Shown here: positions 1 through 64,000 of the stretch, piece after piece
Layout: each line of letters starts with the position of its first letter
Position numbering within the stretch: position 1 is the stretch's first letter
DNA from: an uncultured Phycisphaerales bacterium
GTDB lineage: Bacteria; Planctomycetota; Phycisphaerae; Sedimentisphaerales; Anaerobacaceae
Length of the DNA stretch: 64,000 bases
Direction of reading: 5' to 3'
Assembly: GCA_963718665.1 (NCBI GenBank)
Contig: OY970359.1
Coordinates: 2,112,001-2,176,000 of the forward strand
Program-made: the position numbers and the translations under genes
Notes under the pieces: model-generated
Told to the model about the DNA's origin: nothing
The model's database searches: none
Seen by the model: only the letters and a program-made list of their open reading frames with translations

Positions 1-11
1 AAAGGTAATAT

Positions 12-206
12 ATGGCTATAAAACAAGATAATAATGAAAACGCAGCAAACGACGCCATCATTAAAGATATTCGAAACGCGGTTGTAGGCCTTGATTATGG
101 AACCGTAACAATAAAGGTGCACAACGCAAAGATAACACAAATCGAGATAACCCAGAAAAGACGCTACGATGACAGCGGCTTAGTTGAGAGAGGGGGTGGC
201 ATTTAA
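12..206 (+). CDS. YezD/DUF2292-family small protein
   Basis: 64 aa with the pattern 'GLDYGTVTIKVHNAKITQIE' typical of DUF2292; heads a sulfur-metabolism operon. Confidence 0.75.
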   Translation: MAIKQDNNENAANDAIIKDIRNAVVGLDYGTVTIKVHNAKITQIEITQKRRYDDSGLVERGGGI

Positions 207-341
207 CGTAAGCAGTGTTTTAGGCCAAGCGGTCAGGCCGCGTTGGCTGAAGTGATATATGTTTGAATAAAAAATATTAATTACCCGCAGGAACAACCAG
301 TCATCTGGAAACCACCTGCCAGACAGTAAGGAGATTTTCAG

Positions 342-1154
342 ATGAAGAAGTTACTTGTTGTAAGTTTGGTTGTTTTTGTAAGTATTTTTGCGAATATGGC
401 TTTAGCAGGTGTTCCACTAAACAATGTTGAAGGAGTCGGCGGTATCGCATTTAACCCCCTTGCGTACACGGCAGGCACAAACGGTGACGCAAATTCATTC
501 TTCGGCGAAAACATCAGCAAGCCGCAGATTGGTTTGTGGAACATTCATCTTCACGAAAAAGGTATCGACTGGACAACGTTCGGCGTCGCGGAAACATTTT
601 TCAAACGTGTCGAGCTTTCATACGGCCACGAGACGGTTGACTTTACAAATTCCAAGACAATAAATAAAGACAATTTCGGAGCGAAAGTGCTGCTGCTTTC
701 CGAAGGCGATATTCTGCCGGCGATTTCAATCGGAGGGGTCTTTAAAAACACCACACAGGAACTACTCAACTCATCAAATTCAGGAGCTGACTACTATTTG
801 GTTGGAACAAAGCTCATTAAGGCGCTGCCATGGCCGGTGCTGTTATCCGGCGGCGTGCTTTCCACCAATAGCCAGACACTTGGCGTTCTCGGATTCAACG
901 ACAGCAGAAAAGAAGTGTTGTTCGGAAACGTCGATGTCATTCCGCTGTCAAACGCCGCGGTCGGCTTCGAATACAGACAGGGAGCACATTACGACGATTG
1001 GAAAGATGCCAACTACTGGGATGCACACGTTGCCTGGTTTGTGAACTCGAACCTGATGCTGGTTGCGGCGTACGTCAACACCGGTGACCAAGGATCAACG
1101 AAAGCATTTGGTCTCGGCGACGGACTCGTATTAAGCGCTCAGTACCAATTCTAA
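342..1154 (+). CDS. exported, probable outer-membrane beta-barrel protein (DUF3034-like)
   Basis: Signal peptide, 'EGVGG' N-terminal motif, amphipathic strands, C-terminal Phe (AQYQF); RBS AAGGAG. Confidence 0.6.
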   Translation: MKKLLVVSLVVFVSIFANMALAGVPLNNVEGVGGIAFNPLAYTAGTNGDANSFFGENISKPQIGLWNIHLHEKGIDWTTFGVAETFFKRVELSYGHETVDFTNSKTINKDNFGAKVLLLSEGDILPAISIGGVFKNTTQELLNSSNSGADYYLVGTKLIKALPWPVLLSGGVLSTNSQTLGVLGFNDSRKEVLFGNVDVIPLSNAAVGFEYRQGAHYDDWKDANYWDAHVAWFVNSNLMLVAAYVNTGDQGSTKAFGLGDGLVLSAQYQF

Positions 1155-1193
1155 ATTTAAAAAACTCATATTGTAACGAAAGGAGTGTATTAA

Positions 1194-2486
1194 ATGAGCA
1201 AAATTGACCAGAAACTGAAATCGGAATCGATACTGCTACACGGCGGGCAGGAGCCCGACCCGACAACGGGCTCCAGAGCTGTGCCGATTTACCAGACAAC
1301 ATCGTACCAGTTCAAAAATACCGAGCACGCCGCCAACCTATTCGGCCTCAGAGAGTTCGGCAACATTTACACGCGAATTATGAACCCCACCAATGACGTG
1401 CTCGAAAAGCGAATCGCTCTTCTGGACGGCGGCGTCGGCGCACTGGCAGTCTCAAGTGGGCAGGCGGCAAGCACGCTGGCGGTTCTGAATATCGCGCAGG
1501 CAGGCGATGAAATTGTGTCCGCGGATAATCTTTACGGCGGGACATACAACCTGTTTCATTACACGCTGCCGAAGTTCGGGGTAAACGTCAAATTCGTAAA
1601 ATCGAATGATTTGGCCGCGTTTCAAAAGGCCATAACGCCACGGACGAAGGCGATTTACGCAGAATCGATAGGCAACCCGAAATTAGACGTTGCGGATTTA
1701 GAGGGCATTTCCAAGGTTGCCCACAAAAACGGTGTTCCTTTTATACTGGACAACACCGTTTCACCCTACCTGCTCCGACCATTCGACTTCGGAGTGGACA
1801 TCATTGTGTATTCGGCGACGAAGTTTATCGGCGGGCACGGGACATCCATTGGCGGGTTAATTGTCGATTCCGGAAAGTTCGACTGGACAAACGGCAAGTT
1901 CCCGCTGATTGCAGACGCGGACCCGAGTTATCACGGCCTGAATTTCGTCGAGGCGCTGAAGCCATTGGGCAATATCGCCTATATTATCAAGGCCCGTGTA
2001 ACTCTCTTGCGCGATGTCGGGGCTGCCCTATCGCCATTCAACGCGTTTCTGTTCCTTCAGGGACTGGAAACACTGCACCTGAGAATGCCGAGACACTCGG
2101 AAAATGCGCTGGCAGTGGCTAAATATCTGAGCAAACACCCCAAGGTCTCGTGGGTGAATTACCCGGGTCTTGATTCAAGCCCAGACAAAGAAAGAGTGAA
2201 AAAATATCTGCCCAAGGGTGCTGGAGCAATTCTGGGCTTCGGGATTAAAGGCGGCTCGGAGGCAGGAAGAAAGTTTATCGATTCGCTGGAACTGATTTCG
2301 CACCTTGCAAATATCGGCGATGCTAAGACCTTAGCCATTCATCCGGCTACGACCACGCATCAGCAGTTGTCGCCTGAGGAGCAGTTAGCGACCGGCGTAA
2401 CGCCTGATTTCGTGCGGCTGTCAATAGGCATCGAGAACGTCGATGACATAATCGCGGATATCGAACAGGCATTGAAAAAGGTATGA
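1194..2486 (+). CDS. metY: O-acetylhomoserine/O-acetylserine sulfhydrylase (PLP)
   Basis: [29 protein letters not shown] (PLP lysine), HLANIGDAK. Confidence 0.93.
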
Positions 2487-2507
2487 ACATAAGTAAGGAG
2501 AAATAAA

Positions 2508-3443
2508 ATGAGCAGGATATTTAAAGATATAACCAGGACCATCGGCAACACGCCGTTGGTGCAACTGAACAGAATTACGGAAGGCCTGAACGCCACGGTA
2601 TTGGCCAAGCTGGAATCGTTCAATCCTCTTTCGAGCGTCAAGGATCGCATCGGGATAGCGATGATTGAAGATGCCGAGAGAAGAGGTCTGCTTGGCAAGG
2701 ACTCAGTGATTATCGAGCCGACGAGCGGCAACACCGGAATCGCGCTGGCGTTTGTCGCGGCGGCGAAGGGTTACCGGCTGATACTGACTATGCCCGAAAC
2801 GATGAGCGTCGAAAGGAGGCAGTTGTTCAAAATCTTCGGCGCGGAATTGGTGCTTACCGAAGGCCCGAAGGGAATGAAAGGCGCAGTCGAAAAATCGGAA
2901 GAGCTTGCCAAAACTACACCAAACAGCATTATCCTGCAGCAGTTCAACAATCCTGCTAACCCGGAAATACATCGCAGAACAACTGCTGAAGAGATATGGA
3001 ACGATACCGACGGCAAGGTGGATATATTGGTGGCTGGCATCGGCACAGGCGGCACTATTACCGGAGTCGCCGAGGTAATCAAGCAACGCAAAAAGACATT
3101 CAAGGCGATTGCTGTCGAACCCGAATCCTCGCCGGTGCTGTCCGGAGGAAAGCCGGGGCCACATAAAATCCAGGGGATAGGCGCGGGCTTTGTGCCGCAG
3201 GTTTTGAACAGGGAAATAATCGACGAGATTATAAAAGTTAAAGACGCGGACGCGGGCTCTACTGCCAGACTATTGGCGAAGCTGGAAGGTATTCTCGGCG
3301 GTATCTCGAGCGGAGCTGCTTTATGGGCTGCGCTGGAAGTGGCAAGGTGGCCTGAAAACGCTGGCAAGACAATCGTTGTTGTCCTGCCCGATACTGGTGA
3401 ACGATACCTTTCCACATGGTTGTTCCAGGAAGTACAAACATGA
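2508..3443 (+). CDS. cysK: cysteine synthase A
   Basis: SVKDRIG (PLP lysine), [24 protein letters not shown]. Confidence 0.96.
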
Positions 3444-3519
3444 TAACAGAGAAAGTGAGAGAGCAATTAAGCAGTGTTGGCGTTGTCGCAGGTAACATAG
3501 GAAAGGAGATAAGATACCT

Positions 3520-3699
3520 ATGCCGTTTATTAACCTGAAGCTGGTCGGCAAACTGACCAAAAAGCAAAAGGAAATAATCGCTCGCGAGTTTTCTCAAACG
3601 TTGTTTGAGGTCGCGGGTAAAAAGAAAGAAAGCACGTATCTGGTCATTGACGAAGTCAAAGGGATCGATTGGGCACAGGGGGATAAATTCTTCGGCTAA
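3520..3699 (+). CDS. 4-oxalocrotonate tautomerase family protein, 59 aa (absent from ORF track)
   Basis: MPFINLKLVGKLTKKQKEIIAREFSQTLFEVAGKKKESTYLVIDEVKGIDWAQGDKFFG; Pro-1 after Met; RBS AAAGGAG. Confidence 0.85.
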   Translation: MPFINLKLVGKLTKKQKEIIAREFSQTLFEVAGKKKESTYLVIDEVKGIDWAQGDKFFG

Positions 3700-3717
3700 A
3701 CTGGTAATAGAGAGATT

Positions 3718-3784
3718 ATATACTGCTCCCCCTTAAAAAATACCACCATATTTTGGCCTATTCCTTAACGGGGGAGCAGTATAT
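3718..3784. terminator. 15-bp perfect inverted repeat with long loop after the sulfur operon; possible terminator or processing stem
   Basis: ATATACTGCTCCCCC (3718-3732) pairs with GGGGGAGCAGTATAT (3770-3784). Confidence 0.5.
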
Positions 3785-3957
3785 TAGCTTTGTCTTCCAA
3801 TTGTATCTGGCCGGCGTCATTCTGGTGTCAGTGATGTCTGTGTTACGAGTGTATTTACAGTGCGTAACCAGTTTATTGCCACTATGGAGCCATTATTGAC
3901 GCCCAAATATCACACATAAATATATGAAGGACAAGCACTTGCGAGCGGAAATCATAT

Positions 3958-4002
3958 ATGGCATGCAAGAGGTCGCGGGTCCGAATCCTACTGGCTCCAT
4001 TG
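3958..4002 (+). repeat. degenerate 3' half of tRNA-Ala(GGC), att-like direct repeat copy 1
   Basis: ATGGCATGCAAGAGGTCGCGGGTCCGAATCCTACTGGCTCCATTG: anticodon loop, T-arm and acceptor 3' strand; no 5' half. Confidence 0.85.
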
Positions 4003-4391
4003 CTATAAGTTACTGTCCCACTCAAAAATTCATCCGGCCATAAAAGTTGACGTTTTTTGGATGTGGATGGGGGGAAATTGCTTATTGGCAAGTTGATATT
4101 AACTGATTTTGGAAGGGGCTTTCTCTGGCCGGAACGCGTTTTTTTGCTTAATCTCCATTCTCGTACTATAAAAAATTCGTCCAACGCACGAAACGGCGCG
4201 CATCCGACAGCAGGATTACGGGTAAGTTAGCTACAAAACTATCAGGCGGCATTGCAGATTCCGATACGCTGAATCTCCCCATCTATGCGAAAAAACATAG
4301 TCATTTCACCTGTATTGTCTACGTTTTTGAGTTGACTTGATGCTTAAATATGGGCCTGATGGGTGGGGGATTAGTAATGAAAGGTTCAATT

Positions 4392-4730
4392 ATGACCGCC
4401 ATCTGGAAGGTAACGGAAGCAGACATCCTAAGCAGGGGTGAAGTGGAGGAGATTTGGTCGCAGTTATGTTTAAGGTCAGTTCGCTCGCGGAATGGCCGCC
4501 AGAGCCGGGTCATCTTCTGCCTGTCTGCCTTTTGCGGTCTGCGCGTATCGGAGATATGCGGCCTTCGCCTCTGTGATGCCAAGTTGACCATTCTCCGTCC
4601 GGTGCTGGAGATAAGACCACAGATTGCAAAACAACATCGACGCCGTAGTGTGCCACTATGGAGATTACCTACGGCCCTGGCCTGTCTTTTGGATTGGAAG
4701 GCCCAGCGTCGGGAAGGGCAGCGGAGATAA
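4392..4730 (+). pseudogene. truncated tyrosine recombinase/integrase
   Basis: CGLRVSEICGL (box I Arg) and AKQHRRRSVPL present; stops before the HxxR and catalytic Tyr motifs. Confidence 0.75.
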
Positions 4731-5062
4731 CTCCCTGCTTAACTCTACTTTCTCGCGCAGCGCAGGGTTTCCCTGCCAAATCACTTGACCAAATACGTTT
4801 TTCTAGTATTATCTATCTCGTTCAAAACTATCGCATCTATGGCCCGCATCAGCCGAGCAGCTTTTTCCCTCTGAGCATTATCAAACAAACCACGCTGCAT
4901 TCGGTCTTAGGGCACAAGGCCAATCAGGATTAAGCCATTGGATTGTTGTAACCTGAGTAAGATTTTGATATTATTGCAGAATTGAAAAGCTTGGTTGCGT
5001 AGCCGAGCGTTTAGTATGGGAAATGTCAGATTGTTTATAGTTTTGCTAATTGAGAAGATAAA

Positions 5063-5914
5063 ATGGATAGTATACAGCAAATAATTTCCAAATTTCTTAA
5101 TCTCGGTATTGTTAGTATAGCTCTTTCTGTCCTACTTTATGATAAATTTGATTTTCCTCATCGTGATATCGTGGTCAGCATTGTTATTATAGTTATCGTT
5201 CTGTTTTTAGTATTTATGATATTATATTATGCGATTCGATGTGCTTTATATGAAATTAAGGTTCGTACCCAGAGCATAATTGGAGAAAGGATGGAATATA
5301 CATGCCAATTTATTAATAACAAGGGGACGCTTGGTGATACTGTTCGATATAGACTACGTAATATTTCTACTATACCTCTGATGAAAGTATTTGTAGATTC
5401 GGAAGGTTTTGCTAAGAATATTAATTTCGTGCCAAATTATTATTTTGAGGAGAGAAGCAAATTGCCCGACGGCAAAATTAAAGTTATTGGAAACAATGTA
5501 TCATTATCCGAATACCCAGAATATTCTTCGGGGATTAAAATTTATCAAGGTTTGTGGGGGGTAACCATTGAACCTCCACTTCAACCTTCTGAATCAGTAA
5601 TATTTGCAAGAAGTAGTATCGATGATGTTGTTGAAGATAGGGCTTTTGCACCGGAGGGGACCGATTTTATTTTTGCCTCCACAATACCATTTCGTTCTCT
5701 TTATATTGTTATTCATGCTCCTCCTGGGTATAAGATATCAAAGGCAAAACGAACTGTGGTTTCACAATCTGGAAAGGAAATTGTATTTGGTAATAATAGG
5801 GGCAGCTTCGCCGAGATAAATCGGAATACCATGATCTGGAAAATATCATATTCAAATCCATCCTTAAGATATAAAATACATTTTTCGTTAGAAGAAGTTT
5901 CAAATGCCGGATGA
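5063..5914 (+). CDS. hypothetical protein, two N-terminal TM helices plus soluble beta-rich domain
   Basis: 283-aa AT-rich ORF with two hydrophobic segments in the first ~60 aa; ATGA overlap with next gene. Confidence 0.7.
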   Translation: MDSIQQIISKFLNLGIVSIALSVLLYDKFDFPHRDIVVSIVIIVIVLFLVFMILYYAIRCALYEIKVRTQSIIGERMEYTCQFINNKGTLGDTVRYRLRNISTIPLMKVFVDSEGFAKNINFVPNYYFEERSKLPDGKIKVIGNNVSLSEYPEYSSGIKIYQGLWGVTIEPPLQPSESVIFARSSIDDVVEDRAFAPEGTDFIFASTIPFRSLYIVIHAPPGYKISKAKRTVVSQSGKEIVFGNNRGSFAEINRNTMIWKISYSNPSLRYKIHFSLEEVSNAG

Positions 5915-6498
5915 ACATGAGAAAATATAGAATATTTAGGTTTCTATGCACAAAATGTGGTAGGTGTTGCAGAACTCGCCGAATTGGAGAAACCGTAGTT
6001 TTATATGAAAGGGACATTGTTATTCTTGCCGATGCACTTGGAATAAAAGAGGATGCTTTCATATCCATCTATGCTAAATGCTATGAATACAATTATATTA
6101 CTCAATCTTCTTGTCTATGCATACGCAGAATTGTTCTTCCATGCAAAAAAGGTTGTCCGTTTTTGGAAAAAAATATTTGTTCAGTCCATAGTTTTAAACC
6201 TTTTCAATGTGCGGCGTGGCCTTATCTTGAACCGACGTTAAGTTTTGCACATTATAATATGAAATCTTTAGCTTGGTGTCCCGGTTTTGGGCGAGGTTAT
6301 GTTTTGCCTATGGACAAGATTCACAAGTTAATAAATGAACAGAAACAATATGAATCTGATTATTATTCACAAGTTAAAGATCCTACAAGTAAAGTTTGTA
6401 AATGGTTAAATATAATGAAAACGGAAAAGGCATTTGTTATTAAATGCGATAATGATGGTTATTTTAGAAAGGCTACTTTATTGAGAGGAGATGTTTAA
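5911..6498 (+). CDS. YkgJ-family (CxxCxxCC) zinc/iron-chelating protein
   Basis: CTKCGRCC, CPFLEKNICSVHSFKPFQCAAWP, WCPGFGRG. Confidence 0.85.
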   Translation: MNMRKYRIFRFLCTKCGRCCRTRRIGETVVLYERDIVILADALGIKEDAFISIYAKCYEYNYITQSSCLCIRRIVLPCKKGCPFLEKNICSVHSFKPFQCAAWPYLEPTLSFAHYNMKSLAWCPGFGRGYVLPMDKIHKLINEQKQYESDYYSQVKDPTSKVCKWLNIMKTEKAFVIKCDNDGYFRKATLLRGDV

Positions 6499-6546
6499 AT
6501 GAGTGTTCAGTTACCACCAAAACCAGTTGCACCTAAAACTAAATAA
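6499..6546 (+). CDS. putative 15-aa peptide MSVQLPPKPVAPKTK
   Basis: ATG directly after the YkgJ stop; GAGGAG at 6485-6490. Confidence 0.45.
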   Translation: MSVQLPPKPVAPKTK

Positions 6547-6845
6547 GACTGATCAGCAACAATTAGAAATACCGATTGACGACAGTTAAAAGTGCCGTTT
6601 GAAACAGAATGGTATTAGGCTGTCTGGATTTTGGTTTTAGGAGAATTCAGATGGTCAGGGATGTTTGACGTCAGCTATCTGGACGCGCCAATTCTTGAAG
6701 TGGACTACTCGAAATTTCTGCAATCGGGTGCAATGGGATGCAATCCCACGCAATATTTGCAAAATAAACTTGCGATTTTACTATCTTTATAGTTCATTGT
6801 GGCCACAATGGTTACGGTAAAAACGCGAATTTTTGACCAATGCGC

Positions 6846-6890
6846 ATGGCATGCAAGAGGTCGCGGATTTGAATCCCACTGGCTCCATTG
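6846..6890 (+). repeat. degenerate 3' half of tRNA-Ala(GGC), att-like direct repeat copy 2
   Basis: ATGGCATGCAAGAGGTCGCGGATTTGAATCCCACTGGCTCCATTG; no 5' half. Confidence 0.85.
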
Positions 6891-7050
6891 GCATATCCGG
6901 GGTAACTTTGCTTTTTTATGCCCTCTGTTTTCGCTGTTAACTATTTTGCTGCCAATCGGCTGGTCTGAATTATTGCCGGCCACATTTCTCCGTTGCCAAT
7001 GAGTATTCTCTGTGTTATCTTAACCGCTGTAAAACTGATGGAGAACGCTG

Positions 7051-7962
7051 GTGGAACTGACATGGTCAATTAGATTGAGAATCGCGGCGGCAGCGGCAGT
7101 GGGTATCGCCGTAATAGGCGTATATGCTTGGCCTATTGTTGCGCCCGCGGATCCGTTCGGTGTTGTCTCTGTTACCAACAGCACAATAGGTTCTTATGGC
7201 GTACTTGTATTGTTGGGACTGGCATTTGGCGTCGGTCTGATAGCGTATTTCTTATCGTGGCCATACGGCAGTCGAATCGGGATATTGGCAGTGCCGGCGG
7301 GGCTGGCTGTCTGGGCGGTGCGCAGCGGCGATATAGGGACATTGATGCAGCTCAATACCTCTATCGTTCACAGGCAGCAGATTTACTCGACGTTTTGCTG
7401 GGAGCCGTTGCTTTGGCTGTCAATAGTAGTTGCGGGTTACCTCGGTGTGTTTCTCGCCTCGCAAATTGTGCACCCGGCTGCAACCGGCGAAGCAGGCAAA
7501 CCACAAAAACGCAGTTTCGGCGTTCTTCTCAATATCGTAATAGCGGTTGTTGGTTCCGCGGTAGTTGCTCAGTTTTTTATCGGAATTTTAGCGCGTGATT
7601 TCACGATATGGGATTCGGCATCCGGCGCCGCAGTAGCTCAGCCCGCAATAGGCCAGATTGTATTTGCCGTGCTTGTTTCGTTTGGTATTGTCGGCTTTTT
7701 GACTCAAATGGTACTCGGTGTAGATTACATCTGGCCCGTTATAGGAACATGTCTGGTAAATTTCGTGGCAGTAAGCGCTTACGGCAAGTACAAAGTTCTT
7801 GAGTACTTCATCGAGCGCTGGCCTGCGATGTTTTTCTCCAATTCGGTTCTGGCGGTGTTGCCTGTTCAGATTGTGGCTTTCGGCTCACTCGGTGCAATCG
7901 CCGGATACTGGATGGCCGTCCGATATGATTACTGGCACCAGCACGAGGTCAAAGGCGAATAA
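7051..7962 (+). CDS. hypothetical polytopic membrane protein
   Basis: 303 aa with about 8 hydrophobic segments; GTG start after GGAG. Confidence 0.8.
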   Translation: MELTWSIRLRIAAAAAVGIAVIGVYAWPIVAPADPFGVVSVTNSTIGSYGVLVLLGLAFGVGLIAYFLSWPYGSRIGILAVPAGLAVWAVRSGDIGTLMQLNTSIVHRQQIYSTFCWEPLLWLSIVVAGYLGVFLASQIVHPAATGEAGKPQKRSFGVLLNIVIAVVGSAVVAQFFIGILARDFTIWDSASGAAVAQPAIGQIVFAVLVSFGIVGFLTQMVLGVDYIWPVIGTCLVNFVAVSAYGKYKVLEYFIERWPAMFFSNSVLAVLPVQIVAFGSLGAIAGYWMAVRYDYWHQHEVKGE

Positions 7963-8255
7963 AATACCCCATTTTACCCCGTTCTGAGGGGGAGTTTCAT
8001 CTTTTTTTGGCACCAATTATTGGCCTTAACTTGTTGCTGCATAAACACTTAAGCTCTATTCGTCCCATAACCAGCCATTGCACTGACAACAAAGTTGGAA
8101 TTCGTTGTTTTCAGTCCTTAAATTAGCCGAAGAATTATTTGGATTTGCAGATTAACTGTGCACCCTGGGGCGGCGATTAAAATCGTTGCTAGTGAACAGT
8201 CGATTTGCTCGTCGCGTAGAAATAATGACGGCCCAATCTGCAAAAGGAGTTAACG

Positions 8256-8447
8256 ATGCTGGTGCTGAGCAGACAAAAAGATGAGTCGATAATAATAGGC
8301 GACGACGTGGAAGTTACGATAGTGGACGTCCGCGGTGATAAGGTTCGCCTTGGGATAACCGCGCCGAAGCATATATCGGTGCATCGCAAAGAGGTATATG
8401 AGGCGATTCAGCGGGAGAAGAAAGAGGCACAGAAACAGCAGCAGTAG
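8256..8447 (+). CDS. csrA: carbon storage regulator CsrA
   Basis: [17 protein letters not shown]...[18 protein letters not shown]. Confidence 0.96.
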
Positions 8448-8472
8448 GTGAGTTTTCTCGGGTGTGATTGAC

Positions 8473-8510
8473 CGGCCTGTCGAGAGCAAATACGACAGGC
8501 CGGTTTTTTT
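8473..8510 (+). terminator. intrinsic terminator after csrA
   Basis: ACCGGCCTGTCG-loop-CGACAGGCCGGT followed by a T run. Confidence 0.85.
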
Positions 8511-8581
8511 ATGCGCCAGCCTGTCCGCCGAAGGCGAGTTTTGCCTTGAGGGAATTCACTATGGCTGGTAGAGTAATGATG

Positions 8582-8655
8582 ACCCTCCTTCGCACAAAGC
8601 TACGGAGGGTAGGCGAAGAACATAGGACATCGAACGTCCAGCTTCGAACATTGAA
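8582..8655. repeat. REP-like hairpin plus degenerate heptamer array
   Basis: ACCCTCC-TTCGCACAAAGCTAC-GGAGGGT, then CATAGGA CATCGAA CGTCCAG CTTCGAA CATTGAA. Confidence 0.55.
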
Positions 8656-8682
8656 CGCATAATGAAGAAGGGATTTTGACAA

Positions 8683-9960
8683 ATGAGGGTATTATTGATA
8701 GGCGGCGGGGGCAGAGAAGACGCGATAGCGTGGAAATTGGCGAAGTCGAAAGAGCTTAAAAAGCTGTATATCGCGCCGGGGAATCCGGGCACGGCCAGAT
8801 GGGGAGAAAACGTCGCTATAAAGACAGAGGATATTGGCGAAATAGTCAAATTCGCCAAAGAAAACAAGGTTGAGCTTGTGATAGTGGGGCCTGAGGACCC
8901 GTTAGCGGAAGGTGCGGTTGATGCATTGGAGGCGGCGGGTATAAAGGCGTTTGGGCCGAGTAAGGCGGCGGCACAGTTGGAGGCGGACAAGTCGTTTTCA
9001 AAACAGATAATGCGGTCGAGCGCGGTATCAACTGCTGAAGGCAGGACATTCACCAGGTTCGAGGACGCCAAGGCATATATCGCCAGCAGAGATGAGCCGG
9101 TGGTGGTAAAAGCGGCGGGATTAGCGAAGGGCAAGGGGGTTATAGTTTGCGACGAGCCATCCGACGGGATATTGGCGGCTGAGAAGATAATGGTGGACAG
9201 GATATTCGGCTCGGCGGGCGATAAGGTTGTTGTGGAGGACAAGCTGATAGGCGAAGAGGCGTCGATACTGGCGTTTGTCGATGGCAGGAGCATATATGTA
9301 ATGGAGTCGGCACAGGACCATAAGCCGGTGGGCGACGGGGACACGGGGCCGAACACCGGTGGTATGGGGGCATACAGTCCTGCGCCTGTGGTTACGGACG
9401 CGATGATGAGCCAGATAGAACGGGAGATTTTGGTGCCCGTTGTGGATTGTATGAATCGCAACGACACGCCATATAAGGGTGTGCTGTATGCGGGGCTTAT
9501 GGTAACGGCGGGGGGGCCGAGGGTTTTGGAATTCAATGTTCGATTTGGCGACCCGGAGACACAGCCGATTATGATGCGGCTGAAGAGTGATTTGCTTGAG
9601 GTTTGCCTTGCGGTTTGCGAGCAGAAATTGGACCAGGTGACGCTCGAATGGGACGAGCGGCCTGCGGTATGCGTGGTGATGGCGTCGGGCGGATACCCCG
9701 GCGATTACGAGAAAGGGAAAGTTATAACTGGTATAAACGAGGCCGAACAGTTGAAAAATGTTGTTGTGTTTCACGCAGGGACAGCGATGAAAAACGGCAA
9801 ATTGGTAACGGCGGGGGGCAGAGTGCTCGGTGTAACGGCAATCGGGGCAACGATTGCCGACGCGCAAAAACAGGCGTATGAGGCGGCGGGGAAGATAAAC
9901 TTTGAGGGATCGCATTATCGGCGGGACATCGCGGATAAAGCGATAAGGGGCAAAAAGTAA
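8683..9960 (+). CDS. purD: phosphoribosylamine--glycine ligase
   Basis: GGGGRE, APGNPG, QDHK..GDGDTGPNTGGMGAYSP, EFNVRFGDPETQ. Confidence 0.97.
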   Translation: MRVLLIGGGGREDAIAWKLAKSKELKKLYIAPGNPGTARWGENVAIKTEDIGEIVKFAKENKVELVIVGPEDPLAEGAVDALEAAGIKAFGPSKAAAQLEADKSFSKQIMRSSAVSTAEGRTFTRFEDAKAYIASRDEPVVVKAAGLAKGKGVIVCDEPSDGILAAEKIMVDRIFGSAGDKVVVEDKLIGEEASILAFVDGRSIYVMESAQDHKPVGDGDTGPNTGGMGAYSPAPVVTDAMMSQIEREILVPVVDCMNRNDTPYKGVLYAGLMVTAGGPRVLEFNVRFGDPETQPIMMRLKSDLLEVCLAVCEQKLDQVTLEWDERPAVCVVMASGGYPGDYEKGKVITGINEAEQLKNVVVFHAGTAMKNGKLVTAGGRVLGVTAIGATIADAQKQAYEAAGKINFEGSHYRRDIADKAIRGKK

Positions 9961-9979
9961 TTTTTGGCGACGAGGACGT

Positions 9980-12900
9980 ATGCCGTCGGTTTTGAATAAG
10001 CGAGACAAAAAAGGCAGCAACCCCTTCGGCGGCGCTGGGGGCAGGAGAGCCATAAGGTGGTTTCTCGAATTTGTGGCGTTCGGGATTTTGATATGGTTTG
10101 CTTTTGCAATCGGCGGCAGGTTGCTGCCCCAGATTGCGCTTAATCAGCTTTCGGATTTGACCAATACCAAAATAGACGTTAAATCGATTGAGTTTCGATT
10201 TGACGGGTCGGTTTTCATCAAGGACCTTGCGATTAAGCCGAAGAATCCGACTAATTATGACAATTCCATTTTAAAGGCGGATACGGTCCGCGTGCATTTC
10301 CGGCTGAGGAGTTTGCTGGCGCTAAGCCCGAAAGTCAAGGAGGTGTTCGTTGATGATTTTACGCTGAGAATACAGTATGATTCCAACAGTGGCGAGTGGA
10401 ACCTGTCGGGAATGAAAGCACAGTTCGCCGGGGGGAAAATCGGTCGGCTGCCGCTTGTATGGTTAGAACACGGCACAGTTGAATACAGCAAAGTTATAGA
10501 CGGGCACGTGAAAGTTATTGCAAGTTCGCCTGTGTCGGCTGGTTTCAGGCCCGCAAAGAAACTCATCGGCGGATACAGTTTTGATATTTCGAGCGCGAGC
10601 AAACAGGATTTGAGCAAGAGCGCCGTTTTTGGGAACTGGAAGCCGGGGAAAATTGAATTGGGGGGAAGAATTTCCTCGACGGATGTTCCCGGTTTTGAGC
10701 GGGCGTGGACGATTCGGGCGATTGACGCGGAAATGAGTTATGAGCCGAACGGATTATATACGCTTATGGCGAAAGTTAAGGGTTTTACTTCCCCGGCGAG
10801 TGAAACGCGGGATTTGTTCGCGTTCGACACTAAATCGGTGGCGGACAAGGCGCCTTTTATTAACGCGCTGCAGATGTTTTTCAGTCAATATAACCCGTCC
10901 GGGACGATTGATATTGATTTGCAGGCATCGGGGAATCTGAAGCGATTGAACGAAAGCAAAATAGAGGGCAAGGTTATCTGCAATGATGTTGTATTGTGCG
11001 ACCGCAATTTTCCTTATACGGTTGAGCATCTGACGGGGCAGGTTGAGCTGACCGAGAAGAGCGCGAAATTGAATAATATAGTTGCTCGTCACGGGACGGT
11101 GGAGCTTGCTCTTGACGGCTGGGTGAAGGATTTCGGGCCGGATTATGAATGCAATTTACAAATTACCAGCAACAATATGCTGCTGGATAATGACCTTTAT
11201 AACGCGATTAACCGTGAGGAGCAGAAGTTCTGGCAGGAGTTTTCGCCGAGCGGATTGGCGGCGACAAATTATTCTCGCAGCAAGCTGCCGGGTGGCGATA
11301 AAAGTGTGCTGACTGTTCAGCTACTCGACGTCCAGGGGAAATACGCCGGATTGGGCTACCCTCTTAAAAATATGACGGGCAGGATGATTTTTACCGACGG
11401 CAATATGATTCTTGACGGCGTAACGTCGCAGTGGGGCCAGCGTAAGATAACGATTAACGGCAAGGTTGGTTTGGGGCACGGCGAACATCCATTATACGAT
11501 ATTGTGGCCAAAGGTGAGAACATACCATTGGATGCGACGTTAGAGGAGGCGCTGCCGCCCGCACAGAAGGAGTTTTACAATCAGTTTGAGTCACATGGGC
11601 TGTTTGATGCGACAATAAGTGTTGCCAGCACCGATAAAGGTGAAATGTTTGCGGCGGAGGTATTCCCGAAGAACAGCTCGCTGAAAGCGAAGGCATTGCC
11701 CATACCTGTTGATGATGTTACGGGCAGGGTTGTTTTCACACCGGATACGGTTGATATCAAGGGTATCGAGGGACATTATAAAGGCGGGACGGTGAAATTT
11801 TCTGGAAAGGCATGGTTGGCTGCAGACAAGAAGGTGCCGGGTTATTGCCTGTCGATGCGGGCTGTAAAGGTCGGGTTAAGCGACGATTTGGCGGATGCGC
11901 TGCCGGGGTCGCTTGGTAAAGTGATAGGACAGTTGCAGCTTGGCGGCGAAGTGAATCTTATGGCCGATATGAGCAAAAATGCCGATGCCAACTGCGGCGA
12001 TAATCAGTTCATCATAGAATGTTTAGGCAATACGATAGATTGCAACCTGCTGCCCGAGCCACTGCACGATATTACGGGCAGGATAGCGATAACACAGTCG
12101 GAAATAGCAATTGATAACATCACAGCCAGGGCAACGCATACTGTTCGCGGCTTGCCGATTGAATCGGTGATGAGATTGGCGGGCAGTGTGTCCCTAAGCG
12201 AGGCGAACGGCCCCGCAGATGAGATTCACGTTACGGGCGGGGAGGTAAATTTCTCCGGCGAGAACATCAGGTTCAAAAAGAAGTCAATGGCGAAAATAGA
12301 TACCGTCCTGAGCTATGATGCTGAAATGAGGCAGTGGCGGTCGCGATATTTTGTTGCTGATTATTACGACGGCAAAATGACAGGCAAACTCCAGTTGACT
12401 AAATCAGACAAGGGCGGGTTTGATTATCTTCTCGAAACAGGCGTTGATGGGGCGGACCTGAAAAAGTTCCTTTCGGACACCGATAAGGAGGTTCGACCCG
12501 ATGAGCATTATTCTACCGGCTCAATAAGCGGGTCGCTTAGCATTATCGGCTCATTGGTTGACGACAATATCCGGCTTGGACGATGCCGGGCGAAAATAAC
12601 CGATATGCAGGTAGGCAAGATGTCGCCGATTGCGAAACTTCTCGCGGTGCTGAATCTGACCGAGCCGAGCGATTATGCCTTCGACCAGATGACGGTTGAC
12701 GCGTATATCCAGGATAACAAGATGTTCCTGCGGCAACTGGATTTATCGGGCAAGTCGGTGGCGTTTTACGGGTCGGGCTGGTTTGACCTGAAGACCGATG
12801 ATATAAAAATGACGCTTACGGCTCGCAGCCGCCGGCTTGCGTCAGCGAATCCATCTGTATGGCAATCGCTGACGGAGGGATTAAGCAGGGCGGTCGTGCG

Positions 12901-13003
12901 GGTCGATGTAAAAGGCAAAATCAGCGACCCGCAGATTACTACTATGCCATTGCCGGTGATTAAAGAAACGCTGGAAATTCTCGGCACGCCCAAAAACGAG
13001 TAG
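9980..13003 (+). CDS. AsmA-like/YhdP-type envelope protein
   Basis: 1007 aa, one N-terminal TM, repetitive beta-rich body, AsmA-like C-terminus. Confidence 0.7.
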   Translation: MPSVLNKRDKKGSNPFGGAGGRRAIRWFLEFVAFGILIWFAFAIGGRLLPQIALNQLSDLTNTKIDVKSIEFRFDGSVFIKDLAIKPKNPTNYDNSILKADTVRVHFRLRSLLALSPKVKEVFVDDFTLRIQYDSNSGEWNLSGMKAQFAGGKIGRLPLVWLEHGTVEYSKVIDGHVKVIASSPVSAGFRPAKKLIGGYSFDISSASKQDLSKSAVFGNWKPGKIELGGRISSTDVPGFERAWTIRAIDAEMSYEPNGLYTLMAKVKGFTSPASETRDLFAFDTKSVADKAPFINALQMFFSQYNPSGTIDIDLQASGNLKRLNESKIEGKVICNDVVLCDRNFPYTVEHLTGQVELTEKSAKLNNIVARHGTVELALDGWVKDFGPDYECNLQITSNNMLLDNDLYNAINREEQKFWQEFSPSGLAATNYSRSKLPGGDKSVLTVQLLDVQGKYAGLGYPLKNMTGRMIFTDGNMILDGVTSQWGQRKITINGKVGLGHGEHPLYDIVAKGENIPLDATLEEALPPAQKEFYNQFESHGLFDATISVASTDKGEMFAAEVFPKNSSLKAKALPIPVDDVTGRVVFTPDTVDIKGIEGHYKGGTVKFSGKAWLAADKKVPGYCLSMRAVKVGLSDDLADALPGSLGKVIGQLQLGGEVNLMADMSKNADANCGDNQFIIECLGNTIDCNLLPEPLHDITGRIAITQSEIAIDNITARATHTVRGLPIESVMRLAGSVSLSEANGPADEIHVTGGEVNFSGENIRFKKKSMAKIDTVLSYDAEMRQWRSRYFVADYYDGKMTGKLQLTKSDKGGFDYLLETGVDGADLKKFLSDTDKEVRPDEHYSTGSISGSLSIIGSLVDDNIRLGRCRAKITDMQVGKMSPIAKLLAVLNLTEPSDYAFDQMTVDAYIQDNKMFLRQLDLSGKSVAFYGSGWFDLKTDDIKMTLTARSRRLASANPSVWQSLTEGLSRAVVRVDVKGKISDPQITTMPLPVIKETLEILGTPKNE

Positions 13004-13134
13004 CGTGGCTGATTAAATCAATTAGATTCTGCTGATTACTGCCGAAGCGGTGTATTTGGAGGGGACCTAACTTCTTATTTTGCAGCAAGATATGGCTTGG
13101 GGATAAAATTCTGCAAAAAATTTCAAAAAAAGTG

Positions 13135-13187
13135 TTGACAGGGACGATGTTAGTGATATACTTGTAATAGTTGAGATAGGACAAGTA
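13135..13187 (+). promoter_or_regulatory. sigma-70 promoter overlapped by a GntR/YtrA-type operator
   Basis: TTGACA-16 nt-TATACT; inverted repeat TACTTGT-N15-ACAAGTA (13159-13187) overlapping -10. Confidence 0.7.
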
Positions 13188-13200
13188 AAGAGATTGAGAT

Positions 13201-13584
13201 ATGCAGATTAAAATAGACAATGCTTCGGACAGGCCCGTATATCAGCAGATAATAGACCAGGTGAAACGCGATATTGCGCTTGGCCGGCTCGGTAAAGATG
13301 AAAAATTGCCGACGGTGAGACAATTAGCCGGGCAGCTTGCGATTAACCCGAACACAATCGCCAAGGCATACCAGCAGATGGAGCGGGAGGGGATTATCAC
13401 AACAAGGCCCGGGTCTGGTGCGTTTGTGGCGAACTTAAACAGCGATTTGAGCAGCTCGGTAAAGAAGAAGCTTATCAGTGAGGATTTGGAGAGGGCAGTG
13501 GTGGACGCGTTTCACATGCAGATTGACGGCCAGACACTGCTTAAATGGTTCAATGAGGCCATTGAGAAGTTCAACCTCAAGTAA
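13201..13584 (+). CDS. GntR family regulator, YtrA subfamily
   Basis: PVYQQIIDQ..LPTVRQLA..INPNTIAKAY..GSGAFV with short C-terminus. Confidence 0.92.
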   Translation: MQIKIDNASDRPVYQQIIDQVKRDIALGRLGKDEKLPTVRQLAGQLAINPNTIAKAYQQMEREGIITTRPGSGAFVANLNSDLSSSVKKKLISEDLERAVVDAFHMQIDGQTLLKWFNEAIEKFNLK

Positions 13585-13599
13585 TTGAGAGGACACGCT

Positions 13600-14532
13600 A
13601 TGGGCGAATATGCAATACAAACCGAAAATATCGTGAAGTACTTCGATGGGCGACGTGTTCTGGACGGCATAGACCTGAAGGTGCCGCAGGGCGGTATATA
13701 TGGTTTATTGGGACGCAACGGTGCGGGCAAGACGACGATAATCAGAATTTTACTTGGTCTCGAACCGGCAACGAGAGGCAGAGCGATTGTGTTAGGTGCA
13801 TCATCGTGGCAGTTGCCTGTGTCGGTGCTGGGACAGATAGGTTATGTAGCGGAAGGGCATAACCTTATTCCGAATTACAGCGTCCGTCGCATTGCGGAGC
13901 TATATCGTAATTTATCGGCAAAGTGGAATGAGCAATTTTTCCGTCGGCTTATAGAAACATTCCGGCTGCCGATGGAGCGAAAGGTCAGTCAGCTTTCGCG
14001 TGGTATGAGGGCGCAGTTGAATCTGTCGCTTGCGATGGCGACTGAGCCGAAGCTTTTGATTCTGGATGACCCGACGCTGGGGCTGGATACGGTTGCGAGG
14101 AGGCAATTTCTTGAGTTGGCGGTGGAGCTTATCAGCCGAGACGGCAGAACAATTCTCTTCAGCTCTCATATTTTGAGCGACGTGGAACGACTTGCTGACA
14201 GGATTGGAATACTCAGGGCGGGGAAATTAGTTGTGGATTGTGAACTGGAGGAGCTGAAAAAGCGGGCGAAGAAACTGCGGCTGATTTTTGATAAGGAGCT
14301 GCCGAGGGAGCTCCCTATTACCGGGATAATAGCGGAAAAAAGGCAGGGGAGGGAATTAGTCCTTACTGTCGCAAACTGGAATGAAAACAAGCAAACGTTT
14401 CTTAACACATTCAAGCCGACAAGCTGCACAGAGATACCGATGACCCTGGAAGAGATATTCATCGAATGCACGGCGTCGGGGACGGATGCGGCAGTCGATT
14501 ATGAACAAGGAGAGCCGATATGTTCACGTTAA
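13600..14532 (+). CDS. ABC transporter ATP-binding protein (YtrB-like)
   Basis: GRNGAGKTT, LSRGM, LILDDPT, SSH; ATG at 13600 after GAGG. Confidence 0.92.
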   Translation: MGEYAIQTENIVKYFDGRRVLDGIDLKVPQGGIYGLLGRNGAGKTTIIRILLGLEPATRGRAIVLGASSWQLPVSVLGQIGYVAEGHNLIPNYSVRRIAELYRNLSAKWNEQFFRRLIETFRLPMERKVSQLSRGMRAQLNLSLAMATEPKLLILDDPTLGLDTVARRQFLELAVELISRDGRTILFSSHILSDVERLADRIGILRAGKLVVDCELEELKKRAKKLRLIFDKELPRELPITGIIAEKRQGRELVLTVANWNENKQTFLNTFKPTSCTEIPMTLEEIFIECTASGTDAAVDYEQGEPICSR

Positions 14533-15149
14533 TAGCGCGAGAGATAGAAGACAACCGCGTGTTCTTTATCGCGGCAGCAATTTTAGTGGCTATCTTCGGC
14601 GTATTGTTTGCAGGGCAGTTATATTACGGCGAGGTGAATGATAGGCCCTTCATAGTAATTCCTGTGTTGAATGCGATGTCAGGGATGTTGATTTTCTGTG
14701 CGATGGGTGCGGCGCAAATGTACCGGGACAAGACAAAAAGGATATCAGCGCTGCTGGCGACGCTGGCAGTAACTCGAAGGCATATTTTTATTGCGCGTGT
14801 CATTGCGGGTTTTCTGCTGGTTTTAATTGTTTTTATTCCGATAGCGGGGGCAAACATCGCGGCTATTTTGACGAGGTCTATCGAACCATCCCATTTTGTC
14901 CGCTTGCATTATACTGAAATTTCCATCCCGGTGTTCCTGCTTGGGTTTGCCTGCTATTGCATTGGTTTGCAGGCGGGGTGGACATCGAGCAGGGTTGCGC
15001 CGACACTTGGGCCGATTGCGCTGGGTTTGATTTTGGTACCGGTTATTTTGATTAAAGGTTTCGGGTGGGAGATTTACGCGATACTGGTTTTGTTAATTGC
15101 GGCGTGCCTGATACGCGCGTGGTATAAGTTTTCGACGGCTGCCCTTTAG
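14520..15149 (+). CDS. ABC-2-type permease
   Basis: About 6 TM segments; overlaps ATPase stop. Confidence 0.75.
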   Translation: MFTLIAREIEDNRVFFIAAAILVAIFGVLFAGQLYYGEVNDRPFIVIPVLNAMSGMLIFCAMGAAQMYRDKTKRISALLATLAVTRRHIFIARVIAGFLLVLIVFIPIAGANIAAILTRSIEPSHFVRLHYTEISIPVFLLGFACYCIGLQAGWTSSRVAPTLGPIALGLILVPVILIKGFGWEIYAILVLLIAACLIRAWYKFSTAAL

Positions 15150-15160
15150 GAGATGACAAA

Positions 15161-16852
15161 ATGAATAAGCCGACCAGTAATCTGATAAACATAGTAGCGA
15201 CGGGATTTATCGTTTTGGTATTGCTTTCGCTGCTGTTGTTCTGGGGAAGGTTCTTATGTGTTGTTCGTCTCATTAGTAATAGGCCCTCGGGTTCTTCGCA
15301 AATTATAATCAGACCTTCGGGATTAGTCCCCGGCGAGCCGGCGCCGAAACGAGCAGTAGAGGAGCCGGTTGTCCGATACGAAGCGAGAACACCCAGCCAA
15401 AACGAGCCGAACTTTCGATATTCCAGCATCTATACCAGCATAGACACAGTGCTTGTCTTCAGCAGGGCTATCGGTGCTTTCTGGGATATTGCGGCGGAAA
15501 TAGTGCCGTATTATGATGTTAATGAAAGAGTTTACTACTGGTATGACGAGGGGAACGGAAGATACTTTTGCTTCGATAAGCCCAGCGGTTTAATAATCCG
15601 TAACTATAAATCTTCTGAGCCGAATGATAAGAGTATGTCCAGCAAGACGGAGTTTTTTGCCGGCCCTAACGGAATCTCTGAGAAGGCGGATTCATCTCTT
15701 GGGCGGTTCTACGACCCGATTGTAACAGAAGGGTGGGCAACGATAGGTCTTTACGACAAGAAGACGCGTTGTTTTTATTTAATCGACTTTGCCGGAGGCA
15801 GCGTCAGCAAAGGGCTCCAATTAGCGGAAGGAGACAGGCGTGAGCCGATTGCGATAGTTGGAATCAGAAACGAATTGCCTATTGTGTCAGGTATTGGAGG
15901 GAGTTCGCCACAGATATGGAACGCCGAGAAGGATGTGTGGGAGCAACAAGAAATGTTTTTGCCCGGCGGCGATAAATCGAGCCATGGATACGACTTCGTC
16001 GACTGGGATTGGACCTATACATATATCCCTGTGTTAGACAAGACGGGGCAGATTTATATTTATAATACGAGCGAGCAGTCCTTAACTCAGGCCGGGTATT
16101 TGCCGATGCCGCAATCCTTGCTTATGGGAGAGCAGCGAAACGATATTGCCAGGCCGAAAGATGTTCTGGCCTATTGGATTCAGCCGTTTTATGCGGTTTT
16201 GAGGTCGCCCCGCGAAGGCAAAAAGGTGGGGCGGATTATTGATACGAAATATCTTGGGATGGGCGTTGCTTGTGCTTCGAGAGAAGGTATGACGATGGCA
16301 ATAGATGTTTTTGACCCGAATGAGAAGATGATATATCGTGGCGATACCACTATGTATTCGTCGGGCTCGACACTGGCGACGATAGATTTATTCTTTCTTG
16401 AGAATCTTCAGCCGCCTGTGTTTGAGATTGCTTCATATTTGTGTGGTAATCGTATCGAGGCGTCTGCAGGCCATCGGGCTTTATTTGTTCTGCCTAATTC
16501 ATTTGTGGGTATGCTGGGCAGGTATAACGGGCCGAAATTTGACCGGGAGGTATTTTTGCCGTTGTTAATGGGGCCGTCTTTGATTCTGTCGATATGGCTT
16601 GCGTTTCGCGTAAGAAAAGACGCGAAAATACTCGGCCTTTCCGGCACAGCAAAGAAATGGTGGACAGTGGGGACAATAGCATTTGGTCTGCCCGCGTATA
16701 TCACTTATCGTCTGACCAGGCCAAAAGAAACTTTAGTTACCTGTCAAAACTGTGGCATGATGAGACGCCCCGATACGGAGATATGCCATCGATGTGGTAG
16801 CAAATGGGAAGTGCCTGAGCTTACGCCGCCGAACTGGCGGATTTGCGATTAA
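15161..16852 (+). CDS. membrane protein with large extracytoplasmic domain and C-terminal zinc ribbon
   Basis: N-terminal TM, two late TMs, CQNC...CHRC; last gene of the operon. Confidence 0.7.
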   Translation: MNKPTSNLINIVATGFIVLVLLSLLLFWGRFLCVVRLISNRPSGSSQIIIRPSGLVPGEPAPKRAVEEPVVRYEARTPSQNEPNFRYSSIYTSIDTVLVFSRAIGAFWDIAAEIVPYYDVNERVYYWYDEGNGRYFCFDKPSGLIIRNYKSSEPNDKSMSSKTEFFAGPNGISEKADSSLGRFYDPIVTEGWATIGLYDKKTRCFYLIDFAGGSVSKGLQLAEGDRREPIAIVGIRNELPIVSGIGGSSPQIWNAEKDVWEQQEMFLPGGDKSSHGYDFVDWDWTYTYIPVLDKTGQIYIYNTSEQSLTQAGYLPMPQSLLMGEQRNDIARPKDVLAYWIQPFYAVLRSPREGKKVGRIIDTKYLGMGVACASREGMTMAIDVFDPNEKMIYRGDTTMYSSGSTLATIDLFFLENLQPPVFEIASYLCGNRIEASAGHRALFVLPNSFVGMLGRYNGPKFDREVFLPLLMGPSLILSIWLAFRVRKDAKILGLSGTAKKWWTVGTIAFGLPAYITYRLTRPKETLVTCQNCGMMRRPDTEICHRCGSKWEVPELTPPNWRICD

Positions 16853-16854
16853 CC

Positions 16855-16946
16855 AAAACAACCTCCCGGCGTGAAGTGGAACCACACCCCCACTTCAAAC
16901 TGCACAAGGTTATCTGCCAAAAAGGCAGTCGGGAGGTTGTTTTTTT
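16855..16946 (+). terminator. multi-branched stem-loop / terminator
   Basis: AAAACAACCTCCCG pairs with CGGGAGGTTGTTTT, enclosing hairpin TGAAGTGG/CCACTTCA; T run follows. Confidence 0.55.
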
Positions 16947-17004
16947 ATAACCATCTGTTTATACGGAAGTTAGGAGAGGGTATAATCCCGGCACGGGGTT
17001 TGCA
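16913..17004 (+). promoter_or_regulatory. sigma-54 promoter of clpB with upstream palindrome
   Basis: CGGCACGGGGTTTGCA (16989-17004); TCTGCCAAAAAGGCA (16913-16927); TAAC-N17-GTTA (16948-16972). Confidence 0.75.
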
Positions 17005-17044
17005 TACTGTTGAGGGATAGTTTATATGAGAAAGGGCAGAAGAT

Positions 17045-19624
17045 ATGAAGTTTGATAAATTTACGTTGAAAACCCAGGAAGCGTTGGCCACGGCTCAGCA
17101 AACCGCGATGGCTAAATCGAATACGGTGCTTAGCCCATTGCATTTATTGAGCGCGATTGTCAGCGACGACGAGGGCATCGGGCCGGAGATTTTCAAGAAA
17201 ATAGGCGCCAACGTCGGACGTATCAAAGATATGACGGAGAGCGAAATGCATCGTCTTGCGCAGGGCAAGACCAGCGGACAACTTATGCCTGACCCGGCTT
17301 TTAACCAGATTGTGTTAGATGCGCAAAATATAGCGGACTCGATGGGCGATGAGTACCTAAGCGTCGAACATTTGCTGATGTCTCTTGCCTCGGTTCAGAG
17401 TGAGGCCAAAGAGATTCTCCGGCTAAACTCGGTGACTGAAAAGCAAATAGAAAAGGCGATAAAAGATATTCGCGGCGGGGAAAAAATAACAGACCAGAGT
17501 CCCGAGGGAAAATACAAATCGCTGGAACGATACGGTATTGATTTATTAGATATGGCGAGGAAGGGCAAGCTCGATCCTGTTATAGGCAGGGACGAGGAAA
17601 TCCGGCGATGTATGCAGGTCTTGAATCGGCGGACAAAGAATAACCCCGTACTGATAGGTGAGCCGGGCGTGGGCAAAACCGCGATAGTTGAAGGATTGGC
17701 GCAGAGGATTGTCGCCGGAGACGTGCCTGCCGGATTGAAAAACAAGAGAATTATTGCGCTGGATATGGGCGCACTCATAGCGGGGACAAAATTCAGAGGA
17801 GAATTTGAGGAACGACTGAAAGCAGTATTAAAGGAAGTGATTGCAGCGGATGGCGAGATAATTCTTTTCATTGATGAATTGCACACAGTTGTCGGCGCGG
17901 GTAAGGCCGAAGGCGCAGTCGATGCCGGGAATTTGCTGAAACCATCGCTTGCCAGGGGCGAATTGCGATGTATCGGCGCGACGACGATTGACGAATATCG
18001 CAAACACGTTGAGAAGGATGCCGCACTGGAGCGGAGATTCCAGCCGATTATGATAGACCCGCCGAGCGTTGAGGACACGATAACGATTTTGCGCGGGCTT
18101 AAGAATCGATATGACACCCATCACGGCGTGCGGATAACGGATTCGGCGCTTGTCGCTGCTGCGACTTTGTCGAACAGGTATATTTCGGATAGATGGCTGC
18201 CCGATAAGGCGATTGATTTGATTGATGAAGCGGCGTCGAAACTGCGAATAGAAAATGACTCGCTGCCGGCGGAATTAGATGATATCCGCAGAAGGGTAAT
18301 CCAGTTGCAGGTTGAGCGGGAGGCGCTGAAAAAAGAGACGGATGAGGCGAGCAAAGACCGTCTCAAAAAAGCTGAGAAGCAATTGGCTGATTTGCAGGAG
18401 CAGGACAGAAAGCTGTCGGCACAATGGGACCGCGAAAAGGGCGAGATAAATTACATCAAGGAATTGAAACAAAAAATCGACGCCGCACAAATTCAGTTCG
18501 AGGATGCTCAGCGCAAAGGCGAGCTTGAGACGGCGGCAAGATTGAAATATGACACGATAACCAACCTGAAAAAAGAGCTTGAGGCAAAAGAAGCCCAGCT
18601 TGTAAAAAGCGAAAGGACAATGGTTCATAACGAGGTTACCGAAGAACATATCGCGGAGGTTGTCGCCAAGTGGACAGGGATACCTGTTGCGAGATTAATC
18701 AGCGGCGAACGCGACCGGCTGATGAAAATGGAAGAGCATATTCGCCAGCGAGTCGTGGGGCAGGATGAGGCAGTGGAGGCGCTTTGTAACGCGGTGAGAC
18801 GAAACCGCGCAGGATTAAGCGACCCTCACAGGCCAATAGGCGTGTTTTTATTCCTGGGGCCGACAGGTGTGGGCAAAACGGAATTGTCAAAGGCGCTTGC
18901 GGACTTTTTATTCAATGACCCCAGCGCCATGATTCGCATAGATATGAGTGAGTTTATGGAGTCACATTCGGTGGCTCGGCTTATAGGCGCGCCTCCCGGA
19001 TACGTCGGTTATGAAGAGGGCGGCCGATTGACGGAAGCGGTGAGACGCAAACCATATTCGGTAATTTTGCTCGATGAGATTGAAAAGGCGCATCCGGACG
19101 TGTTCAACGTGCTTTTGCAGGTTTTTGACGATGCCCGGCTGACTGACGGCAAGGGGCGGACTGTGGATTTCAAAAACACCGTGATAATTATGACGAGCAA
19201 CATCGCCAGCGAGCAGATACAGAAAATGACTGAGGAGAAAGGCGATGAATGGGAGATTGAGGCGCATGTCAAGGAAGTGCTCAAGGTCGTCTTTAAGCCG
19301 GAGTTTTTGAACCGGGTTGATGAGGTGATTGTGTTTCATACGCTTAACGAAGAGCACCTGCGAAAGATTGTTGATATACAGTTGCGATACCTGGGTGAGC
19401 GGATGCGAGAGCGGAAAATGGAAGTACAGTTTACCGATGCCGCGAAAAAGCTGATTACCGACGAGGGGTATGACCCAACGTTCGGGGCAAGACCCATGAA
19501 GCGGGTAATACAGCAGCGATTAGAAAACCCATTAGCCGTGGAGCTGCTGGCAGGCAAATTCACAGACGGCGACACAATCAAAATCGACGCCAAACAGCAC
19601 AAATTCACTTTCGAGAAAGTGTGA
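17045..19624 (+). CDS. clpB: ATP-dependent chaperone ClpB
   Basis: Two AAA+ modules ([16 protein letters not shown]), long coiled-coil M domain, 859 aa. Confidence 0.96.
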
Positions 19625-19647
19625 AACTGTATGCCGACAGCAGGTGG

Positions 19648-22011
19648 TTAAGAGCCGCCTTGTTGCAGCCATTCATTAGCGAGCGTTGCGAAATCAGCGA
19701 AGTCAATCGAGCCATCTCTGTTGAAATCGGCATTGCCGCACCAGCTTGGCTGAGTGCAGACGTCCAGCCAGTGTGAGGCCAAGGCGGCAAGGTCATAGAT
19801 ATTGACAAGACAATCTCCGATACCTGCTCCCTGGGCACTTGCGATATCTGCGGAGGGGCAGTTGATATTACCGCAGTCCGATAACCCGTATATGTTGGAC
19901 CAGTCCTGCTGGTTCATATCGGGAAGAATTCCGCCAAGAGTTGCATCGTTATTCAACCCGTGCCCAAATGTGCAGGATATTGGCTTGTTGTTGGCGTCAA
20001 ACGCCGGCAGAAGGTCCCTCGGATTCACCGGATTGGGATACCGGCTTGACCCGCCGAACACGGGATTCGGGTCTAATCGTCCATAAACGGTCTGTGTGCC
20101 GACGAGCGTCGCACTAAGCCCAGAAACAGTGACCACATTCGTCATATCCGGGGGTATTAACCGCGCATTGTCTAAATAGAACTTTCCTGTTCCGGTTTCA
20201 TCTCCGTTGAGCGATAACTGCGCGGAGATGATAATCTGGAACCACGTCGCATTCGTCAAATCATAGTCCGAAATGACAAGACTGTATGTCTTGGAGGCAC
20301 CATCTGATGCCTGCCAATCCAAACCGGTTAATACATCGGTCTTCTTCTTCCCCTTTCTGTTTACTGCTGTGGCAGTGGTCCACTCTTTCCAGCCACCAGA
20401 ACCAGGACCATTCTGATTGACGTCGCTATTTAAGGCAATTTTATCAGCGACCTTGACCCAGGTATTTCCATCGGCGAAGTCCGTGGGTAACGCCGTCAAG
20501 TCAAACATAAGCGTATAGCCAGCCAGTGAGGTGGGCAGTTCATCCAATGATGGCGCATCCCACTGAAGAATCCAGTATTTACCAGTCCACTGTACACCGA
20601 GCGAGCCGCTGCCAAGCGTGACCCCGACTGTGCTGGATTGAGTAAGAACGGGAGAATCATCGAACCCCGGGACCCAGCCATCGTTGCTGTCGGGACTTTC
20701 CCAGTTGCCGCACAACAACGGACAGCACTGCTCACCCCAGTAGTAGTAGTTGAGTTCCCCATTTGTTATATTGTTGCCGTCGCTGCTCAATGTTCCATCA
20801 AAATATCCACCTCTATCCTCTGTTGGGGAAGATTCGTATTTGAAGTCCATTTCAAGGTCGCCTCTACTTCCGTCAAAGCTATCGACTTCCCAAGTTTCCC
20901 ACGGTGGGGTGACAGTGTTGTCGTCGAACGTCAGCATCCCTGTGTGCCCTGCGTTGACGTGGCCCTCCTCATCAAAAGGTTCACAAACCAGCACAAGTTG
21001 TCCCACAGGTGCCGAATTGTGATATACGCGATATGTTTTTGTTATCTCCAGCGGGTATGATGCCACCGTGTTATTTGTCAGAGAGTCCCTGAAAACTCCC
21101 AATTGAGTGTCCAAAAACTGCGCATCAGCCATACTGTTGGGGTCGATATAGAGCAGGTGCTGGTCATTGGCTTCGGATATGATATAGTTGATACATGTGA
21201 AGTAATAGTTTATCGCGGTTATCAGGTCTTGTTTTGACTGCGCCAGGACCGAATTGCCATCCGGCAGGACCTTCAGCAGATTCGCATAGCGTTCGAGAAA
21301 ATCTCCATTTATATTGAACTTGACGTTGGGTTCTTCGCCGCAAAAGGTGCTGTTTATTAACTCTTCCACTTTCGGGTCATTGGTATCGATGGCCAAATTG
21401 TATGCCTGCCTGAATTCCAGTTGGCTTTTCAGTGCCGCCAGCATCCCCTGGAGAATCAGTACCTCACCGTAATCGACTATCACTGTTTTGTTCAGACCTG
21501 TTTCACTCGGCTCCAAGAATATCTCGAAACGGTCGGTGGGTGAATCGCTGATAGAATTTAATTCCGCGATGATATCGTTTATTTCAGGGATTATCGAGCT
21601 TTGTATTCTCTGTGAGACCTCATTTGCGTCCGGTGCCCAGGCCGGTATCTCGTAACAACTGCCGGATTTCAAAACGTTGACCTTGAGTTCGGCAAAGTAA
21701 TCCCCGACTATGGTTACGCCAAACTCGTTGGCAATATTGATAAAATTGTTGACATCGCCGTTTTCGATAAACAACATAGCCGTTTTGGTCGCTGCGTGCA
21801 AAAACACAAGTTCGCTGTCGCTGGCGCAGATGCTTTTCTGCATTCCTTGATCGAGGATATAATACGCCTCGTGCACGCCGGATAATGTGCCGCTGAATAA
21901 TTCCCACTCAGCCGGCACAGTATAATCGTCGTGGCAGTTGGAGTCGGCAGCCGCAACGTTGGCCAAACAAAAGATAACCGATGCGATAATGGTCCAGACA
22001 TTTTTAGACAT
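19648..22011 (-). CDS. secreted protein with internal carbohydrate-binding-like module and C-terminal dockerin/EF-hand-like repeats
   Basis: Signal peptide; GNWES...FYLDNARL module; C-terminal ADFNRDGSIDFADFATLANEWL. Confidence 0.7.
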   Translation of the reverse strand: MSKNVWTIIASVIFCLANVAAADSNCHDDYTVPAEWELFSGTLSGVHEAYYILDQGMQKSICASDSELVFLHAATKTAMLFIENGDVNNFINIANEFGVTIVGDYFAELKVNVLKSGSCYEIPAWAPDANEVSQRIQSSIIPEINDIIAELNSISDSPTDRFEIFLEPSETGLNKTVIVDYGEVLILQGMLAALKSQLEFRQAYNLAIDTNDPKVEELINSTFCGEEPNVKFNINGDFLERYANLLKVLPDGNSVLAQSKQDLITAINYYFTCINYIISEANDQHLLYIDPNSMADAQFLDTQLGVFRDSLTNNTVASYPLEITKTYRVYHNSAPVGQLVLVCEPFDEEGHVNAGHTGMLTFDDNTVTPPWETWEVDSFDGSRGDLEMDFKYESSPTEDRGGYFDGTLSSDGNNITNGELNYYYWGEQCCPLLCGNWESPDSNDGWVPGFDDSPVLTQSSTVGVTLGSGSLGVQWTGKYWILQWDAPSLDELPTSLAGYTLMFDLTALPTDFADGNTWVKVADKIALNSDVNQNGPGSGGWKEWTTATAVNRKGKKKTDVLTGLDWQASDGASKTYSLVISDYDLTNATWFQIIISAQLSLNGDETGTGKFYLDNARLIPPDMTNVVTVSGLSATLVGTQTVYGRLDPNPVFGGSSRYPNPVNPRDLLPAFDANNKPISCTFGHGLNNDATLGGILPDMNQQDWSNIYGLSDCGNINCPSADIASAQGAGIGDCLVNIYDLAALASHWLDVCTQPSWCGNADFNRDGSIDFADFATLANEWLQQGGS

Positions 22012-22029
22012 TTTTTGTGTCCTCCTCTT

Positions 22030-22815
22030 TTATTTTTTAGCAATTTTTATGTCAGTTGCATTCAGGTTACTATCAACACGAATACCTTTGCCTGCGATTC
22101 GACTTTCGCCCCGGCGAAGGAAATATGTTCCGTCAGCAGTAAAACTTTGCCTGTGGGTATCCCATATAATGTGATTGCTCTCAAGGGTTGCGCCGTCGGC
22201 AGCGGTTATAATGACGTGGCCTCGCAGGTTTACCAGCGGCCAGTTCGAATTCACGATTGCCCGCCTGCACTGAACCGCCTGTCGCAAACTGCTGTCGTCG
22301 AGTATACGGCAATCGAGATTATTTATTGTGATTTCGATAACATTGCTCAAATCTATATTTAAGCCCCAGTTATTGTGTGTGTCGGATAACCGACGGAAGA
22401 TGCCGCTAAAACCATTGTCGCTTGGAGTTACCTCTTCGGAAAGAGCATTGCCCGGCAGGGCCGTTATCTCGGAAAGGCCTGAATTTTCACAAAAACTAAG
22501 TTGAAGGTCTTTAACTTCTATTGTTCTTGCTGCCGCAGTCCTGAAAATGCCCACAGGTGCGTTTTGCGAGAGAACCGTCCCGCAACTGACAGCGAAACGC
22601 AATTTATTGGTGTTGGGGTCATAGCGATAGTAAGCGAGTCCGGCAAGCTGGTTTTCGGGTGGTAACGTGGTAAGCGACTGAGATTGATAAAAACTTAAAT
22701 ATGGCTTTAAGCTGCTGTGACTGATACAGACAACCACCAATGCTGCCTCGATGATTATCAAAAATGCAAGAACAGCATATCTTCTGCGTATTCGGATTTT
22801 TGCATAAGAGAGCAA
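22030..22815 (-). CDS. membrane-anchored protein with LptC-like C-terminal region
   Basis: TTG start at 22815 after AGGAGG; basic N-terminus plus TM; LRGHVIITAADGATLESNHIIWD; promoter TTGACA-N18-TATGCT at 22929-22900 argues against the longer track start. Confidence 0.55.
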   Translation of the reverse strand: MLSYAKIRIRRRYAVLAFLIIIEAALVVVCISHSSLKPYLSFYQSQSLTTLPPENQLAGLAYYRYDPNTNKLRFAVSCGTVLSQNAPVGIFRTAAARTIEVKDLQLSFCENSGLSEITALPGNALSEEVTPSDNGFSGIFRRLSDTHNNWGLNIDLSNVIEITINNLDCRILDDSSLRQAVQCRRAIVNSNWPLVNLRGHVIITAADGATLESNHIIWDTHRQSFTADGTYFLRRGESRIAGKGIRVDSNLNATDIKIAKK

Positions 22816-23071
22816 ACTTACCTCCTGCCCTACGGTCTGTGTAATATACCGGGGATTTCTGCAATTCACCCTTTGCTCCCAGCTTACCAAACCATTTATA
22901 GCATAATGCAAGCCGGATGTATTTGTCAAGGGTAAAATTTGGGACTTTGCTTGGGAAGAAGAAGGGCGGATTTATCGCTTGCTTTGGGGGTGGGGATAGT
23001 GTCTAATTATAAGGGGTTTTGGGAATAACGATAGTTTTTAGCCGATCAAAACATTGGAGATATGCAAGAAT

Positions 23072-23698
23072 ATGGCTGACCTAAAAGCTTTGGCTGAGGC
23101 AGTGATAAAGGGCGACCCAAACGCGGCGGTAACAATAACCAAGCAGGCGATAGCGGAGAAAATGCCGGCGGGTGACATTCTCAAAAATGGTTTGATAGCC
23201 GGTATGGATGTTGTCGGCGTCAGGTTCAAGAGCAACGAGATTTATATACCTGAAGTTCTGATTGCTGCCCGCGCTATGAAAATGGCGATGCAGGTTTTGG
23301 AGCCGGAATTAGTCAAGGCGGGCGTCAAGCCGGTCGGCAAATTTGTGGTAGGCACTGTCCAGGGGGACCTGCACGACATCGGCAAAAATCTTGTCGCGAT
23401 GATGATGAAAGGCGCCGGTTTTGAGGTAATCGACCTGGGCGTTGACGTAACGTCTGAAAAATTCGTCGAGAAGGCCAAAGTGACCGGGGCGCAGCTTGTT
23501 GGTATGAGCACGTTGCTTACGACGACTATGCCTAAGATGGAAAAGACACTGAAAGAGCTTAGAAACGCCGGTCTTAAGACAAAGGTGATGATTGGCGGAG
23601 CGCCGGTGACGCAGAATTACGCCGATAAAATTGGCGCTGACGGTTACGCGGCGGATGCGGCGACTGCGGTGGATGTTGCAAAACGGCTGATTGCCTGA
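23072..23698 (+). CDS. corrinoid (B12-binding) methyltransferase cognate protein
   Basis: GTVQGDLHDIGKNLV (DxHxxG), STLLTTTM, IGGAPVT. Confidence 0.92.
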   Translation: MADLKALAEAVIKGDPNAAVTITKQAIAEKMPAGDILKNGLIAGMDVVGVRFKSNEIYIPEVLIAARAMKMAMQVLEPELVKAGVKPVGKFVVGTVQGDLHDIGKNLVAMMMKGAGFEVIDLGVDVTSEKFVEKAKVTGAQLVGMSTLLTTTMPKMEKTLKELRNAGLKTKVMIGGAPVTQNYADKIGADGYAADAATAVDVAKRLIA

Positions 23699-23818
23699 GC
23701 GATTAAATGTTGTTTTAGATATCAAAGCAGTCCCGGTTTATGGGGCTGCTTTTTTATGCGCAGAGTGGTAAAATCGTAAGTAGTAACAGCGGACATTTTG
23801 TCCCGTAGTGAAAAGAAT

Positions 23819-25435
23819 ATGAGAAAGATAAAAAACGAGGACTTGGCAGGGCTTTTGATGCAGATTAAATTTGCCCCGGCCAAACAACGGCGAAAGCAGC
23901 TCGACAGGGCCGAAGAGCTTCTCGACATAATCGAGAAGGACAAGGAATACCCATTCGAGTTCGTTTGTTACAGGATTACGGGATACAGGCCTGAAGATGC
24001 GGCAGGGCATAGGCTTATAAGGGGTGATGAGCTGGCGGATGACCTGCAGATTTTTATATGGAAGCTGAGCGGCCAGGTTGCACCGCCCGCCAATGAGCAG
24101 AGCGAGGAAGTTTACACCAAAAAACAGCTTGCCAAAAAGATGCACATTTCAACCAAGACCATTGATAGGTGGAGAAAACGAGGTCTGAAGGTTCGCAAGT
24201 ATCTTTGCGAGGACAAGAGGAAACGACTCGGTTTTTTGCAGTCGGTAGTGGATAAATTTCTGGTCGAACATCCCGCCCTGGCTGAAAAGGCGGGACATTT
24301 TTCCCGTGTATCCGAGAGCCAGAAGCAAAAGATAATGGAACGTGCCTGTGAGTTGAGCAGCGAGACGAAAATGAGCAGGCAGCGGATAATACGACAGATA
24401 GCAACCGAGACGGGCAGGGGACAGGAAACGATACGATATATTTTATTGAACTATCAGAAGTCGATTCCGGGTGGTGGCGCGGCAAAATTACGACAAACAG
24501 CACGATTGCTAAGCCCAGCCGAGGCGGTGGAGCTTGACCGATTGCACAAACAGGGGGCGGGCGTAAAAGAGCTTATGGGGCGTTTCGGCAGAAGCAGAAG
24601 CTCGATATACAGGATATTAAAGCATCGCAGGGCGCAATCACTGCTGGCAAAAAGAATTGAATATATCGCAAGCGATGAGTTTACTATGCCCGGTGCGGTG
24701 GAAAAAATTCTGGGCGGCTCGCCACAACGGGGACATTCACCTGTACTTAATCGGCAGGAGGAAATGGAGCTTTTCAGAAAGTACAACTTTCTTAAATATC
24801 GCGCTGGTGTTATCAGAGAGCAGATAAGAGCCGGGCGTATTACCAGCGCTAGGCTTGATGAGATTGAAAAATGCCTCGCAGGGGCGGAGGCGGCCAAAAA
24901 GATAATCATCGAAGCGAATCTGCGATTAGTCGTTAGTATCGCCAATAAGCACACCATTACCGGCGCCAATATCAGTGATTTGGTCAGCCAGGGCAATGTG
25001 TCGCTGATTAAAGCGGCTGAAAAATTCGATTACACAAAAGGTTTCAGGTTTTCGACGTATGCGAGCTGGGCAATCAGCAAGGATTTTGCTCACAGGATAC
25101 CCGGCCAAAAGGCCGGGGCCGACAGGATGACGGCTGATATAAACGAGTTTCAGAAGGAATCCAAAATCGGGCAGAAAGATTTGGCGGCAGTGGAAAGGGC
25201 GAGGAGCGACCTTATCCAGGTCATACGGGATGAGCTTGAGAAACGAGAACAGTATGTAATCATTAACCATTTTGGGCTTGAGGGGACGTTAGTCAAAAAG
25301 AACAAAAAGACGCTGAAACAAATCGGCGACGATTTAGGCCTGAGCAAAGAGCGGGTGCGTCAAATCGAACTTAGCGGTCTGCAAAAGCTCAGGCAATCGC
25401 TAAGCCCGGAACTATTTGACCTGCTTACCAGCTGA
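23819..25435 (+). CDS. sigma-70 family factor with long N-terminal multi-HTH extension
   Basis: ANLRLVVSIA, FDYTKGFRFSTYASWAI (region 2), TLKQIGDDLGLSKERVRQIE (region 4); N-terminal ISTKTIDRWR HTH. Confidence 0.88.
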   Translation: MRKIKNEDLAGLLMQIKFAPAKQRRKQLDRAEELLDIIEKDKEYPFEFVCYRITGYRPEDAAGHRLIRGDELADDLQIFIWKLSGQVAPPANEQSEEVYTKKQLAKKMHISTKTIDRWRKRGLKVRKYLCEDKRKRLGFLQSVVDKFLVEHPALAEKAGHFSRVSESQKQKIMERACELSSETKMSRQRIIRQIATETGRGQETIRYILLNYQKSIPGGGAAKLRQTARLLSPAEAVELDRLHKQGAGVKELMGRFGRSRSSIYRILKHRRAQSLLAKRIEYIASDEFTMPGAVEKILGGSPQRGHSPVLNRQEEMELFRKYNFLKYRAGVIREQIRAGRITSARLDEIEKCLAGAEAAKKIIIEANLRLVVSIANKHTITGANISDLVSQGNVSLIKAAEKFDYTKGFRFSTYASWAISKDFAHRIPGQKAGADRMTADINEFQKESKIGQKDLAAVERARSDLIQVIRDELEKREQYVIINHFGLEGTLVKKNKKTLKQIGDDLGLSKERVRQIELSGLQKLRQSLSPELFDLLTS

Positions 25436-25842
25436 TGGCACACGCTAATTTGTTGTCGCAAAGCCATTATTGACAGGGGGTTACGCCTTATTTCTTGAAA
25501 AAATCAGCTCTTTATGGTAATCTTAATAAGAATAAGGCGTATTCGCATAATCGTCACAAATATTTTAGGGTGGTTTTCAGGGTCCTGCAACAATAATTGC
25601 TTTTTTGAGCCGACTATGAAGAATGTTCGCAAAGGACGGTTCAATTGCCATAATTGGTGGATATTAAGCAAAAAAAGGCGTTATTTTTTGAACGTATTAT
25701 GAAATATTTGGCAAAGTCAATAATAGACATCTATTGGGCAACGAATGGCATATCTTCTATAGTCAAATAAGCATTATACTATATGATACCATGCCTTAAA
25801 GCAGAGCATCGCCTGTATGAAAAATATTTTGAGGTAAATAAT

Positions 25843-28380
25843 ATGAAGCAGGTCATAATTTTGATCACAGTGGGAATTGTTTTTGTTTTCTGTTCCTCTG
25901 TTGGCGTGGCTAATATAAATGTTACGTATAACATCAATACCAACTCAACTCGAACACCCATCAGCAAATACATATACGGCACAAACTTTTACATGGACAC
26001 GGATTACACCATTCAAAGAATCGGCGGAAACCGCTGCACCGCCTATAACTGGGAAAACAACTGGTCCAATGCCGGCAGCGACTATTATTTTGAAAACGAC
26101 ACGATGTGGGATTCATCGAATCCCCCGGTACCCGGCCTGGGCTATACTAAACTCATCGACCAGTCTAATTCAGTTAACCAGGACTCTATAGTAACCCTGC
26201 AATTGGCAGGTTACGTTTCCGCTCCAGTCTCTGGGATGGATTTGAATGCCTTCCCTGCTCCATCGCAGTATTTTTATCCCGTTCAATTCGCCAAAGGCGC
26301 TCCATTCTGCAGTCCGCCGAACAATCCAAACACTTCCGATGGCGTTGTTTATATGGATGAATTCGTGAATTTTCTCGTTTGGAAATATGGTTATGCAGGC
26401 ACTCCGACCGGAGTCAAATTCTACTCTTTGGATAATGAGGTTGACATTTGGAATGCAACTCATTACGAAGTTCATCCGGCACATCCCTTATGCCAGGAAA
26501 TTAGAGACAAAGGCGTTGCTTGTGCGACAGCAGTCAAAAATGTTGACCCCAATGCCCAAATAACGGGACCTGTCCTTTGCGTGTTCACGGGGTTCCTAAA
26601 TCTGTGCGGTGCATCCGACTGGTCAAGCGTGCAAGGAAGCCGGCCCTGGTTCATAAGTTATTATCTTGATGAAATGAAAAAGGCGTCGGATGCCAATGGA
26701 AGAAGGCTCCTCGATGTTCTTGATGTTCACTGGTATCCCCCGGAGGATGACGGCAACGGCCATGGTATTTGTACCGACGGTCTTAACGATGCGCGACTGT
26801 TTAACGCAAGAATGCAGGCGCCGAGAACCTTATGGGACACAAGTTATGTTTATCCAAATAATACATATCCTAATGGCGGTTCAAGCTGGGTAAACCAATC
26901 GTATTCGGCGCAATTTTTGCCGATTCTCACAAGATTTAAATCTGACATACAGACTTACTTTCCGGACACCAATATAGGAATCTCGGAATATACCTGGGGC
27001 CCTTCTGAGCAATGGGCAACCGGTATTACCACAGCGGATTTCTTAGGTATTTGCGGCAAGTATGGCGTATATATGACTAATTACTGGGGAAGTGGCGGCT
27101 ATATTGACACAGCGATACAAATGTACAGGAATTACGACGGTCTCCATTCGACTTTCGGTGATACCAACGTTCCTGCGACTATGTCAGATAAGGTGAACAG
27201 CTCTATTTACGCCGCTGTATTCGCAAGCAATGCTAATGAGCTTCATCTTATAGTTATCAATAAAAGCCAAACTGACAATATCACCGGGACATTCAATATC
27301 AACAGTCCGCAAAACTTCTTGGCCGGCAGGGTCTGGAAATTCGATAACACCAGTTCAACCATTTCGGAAACCACCGCAATCAACACCATCACAAATAACT
27401 CGTTCACTTATACCATCCCTGCGATGACTGTTTGCCATATTGTGCTTCAGGTAACCCCGCTAAACGTTTCCATAACTTCGCCTCTCGACGGCGATAGATT
27501 TACATCGGGAAGCGACATTGTCATTGAGGCAAATGCTTCCGCTGTTAACGGCTTCGTAACAAAAGTGGAATTCTTCCAGGGTTCGACAAAACTGGGTGAA
27601 GCTACAGAACCACCGTATTCTTATACGTGGAACGATGTCAACTTGGGCCGATACAGTTTGACCGCACGAGCAACGGATAATAATAACGGGACAACTACCT
27701 CAACGGCAGTAAATATCAATGTTGTCAGCGGCGATGCCACCGGCTTTATTCTTCGCGAATGGTGGACCGGAATCTCCGGAACGGCAGTGAGCAACCTGAC
27801 TTCAGACATAAATTATCCGACGAACCCAAATGGACGGGCATTGATTACCTCACTGGAAGGGCCGACAAACTGGGCGGATAATTACGGGACACGTATTCGC
27901 GGGTATCTGTATCCGCCGGCCACCGGCAGTTACACATTCTGGATTGCTGCCGATGATGCTGGCGAATTGTGGTTGAGCACGGATACCGACCCGAATCACA
28001 AAAGCAAAATTGCCTATACACTGAGCTGGACAAATGCATACCAGTGGAATGAGTACTCGTCGCAGCAATCATCGCCGGTTTCGCTTGTTGCCGGCCAAAG
28101 CTACTATATCGAGGCGTTGCACAAGGAAAATACCGGCGGTGATAATATTGCGGTTGCCTGGCAGGGACCAGGTATAACACAACAGGTAATTGATGGAGTA
28201 TATCTATCACCTTATTTATATAATTTCCAAGATTACTCAACTTTTGCCGGCCAGTGGCTTAAAACTAATTGCAATCGGTCCAATGCATGGTGCAGCGGCG
28301 CCGACCGTGACCGTGACGGCAGTGTACAAATAGATGACCTGATGATATTTGCCGAATGGTGGCTTTATGACAGTGAATAA
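25843..28380 (+). CDS. secreted GH44 endoglucanase/xyloglucanase with Ig-like, PA14 and dockerin-like domains
   Basis: RIGGNRCTAYNWENNWSNAGSD, YSLDNE, LLDVLDVHWYP, ISEY; PA14 (NYGTRIRGYL, ADDAGELWL); ATG 25843 after GAGG. Confidence 0.9.
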   Translation: MKQVIILITVGIVFVFCSSVGVANINVTYNINTNSTRTPISKYIYGTNFYMDTDYTIQRIGGNRCTAYNWENNWSNAGSDYYFENDTMWDSSNPPVPGLGYTKLIDQSNSVNQDSIVTLQLAGYVSAPVSGMDLNAFPAPSQYFYPVQFAKGAPFCSPPNNPNTSDGVVYMDEFVNFLVWKYGYAGTPTGVKFYSLDNEVDIWNATHYEVHPAHPLCQEIRDKGVACATAVKNVDPNAQITGPVLCVFTGFLNLCGASDWSSVQGSRPWFISYYLDEMKKASDANGRRLLDVLDVHWYPPEDDGNGHGICTDGLNDARLFNARMQAPRTLWDTSYVYPNNTYPNGGSSWVNQSYSAQFLPILTRFKSDIQTYFPDTNIGISEYTWGPSEQWATGITTADFLGICGKYGVYMTNYWGSGGYIDTAIQMYRNYDGLHSTFGDTNVPATMSDKVNSSIYAAVFASNANELHLIVINKSQTDNITGTFNINSPQNFLAGRVWKFDNTSSTISETTAINTITNNSFTYTIPAMTVCHIVLQVTPLNVSITSPLDGDRFTSGSDIVIEANASAVNGFVTKVEFFQGSTKLGEATEPPYSYTWNDVNLGRYSLTARATDNNNGTTTSTAVNINVVSGDATGFILREWWTGISGTAVSNLTSDINYPTNPNGRALITSLEGPTNWADNYGTRIRGYLYPPATGSYTFWIAADDAGELWLSTDTDPNHKSKIAYTLSWTNAYQWNEYSSQQSSPVSLVAGQSYYIEALHKENTGGDNIAVAWQGPGITQQVIDGVYLSPYLYNFQDYSTFAGQWLKTNCNRSNAWCSGADRDRDGSVQIDDLMIFAEWWLYDSE

Positions 28381-28450
28381 GCCGGTAAAGGTTAGTTGAT
28401 TGCAAATATAGGGGCCGCAAATTATTTTGTGGCCCTTTTTATTTTGGCGA

Positions 28451-29758
28451 TTACTCGTGTCGGAGGGATTCGATTGGGTCCATATTGGCGGCCCGATAAG
28501 CCGGGTACAGGCCGAAAGCGATTCCAACTGCGCCCGATATGCCGAATGAGAGTAAAAGCGACATGGCGGTGATTACGGTCGGCATATTGCCGAAATGAGT
28601 TACGAAGAAAGGTATAGTGCAGCCGAAGAAGATACCGAGTATCCCGCCGGCAAAGGTCAAAAGCAGGGTCTCTGAGAGAAACTGGAAGATGATATCTTTC
28701 TTTCTTGCACCAAGCGCCCTGCGGATGCCGATTTCACGCGTTCGTTCGCTGACGGTTGCGAGCATTATATTCATAATTCCTATGCCGCCTACGAGAAGCG
28801 AGATTGCGGCGATGGAGCCAAGAACGATGCTGAAGATTCGCTGTGTGCGTTTTGCCTGTTCCAGAAGTTCGAGGGGCACGGTTAATTCATAGTCGTTTTT
28901 TTTATGGAATCTTTCGAGAATGGTCTGGAGGATATCGCGGGTGGGCAAAACGAAGTCGGCGTTGGCGACTTTGACAATGATTTCCTGCAGCTCAACTTTT
29001 TCGACGCTTGCGCCGCTTTGCCCTGATATTTTGACGGACATCTCGCCGAAACGATTTTTAACGGTTGTCAGCGGAATGTAAACATTTCCCGCGTTTGCGC
29101 CGGCTTGTTTTTTTGATGCCTCGGCGTCTTTTGCTTGCTGTTGCTCTGAAGATGCTGCGATGGGCTGCGGGCTTACGATGCCTACGACGGAATAATAGTC
29201 GCTTCCGATTTTGATAAACTGTCCGCGGGGGTCGTCGAATTTAAACAGTTCGTTCATAACTCTTTCGTCGATGACACAGATATCCTGTTTGTAATCCATA
29301 TCGTAGCTGGAGAGGAACCTGCCCATTACCAGCCGGATGGGGGATGTTTCGAGATGCCAGGGGACAGTGCCTATGACTTCGACGGGGATTTTGCGGTTTC
29401 GATACCAGGCCTGATGCGCAACGCGCCGGACTGGGACAATAACTTGTATCCCGGGAATGCTGTTTCGGAAACGTTCGGCGTCATCGTACGTAAGGCCGTA
29501 TTCCTGCAAGCTTTGCTGCTGGCCTGTGGCGTGCTGGTCTTCGGGGGGCTGAATAGTTTTGACGATGATATTGAGCGAGCCGAGTCGCGCGATTTGTGCC
29601 ATTGCGTCTCTGCTTGCGCCTTCGCCGATGGCGAGCATCGCGATAACTGATGCGACGCCGAATATGATACCAAGAGCGGTAAGCGTAGAACGAAGACGAT
29701 GAAGCCACAAACTCTTAATGCCAAGTTTCAGCGTTCTTTTGGTTCTATATAAGAACAT
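28451..29758 (-). CDS. MacB/FtsX-family ABC permease
   Basis: LRSTLTALGIIFGVASVIAM, GGIGIMNIMLATVSERTREIGIRRALGA. Confidence 0.93.
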   Translation of the reverse strand: MFLYRTKRTLKLGIKSLWLHRLRSTLTALGIIFGVASVIAMLAIGEGASRDAMAQIARLGSLNIIVKTIQPPEDQHATGQQQSLQEYGLTYDDAERFRNSIPGIQVIVPVRRVAHQAWYRNRKIPVEVIGTVPWHLETSPIRLVMGRFLSSYDMDYKQDICVIDERVMNELFKFDDPRGQFIKIGSDYYSVVGIVSPQPIAASSEQQQAKDAEASKKQAGANAGNVYIPLTTVKNRFGEMSVKISGQSGASVEKVELQEIIVKVANADFVLPTRDILQTILERFHKKNDYELTVPLELLEQAKRTQRIFSIVLGSIAAISLLVGGIGIMNIMLATVSERTREIGIRRALGARKKDIIFQFLSETLLLTFAGGILGIFFGCTIPFFVTHFGNMPTVITAMSLLLSFGISGAVGIAFGLYPAYRAANMDPIESLRHE

Positions 29759-29761
29759 ATA

Positions 29762-30490
29762 TCAGCGGTTATACCATTGTTTATCTATTCGCCCATCGAA
29801 CAGGCGTATTTCTCTTTGTGAATGTTTGGCGATATCCTCATCGTGTGTGATAACGATTAGGGTTTTCCCCTGCTGGTAAAGCATATCGAGTATATTAAGG
29901 ATGTCCCTGCCGCTCTGGCTGTCGAGGTTTCCCGTTGGTTCATCTGCCAGAACTATCAAGGGGTCGTTTGCCAGCGCCCTGGCGATAGCGACTCGCTGCT
30001 GCTGGCCGCCGCTTAGCTCCGACGGTCTGTGGTTGACGCGGTCGCCAAGCCCAACCATTTCAGCTAATTCTATTGCTCTGGCTTTGCTTTGATGTTCAGA
30101 CATACCCTGATAGAACATCGGGACTTCGATATTTTCAAGAATGTTCAGTTGCGAAATCAGGTTGAATGACTGGAAGACAAAGCCGATGTGCCTGCCGCGT
30201 ATTGCGGAAAGCTCGTTATCGTCGAGAGTTGAGACGTCATGGCCGCCGAGATAGTATTTCCCATTCGAAGGTCTATCCAAGCATCCAATGAGATTGAGCA
30301 GGGTTGATTTGCCTGAGCCGCTGGGGCCCATCACAGCAAGGTAGTCGCCTTTCTTTACGACAAGGTCGATTTCCCGCAGGACTTTAAGCTCGACGGCGCC
30401 AAGCTGATAGTTTTTGCAGAGTTTGTCAAAAACAAGGATAGAGCCATCGGCGGTAAAATCAAGGTTCCTGGCTGGAAGTTTGTCCATCAC
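29762..30490 (-). CDS. MacB/LolD-type ABC ATP-binding protein
   Basis: [34 protein letters not shown]. Confidence 0.93.
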
Positions 30491-32348
30491 TCTGCTGCCT
30501 CATACCATTTTTGGATTGTTTGAATTTTTCCTTTGTTTGCTCATCCATCTGATTTGGGTCAAAGGGCATACCAGGCATTTTGCTGACGGCTTTATTGGGG
30601 TCCGGCATTTGCGGCGAGTCGTCGGTTGCCTGGGCCAGTATCGGCTGTGGTTGCTGTCCGTTTTTGGGGAATTTGTCGGCCAGTTGTTTTTCCGACTCTT
30701 TTTTTGTCTCGTTAATTCTGGGCGGGTTAAGCATAACTTCTTCGCCTTCGCTGAGGCCTTCGAGGATCTGGACCCAGGTATCGTTGAACAACCCTGTTTT
30801 CACCTCTTTTTCAATGCTTTTGCCGCCGCTTACAGTAAAACATACTTTTTTGCCGTTTCTGTTTGCGACGACCTGGACAGGCACCACCAAAGCGTCTGAC
30901 ACATAATCGACAAAAATTTCGACGCGGGCGGACATTCCGGGCTTGAGGAAGCTATGAGTGCCTTCAATACTGACCTGTGTTGTATAGACCTTGATGTCGG
31001 GACTAAGCCAGTTTCTCTGCTGGTCCGGTAGTGAGGCGACTTTGATGACTTCGCCGTTGAATGTCTGGTCGGGGAAGGCATCCATAACGATAGTGGCTTT
31101 CTGGCCCGGCTTTATTTTATCGACGGATGACTCGTGGACGTCTATTTCGACCATCATTGAAGATGTATCGGGCAATGAGATAATTGTCTGTCTCTGATAG
31201 ACCGTTTCGCCCGGCGCGATAAGGCCAGCGCCGCGGTATCTGCTCATAGTGTCCATGCTTGAGCCATATACAACTAAACCGGGGGCGGGTGCTTTTATAA
31301 TGCAGGCGGCGAATTGTTTTTTGCTTTTGTCGAGACGGTCCTGTTGAAGGTCCAGCCGGGCCTTTGCACTTTCGAGCTGGGCCTTGGCCTGCGCAAGTTG
31401 AGAACGCGCCTTGGCGTAAGTGCGTTCCAGGACGCGTTTTGATTCGAAGTAAGCGCTTAAAAATGTCTGGACCTGTTTTGGGAAATCATAAAGCTTGTAG
31501 AGATTAAGCGAGACAATCGCCTCTTCTTCCTGTATTTCATAACTATCTTTTGAAAGCTTGTCGCGGTCCAGTTCGATTTTAGCGACGTAATTTGCGTCAA
31601 AAAGCTCCTGCGTTCCTTCGAGCTGGTATTTCGCGTTTGCGAAATTCGCCTTCGCCAGTTTGATTTTATCCTCCCAGCCTTCAATATCCTGTAAACCCTG
31701 GCCTCCGAGTTTGTTTGCGTCCTGAATGAAGTTATCAACGTCGATAATAGCCGAAGTATCAACGTTTGGGTCGTTTGCTTCCTTGATGGCGTCGATGATA
31801 TGATTCGCGAGTGTTTCGCCGAGATACTTCTGGAAGTCCATAAGGGCGAACCTGACTTTGAGTTCCGCCGCTGTAATATCGCTTTCGTTTTGTTTAACCT
31901 GTATGTCGTAGGCCTCTTTTGCCTGCGCGTAGCTTGCGTCCTCGGTGGTGAAATCAATTTGGCGCTGAGTGAGCTGTTCTTTTAAGTCGCCCGAATCAAG
32001 CTCAACGAGGATTTTACCGTTGCATACGTCTTCGGGAGTGATAATGGTGCCTTCCGGAACGATATTGATGATGGTTGCCCGGCCTTCGACTTCGGATTTG
32101 AGGTCGATAGTTTTTTGTGCCTTAATACTGCCGCTTTCGGTGACGGTAACAGTAAGGTTGTCTCGGCGAGCGACGAAAGTGCTGAGAGTTTTGGACTGTG
32201 CAGACGTGGAGGTTTTGCTTGCGGCCAGAGTCATAATCAGCATCGCTATAATAACGATGACTAAACCGGCGGCGATAAACCATTTGCTCCGCCACCATGC
32301 CGGCTTAGAGGTTGTTTTCGGAAGATTGTTTGCCTTGTTCTCGTTCAT
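30459..32348 (-). CDS. efflux membrane-fusion (adaptor) protein, MacA-like
   Basis: N-terminal TM, lipoyl halves, long coiled coil, LKPGMSA, VKTGL. Confidence 0.88.
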   Translation of the reverse strand: MNENKANNLPKTTSKPAWWRSKWFIAAGLVIVIIAMLIMTLAASKTSTSAQSKTLSTFVARRDNLTVTVTESGSIKAQKTIDLKSEVEGRATIINIVPEGTIITPEDVCNGKILVELDSGDLKEQLTQRQIDFTTEDASYAQAKEAYDIQVKQNESDITAAELKVRFALMDFQKYLGETLANHIIDAIKEANDPNVDTSAIIDVDNFIQDANKLGGQGLQDIEGWEDKIKLAKANFANAKYQLEGTQELFDANYVAKIELDRDKLSKDSYEIQEEEAIVSLNLYKLYDFPKQVQTFLSAYFESKRVLERTYAKARSQLAQAKAQLESAKARLDLQQDRLDKSKKQFAACIIKAPAPGLVVYGSSMDTMSRYRGAGLIAPGETVYQRQTIISLPDTSSMMVEIDVHESSVDKIKPGQKATIVMDAFPDQTFNGEVIKVASLPDQQRNWLSPDIKVYTTQVSIEGTHSFLKPGMSARVEIFVDYVSDALVVPVQVVANRNGKKVCFTVSGGKSIEKEVKTGLFNDTWVQILEGLSEGEEVMLNPPRINETKKESEKQLADKFPKNGQQPQPILAQATDDSPQMPDPNKAVSKMPGMPFDPNQMDEQTKEKFKQSKNGMRQQSDGQTSSQEP

Positions 32349-33984
32349 TTACCTGTTCCTTGGATACTATGGATTGCGTCCACATTCCGTCTGGTTTGAC
32401 CTGCAATATGCCGACATCGCTGTAGAAAGTTAGTTTGGCGATTGTGTGGCCCACCAGCGCTGAAGTAAGGTCGTTTTGTGCCAGCAGCAGCGCGTCCTGA
32501 GCATCAAGCAGGTCTGTGGTTTTTGCTCTGCCTGACTTCAGCAACAATGGCATATTTTTAACTCTTTCCTCGGCTAATGCCAAGCTTTTTTCCTGGGTAA
32601 TGAACTCTTCTGCCGTTGCCATTAATTGACGGTAATCCTGGCGGACGCTCTGCACAACTGAGTCAACGCTCTGGCTGTATGCCCGCTGCTGTTGTTCTAA
32701 TGTTATCAACGCCTGCCTGTAGGTGTTTCGCTGGTTTTTCCTGTCAAAGGGCAAATCGGCGGAGAGCCCCCAATTGTAAGTTCCCTTGTGAAATTGGAAG
32801 TTGTCTATATGTGCGTTGCCCTGTGAGTTGACATTTGCGCTGCCGGTAAGGTCGAGCTGTGGGCCAAGCCCTTCGGCGGCGAGCTTGACGGTACGTTGAG
32901 CGTCATCGACAGCATCCGCGGAATTGGCTAAATCCAGTCGGCATCTAAGCGCAGTTTCGATTGCGTCATCAATCGAGAATGGAGGTTTGGTTGTGCCGTA
33001 GTTTTGCAGCGCTTTAAGTTCATTCTGGTCCAGCTCAAGCGGATTATTGACCGGCAATGACAACATGATTTTAAATGAATCAAGAGATTGTTCGTATAGT
33101 TGAATGGTTATTATATAGTTATCATAAGCGGTTAGTTCTCGCTGCCTGGCCTGGTCAACTTCGTAAGGAGCTGTTCGCCCGGTTTTGGCCTCCATTTCCG
33201 CCTGTTTTCGGTATTCGACGCTGCTGTTCCAGTTGTTCTTCGCGTTGGTTACGCCGTCCTTATTTTGCAGGACGCCGTAATAAGCGTTGATGGTATTAAC
33301 TACAAAGGTCTGGCGATATCGGTTGAACGTGCGTATCTGGTATAAAACATTCCGCTCCGCTTGTGTTAGTTCCTCCCATGCTGCTTTACCGCCGCCGTTG
33401 CCAAGCAAGGGTATGTCCAGTGTGCCGCTCAAAACGCCGCTCAACGTAGTGCGCGGGTCGCCTGTTAAAAATCTTGCCCAGTCAAATACCAAACTGGTGT
33501 TTAACAAGATTCCATCTGGCGTCAGGAATGTTTTTGAAGTACCGACCTCCGATTTGATAGTTCTGTCCTCAGGCGAACTGCCGTTTTTCGTGTATTCGTA
33601 ATCGATAGTTCCAAACCACTTCAAGGCATATTTGTAACGCTCCCCTGTTAGTGCTAAAGCTTGCAAATAAAGGTTTTCTTTTTGGAACTGATAGTCCCGA
33701 TTGTATTTTGTGGCTATGGCGACTGCCTGTGCCAGTGTGAGGGGCTCTTCAAAAACCGGGGTTTTGGCAACATTCACGTCGTTGGGGGTGGATATGGTGT
33801 TTGCGTCGGAAATGACATAGTTGACTTTTTGGCCGAAATTATTCTGCCACTTGGCATCGATGATTTTGTAAACTTCCTTGTCGGCGTCGGCTTTGTGAAA
33901 ATCAGGGCTGCACCCCGTGACCATTGCCAAGACAATGGTCATTAGAGCACAAACCGCAAAGACCGACTGAAATTTGCTCATCAC
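32305..33984 (-). CDS. TolC-family outer-membrane lipoprotein
   Basis: Lipobox VTGC; OEP repeats (DLLDAQDALL). Confidence 0.85.
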   Translation of the reverse strand: MMSKFQSVFAVCALMTIVLAMVTGCSPDFHKADADKEVYKIIDAKWQNNFGQKVNYVISDANTISTPNDVNVAKTPVFEEPLTLAQAVAIATKYNRDYQFQKENLYLQALALTGERYKYALKWFGTIDYEYTKNGSSPEDRTIKSEVGTSKTFLTPDGILLNTSLVFDWARFLTGDPRTTLSGVLSGTLDIPLLGNGGGKAAWEELTQAERNVLYQIRTFNRYRQTFVVNTINAYYGVLQNKDGVTNAKNNWNSSVEYRKQAEMEAKTGRTAPYEVDQARQRELTAYDNYIITIQLYEQSLDSFKIMLSLPVNNPLELDQNELKALQNYGTTKPPFSIDDAIETALRCRLDLANSADAVDDAQRTVKLAAEGLGPQLDLTGSANVNSQGNAHIDNFQFHKGTYNWGLSADLPFDRKNQRNTYRQALITLEQQQRAYSQSVDSVVQSVRQDYRQLMATAEEFITQEKSLALAEERVKNMPLLLKSGRAKTTDLLDAQDALLLAQNDLTSALVGHTIAKLTFYSDVGILQVKPDGMWTQSIVSKEQVNEREQGKQSSENNL

Positions 33985-34269
33985 CTATACCTCGCTCAAT
34001 TGGCCTTCCATGACCCAAAGTGTGTATTTGCAATTATACCAAAAATAGATGCCTGATTAAAGCCCTATAATCACTACATTTGCCTGTTAAGAGGCAGAAA
34101 CTATACAGATTTTGCTGGTTGTATGCCCTGTATCGATTGGTTTTATTGGGTCGTCAAAGGAAAACAACCTGCCCGATTAGTTGGTTACGGCGTTTCTCAA
34201 GCGAGGTATGTTTCGGAAAATTGCCGATATTACCGGGGTCATTCTTAATTTACGGCAAGTTTCTTAAGA

Positions 34270-34420
34270 TAGAGGAGATAGTCTCGATAATGATGTGTTG
34301 AGGGCTGTGGTAATTCACCCAAACAGATGGCACAGAGTTTGTCCCGCAGCGAGAGGACAGTGGAATTTCACCGTAACCGGCTTATGCGAAAGATGGGCGC
34401 GCATAATGCGGCGAAGCAGG
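34270..34420 (+). pseudogene. LuxR-type HTH remnant
   Basis: KQMAQSLSRSERTVEFHRNRLMRKMGAHNAA; upstream part broken by stops; no receiver domain. Confidence 0.6.
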
Positions 34421-34466
34421 GCCTGCCCTTCGTAGTTTTAACGAAAAAGGGTGTAACCTGGGGAAC

Positions 34467-34571
34467 TTACACCAGACCTGCCCTCTTGGCTCTTTTTGCG
34501 GCGCGTTTTTCTTCTAATGTTCTTTGAGGTTTCTTTTTGACGCTCTTTTTTACATCATGACCTTTAGACAT
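34467..34571 (-). CDS. 34-aa lysine-rich small protein (absent from ORF track)
   Basis: MSKGHDVKKSVKKKPQRTLEEKRAAKRAKRAGLV; RBS AAAGGAAAGG. Confidence 0.7.
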   Translation of the reverse strand: MSKGHDVKKSVKKKPQRTLEEKRAAKRAKRAGLV

Positions 34572-34722
34572 AAAATATCCTTTCCTTTATTACGCCGCAT
34601 TATATTATGCGGGCGATTTTGCCGTTTAATATTACGGCTTTCGCGGTGACAAGACAAGTCCAAAACGTAGTAAATATAACGACCGATTGACTGTCCTTGG
34701 CTAATCGACTAAAGTAACCGTT

Positions 34723-35789
34723 ATGGCTGTCAAACCTGATAAAACGCAGGGCGCATTGCGCGGAAAGCGGGACGCAAAGCCCCGCCTTATCGCCTTTGAA
34801 ATAACCAGGCGATGCCGGTATAACTGCAAACACTGCCGGGCGAGCACGGGCCTGCGGGCGGTTCGGAGCTTACAACCAAACAGTGCAAAAAAATAATCGC
34901 CTCAATCGCCGAGTTCGCCAAACCAATCCTGATATTGACGGGCGGCGAGCCGATGGAACGCCCGGATTTGTATGAGATTATCGAATACGCCAAAGAAAAA
35001 GGCCTTCGCGTTGTGATGGCGACCTGCGGCTATCTTCTCGATGATGATTCGATGATCAAACTCAAAAAAGCCGGCGTTTCGGCACTGTCCTTCAGTATTG
35101 ACGGCGCCAATGCCGAAACCCACGACCATTTCCGCGATACTACCGGGGCGTTTGATACGGTGATGCGTGCCGCTGAAATGGCCCGCAATGCGAAGATGCC
35201 TTTCCAGATAAATACGACGATACACAAGCAAAACGCCGGCGAAATCATCGGGATTGCCGAGCTTGCCAAACGTCTCGGTGCTATATGCTTCAACACCTTT
35301 ATGCTTGTCCCTACCGGCCGAGCTACGGAAATGGACGACGCCGTCCTTGACCCCATCCAGTACGAATATATCCTCAACGAGCTTCTGCGTATAAAATTAA
35401 AAAAAGAAATTGATGTCCGTGTTACCTGCGGCCCCGCGTTTGCCAGGATTTGCGAACAGGCAAAGGCGCGAGGGCTTGTCGCTGAAAGCGCGGGATGTAT
35501 GGGAGGCAAAGGGTTCGGCTTCATAAGCTTCAAAGGTGACGTCCAGACCTGCGGCTTCCTCGATATCCCGGCGGGCAATCTCGTTGATAACAGCTATAAC
35601 TTCACAAAAATCTGGCGCGAATCGAAATTTCTCAACGAAATACGCGACACCGCCAGGTTTGAAGGCAAATGCGGCGAGTGCGAATACGTCGAGGTTTGCG
35701 GCGGCTGCAAAGCCAGGGCAATGGCTATGATGGGTAATTACCTGGCCGGTGACCCCATCTGCGGATATGTGCCTAAACGGAGGCGCTGA
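34723..35789 (+). CDS. radical SAM/SPASM protein of alternative heme biosynthesis (AhbC/AhbD/NirJ-like), frameshifted near 34848-34850
   Basis: ATG 34723 frame gives FEITRRCRYNCKHCRA then stops at 34896; other frame continues ELTT..LILTGGEP and SPASM cysteines. Confidence 0.85.
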
Positions 35790-35791
35790 CA

Positions 35792-36751
35792 ATGAGCAAC
35801 CTTTCAGCGTTTGATAAGTGGCTGTGTAATGAGCTGCAAATGGGGTTGCCGATAGCCGAAAGACCATTCGCGATAATCGCCAGGATTCTCAAAAGTAACG
35901 AAGCAAAAGTCCTCAAACGCACCCGGGTGCTCGTTAAACTCGGCGTAATCAGACGCCTCGGCGTGTCGATAAACTGGCGTGTGATTGGCAAGGCAAGCAC
36001 ACTTGTTGCGGCTCATATCGAGCAGGAAGATTTGAAAAAGGTTATCTTTGCTGTTAATAAGTTTAAAGGCGTATCGCATAATTACCTCCGCGAACATCAT
36101 TACAATCTCTGGTTTACCCTGCGGGCCGATTCGCAAAAGGATATTAAAACTATTTTGGAAAAGTTGTCGAAGCGGTTTGGAATTACATTCAATAGTTTGC
36201 CCGTTGAAAGAATTTTCAAATTGGATGCGCGTTTCGATGCGGCAAGTGAAGGAAAGCGATTGTTGCCGGAAAGCAGAAGACAGAGGACAGAAGACAGAGG
36301 ACGGAGAACGATAAGCAAGATTGATGAGCGGATATTAGAGGGATTGCAGGGGGGATTGAAAGTAGTTAAACGACCGTTCAATTTTCTCGGTAAAGATGCG
36401 TTTGAAAATTACGATAGTTTGCTGCATATCGCAGAAATGATTGACGAGGGGATAATCAATCGTCTTGGGGCGATGGTAAATCATAATAAACTGGGCTTTA
36501 CCGCCAACGCTATGTTTGCTTGCGAAGCAAAAAAATCGCGGGCGATTGAAATCGGCGAAAAATTAGCTGCCCTGAGGATTGTAAGTCATTGCTACGAGCG
36601 GAAGAAGTTTAAGGACTGGCCTTATAATATCTTCGCGATGATGCACGGCAGTAATATGGGGGATATTCGAAAAGTGGTAGATAGATTTGTGAAAAAAGAG
36701 GGGATAGATTCATGTTCGGTTTTGCCGACAGCGGAAAAGCTGAAGAAGTAG
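35792..36751 (+). CDS. fused siroheme decarboxylase AhbA/AhbB (NirDL/GH-like)
   Basis: Two Lrp/AsnC-like halves: GVSHNYLREHHYNLWFT and VSHCYER..WPYNIFAMMHG. Confidence 0.88.
   Translation: MSNLSAFDKWLCNELQMGLPIAERPFAIIARILKSNEAKVLKRTRVLVKLGVIRRLGVSINWRVIGKASTLVAAHIEQEDLKKVIFAVNKFKGVSHNYLREHHYNLWFTLRADSQKDIKTILEKLSKRFGITFNSLPVERIFKLDARFDAASEGKRLLPESRRQRTEDRGRRTISKIDERILEGLQGGLKVVKRPFNFLGKDAFENYDSLLHIAEMIDEGIINRLGAMVNHNKLGFTANAMFACEAKKSRAIEIGEKLAALRIVSHCYERKKFKDWPYNIFAMMHGSNMGDIRKVVDRFVKKEGIDSCSVLPTAEKLKK
36275..36309 (+). repeat. heptamer tandem repeat in the AhbA-AhbB linker
   Basis: AGAAGAC AGAGGAC AGAAGAC AGAGGAC GGAGAAC. Confidence 0.8.
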
Positions 36752-36803
36752 AAGACAGATGACCGCGGGCAGGAAATGGGGTTAAACGATGCGGGAGAAT
36801 GGT

Positions 36804-36831
36804 TTGACCTGTCGGCAAGGGGGGATATAAT
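36804..36831 (+). promoter_or_regulatory. sigma-70 promoter of coaD
   Basis: TTGACC-N16-TATAAT. Confidence 0.55.
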
Positions 36832-36856
36832 ACCAAATTTGAGTTAGGATAAGATT

Positions 36857-37348
36857 ATGGGCGGTAAAATTGTGCGGGCGATTTTTCCGGGGTCTTTTGA
36901 CCCCATTACCAACGGGCATTTGGACGTAATAAACCGGGGTATGAAGCTTTTTGATGAGCTGATAGTAGCTGTCGGCAAAAGCCCCCTGAAAGACCAGCTT
37001 TTCACTCCTGAGCAGCGCGTTGAAATGATAACGGAGCTTATAAAGGATATGCCCGGCGTGTCCGTGGAGGGTTTCGACGGGCTGACGGTGGAATATGCCC
37101 GGCAGAAAAAGGCCAACGTGATTTTACGTGGTCTGCGAAGCTTGACGGACGTGAATTATGAGTTCGAGCTTGCGATGACAAACCGGTCTGTTACGGGTAT
37201 AGAGACGATATTTGTAATGACGACCGAGCAATACGGCTTTATCAGCTCGACGCTGGTTCGTCAGGTGGCGTCGCTTGGGGGCGATATATCGAATCTCGTG
37301 CCCGAAAATGTGTATCGCCGGCTGAGAGAACGATTCAAGAAACAATAG
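36857..37348 (+). CDS. coaD: phosphopantetheine adenylyltransferase
   Basis: FPGSFDPITNGHLD, ILRGLR, ISSTLVR. Confidence 0.96.
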   Translation: MGGKIVRAIFPGSFDPITNGHLDVINRGMKLFDELIVAVGKSPLKDQLFTPEQRVEMITELIKDMPGVSVEGFDGLTVEYARQKKANVILRGLRSLTDVNYEFELAMTNRSVTGIETIFVMTTEQYGFISSTLVRQVASLGGDISNLVPENVYRRLRERFKKQ

Positions 37349-37439
37349 CAAAAGTGGCGAAAATGATTAGGTACGACGGTTGAGGCGTAATATCGCCTCG
37401 AAATACCATTTTTTTGCGGTTTTGAGTGGAGGTATAGCT

Positions 37440-37808
37440 TTGTTTACGGTTGGTATCGAGACACAATTCAAGGCCTGGCACAGCATTCCTTTGCCGGACG
37501 GAACCAAAGAGCCCGAACATGAGCATTTCTGGGCGGTTGAGGTTGAGGTCCGCGGTGATGCGCCCAGTAAAGGCGGTATGGTGATAAATTTCGCGCAGCT
37601 CAAGAGCCGGCTTTTGGATGTTACCGCAAAACTAAACGAAACCGTGTTAAATGAGTCGGATTATTTCAAGGACAAATGCCCATCGGCGGAAAACGTCGCG
37701 GTGTATATTTTTGACCGCCTTGAATCAACTCTGCCGGATAATGTTCGGCTTAAGAGCATCAGAGTAAGCGAACAAGTGGGCTGCTGGGCGATTTACAGCA
37801 AAGAATAG
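37440..37808 (+). CDS. queD: 6-carboxytetrahydropterin synthase (QueD/PTPS family)
   Basis: FKAWH, EPEHEH, PSAENVA, VSE; TTG start at 37440 after GGAGGT. Confidence 0.75.
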   Translation: MFTVGIETQFKAWHSIPLPDGTKEPEHEHFWAVEVEVRGDAPSKGGMVINFAQLKSRLLDVTAKLNETVLNESDYFKDKCPSAENVAVYIFDRLESTLPDNVRLKSIRVSEQVGCWAIYSKE

Positions 37809-37910
37809 CGGGCAAGGCAGATAGTCAGGATGCATATTACGGAGGGCGGGGAAATTGACGATTATATCTGTGTCAGTATGGTATAATAATCAGGTTAAAT
37901 CGAGGTATTT

Positions 37911-38405
37911 ATGCAGTGTGAGGTTTGCCAGAGTAAGGAAGCGACGATACACCTGACGGAAATAGCCGACGGCGTCAGGACGGAGATGCATCTTTGCGAG
38001 CAGTGTGCGCAGGAGCAAGGGGTCGGAACGAAAAGCTATATCCCGCTCAACGAGCTTTTGAGCAACCTGCTTTCGGTAGGTTCCAAGGGTGAAGAGCCGG
38101 CCCAGCCCAGCGCCGATGAGCAGGTATGCCCTAACTGCGGCTACACGCTGGATAAATTCCAGGAGAAGGCGGTCCTCGGCTGCCCGAATGATTACGAGGT
38201 TTTCGAGAAACAGCTTTCGCCGCTGATAAAAAAGGCACACGACGGCGCTACGTGCCACTGCGGCAAAGTTCCGGCGAATGCGCCCTCCGACTCGAAAAAA
38301 CAGCTTGAGATTGCGCAGTTGCGCCAGCAATTGGATGAGGCGGTGCGAAAAGAAGATTACGAGCTTGCCGCGAAATTGCGGGACAAGCTTGCTGAGTTTA
38401 AATAA
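37911..38405 (+). CDS. mcsA: protein-arginine kinase activator McsA
   Basis: CxxC pairs, LGCPNDY, H.GK.P, C-terminal UVR motif EDYELAAKLRD. Confidence 0.92.
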   Translation: MQCEVCQSKEATIHLTEIADGVRTEMHLCEQCAQEQGVGTKSYIPLNELLSNLLSVGSKGEEPAQPSADEQVCPNCGYTLDKFQEKAVLGCPNDYEVFEKQLSPLIKKAHDGATCHCGKVPANAPSDSKKQLEIAQLRQQLDEAVRKEDYELAAKLRDKLAEFK

Positions 38406-38419
38406 CGTGTTTTATCGCA

Positions 38420-39544
38420 ATGAAACTTACTGAAATAAGCGGGAATATCAACGAGTGGTTTAGCGGGGAAGGGCCTCTCTCGGACGTGGTGATTTCCTCA
38501 CGAGTTCGCCTGGCGCGAAACCTCGCGGGGCACAGGTTCCTGGCCACGTGCCCGGCGACCGAAAAAGCGGAGATATTAAGAAAACTCAAAGACGTTTTAA
38601 TGGGAATCGACCTCGGCGACGAGGTGTTTTACATCGGCGTTGACAAAGTACCCGCGCTGGAAAAACGGTTCCTCGTCGAACGGCATCTCATCAGCCAGAA
38701 TCACGCCTTCGGCAAAGGTCCCCGCGGTGCGGTGATTGCAAGGCGTGAGTTTTTCACCGCGATGATTAACGAGGAAGACCACCTGCGCCTGCAGGTGCTA
38801 AAGGCCGGATGCCAGTTGCCCGCCTGCCTTGAACAGATTAATCGCATCGATGATATGATCGAGCAGAAGGTCGAATATGCCTTTAGTCCAAAATACGGTT
38901 ATCTTACCGCCTGCCCGACCAATATCGGGACGGGAATCAGGGTATCGGTTATGCTGCATCTGCCCGCGCTGAAAATGACGGGCCAGATAGAAAAATTTCT
39001 CAACGCCACAAAATCGCTTGGGTTGGCGGTTCGCGGACTTTTCGGCGAAGGCACCGAGGCGGCGGGCGATTTTTATCAGCTCTCCAACCAGACAACTCTG
39101 GGCGTTCGCGAGAAAGATATTGTTACCCAGTTCGAAAAAACGATTATCCCGGAAATTGTCGAATATGAGCACGCGGCCCGCAGCCAGCTGCTCTCGCACG
39201 AGTCCAGTTTGCTCGACGACAAAATATCGCGTGCGCTTGCCTTGTTGAAAAACGCCAATTTGATTAGCTCACAAGAGGCGTTGTTTTTGCTCAGTCACAT
39301 TCGGCTTGGGCTTAATATGCATAAGCATCAGGGGGCATCGACGCCCGCAATCGACCGGCTTTGCTCGCTGGGAAACGATATTGGCAGCGCAGGCACAAGC
39401 GACCGGCTGTCGATTGCCACGGTAAATCGCCTGTTTTTGCTGACGCTTCCCGCCCATCTGCAGCTCAACTACGGCAAAGAGCTTGATTCCACCCACCGCG
39501 ACGCCCTCCGCGCCCAGATTATTCGTTCAGCCCTCAACGGTTAA
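38420..39544 (+). CDS. mcsB: protein-arginine kinase McsB
   Basis: SSRVRLARN, MINEEDHLR, YLTACPTNIGTG, QLSNQTTLG. Confidence 0.94.
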   Translation: MKLTEISGNINEWFSGEGPLSDVVISSRVRLARNLAGHRFLATCPATEKAEILRKLKDVLMGIDLGDEVFYIGVDKVPALEKRFLVERHLISQNHAFGKGPRGAVIARREFFTAMINEEDHLRLQVLKAGCQLPACLEQINRIDDMIEQKVEYAFSPKYGYLTACPTNIGTGIRVSVMLHLPALKMTGQIEKFLNATKSLGLAVRGLFGEGTEAAGDFYQLSNQTTLGVREKDIVTQFEKTIIPEIVEYEHAARSQLLSHESSLLDDKISRALALLKNANLISSQEALFLLSHIRLGLNMHKHQGASTPAIDRLCSLGNDIGSAGTSDRLSIATVNRLFLLTLPAHLQLNYGKELDSTHRDALRAQIIRSALNG

Positions 39545-39569
39545 GCGGTGTCCCTGACTGCCGTTAGCG

Positions 39570-39686
39570 TCTGCCAAAATGGCAAAAGCACATACGCCCC
39601 TCATTTGTTCGATAACCGTAACTCCTTTGTTTTAATGCCGTTATGATATATTGGCCTTCGGCTGGGCCTTTGGCACGGCGTTTGCA
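39570..39686 (+). promoter_or_regulatory. sigma-54 promoter of dnaK with upstream palindrome
   Basis: TGGCACGGCGTTTGCA (39671-39686); TCTGCCAAAATGGCA (39570-39584); TAAC-N17-GTTA (39619-39643). Confidence 0.82.
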
Positions 39687-39744
39687 CTTTTAAGTTAGAA
39701 GCAATTATGTTACCAATACGCGATAAATAGAAAGGGAGTTAAAT

Positions 39745-41700
39745 ATGGCTACGAACAAAATAATAGGAATTGATTTGGGGACGACAAACTCGGTGGTTGC
39801 CGTAATGGAAGGCAATTCGCCGAAGGTACTGATTAACTCATCCGGCTCACGACTGACGCCCTCGGTTGTCGGTTTTACCGACAAGGGTGAACGATTAGTC
39901 GGCCAGATTGCAAAACACCAGCAGGTAACCAATCCTGAACACACGGTTTTCTCAATCAAACGGTTTATGGGCAGACGCCACAACGAGGTCGGGTCCGAGG
40001 AAAAGATAGTGCCTTATAAAATTGTAGGTGGCGCCGATGAGCTGGTAAAGGTCAACGTCCGCGGCAAGGAATACACGCCGCCTGAGATATCGGCGATGAT
40101 TTTGCAGGATTTGAAAAAGACGGCGGAAGATTACCTCGGCGAGAGCGTTGAGCGGGCGGTCATTACCGTGCCGGCGTATTTCAATGACGCGCAAAGACAG
40201 GCGACCAAAGACGCGGGGGCAATCGCTGGCCTGAAGGTCGAGCGGATTATCAATGAGCCGACTGCAGCAGCCCTTGCTTACGGCGTTGAGAAAAAGCGAA
40301 ATGAAAAAGTCGCCGTGTTCGATTTCGGCGGCGGCACATTCGATATTTCAATCCTCGATATAGGCGACAACGTCTTCGAGGTGCTGAGCACCAACGGCGA
40401 TACGCACTTAGGCGGGGACGACCTCGACGCAGTCCTTATCAATTACATCGCCGAGGAGTTCAGGAAGAAAGAAGGCATCGACCTTCGCAAAGACCCGATG
40501 TCGCATCAACGGCTCAAAGAAGCGGCGGAAAAGGCCAAGTGTGAATTGAGCAGCCAGGTGGAATCGACGGTGAACCTGCCGTTTATTACGGCGGACGCAT
40601 CGGGGCCCAAACATTTGCAGATGACGATTACACGCAGCAAGTTCGAGGCCCTTTGCGAGCCGGTATTCGACCGGCTGAAAAACCCCTGCCTCAAGGCGAT
40701 ACAGGACGCAAAACTTGCGACAAAGGACATCGCGGAAGTGCTGCTCGTCGGCGGCTCGACAAGAATCCCGATAGTCCAGCAGATTGCACGCGAGCTTTTC
40801 AAGAAAGAACCAAACAGGAGCTTGAATCCTGATGAGGTCGTCGCGATGGGTGCGGCTGTCCAGGGCGCGGTATTAGCGGGCGACACGGGCGTTAAAGATA
40901 TTCTTCTTCTGGATGTAACGCCTCTTTCACTGGGTGTTGAGACATTGGGCGGCGTTATGACAAAACTGATTGAACGCAACACAACGATACCGACGAGCAA
41001 GACCGAAATATTCTCAACCGCCGCGGATAATCAGACGACTGTTGATATTCACGTTTTGCAGGGTGAGCGCGAGTTTGCGCACGACAACCGTTCGCTGGGC
41101 AGGTTCCAGCTTGCAGGTTTGCCATCGTCGCCGAGAGGCATACCGCAGATTGAGGTTGCTTTCAACATCGACGCAAATGGCATTTTGAATGTATCTGCCA
41201 AGGACCTGGCGACAAACAAGCAGCAGTCGATTGAGATTAAATCCAGCTCAGGCATAAGCGACCAGGATATCGACCGGATGAAAAAGGACGCCGAATCACA
41301 TGCCGAGGACGACAAGAGGAAACGTGAGGTCGTGGATTTGAAGAACCAGGCAGACCAGCTTGTTTACGTTACCGAAAAAACGCTCAAAGAGCATGGCAGC
41401 AAGGTTTCAGGCGATACTCGCGGCAAAATCGAGAGTGCGGTCAATAATCTAAAGGAAGTCGTCAAGGGCGACAATGCCGACGCGATAAGAAAGGCGCTCG
41501 ATAACCTCAATAGCGCAAGTCAGGAATTAGGCAAAACGCTGTATGAGGAAGCCGCGAAGAAGACCGCGGGCGGCAAAGGCGCAGCAGGCCCGGCTCAACA
41601 GGATGCCCCGCCTCCTCCGCCTGCCGAAGGTGAAGTCCGCAGAAAAGGCGGCGACGATGACGTAATAGACGCGGAGTTCGAAGCAAAAGATAAAAAGTAA
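39745..41700 (+). CDS. dnaK: chaperone DnaK
   Basis: [36 protein letters not shown]. Confidence 0.98.
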
Positions 41701-41756
41701 AAAGGTAAAAGTAAAAAGTATGAATGAGCGCAGGTTTTTCGAAACTTGCGCTCTTT

Positions 41757-42227
41757 TTATTTTATTTGGGATTTTAATTTTTCGATGGCAAAGCGGGCGA
41801 TGATGTTGTGGTCGAAGGCCATATTCGGGGGCAGGTTGTCGATATCGAACCATTGTGCCATAGCGGCATCATCGCCGGCTTTTACGCGGTCGAGTCCTTC
41901 TTTGATTATGCCCATATAAACTACGGTGATTTGTCTGCCTCGTGGGTCCCGGCCACAGGTGCCGACGGTGTGCATTTGTTCGAGGGCGATTCCTGTGAGG
42001 CCTGTTTCTTCCTGTAATTCTCTTGCGACGGCATCTTCCAATTCTTCATCCATTCCGATGAAGCCGCCTGGAATGGCCCATTGGCCTTTGAATGGTTCGT
42101 TGCCTCGTTTGATGAGCAGGAGCTTAGTTGCGTCGGCAATAACGGCGAAAACTACCGCATCGACCGTAACCATAGGCCTGGGCCAGTCGTAAACGTATTT
42201 TCCTTTCTCGTTCATTTCGGACAGCAT
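41757..42227 (-). CDS. NUDIX hydrolase (ADP-ribose pyrophosphatase/NrtR N-domain-like)
   Basis: WAIPGGF..EELEDAVARELQEETG, RDPRGR, MAFDH; start at 42227 or 42215. Confidence 0.9.
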   Translation of the reverse strand: MLSEMNEKGKYVYDWPRPMVTVDAVVFAVIADATKLLLIKRGNEPFKGQWAIPGGFIGMDEELEDAVARELQEETGLTGIALEQMHTVGTCGRDPRGRQITVVYMGIIKEGLDRVKAGDDAAMAQWFDIDNLPPNMAFDHNIIARFAIEKLKSQIK

Positions 42228-42286
42228 AATAAATATTGGGAATTTAAGCAATTGCCGAAAGGGAGGTAAACGCATAAAATAGGGGT

Positions 42287-43171
42287 ATGCACGACGTTGA
42301 AACAGTAATGAGGAATTTAATCGAGATATCGGATGTTGCGCTCGTTGACGGGTGGCGCGGATGGGTTGCGGTTCGCGCCGCGGGCAAAGACCAGTTTTCA
42401 AAGGCAGGATGGGAGAAGCTGCTGGCTAAGCCGGAGAAGCTGCTTGAGGGTGCGCAGCAGACGCTGAAAATCGAAGGGTTGAATACCGTTACGGTTAAGT
42501 ATCTGGATATCGGGGGCAGGGGCGTCAAAGCGGTGATAAAGCGGAGGCAAGCCGGCGGGGGAATTCGTGGATTTTTCAGGTCGATGGGAGCGGCCCACGC
42601 GATACGGAATTTTATCGCGGCGGTCAAAATCAGGCAATATGGTCTGCCCGTCGCGGCGCCTCTGGCGGCGGTATATCACAAGAGATTTTTATTTTGCGAC
42701 CAGAGCATATATATCAGCGAATATATTGAGGGGACAAACCTGTACGAGTTTTTAAAGGATATGCAGGCACAGGGCGAGGAGCGGTACTGGATAATGCGGG
42801 AGCTTTCGGCGCGGATGGCGGAGATATTCGCGGAGCTTCACAAAAATAATCTGTGGCACAGGGACGCCAAGGCGACGAATTTTGTCGTCAGTCGTGACAA
42901 CGACGGGGAGTATCGCGTTACGATTACCGACGTGGACGGGATTAAGCAGTATTTTTCCGCCAGCGAAGACAGGCAGATGCAGGGGCTGTGGCAATTGGCG
43001 GCATCGGTTATGGAACTGCCGGGTATTACGCGGACGGATTATCTGCGGGCCTTTGAGATATACTGCGATGAGGTGAGGGTGCCGGCGGAGCAGCGAAGGG
43101 ACATATTCAGGCGACTTGTGCAGAAGGCGCAGGCGAAGTATCGTCTCAAGCAAGCCAGACAGGGACGTTAA
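42287..43171 (+). CDS. lipopolysaccharide kinase (Kdo/WaaP family)
   Basis: LWHRDAKATNF, ITDVDG; next to a heptosyltransferase. Confidence 0.8.
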   Translation: MHDVETVMRNLIEISDVALVDGWRGWVAVRAAGKDQFSKAGWEKLLAKPEKLLEGAQQTLKIEGLNTVTVKYLDIGGRGVKAVIKRRQAGGGIRGFFRSMGAAHAIRNFIAAVKIRQYGLPVAAPLAAVYHKRFLFCDQSIYISEYIEGTNLYEFLKDMQAQGEERYWIMRELSARMAEIFAELHKNNLWHRDAKATNFVVSRDNDGEYRVTITDVDGIKQYFSASEDRQMQGLWQLAASVMELPGITRTDYLRAFEIYCDEVRVPAEQRRDIFRRLVQKAQAKYRLKQARQGR

Positions 43172-44203
43172 ATGATGGGCGACGAGCCGAGACGCATTTT
43201 GATTATAAAGCCGAGCGCTTTGGGGGATATAATCTTAGCGCTGCCCGCGTTGTCGGCGCTGAGGAGGAGTTTTCCGGGGGCGAAAATATCGTGGTTTGTC
43301 AGGCCTGAGTTTGCGCCGCTGATAACAGGGCATCCGTACATATCTGATATTATCCTGTTCGACCGCAGAAAACTGGCCAAATGGTGGTGCAGTCCGGGCA
43401 GTTTTAATGCGTTAAGTTCGCTTGTTAAGCAGCTCAGGGCGGGTAAATTCGATTTGGTATTCGATTTTCAGGGACTTTTCAGGACGGGATTTTTCAGTTG
43501 GGTAAGTGGGTGCAAGAGGCGATTCGGGATGGCTGGGGCGAGAGAGCTGGCACACCTGTTTTATACGGATAAAATTTCGCAGGATGCTTCGAGCATTCAC
43601 TTAGTTGATTATTATTTGAAAATTGTTGCCGCTGCTGGTGCAAAACAGGGAGAAGCGGAATTTAAATTGCCGGAGGACGCGGGGGCAGCGGAACAAATCG
43701 ACAAACTTTTGAAATCGCAGGGTGTAAACGCCAAATATGCTGTGATTGTTCCCGGGGCGGCACAGCCGGATAAGCGTTGGCCGATTGAGCGATTCGCGGA
43801 ATTAGCTGATAAAATCGGTTCACGATTCGGCATGCAGATTGTGGCGACGGGTTCACAGGGGGAGCGAGAATATATTGAGGCGATTGGCAGACGAGTTGTC
43901 AATCTTGCAGGGAAAACAGCGGTGCGTGAGTTAATACCGTTAATGAGAAAGGCGTCACTGGTCGTGAGCAATGATACCGGGCCGGGGCATATCGCGGCTG
44001 CGCTCAGTGTGCCGATAGTGATGATATTCGGGCCTACGAACCCGGCGAGGGTGTGCCCTTATAAACGGCCCCAATGCGTCGTGGCGGCTGAGCCGAACGA
44101 ACGTGGAATGAATGCGGACAGCTACGCCCCAAGGCACGCTATTACCCATATAGCCGTCGAGCGGGTTTTTGAGACGGCCTGTCAGCAAATCAAGCAGCAG
44201 TAA
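43172..44203 (+). CDS. GT9 ADP-heptose:LPS heptosyltransferase
   Basis: IKPSALGDII, DFQGLFRT, KRWP, SNDTGPGHIAAA, IFGPT. Confidence 0.92.
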   Translation: MMGDEPRRILIIKPSALGDIILALPALSALRRSFPGAKISWFVRPEFAPLITGHPYISDIILFDRRKLAKWWCSPGSFNALSSLVKQLRAGKFDLVFDFQGLFRTGFFSWVSGCKRRFGMAGARELAHLFYTDKISQDASSIHLVDYYLKIVAAAGAKQGEAEFKLPEDAGAAEQIDKLLKSQGVNAKYAVIVPGAAQPDKRWPIERFAELADKIGSRFGMQIVATGSQGEREYIEAIGRRVVNLAGKTAVRELIPLMRKASLVVSNDTGPGHIAAALSVPIVMIFGPTNPARVCPYKRPQCVVAAEPNERGMNADSYAPRHAITHIAVERVFETACQQIKQQ

Positions 44204-44216
44204 TTTAATGGCCCAA

Positions 44217-47057
44217 TTACTTTAATGTAACGGCGCAGCGTTCGCAGACATCGGGGTGTTGCGGGTTGCTGCCTACGCTTGACCAGTAGTTCCAGCAACG
44301 TTGGCATTTTTGATGTGTACTCTTTTGGGCAATTATCTGTCTTTCGCCATTGGTTTTTTCAAGCTTAATCTCACTAACAATGCAAAGGGCGGCGAAGGAT
44401 TTCAAGCCAAACTGCTCAATCGCGGCTGCATCTTCACTGCCGCAGCGGATAGTTACGCTGGATTCCTGATTGCTGCCGATAATCTTGTTTTGTCGCAATG
44501 GTTCAAGTGCTTTAAGGACCTCGTCTCTAAGAAACATAAGCTTTTGCCATTTCGGGTCTTCGACTTTGGGACTGGCTTTAGGCATCATCGCCAGATGAAT
44601 ACTATCAACATTTTGTGATTTGTGCTGGATTGCAGCCCAGGTTTCCTCAGCGGTGTGTACGAGAATCGGGGCGAACAATAGCGTGAGCGAATCGAGGATT
44701 TTGTAAAGCGCGGTCTGGCAGCTTCGGCGGGATGAGCTGTCTGCGGGGTCGCAATACAAGCGGTCCTTGAGCAGGTCCATATAGATACTGCTCATCTCGA
44801 TGCTGCAGAAATTATAGAGCAGCGAAAACGCGCGGTGATAGGCGAAATCATCGAATTCTTTGGTAACGCCGGCGATTAGCTTTTGGAGCTGCTGCATTGC
44901 CCATTTGTCGATTTCGAACATTTTGTCGTAAGCGACGGCGTTTTTAGCAGGGTCGAAATCGTAGATGTTGCCGAGGAGATAGCGCAGGGTGTTTCTGATT
45001 TTGCGGTAGGCATCCTGTGTTTTGCCGATGAGCTCATCGTTGCAGCGCATATCGTCTTGATAGTTGACGCTGGCGACCCAGAGGCGAAGGATGTCTGCGC
45101 CGTATTTGGTAACCTCGTCCTGCGCGTTGACGTAGTTGCCCAGCGACTTGGATTGCTTCATACCTTTTTCATCAACGGTGAAGCCGTGGGTGAGAACGGC
45201 CTTGAAGGGGGCTTTGCCCATAAAGCCCAGCGCGGGCAAAAGCGATAACTGGAACCAGCCGCGGTGCTGGTCGCTGCCTTCGAGATAGAGGTCAACGGGG
45301 ATGGGCCAGCCGGCTTTTGAGGCGACGGAGTACCAACTGCATCCCGATTCGAACCAGACGTCGAAGATGTTTTCTTCTTTTTTCAGTTCGTTAAATGAGA
45401 AGCCGGGAGGCAATTTGAAATCCGCGCCGAGGATTTGCTCAGGAGAATCGGTAAACCAGCTATCGGAACCTTTTGCAGCGATATGTTTTGAAACCGCCAA
45501 TACCGATTCTTTTGTCAAAAGTGTTTCGCCCTGAGGATTGACAAAGACCGGGATAGGCAGGCCCCAGCTTCGCTGTCTGCTGATGCACCAGTCGGGGCGA
45601 GATTCGAGCATACCTTCGATGCGTTTCTGACCCCAGTCGGGAATCCAGCGGACGTTTTTTGTGGATTCGAGGGAGAGGTTGCGCAGTGTTTTGCCCAGGC
45701 CGGGGATTTCCTTATCGACGCTGACGAACCATTGTTCGGTTGCGCGGAAGATGACGGGTGTTTTGCTTCGCCAGCAGTGGGGGTAGCTGTGTGTGATTTT
45801 CTGCTGTCTGACAAGCAAGCCGGTTTTAGTGAGGTGGTCGATGACTTCCTTATCGACCTTGAGGACGCTTTTGCCGCGGAGCCATTCGGGGACAGTGTTG
45901 TCGTAAGAGCCATCATCTTTCACCGGCGAATATATGGCCAGACCATACTTTTGCCCTGACATATAGTCCTCTGCGCCGTGGCCCGGGGCGGTGTGGACGA
46001 GGCCCGTGCCGTCTTCGGTTGTTACGTATTCAGCGAGTATAACCTTGTAGGCATCTTTATCAGTCGGGTTCTTTTCGATAAAGGGATGAGTATAGCGCAG
46101 GCCCTCGAGTTTGGAGCCGAGGACCTTATTTGGGTTGACTTTATATTGTCCTTCGTTTAATCCGGCAGCCGCGACGACAGCGGAGAGGCGGTCAGAAACT
46201 ACGATGGAGACGAAACGCCTGCCATTAAGCTGGTAGTCGAGAGTTACATATTCGAGACGCGGGTGCAGTGCGACAGCGAGATTTGCGGCTAACGTCCACG
46301 GTGTGGTCGTCCAAATCATAAAACAAACTTTGGCGTTCTGCGCCTGCTCTGCTGTTACCAGACCAAGTTCGGTTAATCGTGGGATGCTGTCTTTGGCAAC
46401 GGGAAAATTTACGAAGATGCTTGGTGAGTCGATATCTTTGTATTCCAGTTCCGCTTCTGCCAGTGCGGTTTCACAGCCGACGGACCAGTGAATAGGTTTC
46501 AATTGTTTTTTGACGAGACCTTTGCCTACGAGTTCAGCGAAGACCTCAAGGATACCTGCCTCGTAGGATGGCTTGAATGTGAGATACGGGTTTTCGAAGT
46601 CGCCGAATACGCCTAATTGCTGAAACTGCTGGCTCTGGAGCTTGACGTATTTGCTGGCGTATTTTTTGCAGAGCTGGCGAATTTCGGGTTTGCCCAGTTG
46701 GCGGACCTTTTCACCGAGTTCGGTAACGACCTTTGATTCGATGGGCAGGCCGTGGCAATCCCAGCCGGGGACGTAGGGGGCGTCGAAGCCGGACATTGTT
46801 TTGTAGCGGACGACGAAATCCTTGAGGACCTTGTTTATGACGTGGCCCATATGGATATCGCCGTTGGCATAAGGCGGCCCGTCGTGCAGGATGTATAACG
46901 GGGCGCTTTTTCGGGCGGCCCTGATTTTGCCGTAGATGTCGCTTTTTTGCCAGTCCTTGCGCATCTGCGGTTCTCGCTGGACGAGGTTTGCCTTCATCGC
47001 AAAACTCGTTTGCGGCAGGTTCAATGTTTGGCTGTAACTTTTCTTGTCGTCGGACAT
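44217..47057 (-). CDS. ileS: isoleucine--tRNA ligase (type 1)
   Basis: HDGPPYANGDIHMGH, GWDCHGLPIE, WCISRQR, KQSKS, C-terminal CQRCW..CERC. Confidence 0.98.
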   Translation of the reverse strand: MSDDKKSYSQTLNLPQTSFAMKANLVQREPQMRKDWQKSDIYGKIRAARKSAPLYILHDGPPYANGDIHMGHVINKVLKDFVVRYKTMSGFDAPYVPGWDCHGLPIESKVVTELGEKVRQLGKPEIRQLCKKYASKYVKLQSQQFQQLGVFGDFENPYLTFKPSYEAGILEVFAELVGKGLVKKQLKPIHWSVGCETALAEAELEYKDIDSPSIFVNFPVAKDSIPRLTELGLVTAEQAQNAKVCFMIWTTTPWTLAANLAVALHPRLEYVTLDYQLNGRRFVSIVVSDRLSAVVAAAGLNEGQYKVNPNKVLGSKLEGLRYTHPFIEKNPTDKDAYKVILAEYVTTEDGTGLVHTAPGHGAEDYMSGQKYGLAIYSPVKDDGSYDNTVPEWLRGKSVLKVDKEVIDHLTKTGLLVRQQKITHSYPHCWRSKTPVIFRATEQWFVSVDKEIPGLGKTLRNLSLESTKNVRWIPDWGQKRIEGMLESRPDWCISRQRSWGLPIPVFVNPQGETLLTKESVLAVSKHIAAKGSDSWFTDSPEQILGADFKLPPGFSFNELKKEENIFDVWFESGCSWYSVASKAGWPIPVDLYLEGSDQHRGWFQLSLLPALGFMGKAPFKAVLTHGFTVDEKGMKQSKSLGNYVNAQDEVTKYGADILRLWVASVNYQDDMRCNDELIGKTQDAYRKIRNTLRYLLGNIYDFDPAKNAVAYDKMFEIDKWAMQQLQKLIAGVTKEFDDFAYHRAFSLLYNFCSIEMSSIYMDLLKDRLYCDPADSSSRRSCQTALYKILDSLTLLFAPILVHTAEETWAAIQHKSQNVDSIHLAMMPKASPKVEDPKWQKLMFLRDEVLKALEPLRQNKIIGSNQESSVTIRCGSEDAAAIEQFGLKSFAALCIVSEIKLEKTNGERQIIAQKSTHQKCQRCWNYWSSVGSNPQHPDVCERCAVTLK

Positions 47058-47085
47058 CGTTATACCTCAAAAAAGTAAAACCATT

Positions 47086-47114
47086 ATGCTAAATCGAACG
47101 CTTGTTAATGTCAA
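47086..47114 (-). promoter_or_regulatory. proximal sigma-70 promoter of ileS
   Basis: Minus strand TTGACA-N17-TAGCAT. Confidence 0.5.
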
Positions 47115-47156
47115 TGTTAGTAACCCCCCAATAAATTGGGGGGCTAAATTTAAACG

Positions 47157-47194
47157 AAAAAGGCCTTTCAGGATTGCCGCCCTGAAAGGCCTTT
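47157..47194 (-). terminator. attenuator terminator upstream of ileS
   Basis: Minus strand AAAGGCCTTTCAGG-GCGGCAAT-CCTGAAAGGCCTTTTT. Confidence 0.85.
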
Positions 47195-47215
47195 ATAAAT
47201 CGATATTTTACGCTT

Positions 47216-47323
47216 TCAGGACAGCTTTGTTATGTCTCCTATAATGATAATCGCAATGACAGCGGGGCACATAATGTGCTTTGCCTGTGCGATTAACCGT
47301 AATGTAGATTGTTTTAACGCCAT
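47216..47323 (-). CDS. Ile-rich leader peptide of ileS, 35 aa (absent from ORF track)
   Basis: MALKQSTLRLIAQAKHIMCPAVIAIIIIGDITKLS; SD AAGGTG; stop region CCTGAAAG complementary to terminator 5' arm. Confidence 0.82.
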   Translation of the reverse strand: MALKQSTLRLIAQAKHIMCPAVIAIIIIGDITKLS

Positions 47324-47346
47324 AAATTCACCTTAACAACGTTACA

Positions 47347-47423
47347 AATCTACTATAGTAGTCGGTTATTGTCAATCGTAAGTTTAACGGCCATTGACAC
47401 AAGGCCGGTTCGCCTCTTATAGT
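47347..47423. promoter_or_regulatory. divergent sigma-70 promoters (ileS leader on minus, pmm on plus)
   Basis: Minus TTGACA-N17-TAGATT (47375-47347); plus TTGACA-N18-TATAGT (47394-47423). Confidence 0.6.
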
Positions 47424-47479
47424 ATTCCCTTTATTAACCGTATTTATTTTAAGAAACGAACAACGAAAGGGCTATTTTG

Positions 47480-48919
47480 ATGGATCCTACAATTTTCAAG
47501 GCGTATGACATCAGGGGTATTTACGGCGAGCAGTTTAACGAAGAAGACGCGTGGAAGATTGGTTTTGCGACGGCGCGTTTTTTACCTGCGCTTCTTCACG
47601 GTTTCGACAGGGGGCAGACCAATGCCAGGGCGATTTGCGTGGGGCGTGATATGCGGACTCACAGCGAGTCGCTTGCAAATGTGCTGATTGAGGGCATTAT
47701 TTCAGCGGGTATTGATGTTATTGATATCGGTATGGTCGATTCACCCTTTATGTATTTTGCAATTAATTATCTCAGTGCCTGCGGCGGAGTTCAGGTAACC
47801 GCCTCGCACAATCCAGCCAAATACAATGGCTTCAAGGTATCAGGCCCTGGCGCAAAACCCATCGGCGAAGATACCGGTCTAAAAGATATTCAGCATATCG
47901 CGATGTCCCTGCTGCATACCAAGGGCAAACCCACAGGCACTGTGCAAAAGGTTGATCTGACGGAGGAATATAGAAAGCACGTTTTGAAATTCCTGCTGCC
48001 CAAGCTGCGAAAGCTCAAGATAGCCATCGACGCTTCGAATGGTATGGCTGGTAAAATGGTGCCTGCCCTGTTCTCCGGGCTTGGTTTAAAAATTATCGAG
48101 TTGAATTTCAAACATGACGGCACCTTTAATCACGAACCAAACCCGTTGCTTGAGGAAAACCTTGAGGAGCTGAAGGCAGCGGTCGTTCAGGAAAAGTGTG
48201 ATTTCGGCGTTTGTTTCGACGGCGACGCAGACCGGCTGATAATGGTTGATGAGACAGGGCGAACGATTAGCTGCGACCTGATGACCGCGCTTATGGCGAG
48301 GTATTTCCTGAAAAAAGAGCCGAAGTCAACGATAGTTTACGATCTGCGTTCGAGCAGGGTGGTTGCAGAGGAAATCATCAAATACGGCGGGACGCCCCGG
48401 CGGGAGCGGGTAGGGCACGCGTTTATGAAAAAGGCACTGCGCGACTCGCACGCGATTTTCGGCGGCGAATTATCGGGGCATTTCTATTATCGCGATAATT
48501 TCTTCGCCGATTCAGGGATGATTACATTTGTTCATATGCTCAATATTATCAGTCAAAGCGATGCGCCGGTCAGCGAGCTGGCCAATCCCCTTCGCAGATA
48601 TTCCTCGAGCGGCGAGATAAACTTCCAGGTCGAGGACAAAAAGGCCAAAATGGACGAACTGGCGAAGAGATACCGTGACGGGCAGGTTGACTGGCTCGAC
48701 GGCGTTACCGTGGGATTTAAGGACTGGTGGTTTAACTGCAGGCCGAGTAATACCGAGCCGTTATTGCGGCTGACGGTCGAGGCGAAAACGCCTGAAATGC
48801 TCCAGGAAAAATTAAAAGAGATACAGTCAATACTTGGCTCGCCGGTTCGCCAAGAGAAACATAAGCCGCAGGAACAGCCTGCTAAAAAAGCGGGTAAAAA
48901 AAAGCCCGCAGATAAGTAG
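47480..48919 (+). CDS. phosphomannomutase/phosphoglucomutase
   Basis: IFKAYDIRG, VTASHNP, FDGDADR, GELSGH, SNTEP. Confidence 0.94.
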   Translation: MDPTIFKAYDIRGIYGEQFNEEDAWKIGFATARFLPALLHGFDRGQTNARAICVGRDMRTHSESLANVLIEGIISAGIDVIDIGMVDSPFMYFAINYLSACGGVQVTASHNPAKYNGFKVSGPGAKPIGEDTGLKDIQHIAMSLLHTKGKPTGTVQKVDLTEEYRKHVLKFLLPKLRKLKIAIDASNGMAGKMVPALFSGLGLKIIELNFKHDGTFNHEPNPLLEENLEELKAAVVQEKCDFGVCFDGDADRLIMVDETGRTISCDLMTALMARYFLKKEPKSTIVYDLRSSRVVAEEIIKYGGTPRRERVGHAFMKKALRDSHAIFGGELSGHFYYRDNFFADSGMITFVHMLNIISQSDAPVSELANPLRRYSSSGEINFQVEDKKAKMDELAKRYRDGQVDWLDGVTVGFKDWWFNCRPSNTEPLLRLTVEAKTPEMLQEKLKEIQSILGSPVRQEKHKPQEQPAKKAGKKKPADK

Positions 48920-48930
48920 AGGAATGAATT

Positions 48931-49239
48931 ATGGAAATCAACAGGAAAACATTTCAGACCCCGAAGGGCCTTGTTGAGGGCGTCCAGACGAAATGGCCCG
49001 GCTTTAATATCCTGATTGTTACCGGCTCGAAAGGATTTCTGGCCTGTCCGGCAATCGACGTTGACGCCTGCCAGAGATATGGCGTGGCTGCGGCTTTGGT
49101 CGAAAGCTCGCCGGCCAACCCGATTGGCACGCTTGACAGATTTCCCGACAGAAAGATTACAAAGGTTAATGAAAAGGCCAAATTGCTGGGCATTAAAGAA
49201 GGTATGCCCGTTGCTGATGCCTTCGCGTTGATTGTATAG
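48931..49239 (+). CDS. YunC/DUF1805-like small protein
   Basis: KGFLAC, VNEKAKLLGIKEGM pattern. Confidence 0.65.
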   Translation: MEINRKTFQTPKGLVEGVQTKWPGFNILIVTGSKGFLACPAIDVDACQRYGVAAALVESSPANPIGTLDRFPDRKITKVNEKAKLLGIKEGMPVADAFALIV

Positions 49240-49272
49240 TGTCTGACTGAAACTGTTTTTGGAGAGTATAAT

Positions 49273-50112
49273 ATGAGAATCTCACACCTTCTCACGTTTG
49301 CTGTTCTTTTTGTCATTCTTTCAAATCCTGCGTTTGCTCAACAGGAACCAATAACGTTGACGCTTCCACAAAGTCCATACATCGTTAATCCCAATCCGGC
49401 ACTGGCGGATGTCAATTGCTTTTATATAACGGTTAGATTGCGCGGTGCGTATAACGACTCCAATTCGGCACTAACTACCCAGATCGAGCAGCAAGTCGAG
49501 GCCACGTTCAGAGATTACGATATCAACGTTATAGATACCAATGTGGACGCAAACTCGCCGCTGGCAATGCTCGCAAAAAAGCGGTTAGGTTCTGTATCTA
49601 ATCTGAGATGGAGGCCCGCCAATGTTCCCGAGTTTCGCATTGAGATTGATTTGTTGAATCTTCCTGATACAAACCAGTGCATTTTTCGCCTTCAAACTTC
49701 TTTTTTGAAAAGAGCCCAGCTTGAGAACGGCCCCAAGGCCAATATGATGGCTGATGTCTGGAAAGATGAGCCGGTTATGCGTTTGGTTGCGACAAAGGAT
49801 TTGGCCGAGTCCCTCATCTCTGCGGCTATTGTTCAGGCGCGGGCGTTTATTGGATCGTGGTCTGTGACCAGGGCAGCAGACAAACAATCGGAGGTCAGTC
49901 AAACAAAGCCGCAGTTGCGCAAAGCAACTGATGAGAACGATAAACAGCAATCTGTCGAATCTAAATATGTTTCTTCTAAGAACAGCCAGATATTTCACAA
50001 GGCGAGTTGCTCGTCTGCGAAGAGAATATCTCCGAACAATCTTGTGAGCTATGCTACGAGGGACGCGGCAATCGCCGCGGGCAAAAAGCCCTGTGAACGC
50101 TGTAATCCCTGA
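49273..50112 (+). CDS. exported protein with C-terminal Ada-type metal-binding domain
   Basis: Signal peptide; SSKNSQIFHKASC...AIAAGKKPCERCNP. Confidence 0.75.
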   Translation: MRISHLLTFAVLFVILSNPAFAQQEPITLTLPQSPYIVNPNPALADVNCFYITVRLRGAYNDSNSALTTQIEQQVEATFRDYDINVIDTNVDANSPLAMLAKKRLGSVSNLRWRPANVPEFRIEIDLLNLPDTNQCIFRLQTSFLKRAQLENGPKANMMADVWKDEPVMRLVATKDLAESLISAAIVQARAFIGSWSVTRAADKQSEVSQTKPQLRKATDENDKQQSVESKYVSSKNSQIFHKASCSSAKRISPNNLVSYATRDAAIAAGKKPCERCNP

Positions 50113-50117
50113 ATAAG

Positions 50118-50891
50118 ATGATAACCATACCAAGCCGGATATCGAATTGGTTTACCGGAGCCGTTAGCGATGCGGTTGGGGGACTGGGCCAGTTACTTTG
50201 GCCTTCTAAATGCGTCAACTGCGGTGAACATAACGTTGAAACAGGCAGCGGCCTGTGTGGCGACTGCTGGGAGGGCCTCACTTCCGTATGCTCTGCTGAT
50301 TATTGCAGGCGTTGCGGCAGAGACGTAAGCCCTTACGTTGCTCGTGAAGGTGTTTGCCTGAATTGCCGTGGTGAACAGATGCGTTTTGACGGAATTGCTC
50401 GTGCCGGTATGTATGCGGAATCGCTGCGGGATATGGTGAAGGCGTTCAAGAATGACAAAACCGAACTTGATTCGCTAATGGTCTGGCTGGCGGACACTGC
50501 GTTGCAGACAAGCACATTTTTTCAGGATATCGATTTTTTTGTGCCTGTGCCTTTACACTGGCGAAGACGCTTTAATCGCGGTTACAACCAGTCGTATCTA
50601 TTGGCCAGGGGGCTGAAACATCCTTCTGCCAAAGTCAGCACCGACCTTGTCCGTATTCGTTATACGAAGCCGCAATCTGAAATGCTGAGTTTTGCTGCCC
50701 GGGTAAAAAATGTGAAGGGTGCATTTGCAGTCCGTTATCGGCATCCTTTCACGGGCCGCAAGATTTGCCTTGTAGATGACATTAAAACTACCAATGCTAC
50801 GCTGAATGAATGCGCGAATACACTCAAGGAAGCTGGGGCGTCAAAGGTTTTTGCTCTGGTGTTATCGGTGGCAGGTCAGGATGCGAGATAA
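50118..50891 (+). CDS. comF: ComF-family phosphoribosyltransferase-like protein
   Basis: Double zinc ribbon, PVPLHWRR..RGYNQS, LVDDIKTT. Confidence 0.88.
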   Translation: MITIPSRISNWFTGAVSDAVGGLGQLLWPSKCVNCGEHNVETGSGLCGDCWEGLTSVCSADYCRRCGRDVSPYVAREGVCLNCRGEQMRFDGIARAGMYAESLRDMVKAFKNDKTELDSLMVWLADTALQTSTFFQDIDFFVPVPLHWRRRFNRGYNQSYLLARGLKHPSAKVSTDLVRIRYTKPQSEMLSFAARVKNVKGAFAVRYRHPFTGRKICLVDDIKTTNATLNECANTLKEAGASKVFALVLSVAGQDAR

Positions 50892-50906
50892 TTTTTACGG
50901 GGGATG

Positions 50907-51752
50907 TTATTTCTGGCAGTAATCGATGAGGCGGGCGATTTCGCTGCGAAGGTCTTTGCGGTGAACAATCATATCGACGAAGCCGTGTTCGAGCATAAAC
51001 TCCGCGGTCTGGAAACCTTCCGGAAGCTCGACCTTAATTGTCTCGGCGATGGTTCGCGGGCCTGCGAAACCGATTAACGCCTTTGGCTCGGCGATGAGAC
51101 AGTCGCCCAGCATCGCGAAACTGGCGGTAACGCCGCCGGTGGTGGGGTCGGTCAGGACCGAGATAAAGAAGCCGCCTTCCCTGTCGAGTTTGGCGATGGC
51201 TGCGCTGGTTTTCGCCATTTGGCCCAGCGATACGACGCCCTCGTGCATCCTTGCGCCGCCCGATGAGCATATAGCCACAAGCGGCAGCTTTTCTTCGATA
51301 GCTTTTTCGACGGCCAAACAGAGTTTTTCGCCGACGACATAGCCCATCGAACCCATCAGAAAATTCGGCTCCATAACTGCAAGCACTACGCCTCTTCCCT
51401 TGATGAATGCCTTGCCGATTCGCATTGCTTCTTTTGAGCTGCTTTTGTGTTCGTCGGCTTTTAGCCGTTGAAGATAGGTTGTGCCTCTGAAGTTGAAATC
51501 AAGTGGGTCGTTGCTGGTAAGGTGGTCGTGCGTTTCCTCGAATGAACCCTCATCGACCAAGTAGCTGATGCGGGTGAGCGAGTCGATGCGGAAGTGATAA
51601 TCGCATTCCGGGCAGACGTTGAGGTTTTTCTCAACGGTGCTTTTGTAAAGCATGTGCTCACAGGCCGGACAACGCGTCCAAAGGCCGTCAGGCATTTCCT
51701 TTCGCTTTTTGAGCGAAAAGCCGTTCCATTTTGATTTCGCTTCTTTTGCCAT
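50907..51752 (-). CDS. accD: acetyl-CoA carboxylase carboxyltransferase beta subunit
   Basis: GLWTRCPAC..VCPEC, SGGARMHEG, PTTGGVTASFA, GFAGPR. Confidence 0.96.
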   Translation of the reverse strand: MAKEAKSKWNGFSLKKRKEMPDGLWTRCPACEHMLYKSTVEKNLNVCPECDYHFRIDSLTRISYLVDEGSFEETHDHLTSNDPLDFNFRGTTYLQRLKADEHKSSSKEAMRIGKAFIKGRGVVLAVMEPNFLMGSMGYVVGEKLCLAVEKAIEEKLPLVAICSSGGARMHEGVVSLGQMAKTSAAIAKLDREGGFFISVLTDPTTGGVTASFAMLGDCLIAEPKALIGFAGPRTIAETIKVELPEGFQTAEFMLEHGFVDMIVHRKDLRSEIARLIDYCQK

Positions 51753-51823
51753 AATCGGCATTCAGACCTCATTCACAGGATTCAAAGATTCTACCAAAAA
51801 AGCGAGCGGATTTCCAGAAACAA

Positions 51824-52498
51824 TTATTTACTTGCCCGTCGAATTGCGTTTATGGCGGCGATTCTGTTTTTTTTGCCGAAGATTGCCCTGCCCGCCACAA
51901 GGGTATCGGCTCCGTAACCAACCACGATGGGCGTGGTTTTAATGTCGATACCGCCGTCAACCTCGACCCTGATTTTGGGGCCGACGATGTTGCGGACGGT
52001 GCGGATTTTTTTTGCGGCAGCGGCGATGAATTTCTGCCCGCCAAAGCCGGGATGGACCGTCATTACAAGAATCATATCGGCAAGATGAGCTATCTTTTCG
52101 ATTGCTTTAACCGGTGTTTCGGGGTTAAGGCAAATGCCTGCTGTTATGCCCATACCGTGAAGGATTTTTATCAATTCCGCCGGTTTTTTTTCGACCTCGA
52201 TGTGAAACGTTATATTGTTGACGCCCGCCTTGACGAAAGCGGGGGCGTATTTTCGCGGGTCGGTAATCATCAGGTGAGCGTCGAAAAACAGATTGCTGTG
52301 CTTGCGCAATTCAGCGACTACCGGCGGGCCGATGGTGATATTCGGGACGAAGTGCCCGTCCATAATGTCGAGGTGAACCATTTTGACGCCTGCCTTTTCA
52401 ATTACGGCAAGCTCGTCGGCCAGCCGCGCAAAATCAGCGGCCAAAATAGAGGGATTGACCTCAATGACGCCGGGTTTGGGCAATCTTCGTTTAATCAT
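51824..52498 (-). CDS. rpe: ribulose-phosphate 3-epimerase
   Basis: PSILAADF, HLDIMDGHFVPN, MTVHPGFGGQ, VDGG. Confidence 0.96.
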   Translation of the reverse strand: MIKRRLPKPGVIEVNPSILAADFARLADELAVIEKAGVKMVHLDIMDGHFVPNITIGPPVVAELRKHSNLFFDAHLMITDPRKYAPAFVKAGVNNITFHIEVEKKPAELIKILHGMGITAGICLNPETPVKAIEKIAHLADMILVMTVHPGFGGQKFIAAAAKKIRTVRNIVGPKIRVEVDGGIDIKTTPIVVGYGADTLVAGRAIFGKKNRIAAINAIRRASK

Positions 52499-52539
52499 AA
52501 GCTTCCGTGCAGTATCTCGGTTAATTCTGTGGAAGGTTA

Positions 52540-53778
52540 TTATTTTTCGTCTAAGATTTCAAGGCAGACGAATTTTTTGCCTTCGAGAAATTCAAGCGAC
52601 GCACCGCCGCCCGTTGATATATGCGTCACTTTTTTATCAAGGCCGAGTTTTTTCAACGCACTTGCGCTGTCGCCGCCGCCGATGACGCTTTTGGCGCCTT
52701 TGCTTGTGGCGTCCGCGACCGCCTGGGCGACCGCCTTGGTACCTTCATCGAAGGGGGGCATTTCAAAAACGCCCATCGGGCCGTTCCATACGATTGTCTT
52801 TGCGTCGGCCAGCTTGTCGGCGAACAGTTTACGTGTCGCCGGGCCTATATCCATACCCTGCCAGCCGGCTTCGATATCGCCGGTAACGACTTTGTTCTCG
52901 GCTCCTGCCTTGAATTCTTTGGCGACGACGGTATCGATTGGCAGTAGTAATTCGCACTTCGCGGCTTTGGCTTTTTCCTGAAGTTCCTTGGCCTTTGCAA
53001 GAAAATCATCTTCGCAAAGGGAGTTGCCGACGGTTTTGCCGTTGGCCTTGGCGAATGTGTATGCCATAGCGCCGCCTATGATGATTTTGTTTACTTTGGC
53101 CATCAGGTTTTCGATGACGCCCAATTTGTCGGAGACCTTTGCGCCGCCCAAGATTGCGACGAATGGCCTGACCGGGTTGGTTACGGTGTCGCCTAAGAAT
53201 TTCAGCTCTTTTTCGACTAAGAAGCCGATGACGCGTGGTTTGCCCTTCATCATCGCGGGCACGGTGTACATCGAGGCGTTGTCGCGGTGAGCGGTGCCGA
53301 ATGCGTCGTTGACATATACATCCGCGAGGTCGGCCATCTGCTTTGCGAAATCGTCCTTTGCCTTACGCAGGGCGGGGTCATCCTTTGCTTTTTTGTCTTT
53401 GATTTCCTCTTCTTTGTGGAAGCGGACGTTTTCGAGGAGCAGGACATCGCCCGGCTTTAGCGCCTTGGCTTTGGCTTGGGGGTCTGCACCAACACAATCA
53501 TTGGCGAAGATGACTTCTTTGCCGAGAAGCTCCGACAGCTTTTTGGCGACGGGTTTCATCGAGGCCTTTGGGTCCGGCTTGCCGTCGGGTCTGCCGAGGT
53601 GGCTTGCGAGAATAAGCGAGCCGCCGTCTGCGAGCACCTTCTTTATTGAAGGCAGCGCGGCTACGATTCTTTTGTCGCTGGTGATATTACAGTTTTCATC
53701 GAGTGGAACGTTAAAATCCACCCGCATGAATACTTTTTTACCTTTGACGTTTATATCGGCTATCGTTTTTTTTGCCAT
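52540..53778 (-). CDS. pgk: phosphoglycerate kinase
   Basis: RVDFNVP, SHLGRP, NDAFGTAHR, GGAKVSDK, STGGGASLE; start MAKKT at 53778. Confidence 0.97.
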   Translation of the reverse strand: MAKKTIADINVKGKKVFMRVDFNVPLDENCNITSDKRIVAALPSIKKVLADGGSLILASHLGRPDGKPDPKASMKPVAKKLSELLGKEVIFANDCVGADPQAKAKALKPGDVLLLENVRFHKEEEIKDKKAKDDPALRKAKDDFAKQMADLADVYVNDAFGTAHRDNASMYTVPAMMKGKPRVIGFLVEKELKFLGDTVTNPVRPFVAILGGAKVSDKLGVIENLMAKVNKIIIGGAMAYTFAKANGKTVGNSLCEDDFLAKAKELQEKAKAAKCELLLPIDTVVAKEFKAGAENKVVTGDIEAGWQGMDIGPATRKLFADKLADAKTIVWNGPMGVFEMPPFDEGTKAVAQAVADATSKGAKSVIGGGDSASALKKLGLDKKVTHISTGGGASLEFLEGKKFVCLEILDEK

Positions 53779-53818
53779 ATTCTCACCTGCTTTATAAAAT
53801 CGAATATATAATAAAAAA

Positions 53819-53847
53819 ATCGGGTCCCGGTAAATCCGGGACCCGAT
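53819..53847 (-). terminator. stem-loop between gap and pgk
   Basis: ATCGGGTCCCGG-TAAAT-CCGGGACCCGAT with T run on minus strand. Confidence 0.7.
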
Positions 53848-53854
53848 GGTTTGC

Positions 53855-54871
53855 TTAGCCGAGTTTCGCCATTTTTTCCATAATATCAACGGTGCGGTTC
53901 GAATAACCCCACTCATTGTCATACCAGCTAATCGCTTTAACGGTCTTGCCCTTTACCATGGTGAGCAGTGAATCGAAGATGCTCGAAGCGGGGTTGTTGA
54001 CAATGTCGCTGCTTACGATTGGCTCATCGCAATAAACGAGGACGCCTTTCATCGGGCCTTCCGCTGCTTTTTTCATCGCTGCGTTAACGTCGGCGACTGT
54101 TACCTCTTTTTTCACGTTGACGACGAGGTCAACCAGGCTGCCTACCGGGACTGGGACGCGGACCGCGAAGCCGTCGAGTTTACCGTCGAGTTCCGGGACA
54201 ACCTTGCCGATTGCCTTTGCTGCGCCTGTGCTTGTGGGAATAATATTTGCGGCTGCTGCTCTTGCCCTACGGAGGTCTTTGTGAATCTGGTCGGCGACTT
54301 TCTGGTCGTTGGTATATGCGTGAATGGTGGTCATTACGCCGCTCTCGATGCCAAAGGTATCATTGAGGACCTTGGCGATTGGGGCAAGACAGTTGGTCGT
54401 GCAGCTCGCGTTCGAGACGCATTTGATGTTCTTGGTGAGCTTGCCGTCGTTTACGCCCATAACGATTGTGGCCTCGATGTCATCTTTTGCCGGGACGGTT
54501 AGAACAACCTTCTTTGCGCCTGCCTTGATGTGGTCGCCGTAGCCGCCCTTTTCCGATGATGCCTTGGTGAACAGACCTGTGGATTCGACGACGATTTCGA
54601 CGCCCATATCCTTCCACGGCAGTTCCGCCGGGTTCTTCACGGCCAGGACTTTTACGGTTTTCCCGTTTATTATGATGTCTGAGCCCTTTGCCTCGACTGT
54701 TCCCTGCCATTTGCCTTCGACGGTATCGTATTTGAACAGGTGCGCCAGTGACTTGGCGTCTGACAGGTCGTTGATGGCGACCAGCTCAAGATTGGATTTG
54801 CGTGTCATCAGGATTCTTGTTACGGCTCTGCCGATTCGGCCAAAACCGTTTATTGCTACCTTTGTTGCCAT
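53855..54871 (-). CDS. gap: type I glyceraldehyde-3-phosphate dehydrogenase
   Basis: INGFGRIGR, SNASCTTNCLAP, WYDNEWGYS. Confidence 0.98.
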   Translation of the reverse strand: MATKVAINGFGRIGRAVTRILMTRKSNLELVAINDLSDAKSLAHLFKYDTVEGKWQGTVEAKGSDIIINGKTVKVLAVKNPAELPWKDMGVEIVVESTGLFTKASSEKGGYGDHIKAGAKKVVLTVPAKDDIEATIVMGVNDGKLTKNIKCVSNASCTTNCLAPIAKVLNDTFGIESGVMTTIHAYTNDQKVADQIHKDLRRARAAAANIIPTSTGAAKAIGKVVPELDGKLDGFAVRVPVPVGSLVDLVVNVKKEVTVADVNAAMKKAAEGPMKGVLVYCDEPIVSSDIVNNPASSIFDSLLTMVKGKTVKAISWYDNEWGYSNRTVDIMEKMAKLG

Positions 54872-54957
54872 TTCTGAATCTCCTTTTTCGACTGTGATAT
54901 TAAATAAGGTTTCTTTTGGTAATTGAGCGTTCCGACAGGCCGGAACACAAAGGGAAT

Positions 54958-54986
54958 AATGTATTTGCGCATCTTCTAATTGTCAA
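54958..54986 (-). promoter_or_regulatory. sigma-70 promoter of gap-pgk-rpe
   Basis: Minus strand TTGACA-N17-TACATT. Confidence 0.6.
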
Positions 54987-55216
54987 GAGGATTACAGGCA
55001 ATCTCTTTACTTTTCAGGCAGGGGGGTAAAAATCAAAAATAGGGTTAGGGAGCGCGTATGCGACGCGAAATTGATATTTTTTGGAAAAATTTTTATGCTT
55101 CTGTCCCATATTATCCGTGATGCCAAACAGGGTATCTGCGATTTCAAAAAATTTGCTTAGAGAAGGCGATTTTGTTCGGTTTTTGTTAGGGTTTTTCGAG
55201 GGTGCTGGCCGATAGA

Positions 55217-55280
55217 AACCACTGATTTCTCAGATGGCACAGAGAACTAAAAAACAGTGAAATCTGTGTAATCTGTGGTT
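55217..55280. repeat. REP-like inverted array of 9-mer units
   Basis: AACCACTGATTTCTCAGATGGCACAGA ... AATCTGTGTAATCTGTGGTT. Confidence 0.55.
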
Positions 55281-55298
55281 AAGAATGGAGCGTGTATT

Positions 55299-55784
55299 AT
55301 GATAGAGAGAATAGGGCCGGTATGCAGGTTCGGGCCTGGCGGCGATTATGAATCAGTGTGGCCGGGCGAATGGATGGAGCAGGCGACGCAGCCGAAAAAC
55401 GCGATTGGCAGATTGCTGGATGTTATTGCGGGTATGACGGATGTGATTCGAGGCGGCGATCGCTGCGTCGAGGTAACCGGCCCGATTGATATAGAGCAGG
55501 AGAACAAGTTGTATGAGTCAGACGAAAGAGGAACAGGCGTCCGGCGAGGGGCTTACGCCGCGGCAGGTTCAGTTGCTAAGCACAATCGCGGGGTTTCGGA
55601 CCAGCAGGGGTTATTTGCCGACGATTGGAGAGCTGGCGCAGCAGTTAAGCATAAGCCGAGCAACCGCATTCGGACACATCGAACAACTGCGAAGAAAAGG
55701 ACTTGTGTCGGGTCAGCAGTGTCCTTCGACGAAGGCCAGGGCACGCTCTTTGAACTTGACTTCAAAGGCGCGAAGACGGCTTAA
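55299..55784 (+). CDS. hypothetical 161-aa protein overlapping lexA out of frame, with two QxxLF motifs
   Basis: ATG 55299 after GGAG; open for 272 nt inside lexA; QQGLF and QGTLF. Confidence 0.55.
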   Translation: MIERIGPVCRFGPGGDYESVWPGEWMEQATQPKNAIGRLLDVIAGMTDVIRGGDRCVEVTGPIDIEQENKLYESDERGTGVRRGAYAAAGSVAKHNRGVSDQQGLFADDWRAGAAVKHKPSNRIRTHRTTAKKRTCVGSAVSFDEGQGTLFELDFKGAKTA

Positions 55785-56202
55785 ACAAATCCCTGATATC
55801 GAGCATCAAGCATCGAGCATCGAGCATCGAGACGAAGGGATTCCTCTTGTGGGCAGAGTCGCCGCCGGATTACCCGTTGAGGCGGTCGAGAACAAAGATT
55901 ACCTTTCCATCGAATCCTGCTTTGGCAATATAGGCGATATATTTGCCCTTGAGGTCAAAGGCGATAGTATGGTCGGCGAGAACATCCGCGAGGGGGATTA
56001 CGTTATCTGCAAACGAACAGCCACGGCCTCGAATGGCCAGTTAGTTGTCGCGATAGTCGATAACGAGGACGCGACCTTAAAAAGGTTTTACAGAGAAAAT
56101 AATCTTGTTCGTTTACAGCCGGCAAACGACGCATACGAGCCGATTTATTCAGACAATTGCCAAATCCAGGGTGTAGTCATCGGCCTTGTCCGAAAACTCT
56201 AA
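55513..56202 (+). CDS. lexA: SOS repressor LexA
   Basis: LTPRQ, PTIGEL, IPLVGRVAAG (Ala-Gly site), GDSM (Ser), ATLKRF (Lys); RBS AGGAG. Confidence 0.94.
   Translation: MSQTKEEQASGEGLTPRQVQLLSTIAGFRTSRGYLPTIGELAQQLSISRATAFGHIEQLRRKGLVSGQQCPSTKARARSLNLTSKARRRLKQIPDIEHQASSIEHRDEGIPLVGRVAAGLPVEAVENKDYLSIESCFGNIGDIFALEVKGDSMVGENIREGDYVICKRTATASNGQLVVAIVDNEDATLKRFYRENNLVRLQPANDAYEPIYSDNCQIQGVVIGLVRKL
55798..55832 (+). repeat. heptamer tandem repeat in the LexA interdomain linker
   Basis: ATCGAGC ATCAAGC ATCGAGC ATCGAGC ATCGAGA. Confidence 0.85.
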
Positions 56203-56252
56203 CTTTTCGTCAAACCCGTCACAGCGGGCAGGCGGATATTGTTACATCATTA

Positions 56253-56420
56253 CTATTCAAGCCACTCCTCCGCCAGAACAGCGAAATCTCTAAAATTCAC
56301 GATGTCATCTGGGCTGCCCTCTGGGTAGATGTATGCATCTATACCCTCGGTGAGCTACTCTTCGCTCATAACTTTCAGGTCAGCCACCGTCGGGCCGTCT
56401 GGCTTTTTTTCACCACGTCG
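56253..56420 (-). pseudogene. orphan remnant of a dockerin-like C-terminal domain
   Basis: Minus strand VADLKVMSEE*LTEGIDAYIYPEGSPDDIVNFRDFAVLAEEWLE*; internal TAG where Trp is expected. Confidence 0.7.
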
Positions 56421-56423
56421 AGG

Positions 56424-58529
56424 TTAGCCACACTCCGGCGATGTGCATTCCAGCCAGTGATTAGCTATCTCAGCGAAATCGAGCATAGTTACCTCGCCAT
56501 CTTTGTTGCTGTCTGCACCATCGCACCAGTTATTTATCGCCGCGCAGCCGGTCTCAAGCCAATTGTCTACGAATACGGCAATATCTAATAGGTCCACCCA
56601 GCGGCTGTCTTCTTTTAGGTCCCAAGCCGAATAAAACTCAAACGCACCCATATCCACTATTTTTTGCCCGTTACAATTTGCGGTCCCGATGCGAGGGTTG
56701 CCTGCCAAGTCGGTGGTAACGCCGGTGGGCACAGCCGAGTTGTCGCCAGCGTCGATACAAGGGCTGCCCGCCTGCAGACGAAGGTCCCCGTAGTAGTCGC
56801 TGGAGTACGGATCGGCGTACGGATCGGGGTTACATATGAAAAGTGGGTCGGCGTCAATATTGCCGGTTCCTCCTCCTCCTCCTACCCAGCCGCCCTCGAT
56901 GTTGCTGTAGCTGATGATGGAATAACTATAGTAATCGTCATAAACCGGGTCAGGAAAATTACCCCACAGGATGCAGTTTGTCACCACTGGCCAGCTCAAG
57001 TAGTTGTACATCCCGCCGCCGCCGTACCATGCCTGGTTACCGCTGAATGAGCAGTTGGTAACGGTCGGGCTGCTCTCGTAATTGTCCATCCCGCCGCCGT
57101 AGGTGGCCGAGTTGTTGGTGAAGGCGCAGTTGGTCACAATCGAATTGCTGTTGTATTCGTTGTCCATCCCGCCGCCGCTGATGGGTGCCCAGTTTCCGCT
57201 GAAAGCGCAACTGGTTACAATCGGGCTGCTGGACTCGTTGTATATCCCACCGCCGGAGTCATCTTCGGCCGAGTTGTCGGTGAATGTGCAGTTTGTCACG
57301 GTCGGGCTGCTGTCTTCGTTGCCCATCCCGCCGCCGGATTCGTAGGCCGAGTTGCTGTTGAAGATGCAGTTGGTCACCGTCGGGCTGCTGTATTCGTTGC
57401 CCATCCCGCCGCAGTAGGTGGCCGTGTTGCTGCTGAAGGTGCAGTTAGTCACTGTCGGGTTACTGTTGTCGTTGCCCATCCCGCCGCCGTAACTCTCGGA
57501 CTCACCGTATGCTGAATTTCCAATGAAAGCACAGTTGGCAACCGTCGGGCTGCTCCCGACGTTGCGCATCCCGCCGCCAAAGTCGTTGGCATTGCCGCCG
57601 GTAATCGTAAAGCCGTCCAGTGTAGCGCCGTTTACTCCTACAACCACGTAATAGGAATTGTCCGAGTTGTCGCCCTGTGTACCTATATCTCCCGAGAGAA
57701 TTGTCTGATTTGTGACCCAGTTACGCTGGTCGCGTGTTGTCTCAGTTCCGGCAAAGCCGCCGTAAATGGCCACACCCTGTTTCATAACAAATGATATCGT
57801 CCGGCCGGCGTTGCCACCTGTATAGGCAGTAGAATAAGTGGTGCTAACCCCGTCGTCTATGTATGCTTTTACAGCCGCATTCGATTTTATCTCGATAGAA
57901 AACGTTACTTGTTTCCCGGCCAAAGCGCTGAAGTTACCAATTTGTTGGTAGACCCGAGTTCCATAGCCGTAGCCTAGACTTTTATCTACTTTCATACTGT
58001 AGCTGCCACTGACTTTATTTGATGCCCCGGACTCTCTTGACACGCTTCCTCCACTATACAGACAAGTTGCGTACCAAAAATCGGCGGTATATCCGTCATA
58101 CTGCCAGCCTGGTCCTCCAAATGTGGTCCCGCTATTCCAATCCTCAAATCCGCCATTATTCACAGTTGACGCAATCGTAACAAGAGCATCATCGAGGTAT
58201 GAAACCGATGGAAGCCCAAGCTGATCAAATCCGACCTCCACTTTTGTAGCGCTTGCACTTATACTCTTAGTAACTATAAGATTTTCAAAGGCGTTAGTCG
58301 TAGTCGTGGGCTTGTATGTCCCCGCCGCAACCCAGATTTCATCGCCGCCGGCCGCCGCCAATAGGGCGGATTGCAGGTCCGTATAAGAGTCAGCCCAGAT
58401 TGTGCCATTGTTGGCACCGGTTGCATTAGAATTGACATAGATAACTGCAGCCCCCGCAAAATCTGATCCGCAAATGCTACCGACGAGAACAATTATTGAG
58501 AAAACGATAAATGGTCTTTTCGCTGACAT
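56424..58529 (-). CDS. secreted parallel beta-helix (pectin-lyase-like fold) protein with dockerin-like C-terminus
   Basis: Signal peptide; DEIWVAAGTYKP, YGGFAGTET, repeats SPTVTNCxFxxNxAxxGGGM, SPCIDAG..VDMGAFE. Confidence 0.85.
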   Translation of the reverse strand: MSAKRPFIVFSIIVLVGSICGSDFAGAAVIYVNSNATGANNGTIWADSYTDLQSALLAAAGGDEIWVAAGTYKPTTTTNAFENLIVTKSISASATKVEVGFDQLGLPSVSYLDDALVTIASTVNNGGFEDWNSGTTFGGPGWQYDGYTADFWYATCLYSGGSVSRESGASNKVSGSYSMKVDKSLGYGYGTRVYQQIGNFSALAGKQVTFSIEIKSNAAVKAYIDDGVSTTYSTAYTGGNAGRTISFVMKQGVAIYGGFAGTETTRDQRNWVTNQTILSGDIGTQGDNSDNSYYVVVGVNGATLDGFTITGGNANDFGGGMRNVGSSPTVANCAFIGNSAYGESESYGGGMGNDNSNPTVTNCTFSSNTATYCGGMGNEYSSPTVTNCIFNSNSAYESGGGMGNEDSSPTVTNCTFTDNSAEDDSGGGIYNESSSPIVTSCAFSGNWAPISGGGMDNEYNSNSIVTNCAFTNNSATYGGGMDNYESSPTVTNCSFSGNQAWYGGGGMYNYLSWPVVTNCILWGNFPDPVYDDYYSYSIISYSNIEGGWVGGGGGTGNIDADPLFICNPDPYADPYSSDYYGDLRLQAGSPCIDAGDNSAVPTGVTTDLAGNPRIGTANCNGQKIVDMGAFEFYSAWDLKEDSRWVDLLDIAVFVDNWLETGCAAINNWCDGADSNKDGEVTMLDFAEIANHWLECTSPECG
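56960..57580 (-). repeat. about 8 coding repeats of ~23 aa (beta-helix coils)
   Basis: Recurrent CATCCCGCCGCC and GTCGGGCTGCT on plus strand. Confidence 0.8.
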
Positions 58530-58869
58530 TTTTGCTCCTCCTTAATTAAGCGTGTTAGCGTGTTAAAAAGTGCGTTTATACATCGAAAACAGGTTCTCCT
58601 CATAAAACCGATAACGAATACAACAACATCTATAAATTTATGGCTCTGAAAGCAAGCAAAATGTTACATGTTTTTTATCAAAATTATGCAAAAGATAATT
58701 TGGGCAATTTGTCGCCTCGGTTTGCTTGCCCAAATAGGCCTGTTCGTTTAATTGCGAAAGTTGCATACGGAAGAGCATGGGGATAGGGCTTGTCAGATTA
58801 CCGTGTGGACATTAGAATGGCGTCCCTTCGAATATATCTTGAAAGATGATTAAATCGGGAAACCGGCGA

Positions 58870-60276
58870 ATGGAAATGAAATTAAGGTTTTTGGGGGCAG
58901 CACAGAACGTAACGGGTTCAAGGCATCTTCTTGAGGTTGACGGAATTCGTCTTCTCGTTGACTGCGGGCTGTATCAGGAAAGGCAGTTTCTGGAAAGAAA
59001 CTGGGCGCTGTTCGTTGTGCCTCCCGAAAGCATAAACGCGGTATTCCTCACGCACGCACATTTAGACCACTGCGGATTATTACCCAAACTTGTGCGAGAT
59101 GGCTTCAGGGGGAGGATTTACTGCACACAGGCCACGGCGGAGATAGCGAGGATAATACTTCTGGATTCCGCCCGGATTCAGGAAGAAGATGCCGAGTACA
59201 AACGCAAGAGACACGAAAAACAGGGCAGGAAAGGGCCGCATTCTGATGAGCCGCTTTATACGGTCAAGGATGCAGAGGCGTGTTTCCCTTATTTTGAGCC
59301 GGTAAAATACGGCCAGCAGATAAACATAGCTGGTGGTATAGTAGTAACCCTTTGTGACGCAGGCCATGTGCTTGGTTCGTCGATGGTAAAGGTTGATGTG
59401 AACCAGAACGGCGATAAAAGAACAGTGCTGTTTACCGGCGATTTAGGCAGACCCGGCAGGCCTATACTGCCAGACCCGAGCATTACCGAAAAGGCGGATT
59501 ATATTATTATCGAATCGACTTATGGCGACAGGGACCATTGTGAGACCTGCGACGTGAAAAAGCAGATAGCGGACGTTATCAACGCGACCAAAGAAAGGGG
59601 CGGCAACATCGTCGTTCCAAGTTTTGCCCTTGAACGCTCGCAGGAAATCCTGTTTTACTTAAAGGAGCTGCTGCTCGAAGACGCCATACCGCATTTGATT
59701 ATTTTCTTAGACAGTCCGATGGCGGCGAAGATTACCGAGATTTTCAGGAATCATCAGGAATTGTTCGACGAAGAGACGCAGGAGATGCTAAGGGAGCATC
59801 ATTCGCCCTTTGACTTGCCAGAATTGAAAGTTACGACGACAAGCGAGGAATCCAAGGCAATCAATCATATAAAAGGCACAGTGATGATTATCGCCGGCTC
59901 AGGGATGTGCACCGGCGGAAGAATCAAACATCATCTGGCCAATAACATCTCGCGGAAAGAAAGCACGATAATGTTTGTCGGGTATCAGGCGGTGGGGACA
60001 TTAGGCAGGTTAATCGTTGAAGGCGCAAAAAAAGTGCGAATCCACGGCGAGGAATACAAGGTCAAAGCCAAGATTGTGCAGATAAACGGCTTTTCAGCGC
60101 ACGCGGACCGCAATGAGATGCTTAGCTGGCTTAAAAATTTCAAATCGCCGCCTAAGCAGATTTTCTTAGTGCACGGCGAAGCCGAAAGCGCGCAGGCATT
60201 CGGCGCATTTTTAAGGGACAAAACCGGCTGGCAGGTCAGCATCCCCGCCTACGAAGACCAAGTCGTCCTCGATTAA
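58870..60276 (+). CDS. MBL-fold beta-CASP ribonuclease
   Basis: GAAQNVTGS, THAHLDH, AGHVLGS, ESTYGDR, FSAHAD, VHGE. Confidence 0.92.
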   Translation: MEMKLRFLGAAQNVTGSRHLLEVDGIRLLVDCGLYQERQFLERNWALFVVPPESINAVFLTHAHLDHCGLLPKLVRDGFRGRIYCTQATAEIARIILLDSARIQEEDAEYKRKRHEKQGRKGPHSDEPLYTVKDAEACFPYFEPVKYGQQINIAGGIVVTLCDAGHVLGSSMVKVDVNQNGDKRTVLFTGDLGRPGRPILPDPSITEKADYIIIESTYGDRDHCETCDVKKQIADVINATKERGGNIVVPSFALERSQEILFYLKELLLEDAIPHLIIFLDSPMAAKITEIFRNHQELFDEETQEMLREHHSPFDLPELKVTTTSEESKAINHIKGTVMIIAGSGMCTGGRIKHHLANNISRKESTIMFVGYQAVGTLGRLIVEGAKKVRIHGEEYKVKAKIVQINGFSAHADRNEMLSWLKNFKSPPKQIFLVHGEAESAQAFGAFLRDKTGWQVSIPAYEDQVVLD

Positions 60277-61691
60277 CGGTTGCGTAGTTTGTGGAGGATA
60301 TGCCAGTATGCGCCGCGTGAGCCGGTTTTAATTGCGTCAACGAGTTCGGTGTTATCGTTGTAATTGTGGTCAGTTAATGCTGCGTCGGCCTCATCAATCG
60401 GTTCGAAGAATCTTTTGTCGCCCGCGATAAAATCCTTTATCAACCTCGCGGGATTTGGGCCAAGCAGGTGCGATATGTAAAACGTCGGCCTGAACAAATC
60501 CACCGGGCCGGCATATTTTCGTTTGATGTTGGGGTTCGTTTCCATCGGGCCTTCCGCAGCCGCCGTAATCGCCATATCGGTTCCTGGGTAAACCCGCACG
60601 CCAAGCGGCGCTCCTGCGCAATCGGGATTGATTTGCTTGATGAAGTCGATTGATTCCCTGACGGATGCCGGTGTTTCTCCCGGGCCGCTGAAAATCAGGT
60701 CAATCATCACAGTGATTTTATTATCTTTGCACCACTGAACGGCATTGGCGAGGTCCTGTCTTTTATGTCTCTGGTTTAGCATCGCGTCACAGCCGGAATC
60801 ACCGGTAAAATCGATACCGATGCATCCGGCCTTTCGCATAATCGCCGCCAATTCCGCGTCGAAGGGCACGACTGCCATATATGTGTACCATTTCAACTGT
60901 TTGTCTAATCCTCGCCGCACGAATTCCTCGCAGAGGGCGTATGCGTGGTTGCGGGCGACGTTGAATTCGGAATCGCAGATATGCAGGACGTTGATTCCTT
61001 TGGCGAGCAGCGTTTCCGCTTCGTCCGCGACTTCCGCCGGCTTTCGCACGCGTACAAAAGTCCCTTTGCTTATCCGGTCGGCACAATAAATACAATTGTA
61101 GCCGCAGCCGCGTTTGGTCTCGATGCCGAGCTGTCCGCCTCGATTAAAATAGGTAACATTATCGACTGTGTCCCTGCTTGTGGAAAGCAACAACGGTTCA
61201 GGCCACGTCGGCTTATTTGTGCGAACTGTCTCATCTTCCCACCAGCTTAGCCCAGCGACTTTGTCAAAGCGTCTTCGTCCCTGTAATTGTTCGTACAGTT
61301 CGATTATCGCCTGTTCGCCGTCTCCGCGGATGCCGAAGTCGGCTTTTGTGTATTCAACAATTTGCTGGGCGAAAATCGAGAAGCCCACGCCGCCGAGGAC
61401 AATCGGTGCATCAGTGAGTTTGCGAATTGCTTTTATCTGTTCGGCCAGTTTCGGCACGAACCACTGACAGCTTGGCCAGAAGCAGTCATCGACGTTGCGA
61501 AACGATAACCCGACAAGCTCAGGAGTATGTTTGCTGAAATAATCTTTCAGCGTTGCGTCTTTATTATCGGCCAAGCACAAATCGACCAGGTCAACTTCGA
61601 TACCTGCCTGCTTGGCTGCACCTGCGATATAATCAATCCCGATAGGGGCAATCGCCGGCTGCATCGTATTGGTATTTATCAGAGTAAGCAT
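60273..61691 (-). CDS. cobalamin-binding radical SAM protein
   Basis: N-terminal B12-binding domain; ETKRGCGYNCIYC. Confidence 0.88.
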   Translation of the reverse strand: MLTLINTNTMQPAIAPIGIDYIAGAAKQAGIEVDLVDLCLADNKDATLKDYFSKHTPELVGLSFRNVDDCFWPSCQWFVPKLAEQIKAIRKLTDAPIVLGGVGFSIFAQQIVEYTKADFGIRGDGEQAIIELYEQLQGRRRFDKVAGLSWWEDETVRTNKPTWPEPLLLSTSRDTVDNVTYFNRGGQLGIETKRGCGYNCIYCADRISKGTFVRVRKPAEVADEAETLLAKGINVLHICDSEFNVARNHAYALCEEFVRRGLDKQLKWYTYMAVVPFDAELAAIMRKAGCIGIDFTGDSGCDAMLNQRHKRQDLANAVQWCKDNKITVMIDLIFSGPGETPASVRESIDFIKQINPDCAGAPLGVRVYPGTDMAITAAAEGPMETNPNIKRKYAGPVDLFRPTFYISHLLGPNPARLIKDFIAGDKRFFEPIDEADAALTDHNYNDNTELVDAIKTGSRGAYWHILHKLRNR

Positions 61692-61700
61692 CTTATATTG

Positions 61701-62492
61701 TTATGCGTCTTGTTTCTTGCGTGCCTTGGCGTGTTTCTCAGCGAGCCAGCTCAGGATAATGCCTAACTCGAAAAGTAAATACATGGGGATAGCGAGCGAG
61801 AACATGGAAATCACATCCCCACTAGGTATAATTACCGAGGCAATGATTACTATAGCGAGAATGGCGTACTTTCGGCTGCGATGGAAGGCCTCAAGGGAAA
61901 TGAGACCAGTGCGATTCAGGCACAATATCACAAGGGGCGTCTGGAACGTCAGGCCGAACGTCAGCATCATAGTTGTAACAAACGACACATATTGCTGAAA
62001 TGTAAACGACGACTGAGCGGCCAAGATATTTTCGTTGAACTTTATCAGAATTTTGATAGTAAGCGGCGCCACGAAAAACATAAAGAAAAGAGCGCCGATA
62101 ATGAAAAGAGCAATGGAAAAAGGTATGGTCATATAGACGTATTTTTTTTCGTGCGGGTAAAGTCCGGCGGCCACAAACATCCAGAGATGATAGAAGACCC
62201 AGGGAGAAGCAAGGATTAGCCCTGATATCAGGCATATATTGCAGTAGCTGATAAAACCTTCTGCTGGCCCCAGAATTAAAAGCCTCGATGCCGGATTCGG
62301 ATTATTACTAACGGCTTTTAGATATGGAGCCACAATAAAGGATATTATGCACTGACCGAATATAAAACAAAGCGTCATTCCGACTAACAGACCGATGATG
62401 GCCATAATTAACCGGAAACGCAACTCTTCGAGGTGTTCCCCGAATGTCATTGTAGTATCAGGAAAACCGTCTTTCTTGTTTTTGCGGCTCAT
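61701..62492 (-). CDS. tatC: twin-arginine translocase TatC
   Basis: EHLEELR, FVAAGLYPHEK, FGLTFQTP, 6 TMs. Confidence 0.93.
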   Translation of the reverse strand: MSRKNKKDGFPDTTMTFGEHLEELRFRLIMAIIGLLVGMTLCFIFGQCIISFIVAPYLKAVSNNPNPASRLLILGPAEGFISYCNICLISGLILASPWVFYHLWMFVAAGLYPHEKKYVYMTIPFSIALFIIGALFFMFFVAPLTIKILIKFNENILAAQSSFTFQQYVSFVTTMMLTFGLTFQTPLVILCLNRTGLISLEAFHRSRKYAILAIVIIASVIIPSGDVISMFSLAIPMYLLFELGIILSWLAEKHAKARKKQDA

Positions 62493-62540
62493 CTGGTGCC
62501 GAGTAATGAAAAACCTGGCGGCAATTTAGGGTATAATGTT

Positions 62541-62813
62541 TCAGTTGTTATTTTGGGTGTTTTTAGGCGGCGTGGTTTCGTGGGTTTGTTTAGCAACGTC
62601 GTCTTTCACCTTATTAAGCTCATTGGCAACATCGTCTTTAATATCATTGACTTCGCTCAACCCTTTTTTAAACTGACTAACACTTTTGCCAAGGCCACGA
62701 GCCACATCTGGTAATTTCTTGCCGAATACCAACAGGGCTACGATTAATATAACCAGCCATTCAAATCCCTCTGGCATACCCAGTGCCTGAACGTATTGCA
62801 TATATGCGCTCAT
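62541..62813 (-). CDS. tatA: twin-arginine translocase TatA/E
   Basis: LLVFGKKLPDVARGLGKSVSQFKKG. Confidence 0.92.
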   Translation of the reverse strand: MSAYMQYVQALGMPEGFEWLVILIVALLVFGKKLPDVARGLGKSVSQFKKGLSEVNDIKDDVANELNKVKDDVAKQTHETTPPKNTQNNN

Positions 62814-62944
62814 TTTAATCTCCTATACAAATCTTCGTAGTAGTTACACGATAAAAGTTTAAGTTTCTATGAATAATAAAACATCCGCCGGAAATAATCA
62901 ACAATCAATTATCAATGATAATACGCCTGCGAATCGGCTTGGTG

Positions 62945-63808
62945 CTACCGGACCGCTGTTATTGGCACAATTTTCACGTCTCTGTCGCGATCTTTAGCAG
63001 TATCTATTATATTGCCCGTTTTGTCAACCGCGATACTTTGGCCGCCATAAATCCTGCCTGACCAGGGGCCTCTGCTTATCCTGCCCACAGGATTTGTTCC
63101 CAAAACCACCGCACCTGTTCGTTTCGCGGCGTTTATAACGACATTATGAAACTCCTCGCCGTGCGCGGGCCATTTTAGCTCCTCTTCCGCGTAGCCATAA
63201 GGCGCCAAAAGCAGGTTCGGTTTCAATGCCGCCACCCGGTCGAGAAGGTCTTCGCGATGCGTGTCAGCGCATATAAGCAGGCCAATCTTGCCGAATTTGG
63301 TGTTCACCGTGGCGATGTCGGATTCGCTTCCCGCCGAATAAGGGGGGGACATCAGTTTTTGCGGGATATTTACCTGGCGGTGTTTGAGCAGAATCTGTCC
63401 CCGGTCGTCGATGAGCAGCGCGCTGTTGAACAATCTTCCTACTTCAAATTCCTCAACGCCGATACAGAGATATACCCCGTATTTTTTCGCCAGCTCGCAA
63501 AGCTGTTCCGAATCCGGCCCTGGAATTGTGCAGGCCCTGGTATGCGCATCGGAATTGAGCCAGCCAAGCATTGTCGCTTCGGGAAAGCAGATTAACTTTG
63601 CGTCTTTTGATTTGGCTTCGGCTATCGCGTTTTCAATCCGGACGAAATTGCCGCTCCTGTCGCCGTCGAGGATGAATATCTGGCACATAGCGATGCCCGG
63701 GCCTTTGCGTCGGGATATAACGCGGATGATTGTGCCTATGACGACAATCACCACGAACAGCCCGCCCCAAACCGATGCCCCGTCGCCTGTGCATAATATG
63801 CTGAACAT
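62945..63808 (-). CDS. carbon-nitrogen hydrolase (nitrilase superfamily) with N-terminal TM
   Basis: ICFPE, FNSALLID, FGKIGLLICAD, GQSIAVD; start uncertain. Confidence 0.85.
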   Translation of the reverse strand: MFSILCTGDGASVWGGLFVVIVVIGTIIRVISRRKGPGIAMCQIFILDGDRSGNFVRIENAIAEAKSKDAKLICFPEATMLGWLNSDAHTRACTIPGPDSEQLCELAKKYGVYLCIGVEEFEVGRLFNSALLIDDRGQILLKHRQVNIPQKLMSPPYSAGSESDIATVNTKFGKIGLLICADTHREDLLDRVAALKPNLLLAPYGYAEEELKWPAHGEEFHNVVINAAKRTGAVVLGTNPVGRISRGPWSGRIYGGQSIAVDKTGNIIDTAKDRDRDVKIVPITAVR

Positions 63809-64000
63809 TTCGCCTTGTTTCCCCAAACCGGATTGATAAATGATTACTGATTATTATGCCTTCTGCCGGCAAATAATCAATCACCATTTTCCCTATTTGG
63901 CCGTCTCTGACTGTCACCGGCTAAAGGCAAGAATTTTCATCATCGCAGTTGAATTGTCGATTGTGATTGCGCTGAGCGTCTGGCGGCGCAAAGAATCTCG

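Follow-up and report, generated by a model that had tools for sequence, protein, structure and literature searches.

A probable two-state, ribosome-mediated transcription attenuator with an isoleucine-rich leader upstream of ileS in Sedimentisphaerales

The gene for isoleucyl-tRNA synthetase (IleRS), ileS, is preceded here by an Ile-rich leader ORF and by two RNA helices that exclude each other. We interpret this arrangement as a two-state attenuator of transcription in which a translating ribosome senses the supply of charged tRNA-Ile. On the basis of sequence comparison and folding models, we assign this reading a probability of about 0.86. The element is real and conserved, and it is very likely functional. 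Positions refer to the window, i.e. the whole stretch of 64,000 nucleotides that was analysed. Features are located on its minus strand unless stated otherwise.

The leader transcript presumably starts at a sigma70-type promoter motif, TTGACA-17-TAGATT (47347..47375, 10 of 12 matches). It is followed by a Shine-Dalgarno-like AAGGTG (47329..47334) that lies 5 nt 5' of the leader ATG, is retained in close relatives and is weaker in short leaders of 20 codons. Both motifs are present where the first-pass annotation had placed them. The leader ORF, which is supported by the ORF list and by comparison with homologs, comprises 35 codons and a TGA stop (47216..47323). As described earlier, six Ile are found within nine codons near its end (47257-47231). 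The control codons proper, five Ile in six codons, occupy 47240..47257, with an extra Ile at 47233-47231. The run had also been said to include a rare ATA codon. This has to be withdrawn, since ATA accounts for 29% of the Ile codons across 1895 long ORFs of this genome and is therefore not rare there. In the 736,475 residues of its long ORFs, a stretch of four consecutive Ile was counted 12 times. The leader peptide was absent from the protein collection searched.

An intrinsic terminator had been expected about 20 nt after the leader. Its stem (47194-47159) begins 21 nt past the leader stop and has a folding energy of -23.9 kcal/mol (z -4.7). The 3' arm with the U-tract is found at 47152..47173 according to hairpin search, folding and covariation. 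The 5' arm and the loop (47176..47194; folding and covariation) form a shared strand that is also the 3' strand of the antiterminator. The 5' strand of the antiterminator (47211..47225) was assigned by folding, pairing and covariation, and holds the last leader codons including the TGA stop. An antiterminator that spans the leader stop, as claimed before, is present, but its extent had been given too short: the duplex of about 15 bp (47225-47211 with 47191-47176) extends into the terminator loop. This conformer folds at -23.1 kcal/mol (z -4.9); folding both structures was a check suggested in the first-pass annotation. Throughout the genome 428 terminator-like hairpins were detected, 12 of which passed a filter for a short ORF plus antiterminator; the ileS element has the strongest duplex among them (-24.7). 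This ranking and the count of four-Ile stretches indicate that the layout exceeds chance.

The presumed target, ileS (44217..47057), encodes a protein of 946 aa that matches TIGR00392 with 914 bits, above the cut-off. Members of its protein cluster are annotated as isoleucine--tRNA ligase of Sedimentisphaerales. Between the terminator and the proximal promoter discussed below, a hairpin of G/C runs (47121-47146) is also found in L006 and in no other close relative; it is not a dispersed repeat. On the plus strand, a strong divergent promoter motif (47394-47423, 11 of 12 matches) stands back to back with the leader promoter and faces a phosphomannomutase-like gene at 47477.

Among 30 ileS loci of relatives, the element is located within 480 nt of ileS in 13. 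In two more it lies farther upstream, with a gene between element and ileS. Its upstream neighbours differ among these loci. Within the genus, blastn matches were obtained in 15 of 24 genomes, and the element is present in the families f1, f5 and f7. Since it is missing in many relatives, including the other nine genomes of the genus, it must be dispensable. We also scanned the genome collection with a pattern that is blind to Ile and contains only the hairpin and a CTGA motif; it occurs at no fewer than 119 loci. Among the matches listed, 26 of the 28 with ileS downstream have at least four Ile per ten codons in the TGA frame; the two exceptions are one leader cut by a contig end and one with two Ile. 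Eight further listed loci are Ile-rich with a flank too short to show ileS, and the other 83 listed have three Ile or fewer. Several matches bear the title 'Pirellulales'; because their IleRS is 68-84% identical to the present one, these titles are treated with caution.

For detailed comparison 44 distinct homologs were pooled, 17 from ileS loci and 27 from the pattern scan. As 26 of these 27 were chosen for their Ile content, Ile counts within the set are not an unbiased test. An in-frame ATG is found 14-60 codons before the TGA in all 44 (in 2 and 0 for the other frames), and every leader has its TGA stop within the antiterminator strand. In 42 of 44, the final Ile of the run precedes the stop by exactly eight codons, and equally many have ATT at codon -9. 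The third positions of ATn codons are A, T or C in 116 cases and G in seven. The leaders are 20 to 54 codons long; they lack a conserved N-terminal part, conservation being limited to the Ile run and the codons that take part in pairing. Four ileS leaders (L053, L187, L193, L251) possess only one or two Ile in the control window on an intact scaffold, and their sensitivity may be tuned or decaying.

In the terminator alignment, 98.9% of the cells are paired and 49 show two-sided changes, a level reached by none of 500 shuffles, which take no account of relatedness. Judged by the same relatedness-blind shuffles, antiterminator covariation is weak to modest in Ile-type copies alone (3 of 500 shuffles as high with 17 rows, 35 of 500 with 44 rows) and clear in the wider family, in which a 38-row alignment including non-Ile sisters has 21 two-sided cells (1 of 500 shuffles as high; 0 of 500 for the score). 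In 28 of the 44 homologs, one position of the antiterminator is left unpaired. The duplex energy ranges from -15.9 to -28.2 kcal/mol in all 44, with a median of -8.1 for shuffled sequences.

Full-length folding at equilibrium favors the terminator in 40 of 44 homologs even with a stalled ribosome, and does not tell the ribosome states apart. Consequently, the model needs kinetic control. Co-transcriptional folding was represented by truncated RNAs in which the last 6-12 nt of the terminator 3' arm are hidden. Under these conditions, the antiterminator forms in 44 of 44 homologs with a ribosome on the Ile run, in 0-1 with a ribosome at the stop, and in 38-39 without a ribosome. Upstream pairing of the antiterminator strand (strand 2) is weak, with a median of -9.3 kcal/mol and values of -12 or below in 11 of 44, and no strong 1:2 protector or pause helix was found in folding models of these homologs. 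Hence, the element is not of the full four-segment trp type, which we rejected given the weak upstream pairing and the antiterminator formed in the models without a ribosome. The layout had previously been called classical, of the trp/pheST type; leader, terminator and antiterminator agree with that description, the strong protector does not. Instead, the switch is predicted to be two-state, kinetically controlled and ON by default. The leader combines an ORF of cognate codons and an intrinsic terminator with an exclusive antiterminator that depends, in the model, on the position of the ribosome.

We therefore propose the following mechanism. With ample Ile-tRNA, the ribosome would get to the stop codon and, as the shared strand emerges, mask the antiterminator strand, so that the terminator forms. 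If Ile-tRNA is short, the ribosome would stall on the Ile run, the antiterminator would form first, and the polymerase would read into ileS. Without a ribosome the switch is predicted to be ON. That a stalled ribosome frees the antiterminator and permits read-through had been put forward in the first-pass annotation; the idea is consistent with every comparative test run on sequences and folding models. In one RNA run (0.05 share of words, contigs only) there was no cover at 47183-47810. The distance from stop codon to terminator stem is a criterion for coupling of transcription and translation. Among 70 gene-end terminators of this genome, only five begin 12 nt or less from the stop (median distance 31 nt), which by this criterion is compatible with coupled transcription and translation.

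In 43 of 44 homologs, a distal TTGAC is located 60-230 nt upstream of the leader's stop codon, the background being 20% per random 170 nt. A second promoter motif, TTGACA-17-TAGCAT (47086..47114), lies between the terminator and ileS and is presumably constitutive. All 30 loci, whether they have the attenuator or not, show TTGAC or TTGAT 30-130 nt upstream of the start of ileS (background 296 of 1091 genes). This conservation favors the earlier suggestion that a promoter below the terminator supplies basal expression, and the attenuator likely contributes a regulated share on top of it. With basal IleRS provided by the proximal promoter, the attenuator would act as a booster. Such an add-on fits its repeated loss.

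The hairpins are not confined to ileS, whose element is a specialised member of a larger scaffold family found throughout the order. A covariance model built from the hairpins alone, and blind to the Ile codons, has matches in 81 of 151 genomes of the order. Across the phylum, it matched in six of 151 genomes: two belong to the order, two contain plain terminators after long ORFs, and two are weak and scaffold-like. In the latter two (L330, L331), from other families of the phylum, a short frame stops at the expected place. We inspected 90 of the 98 order matches listed; seven were set aside as mere terminators with no plausible leader, and two lie at contig edges. Three or more Ile in codons -15 to -6 are found in 38 of 43 ileS-linked matches versus 2 of 38 unlinked ones, a contrast whose significance is inflated because kin are not independent. 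The other five ileS-linked leaders have one or two Ile there. ileS is the first gene in 32 of the 43 linked copies, including the present one, and in 11 cargo lies between terminator and ileS. Any such cargo would be co-induced with ileS, and 13 of these cargo proteins share 34-65% identity with proteins encoded behind unlinked copies.

Unlinked copies mostly possess leaders of 35-50 codons without an amino-acid run. They precede genes whose names, taken from NCBIfam matches below the curated cut-offs, denote predicted families only: GNAT acetyltransferases, SAM methyltransferases, EamA exporters and PLP aminotransferases, with glutamine synthetase or ArgJ behind the GNATs at some copies and an ABC-F ATPase once. 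Individual leaders of the scaffold differ in composition. A Thr-rich leader precedes asd (L127/L264), and a Met/Gly-rich leader precedes a methyltransferase (L056/L235). Phe-containing leaders are located before GNAT in L061, L137, L140 and L144 (followed by ArgJ in L061), and a Tyr-Tyr leader before GNAT in L073. Non-Ile scaffolds stand before GNAT and the ABC-F ATPase in L265, and before two small genes and glutamine synthetase in L237, L239 and L253. Within one genus, L252 has a scaffold with an Ile-poor leader and a GNAT before ileS; its sisters L233, L240, L244, L246 and L247 have scaffold and GNAT at another locus and ileS without attenuator. This set is a natural coupling and uncoupling experiment.

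A quickly built IleRS tree with 83 rows shows the direct and the cargo-bearing state as sisters in several clades, and genomes lacking the element ('none' in 1.2-3.8 kb upstream) nested among bearers. This pattern suggests that the element is old, was lost repeatedly and exchanged its cargo; the tree supports neither direction between general and Ile-specific forms. No second copy of the scaffold was found in the own genome. Beyond the order, 29 ileS loci with about 1.4 kb of upstream sequence yielded no Ile leader accompanied by a terminator. Six genomes from two families of the order (L317-L322) encode only a distant IleRS, about 30% identical and likely of the other IleRS type, with no Ile leader in about 2 kb upstream.

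Taken together, these observations permit a tentative joint reading, which we consider possible though somewhat doubtful. Sedimentisphaerales would share a single attenuator cassette that can be reprogrammed, its hairpin scaffold being fixed and its stop codon lying inside the antiterminator. GNAT, methyltransferase, exporter and ABC-F clusters would use it as a general switch responding to translation stress. Retuned leader codons would have made it sense Ile on ileS and Thr on asd, and on ileS it would be superimposed on the ancestral promoter. Cargo would come and go and, where present, be induced together with IleRS to protect against inhibitors of the synthetase or analogues of Ile.

The same family of scaffolds could suggest that the element is a general translation-stress attenuator of the whiB7 or antibiotic type for GNAT and methyltransferase cargo, the Ile run merely biasing it and ileS induction being incidental. 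The default-ON two-state logic of the folding model would suit such a role, as would the promoter that ileS has of its own, the 38 sister elements before GNAT, methyltransferase, EamA, aminotransferase and one ABC-F gene, mostly without Ile run, and the related cargo that intervenes in some linked copies. However, ileS directly follows the terminator in most linked copies, the present one among them, Ile runs follow ileS and not the cargo, and the Ile-to-stop spacing is fixed. We therefore regard this explanation as improbable.

It is still less probable that the hairpin is a constitutive terminator of a gene for a small hydrophobic peptide, with ileS transcribed from the proximal promoter only. 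The IIII stretch could be membrane-active, the terminator wins at equilibrium and the proximal promoter is universal in the 30 loci, but the leader varies in length between 20 and 54 codons and conserves nothing beyond the Ile run and the pairing codons. In addition, its complementarity to terminator arm and loop is conserved, and the element stays before ileS while the upstream neighbours change. Finally, the leader might be untranslated, with the AT-rich triplet repeat serving as a T-box-like binding site for a protein or tRNA that switches the RNA. The near-invariant ATT at codon -9 and the weak Shine-Dalgarno motifs of short leaders point this way; against it stand the ATG and open frame in every homolog, confined almost entirely to one reading frame, the synonymous pattern at third codon positions and the lack of an Rfam match, so that we give this explanation hardly any credence. 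The two-state attenuator sensing charged tRNA-Ile hence remains our preferred reading.

Other candidate leaders were noticed as well. Outside the window in the own genome, at G000:C1:57346-57399, a gene for 464 aa that resembles trpE is preceded by a terminator of -22.7 kcal/mol and a leader of 17 codons, three of them for Trp. The Trp-codon region repeats the terminator 5' arm, and the leader ATG is close behind a promoter motif, with no clear Shine-Dalgarno sequence. A short Leu-rich ORF lies about 210-140 nt before a leuA-like gene of the own genome (L336) and a possible Val-rich ORF before ilvB (L338), no terminator being detected at either. Upstream of cimA in the own genome there is no leader or terminator. 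Two ORFs of 12 codons (G000:C1:1956442-1956480 and 2431625-2431663) are nearly identical and contain two Trp codons each. Either one is followed by a strong hairpin of about -30 kcal/mol and by an unrelated gene, and the pair is possibly a repeated leader element.

Leader-peptide attenuators of synthetase genes include E. coli pheST and, by prediction, leuS and trpS of Streptomyces (PMC1262725). The ileS element resembles the classical ones in its cognate codons, U-tract terminator and alternative antiterminator, and in the match of amino acid and regulated gene. It differs in its target, ileS, and its host phylum, Planctomycetota, in a stop codon that is part of the antiterminator, and in its position atop a second conserved promoter. 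The sequence is unrelated: Rfam gave no match at gathering score in the window, and only one weak, chance-level match over seven loci. The Shewanella leuA attenuator has an anti-antiterminator (PMC2659441); a strong helix of this kind (1:2) is not seen here.

Closest in logic is whiB7, for which PMC10274678 describes termination upon efficient uORF translation and antitermination upon stalling. There, the composition of the uORF sets which starvation opens the terminator, and translation stress is joined with amino-acid supply. In the folding model the ileS element is likewise a two-state switch that is ON when the uORF is poorly translated. Unlike whiB7, whose target is a transcription factor, the scaffold is located directly before enzymes at several loci, and its ileS form has a tight Ile run. 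The likeness concerns logic only, and homology is not claimed. The ileS gene of Actinobacteria is T-box controlled, as are most synthetase genes in Firmicutes (PMC1262725). ileS T-boxes in these phyla share with our element the gene and the inferred signal, tRNA-Ile charging; they bind tRNA directly. A T-box identity was rejected, as no RF00230 match exists in the own genome (a control search was positive in 5 of 14 genomes).

Literature searches on ileS and on planctomycete attenuation showed no attenuator of the leader-peptide type for this gene. The main text of PMC4833913, as far as covered, counts leader genes in Planctomycetes and does not name ileS, and the available text of PMC13323073 does not give the PVC class. 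The principle is textbook knowledge; the ileS target and the planctomycete lineage are apparently undescribed, and to these are added the two-state design and the reused scaffold.

An Ile-rich leader and an RNA switch thus precede ileS across an order of anaerobic planctomycetes, and likely raise IleRS when charged tRNA-Ile is scarce. Beside the two T-box types, this would be a third mechanism that links the supply of IleRS with the charging of tRNA-Ile, and no attenuator of such kind was found described for Planctomycetota. That transcription and translation are separated in space was once suggested for Gemmata (PMC5394234). If the ribosome-coupled attenuator works, the two processes are coupled in this branch of the Planctomycetota. 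Reporters permit a direct test of this compact two-state design, in which the codons can be swapped. With one scaffold, varied leaders and targets and many losses, the family offers natural experiments on the gain of amino-acid specificity and, if the reading as a reprogrammable cassette is true, shows how amino-acid-specific attenuators arise from stress-responsive ones.

Follow-up and report, generated by a model that had tools for sequence, protein, structure and literature searches.

A gene overlapping lexA in Phycisphaerae appears to encode a small protein with a candidate beta-clamp-binding motif

Introduction

SulA, YneA, ChiZ and SidA are SOS checkpoint proteins that are encoded beside lexA or under its control and that block division, each from a separate gene, and the gp7 protein of phage GIL01 and DdrR of Acinetobacter provide models for proteins of the LexA co-repressor or anti-repressor type. 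We know of no protein of the SulA, YneA, ChiZ or SidA type that is written inside lexA or that binds the clamp. Other long overlaps between bacterial genes include comS in srfAB and the Thermus rnpA/rpmH pair, and to our knowledge only a small number of long overlaps are well established, most of them young. An antisense overlapping pair is described in Pseudomonas (PMC8850804), and same-strand overlaps of more than 60 bp are reported to be selected against in bacteria (PMC3887535). The consensus for binding to the beta clamp, QL[S/D]LF, is tolerant of variation (PMC3716654) and clamp motifs are often C-terminal (PMC9690074); SocB of Caulobacter and RipA of Streptococcus pneumoniae are toxins that target the clamp (PMC12795458, PMC9690074), and SocB is turned over by ClpXP (PMC5422525).

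Here we describe an open reading frame (ORF) that runs into lexA from upstream in the genome of an uncultured Phycisphaerales bacterium. The window analyzed is a stretch of 64,000 nucleotides, and the positions given below are those of the window. There are several points of comparison with the systems above. First, the predicted product is like known clamp-motif proteins in having Q-x-x-L-F near the C-terminus within a disordered tail, and unlike them in having no enzyme or folded domain, in the glycine at position 2 of the motif, and in being encoded in a second frame of lexA. Second, it resembles SocB and RipA as a small protein predicted to act at the clamp pocket, possibly under ClpXP control, but it has no adjacent antitoxin or adaptor gene and no match to a toxin family in Pfam, NCBIfam or PHROG, and membership in the SocAB/RipAB family was rejected on these two grounds; moreover, SocB induces SOS, whereas the overlapping gene would lie downstream of SOS control. 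Third, like SulA, YneA, ChiZ and SidA the product is small and lineage-specific, and it would be unstable and damage-linked. Fourth, it shares with gp7 and DdrR a small size, a tie to a LexA-type repressor and a link to phages, but it has no similarity to anything in any library searched, and gp7 and DdrR are not overlapping. Finally, as in other long bacterial overlaps, two selected proteins would be drawn from one stretch of DNA; unlike those cases this overlap is on the same strand, about 270 nt long, class-wide, apparently old, and placed over a DNA-binding domain, and its motif visibly reshapes the LexA codons.

Although gene overlap as such is known, no known system matches this protein family or its motif, or the position of the gene inside lexA. 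A search of the openly readable literature, in its main texts, found no description of the overlapping ORF and no lexA study for the class Phycisphaerae. A class-wide overlap on a textbook regulator with a clean signature in the LexA codons should lend itself to the study of how two proteins constrain a single sequence. It further points toward a still undescribed part of the Phycisphaerae damage response, and it adds a new short motif common to host and phages.

Organization of the locus

The overlapping gene occupies 55299..55784 (+), starts with ATG, and is read in the -1 frame relative to lexA to give a predicted, mostly disordered protein of 161 aa. The lexA gene itself (55513..56202, +) encodes an intact product of 229 aa in which PF01726 (LexA_DNA_bind) and PF00717 (Peptidase_S24) both score over the cut-off. 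The ORF starts 214 nt 5′ of lexA and overlaps it by 272 nt, and its TAA stop falls at LexA Leu90/Lys91, ahead of the linker. Each gene has a Shine-Dalgarno-like site, GGAG at 55287..55290 (+), 8 nt 5′ of the ORF ATG, and AGGAG at 55498..55502 (+), which is 10 nt 5′ of the lexA ATG and lies within the overlapping gene; most relatives have purine-rich leaders before the ORF, and the lexA site is similar among them. A preliminary description of this DNA had proposed this layout, a separate ribosome binding site for each gene, an intact LexA and motifs QQGLF at 55602-55616 and QGTLF at 55737-55751 in the overlapping frame, and on these points it was found to be accurate.

Two further features of the surroundings may be recorded. 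The LexA linker contains a 7-bp tandem repeat, ATCGAGC (window 55798-55831), and its length differs among congeners, with more copies of ATCGAGC in one RNA contig. Beyond lexA and convergent on it is a gene (56424-58529, -) for a beta-helix protein of 701 aa whose end is weakly dockerin-like; as a neighbor it is not conserved.

Distribution of the open frame

Taken in one genome alone, the open frame departs little from expectation: it stays open with P=0.07 under synonymous resampling, and the -1 frame is open over the first 90 codons in 25 of 1091 long ORFs. Comparison was made across 99 lexA loci of the class, to which we take the order Sedimentisphaerales to belong. These are a sample and no census: 30 are best matches from a search among relatives, 29 are new best matches from a class search, and 40 were picked by hand from lower-scoring matches so as to spread over families. 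The first 30 (LexA identity 48-100%) have the frame open in 30/30 and the stop at the same lexA position in 30/30, with TAA, TAG and TGA all in use; across the class the stop position moves and the C-terminal LF stays. Overall the -1 frame is open in 88/99 loci, and the +1 frame, taken as a control, is not conserved open.

To avoid circularity, loci were sorted by the presence of an N-terminal motif encoded in the DNA outside lexA, using a pattern that was relaxed after inspection of the data. The motif lies upstream in 83/99 loci, always in the -1 frame, and in 83/83 of these the frame has no stop over the LexA DNA-binding domain, so that the absence of stops in relatives, proposed in the preliminary description as a check, is borne out. 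The 16 loci without the motif comprise 11 with a closed frame, three cut by contig ends, one open with QGTLF and one open without motifs. In a quick LexA tree these negatives form one clade (families f10/f18) plus 6/8 members of family f14 and are nested among the positives, which fits, short of proof, one gain near the class root followed by several losses. Within f14, L111 and L116 keep the open frame and QGSLF and are counted among the 83 on a divergent N-terminal motif only, one that the motif profile leaves unscored; L113, L114, L118, L137, L140 and L141 lack these features. The upstream DNA in several f14 loci resembles RNase P RNA by eye.

Outside the class the motif set was found at 0/30 lexA loci from other Planctomycetota classes. 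A genome search with the N-terminal motif profile gave matches in 18/24 class genomes and, beyond the class, in 2/377 other genomes, where they are weak (E 0.001-0.004) and unconvincing on reading. All seven paralogous lexA genes, found in lexA-umuD-umuC-like cassettes, are closed in the second frame and without the overlapping gene (7/7). Flanking genes vary from locus to locus, and lexA is the sole constant neighbor. From these comparisons the overlapping gene appears to be an ancient gene of the class Phycisphaerae that lies directly 5′ of lexA and extends into it by about 90 codons, and its distribution demonstrates, as far as the sampled loci go, a tie to the main lexA with loss in a few lineages.

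As separate observations, the second, distinct lexA genes (L184-L190) have umuD-like and Y-family polymerase genes as neighbors in seven relatives and are without an overlapping ORF, and two genomes of the order that are 99% complete (G025 and G036) have no match for either the main lexA or the N-terminal motif.

Features of the predicted protein

The AF2 model is a disordered chain (mean pLDDT 52.8) with a single helix. From the N-terminus come a hairpin and a variable linker, then LF(A/P)DD, and then a basic tract that leads to QG[ST]LF and a tail; protein length ranges from 114 to 427 aa, and the middle part varies freely in length. Residue counts below refer to the 53 loci that remain after dereplication at 75% LexA identity.

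The first of these parts, P[LIV]Cx[FL]GPGGD[YF]xxxWP (55317..55364, +), is outside lexA. It is modeled as a two-strand beta-hairpin (pLDDT 69-76), is repeated in some longer members, and is the new and most conserved part of the gene, which is only half overprinted on lexA. The second is an amphipathic helix at residues 35-51 (55401..55451, +), the sole helix of the AF2 model, and most order-level members have a similar segment. The third is the middle motif, QQGLF(ADD) (55602..55616, +), in which LF is conserved (47/53) and Q is variable (24/53). Fourth, a basic tract of 36-41 aa between the two LF motifs (55617..55736, +), with a net charge of +4 to +11 (median +8), lies over the LexA helix-turn-helix and is partly a by-product of stop avoidance. 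Fifth, QG[ST]LF (55737..55751, +), the candidate beta-clamp-binding motif, lies over the R-A-R-S-L of the LexA wing; its Q is present in 48/53 loci and missing from 5/53, and it is followed by 2-16 residues to the end of the protein (2-4 residues in 24/78 loci). The preliminary description had treated the two LF sites as a pair of QxxLF motifs, which stands for the C-terminal one; the middle one, with Q in fewer than half of the loci, is of the LF(A/P)DD type. Finally, the protein ends in KTA, with the stop at one site (55773..55784, +). The last residue is Ala in 24/31 long-tailed loci against 11.5 expected, and we take an Ala-ending tail of this kind to be a possible ClpXP degron.

A protein collection yielded 748 homologues, in 405 clusters at 50% identity, and each of the 120 listed entries is either unnamed or annotated as hypothetical and lacks a Pfam domain. 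Pfam gave no match over the cut-off and one sub-threshold match, NCBIfam matched 0/19 members, PHROGs gave no match and a protein atlas no usable one, and the solved structures gave one chance-level match to a xylanase (E 0.012). A search of 7997 longer candidates for forms fused to LexA or to another domain is a weak test; its sole match is an upstream extension without a Pfam domain, and no fused form occurs.

Possible clamp binding and alternative partners

The preliminary description had proposed that the protein interacts with the clamp. The C-terminal motif agrees with QL[S/D]LF in the Q, the S/T and the LF, and differs in having Gly in place of Leu at position 2, where the LexA Ala codon makes Leu impossible. 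Clamp-type motifs found locally are more hydrophobic (GQMRFF in DnaE; GQKLLF, GQQLTLF and GQLMLF in DinB). The QxxLF motif is in a segment that is disordered in the AF2 model and, across loci, often C-terminal. Complex prediction of residues 126-161 with the organism's own DnaN scored 0.34 against 0.01 for the best control, and in the model the contacts agree at 58% or more and the pLDDT of the partner is at least 38. The mark set for a complex was reached by 116/157 solved and 2/215 mismatched pairs, and it was reached at a score of 0.60 or below by 18/157 solved pairs and both of the mismatches; the DnaN score may stem from the predictor having learned clamp-peptide structures, as similar complexes are solved. 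Of the original proposal, a conserved C-terminal QxxLF is retained. For clamp binding the complex prediction gives weak support, and the glycine at position 2 and the loci without Q speak against it; we judge clamp binding by the overlapping protein to be slightly more likely than not.

The main alternative is that the protein is real and that its LF motifs bind a partner other than the clamp, with the overlap fixing its stoichiometry to LexA. Examples of such a partner are LexA, on which the protein would act as a co-repressor or anti-repressor like gp7 or DdrR, RecA and a protease adaptor. Such a partner would accord with the strict tie to the main lexA seen in the contrast with the seven paralogues and in G025 and G036, with the occurrence of the N-terminal motif on phages, once in a Mu-like early region, and with the imperfect fit of Gly2 and a variable Q to the clamp consensus. 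Against it, LexA codons bear a cost to preserve both the Q at -3 and an LF close to the terminus, which together have the spacing of a clamp motif; the weakly positive DnaN score and the failure of the N-terminal strand of the organism's own RecA to match the motif also speak against it. We regard a non-clamp partner as a possibility to be taken seriously, but we doubt it.

If the clamp is the partner, a role as a translesion switch or accessory factor of the ImuA/ImuB or UmuD type was considered and rejected on phyletic grounds. No match for a Y-family polymerase (IMS) was found in this genome, which is 94.6% complete, or in 16/23 congeners, and a translesion switch is therefore unlikely and a brake or tether more likely. 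Two other proteins of this genome have ends that are clamp-motif-like, namely NrdR, which ends QPKLFQ (G000:C1:1838251-1838739), and an 842-aa ORC-CDC6-like protein, which ends QSSLFDT (G000:C1:1000363-1002891).

Selection on both reading frames

Against a GC3-aware null, the frame is open in 53/53 dereplicated loci where 9.5 are expected, and the C-terminal LF is present in 52/53 where 0.53 is expected. A third-position T that would create a stop in the second frame occurs at 0/508 sites in the overlap, against 250/1341 in the LexA C-terminal domain and 14/116 in the 12 loci without the gene. The codons of lexA beneath QG[ST]LF are nearly invariant: Arg is CGC in 83/83 loci, Leu is TTG or TTA (TTR) in 83/83, and the Ser position is TCT in 78, TGT (Cys) in four and TCC in one. 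In the C-terminal halves of the same genes only 6% of Ser codons are TCT and only 13% of Leu codons are TTR, whereas codon choice at this site is ordinary in the 12 negative loci. The suppression of synonymous variation in lexA that had been anticipated in the preliminary description is seen as fixed codons (CGC, TCT/TGT and TTR), of which TCT and TTR are rare elsewhere in these genes. Where LexA does vary here it does so within the second code, as the four changes from Ser TCT to Cys TGT are silent in the overlapping frame. Likewise, LexA Tyr34, which lies under the middle LF, is TAT in 68, TAC in seven, TGT in five and TTT in three of the 83 loci, and the eight changes to Cys or Phe are silent in that frame.

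The part outside lexA is constrained in the manner of coding sequence. Codon positions 1, 2 and 3 of the N-terminal motif have identities of 0.73, 0.78 and 0.39 (50 loci), and the non-overlapping half has pN 0.117 and pS 0.434, a pN/pS of 0.27 (45 codons compared with 18 congeners). Being related, the loci do not give independent counts, yet the counts differ widely from those of the internal controls and of the sister lineages. Within that limit, these codon patterns demonstrate purifying selection on a second protein, protein-coding in kind and acting at both of its ends, and with it dual coding of lexA; the product is almost certainly a real protein.

The same patterns bear on the reading, also put forward in the preliminary description, that the overlap serves mainly in translational control of LexA synthesis, or in a frameshift that joins the two frames, with the peptide secondary. 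The ORF does span the ribosome site and start of lexA, its stop is fixed in position within the order, and the middle of the protein is free in length, all as translational control would allow. Yet the amino acids are selected both in the motif outside the overlap and at an LF about 80 codons into lexA, and coupling or frameshift fusion alone is therefore insufficient. In addition, the stop moves across the class while the LF stays, the N-terminal motif is found apart from lexA in phages, and the longer candidates include no fused form, weak as that test is. As the main function of the overlap, translational control seems unlikely. That the frame is an artefact, open through codon bias and with CGC-TCT-TTG fixed as a DNA or RNA element in lexA, gains something from high-GC members in which the chance of an open frame reaches 0.83 per locus, from the kinship of the loci and from an R-rich tract that is partly due to C-ending codons, but it is largely refuted, and very improbable, given the rarity of TCT and TTG/TTA elsewhere in the same genes, variation that obeys the second-frame code (TCT/TGT, TTG/TTA and three different stops), ordinary codons in sister lineages without the gene, and third-position freedom in the upstream motif.

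Phage copies of the hairpin motif

The hairpin motif, as PLCxFGPGGD[YF], also occurs in small unrelated ORFs on seven viral contigs (L220-L225 and L228), at the C-terminus in five of the seven, and in a gene that, in a Mu-like prophage of G088, immediately precedes the transposase (L216:1219-1689). As a DNA pattern it matched six contigs; the per-site chance is 3.6e-12 under uniform composition, and about 0.4 matches would be expected by chance if the collection holds some 1e11 sites, a size that is assumed. The downstream aromatic-Pro, which is absent from the pattern, is present in 4/7 of the viral copies. Mimicry of a RecA strand by the motif was considered and rejected, as the N-terminal strand of the organism's own RecA has no match; no other ORF of its own scores above 5.1 bits. 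We infer that the hairpin can move between proteins as an element that binds a host protein, and the overlapping gene probably arose when a motif-bearing upstream gene was read through into lexA.

Regulation and proposed mechanism

A direct repeat, TGTTCGG-N4-TGTTAGG (GTTC-N7-GTT[AC] type), at 55173..55190 (+) is a candidate LexA operator. It resembles the alphaproteobacterial LexA box, reported as GTTC-N7-GTTC (PMC8565304). The repeat is exact in 27/27 full-length loci among L001-L029, and a copy with at most one mismatch is found in 78/83 loci with the ORF and in 10/16 others, counts that cover 1.5 kb and may include chance matches. As the repeat is 5′ of the overlapping ORF, both genes would share it, in keeping with the co-regulation that had been suggested for them. 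This genome has a single perfect copy, at the lexA locus. There is no copy at recA in this genome (four mismatches) and no exact copy at recA in five complete genomes, and across those five the repeat is not enriched, with 16 matches against 41 for a reversed control; three of the 16 are at lexA and one precedes a gene that is ImuA-like by eye. LexA control of the ORF and lexA through the repeat is therefore plausible but unproven, and the repeat may serve another regulator.

The model that we favor is of a short-lived, disordered adaptor or brake that binds the clamp and is co-regulated with LexA. The lexA transcript would begin with the overlapping gene as its first cistron, LexA would repress this gene by way of the upstream repeat, and cleavage of LexA would raise the level of the product. 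The C-terminal QG[ST]LF would insert into the hydrophobic pocket of DnaN, the beta clamp. DNA contact may come from the adjacent basic tract, and the N-terminal hairpin would bind a second host protein that is also a phage target. So placed, the protein could compete with Pol III for clamps after damage or tether a partner to them, and it would be cleared by way of its Ala-ending tail. Taken as a whole this model could well be right, but it is offered tentatively. Put more specifically, as a damage-triggered replication brake inside lexA with two heads, a clamp motif and a phage-copied hairpin, and under co-constraint since the origin of the class, it is more tentative still.

Transcription data are few: two RNA runs had a share of 0.08, and RNA contigs of relatives from two studies, about 90% alike, extend over 55285-55457 and parts of lexA, may be DNA, and carry neither strand nor level.

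Several observations were made in passing. Copies of the repeat elsewhere (L233, L234, L236, L242 and L244) precede genes that by eye are Rnf- or NuoE-like redox, CHAD-like and ImuA-like. In most order-level loci the stretch that separates the repeat from the divergent gap gene contains a conserved GTCCCATATT element (55103-55112), possibly a promoter element. Just 5′ of dnaN, on the same strand, is a gene for a regulator that is WYL-like, judging from a motif recognized by eye (G000:C1:1388221-1389249, L147), a possible LexA-independent damage regulator.
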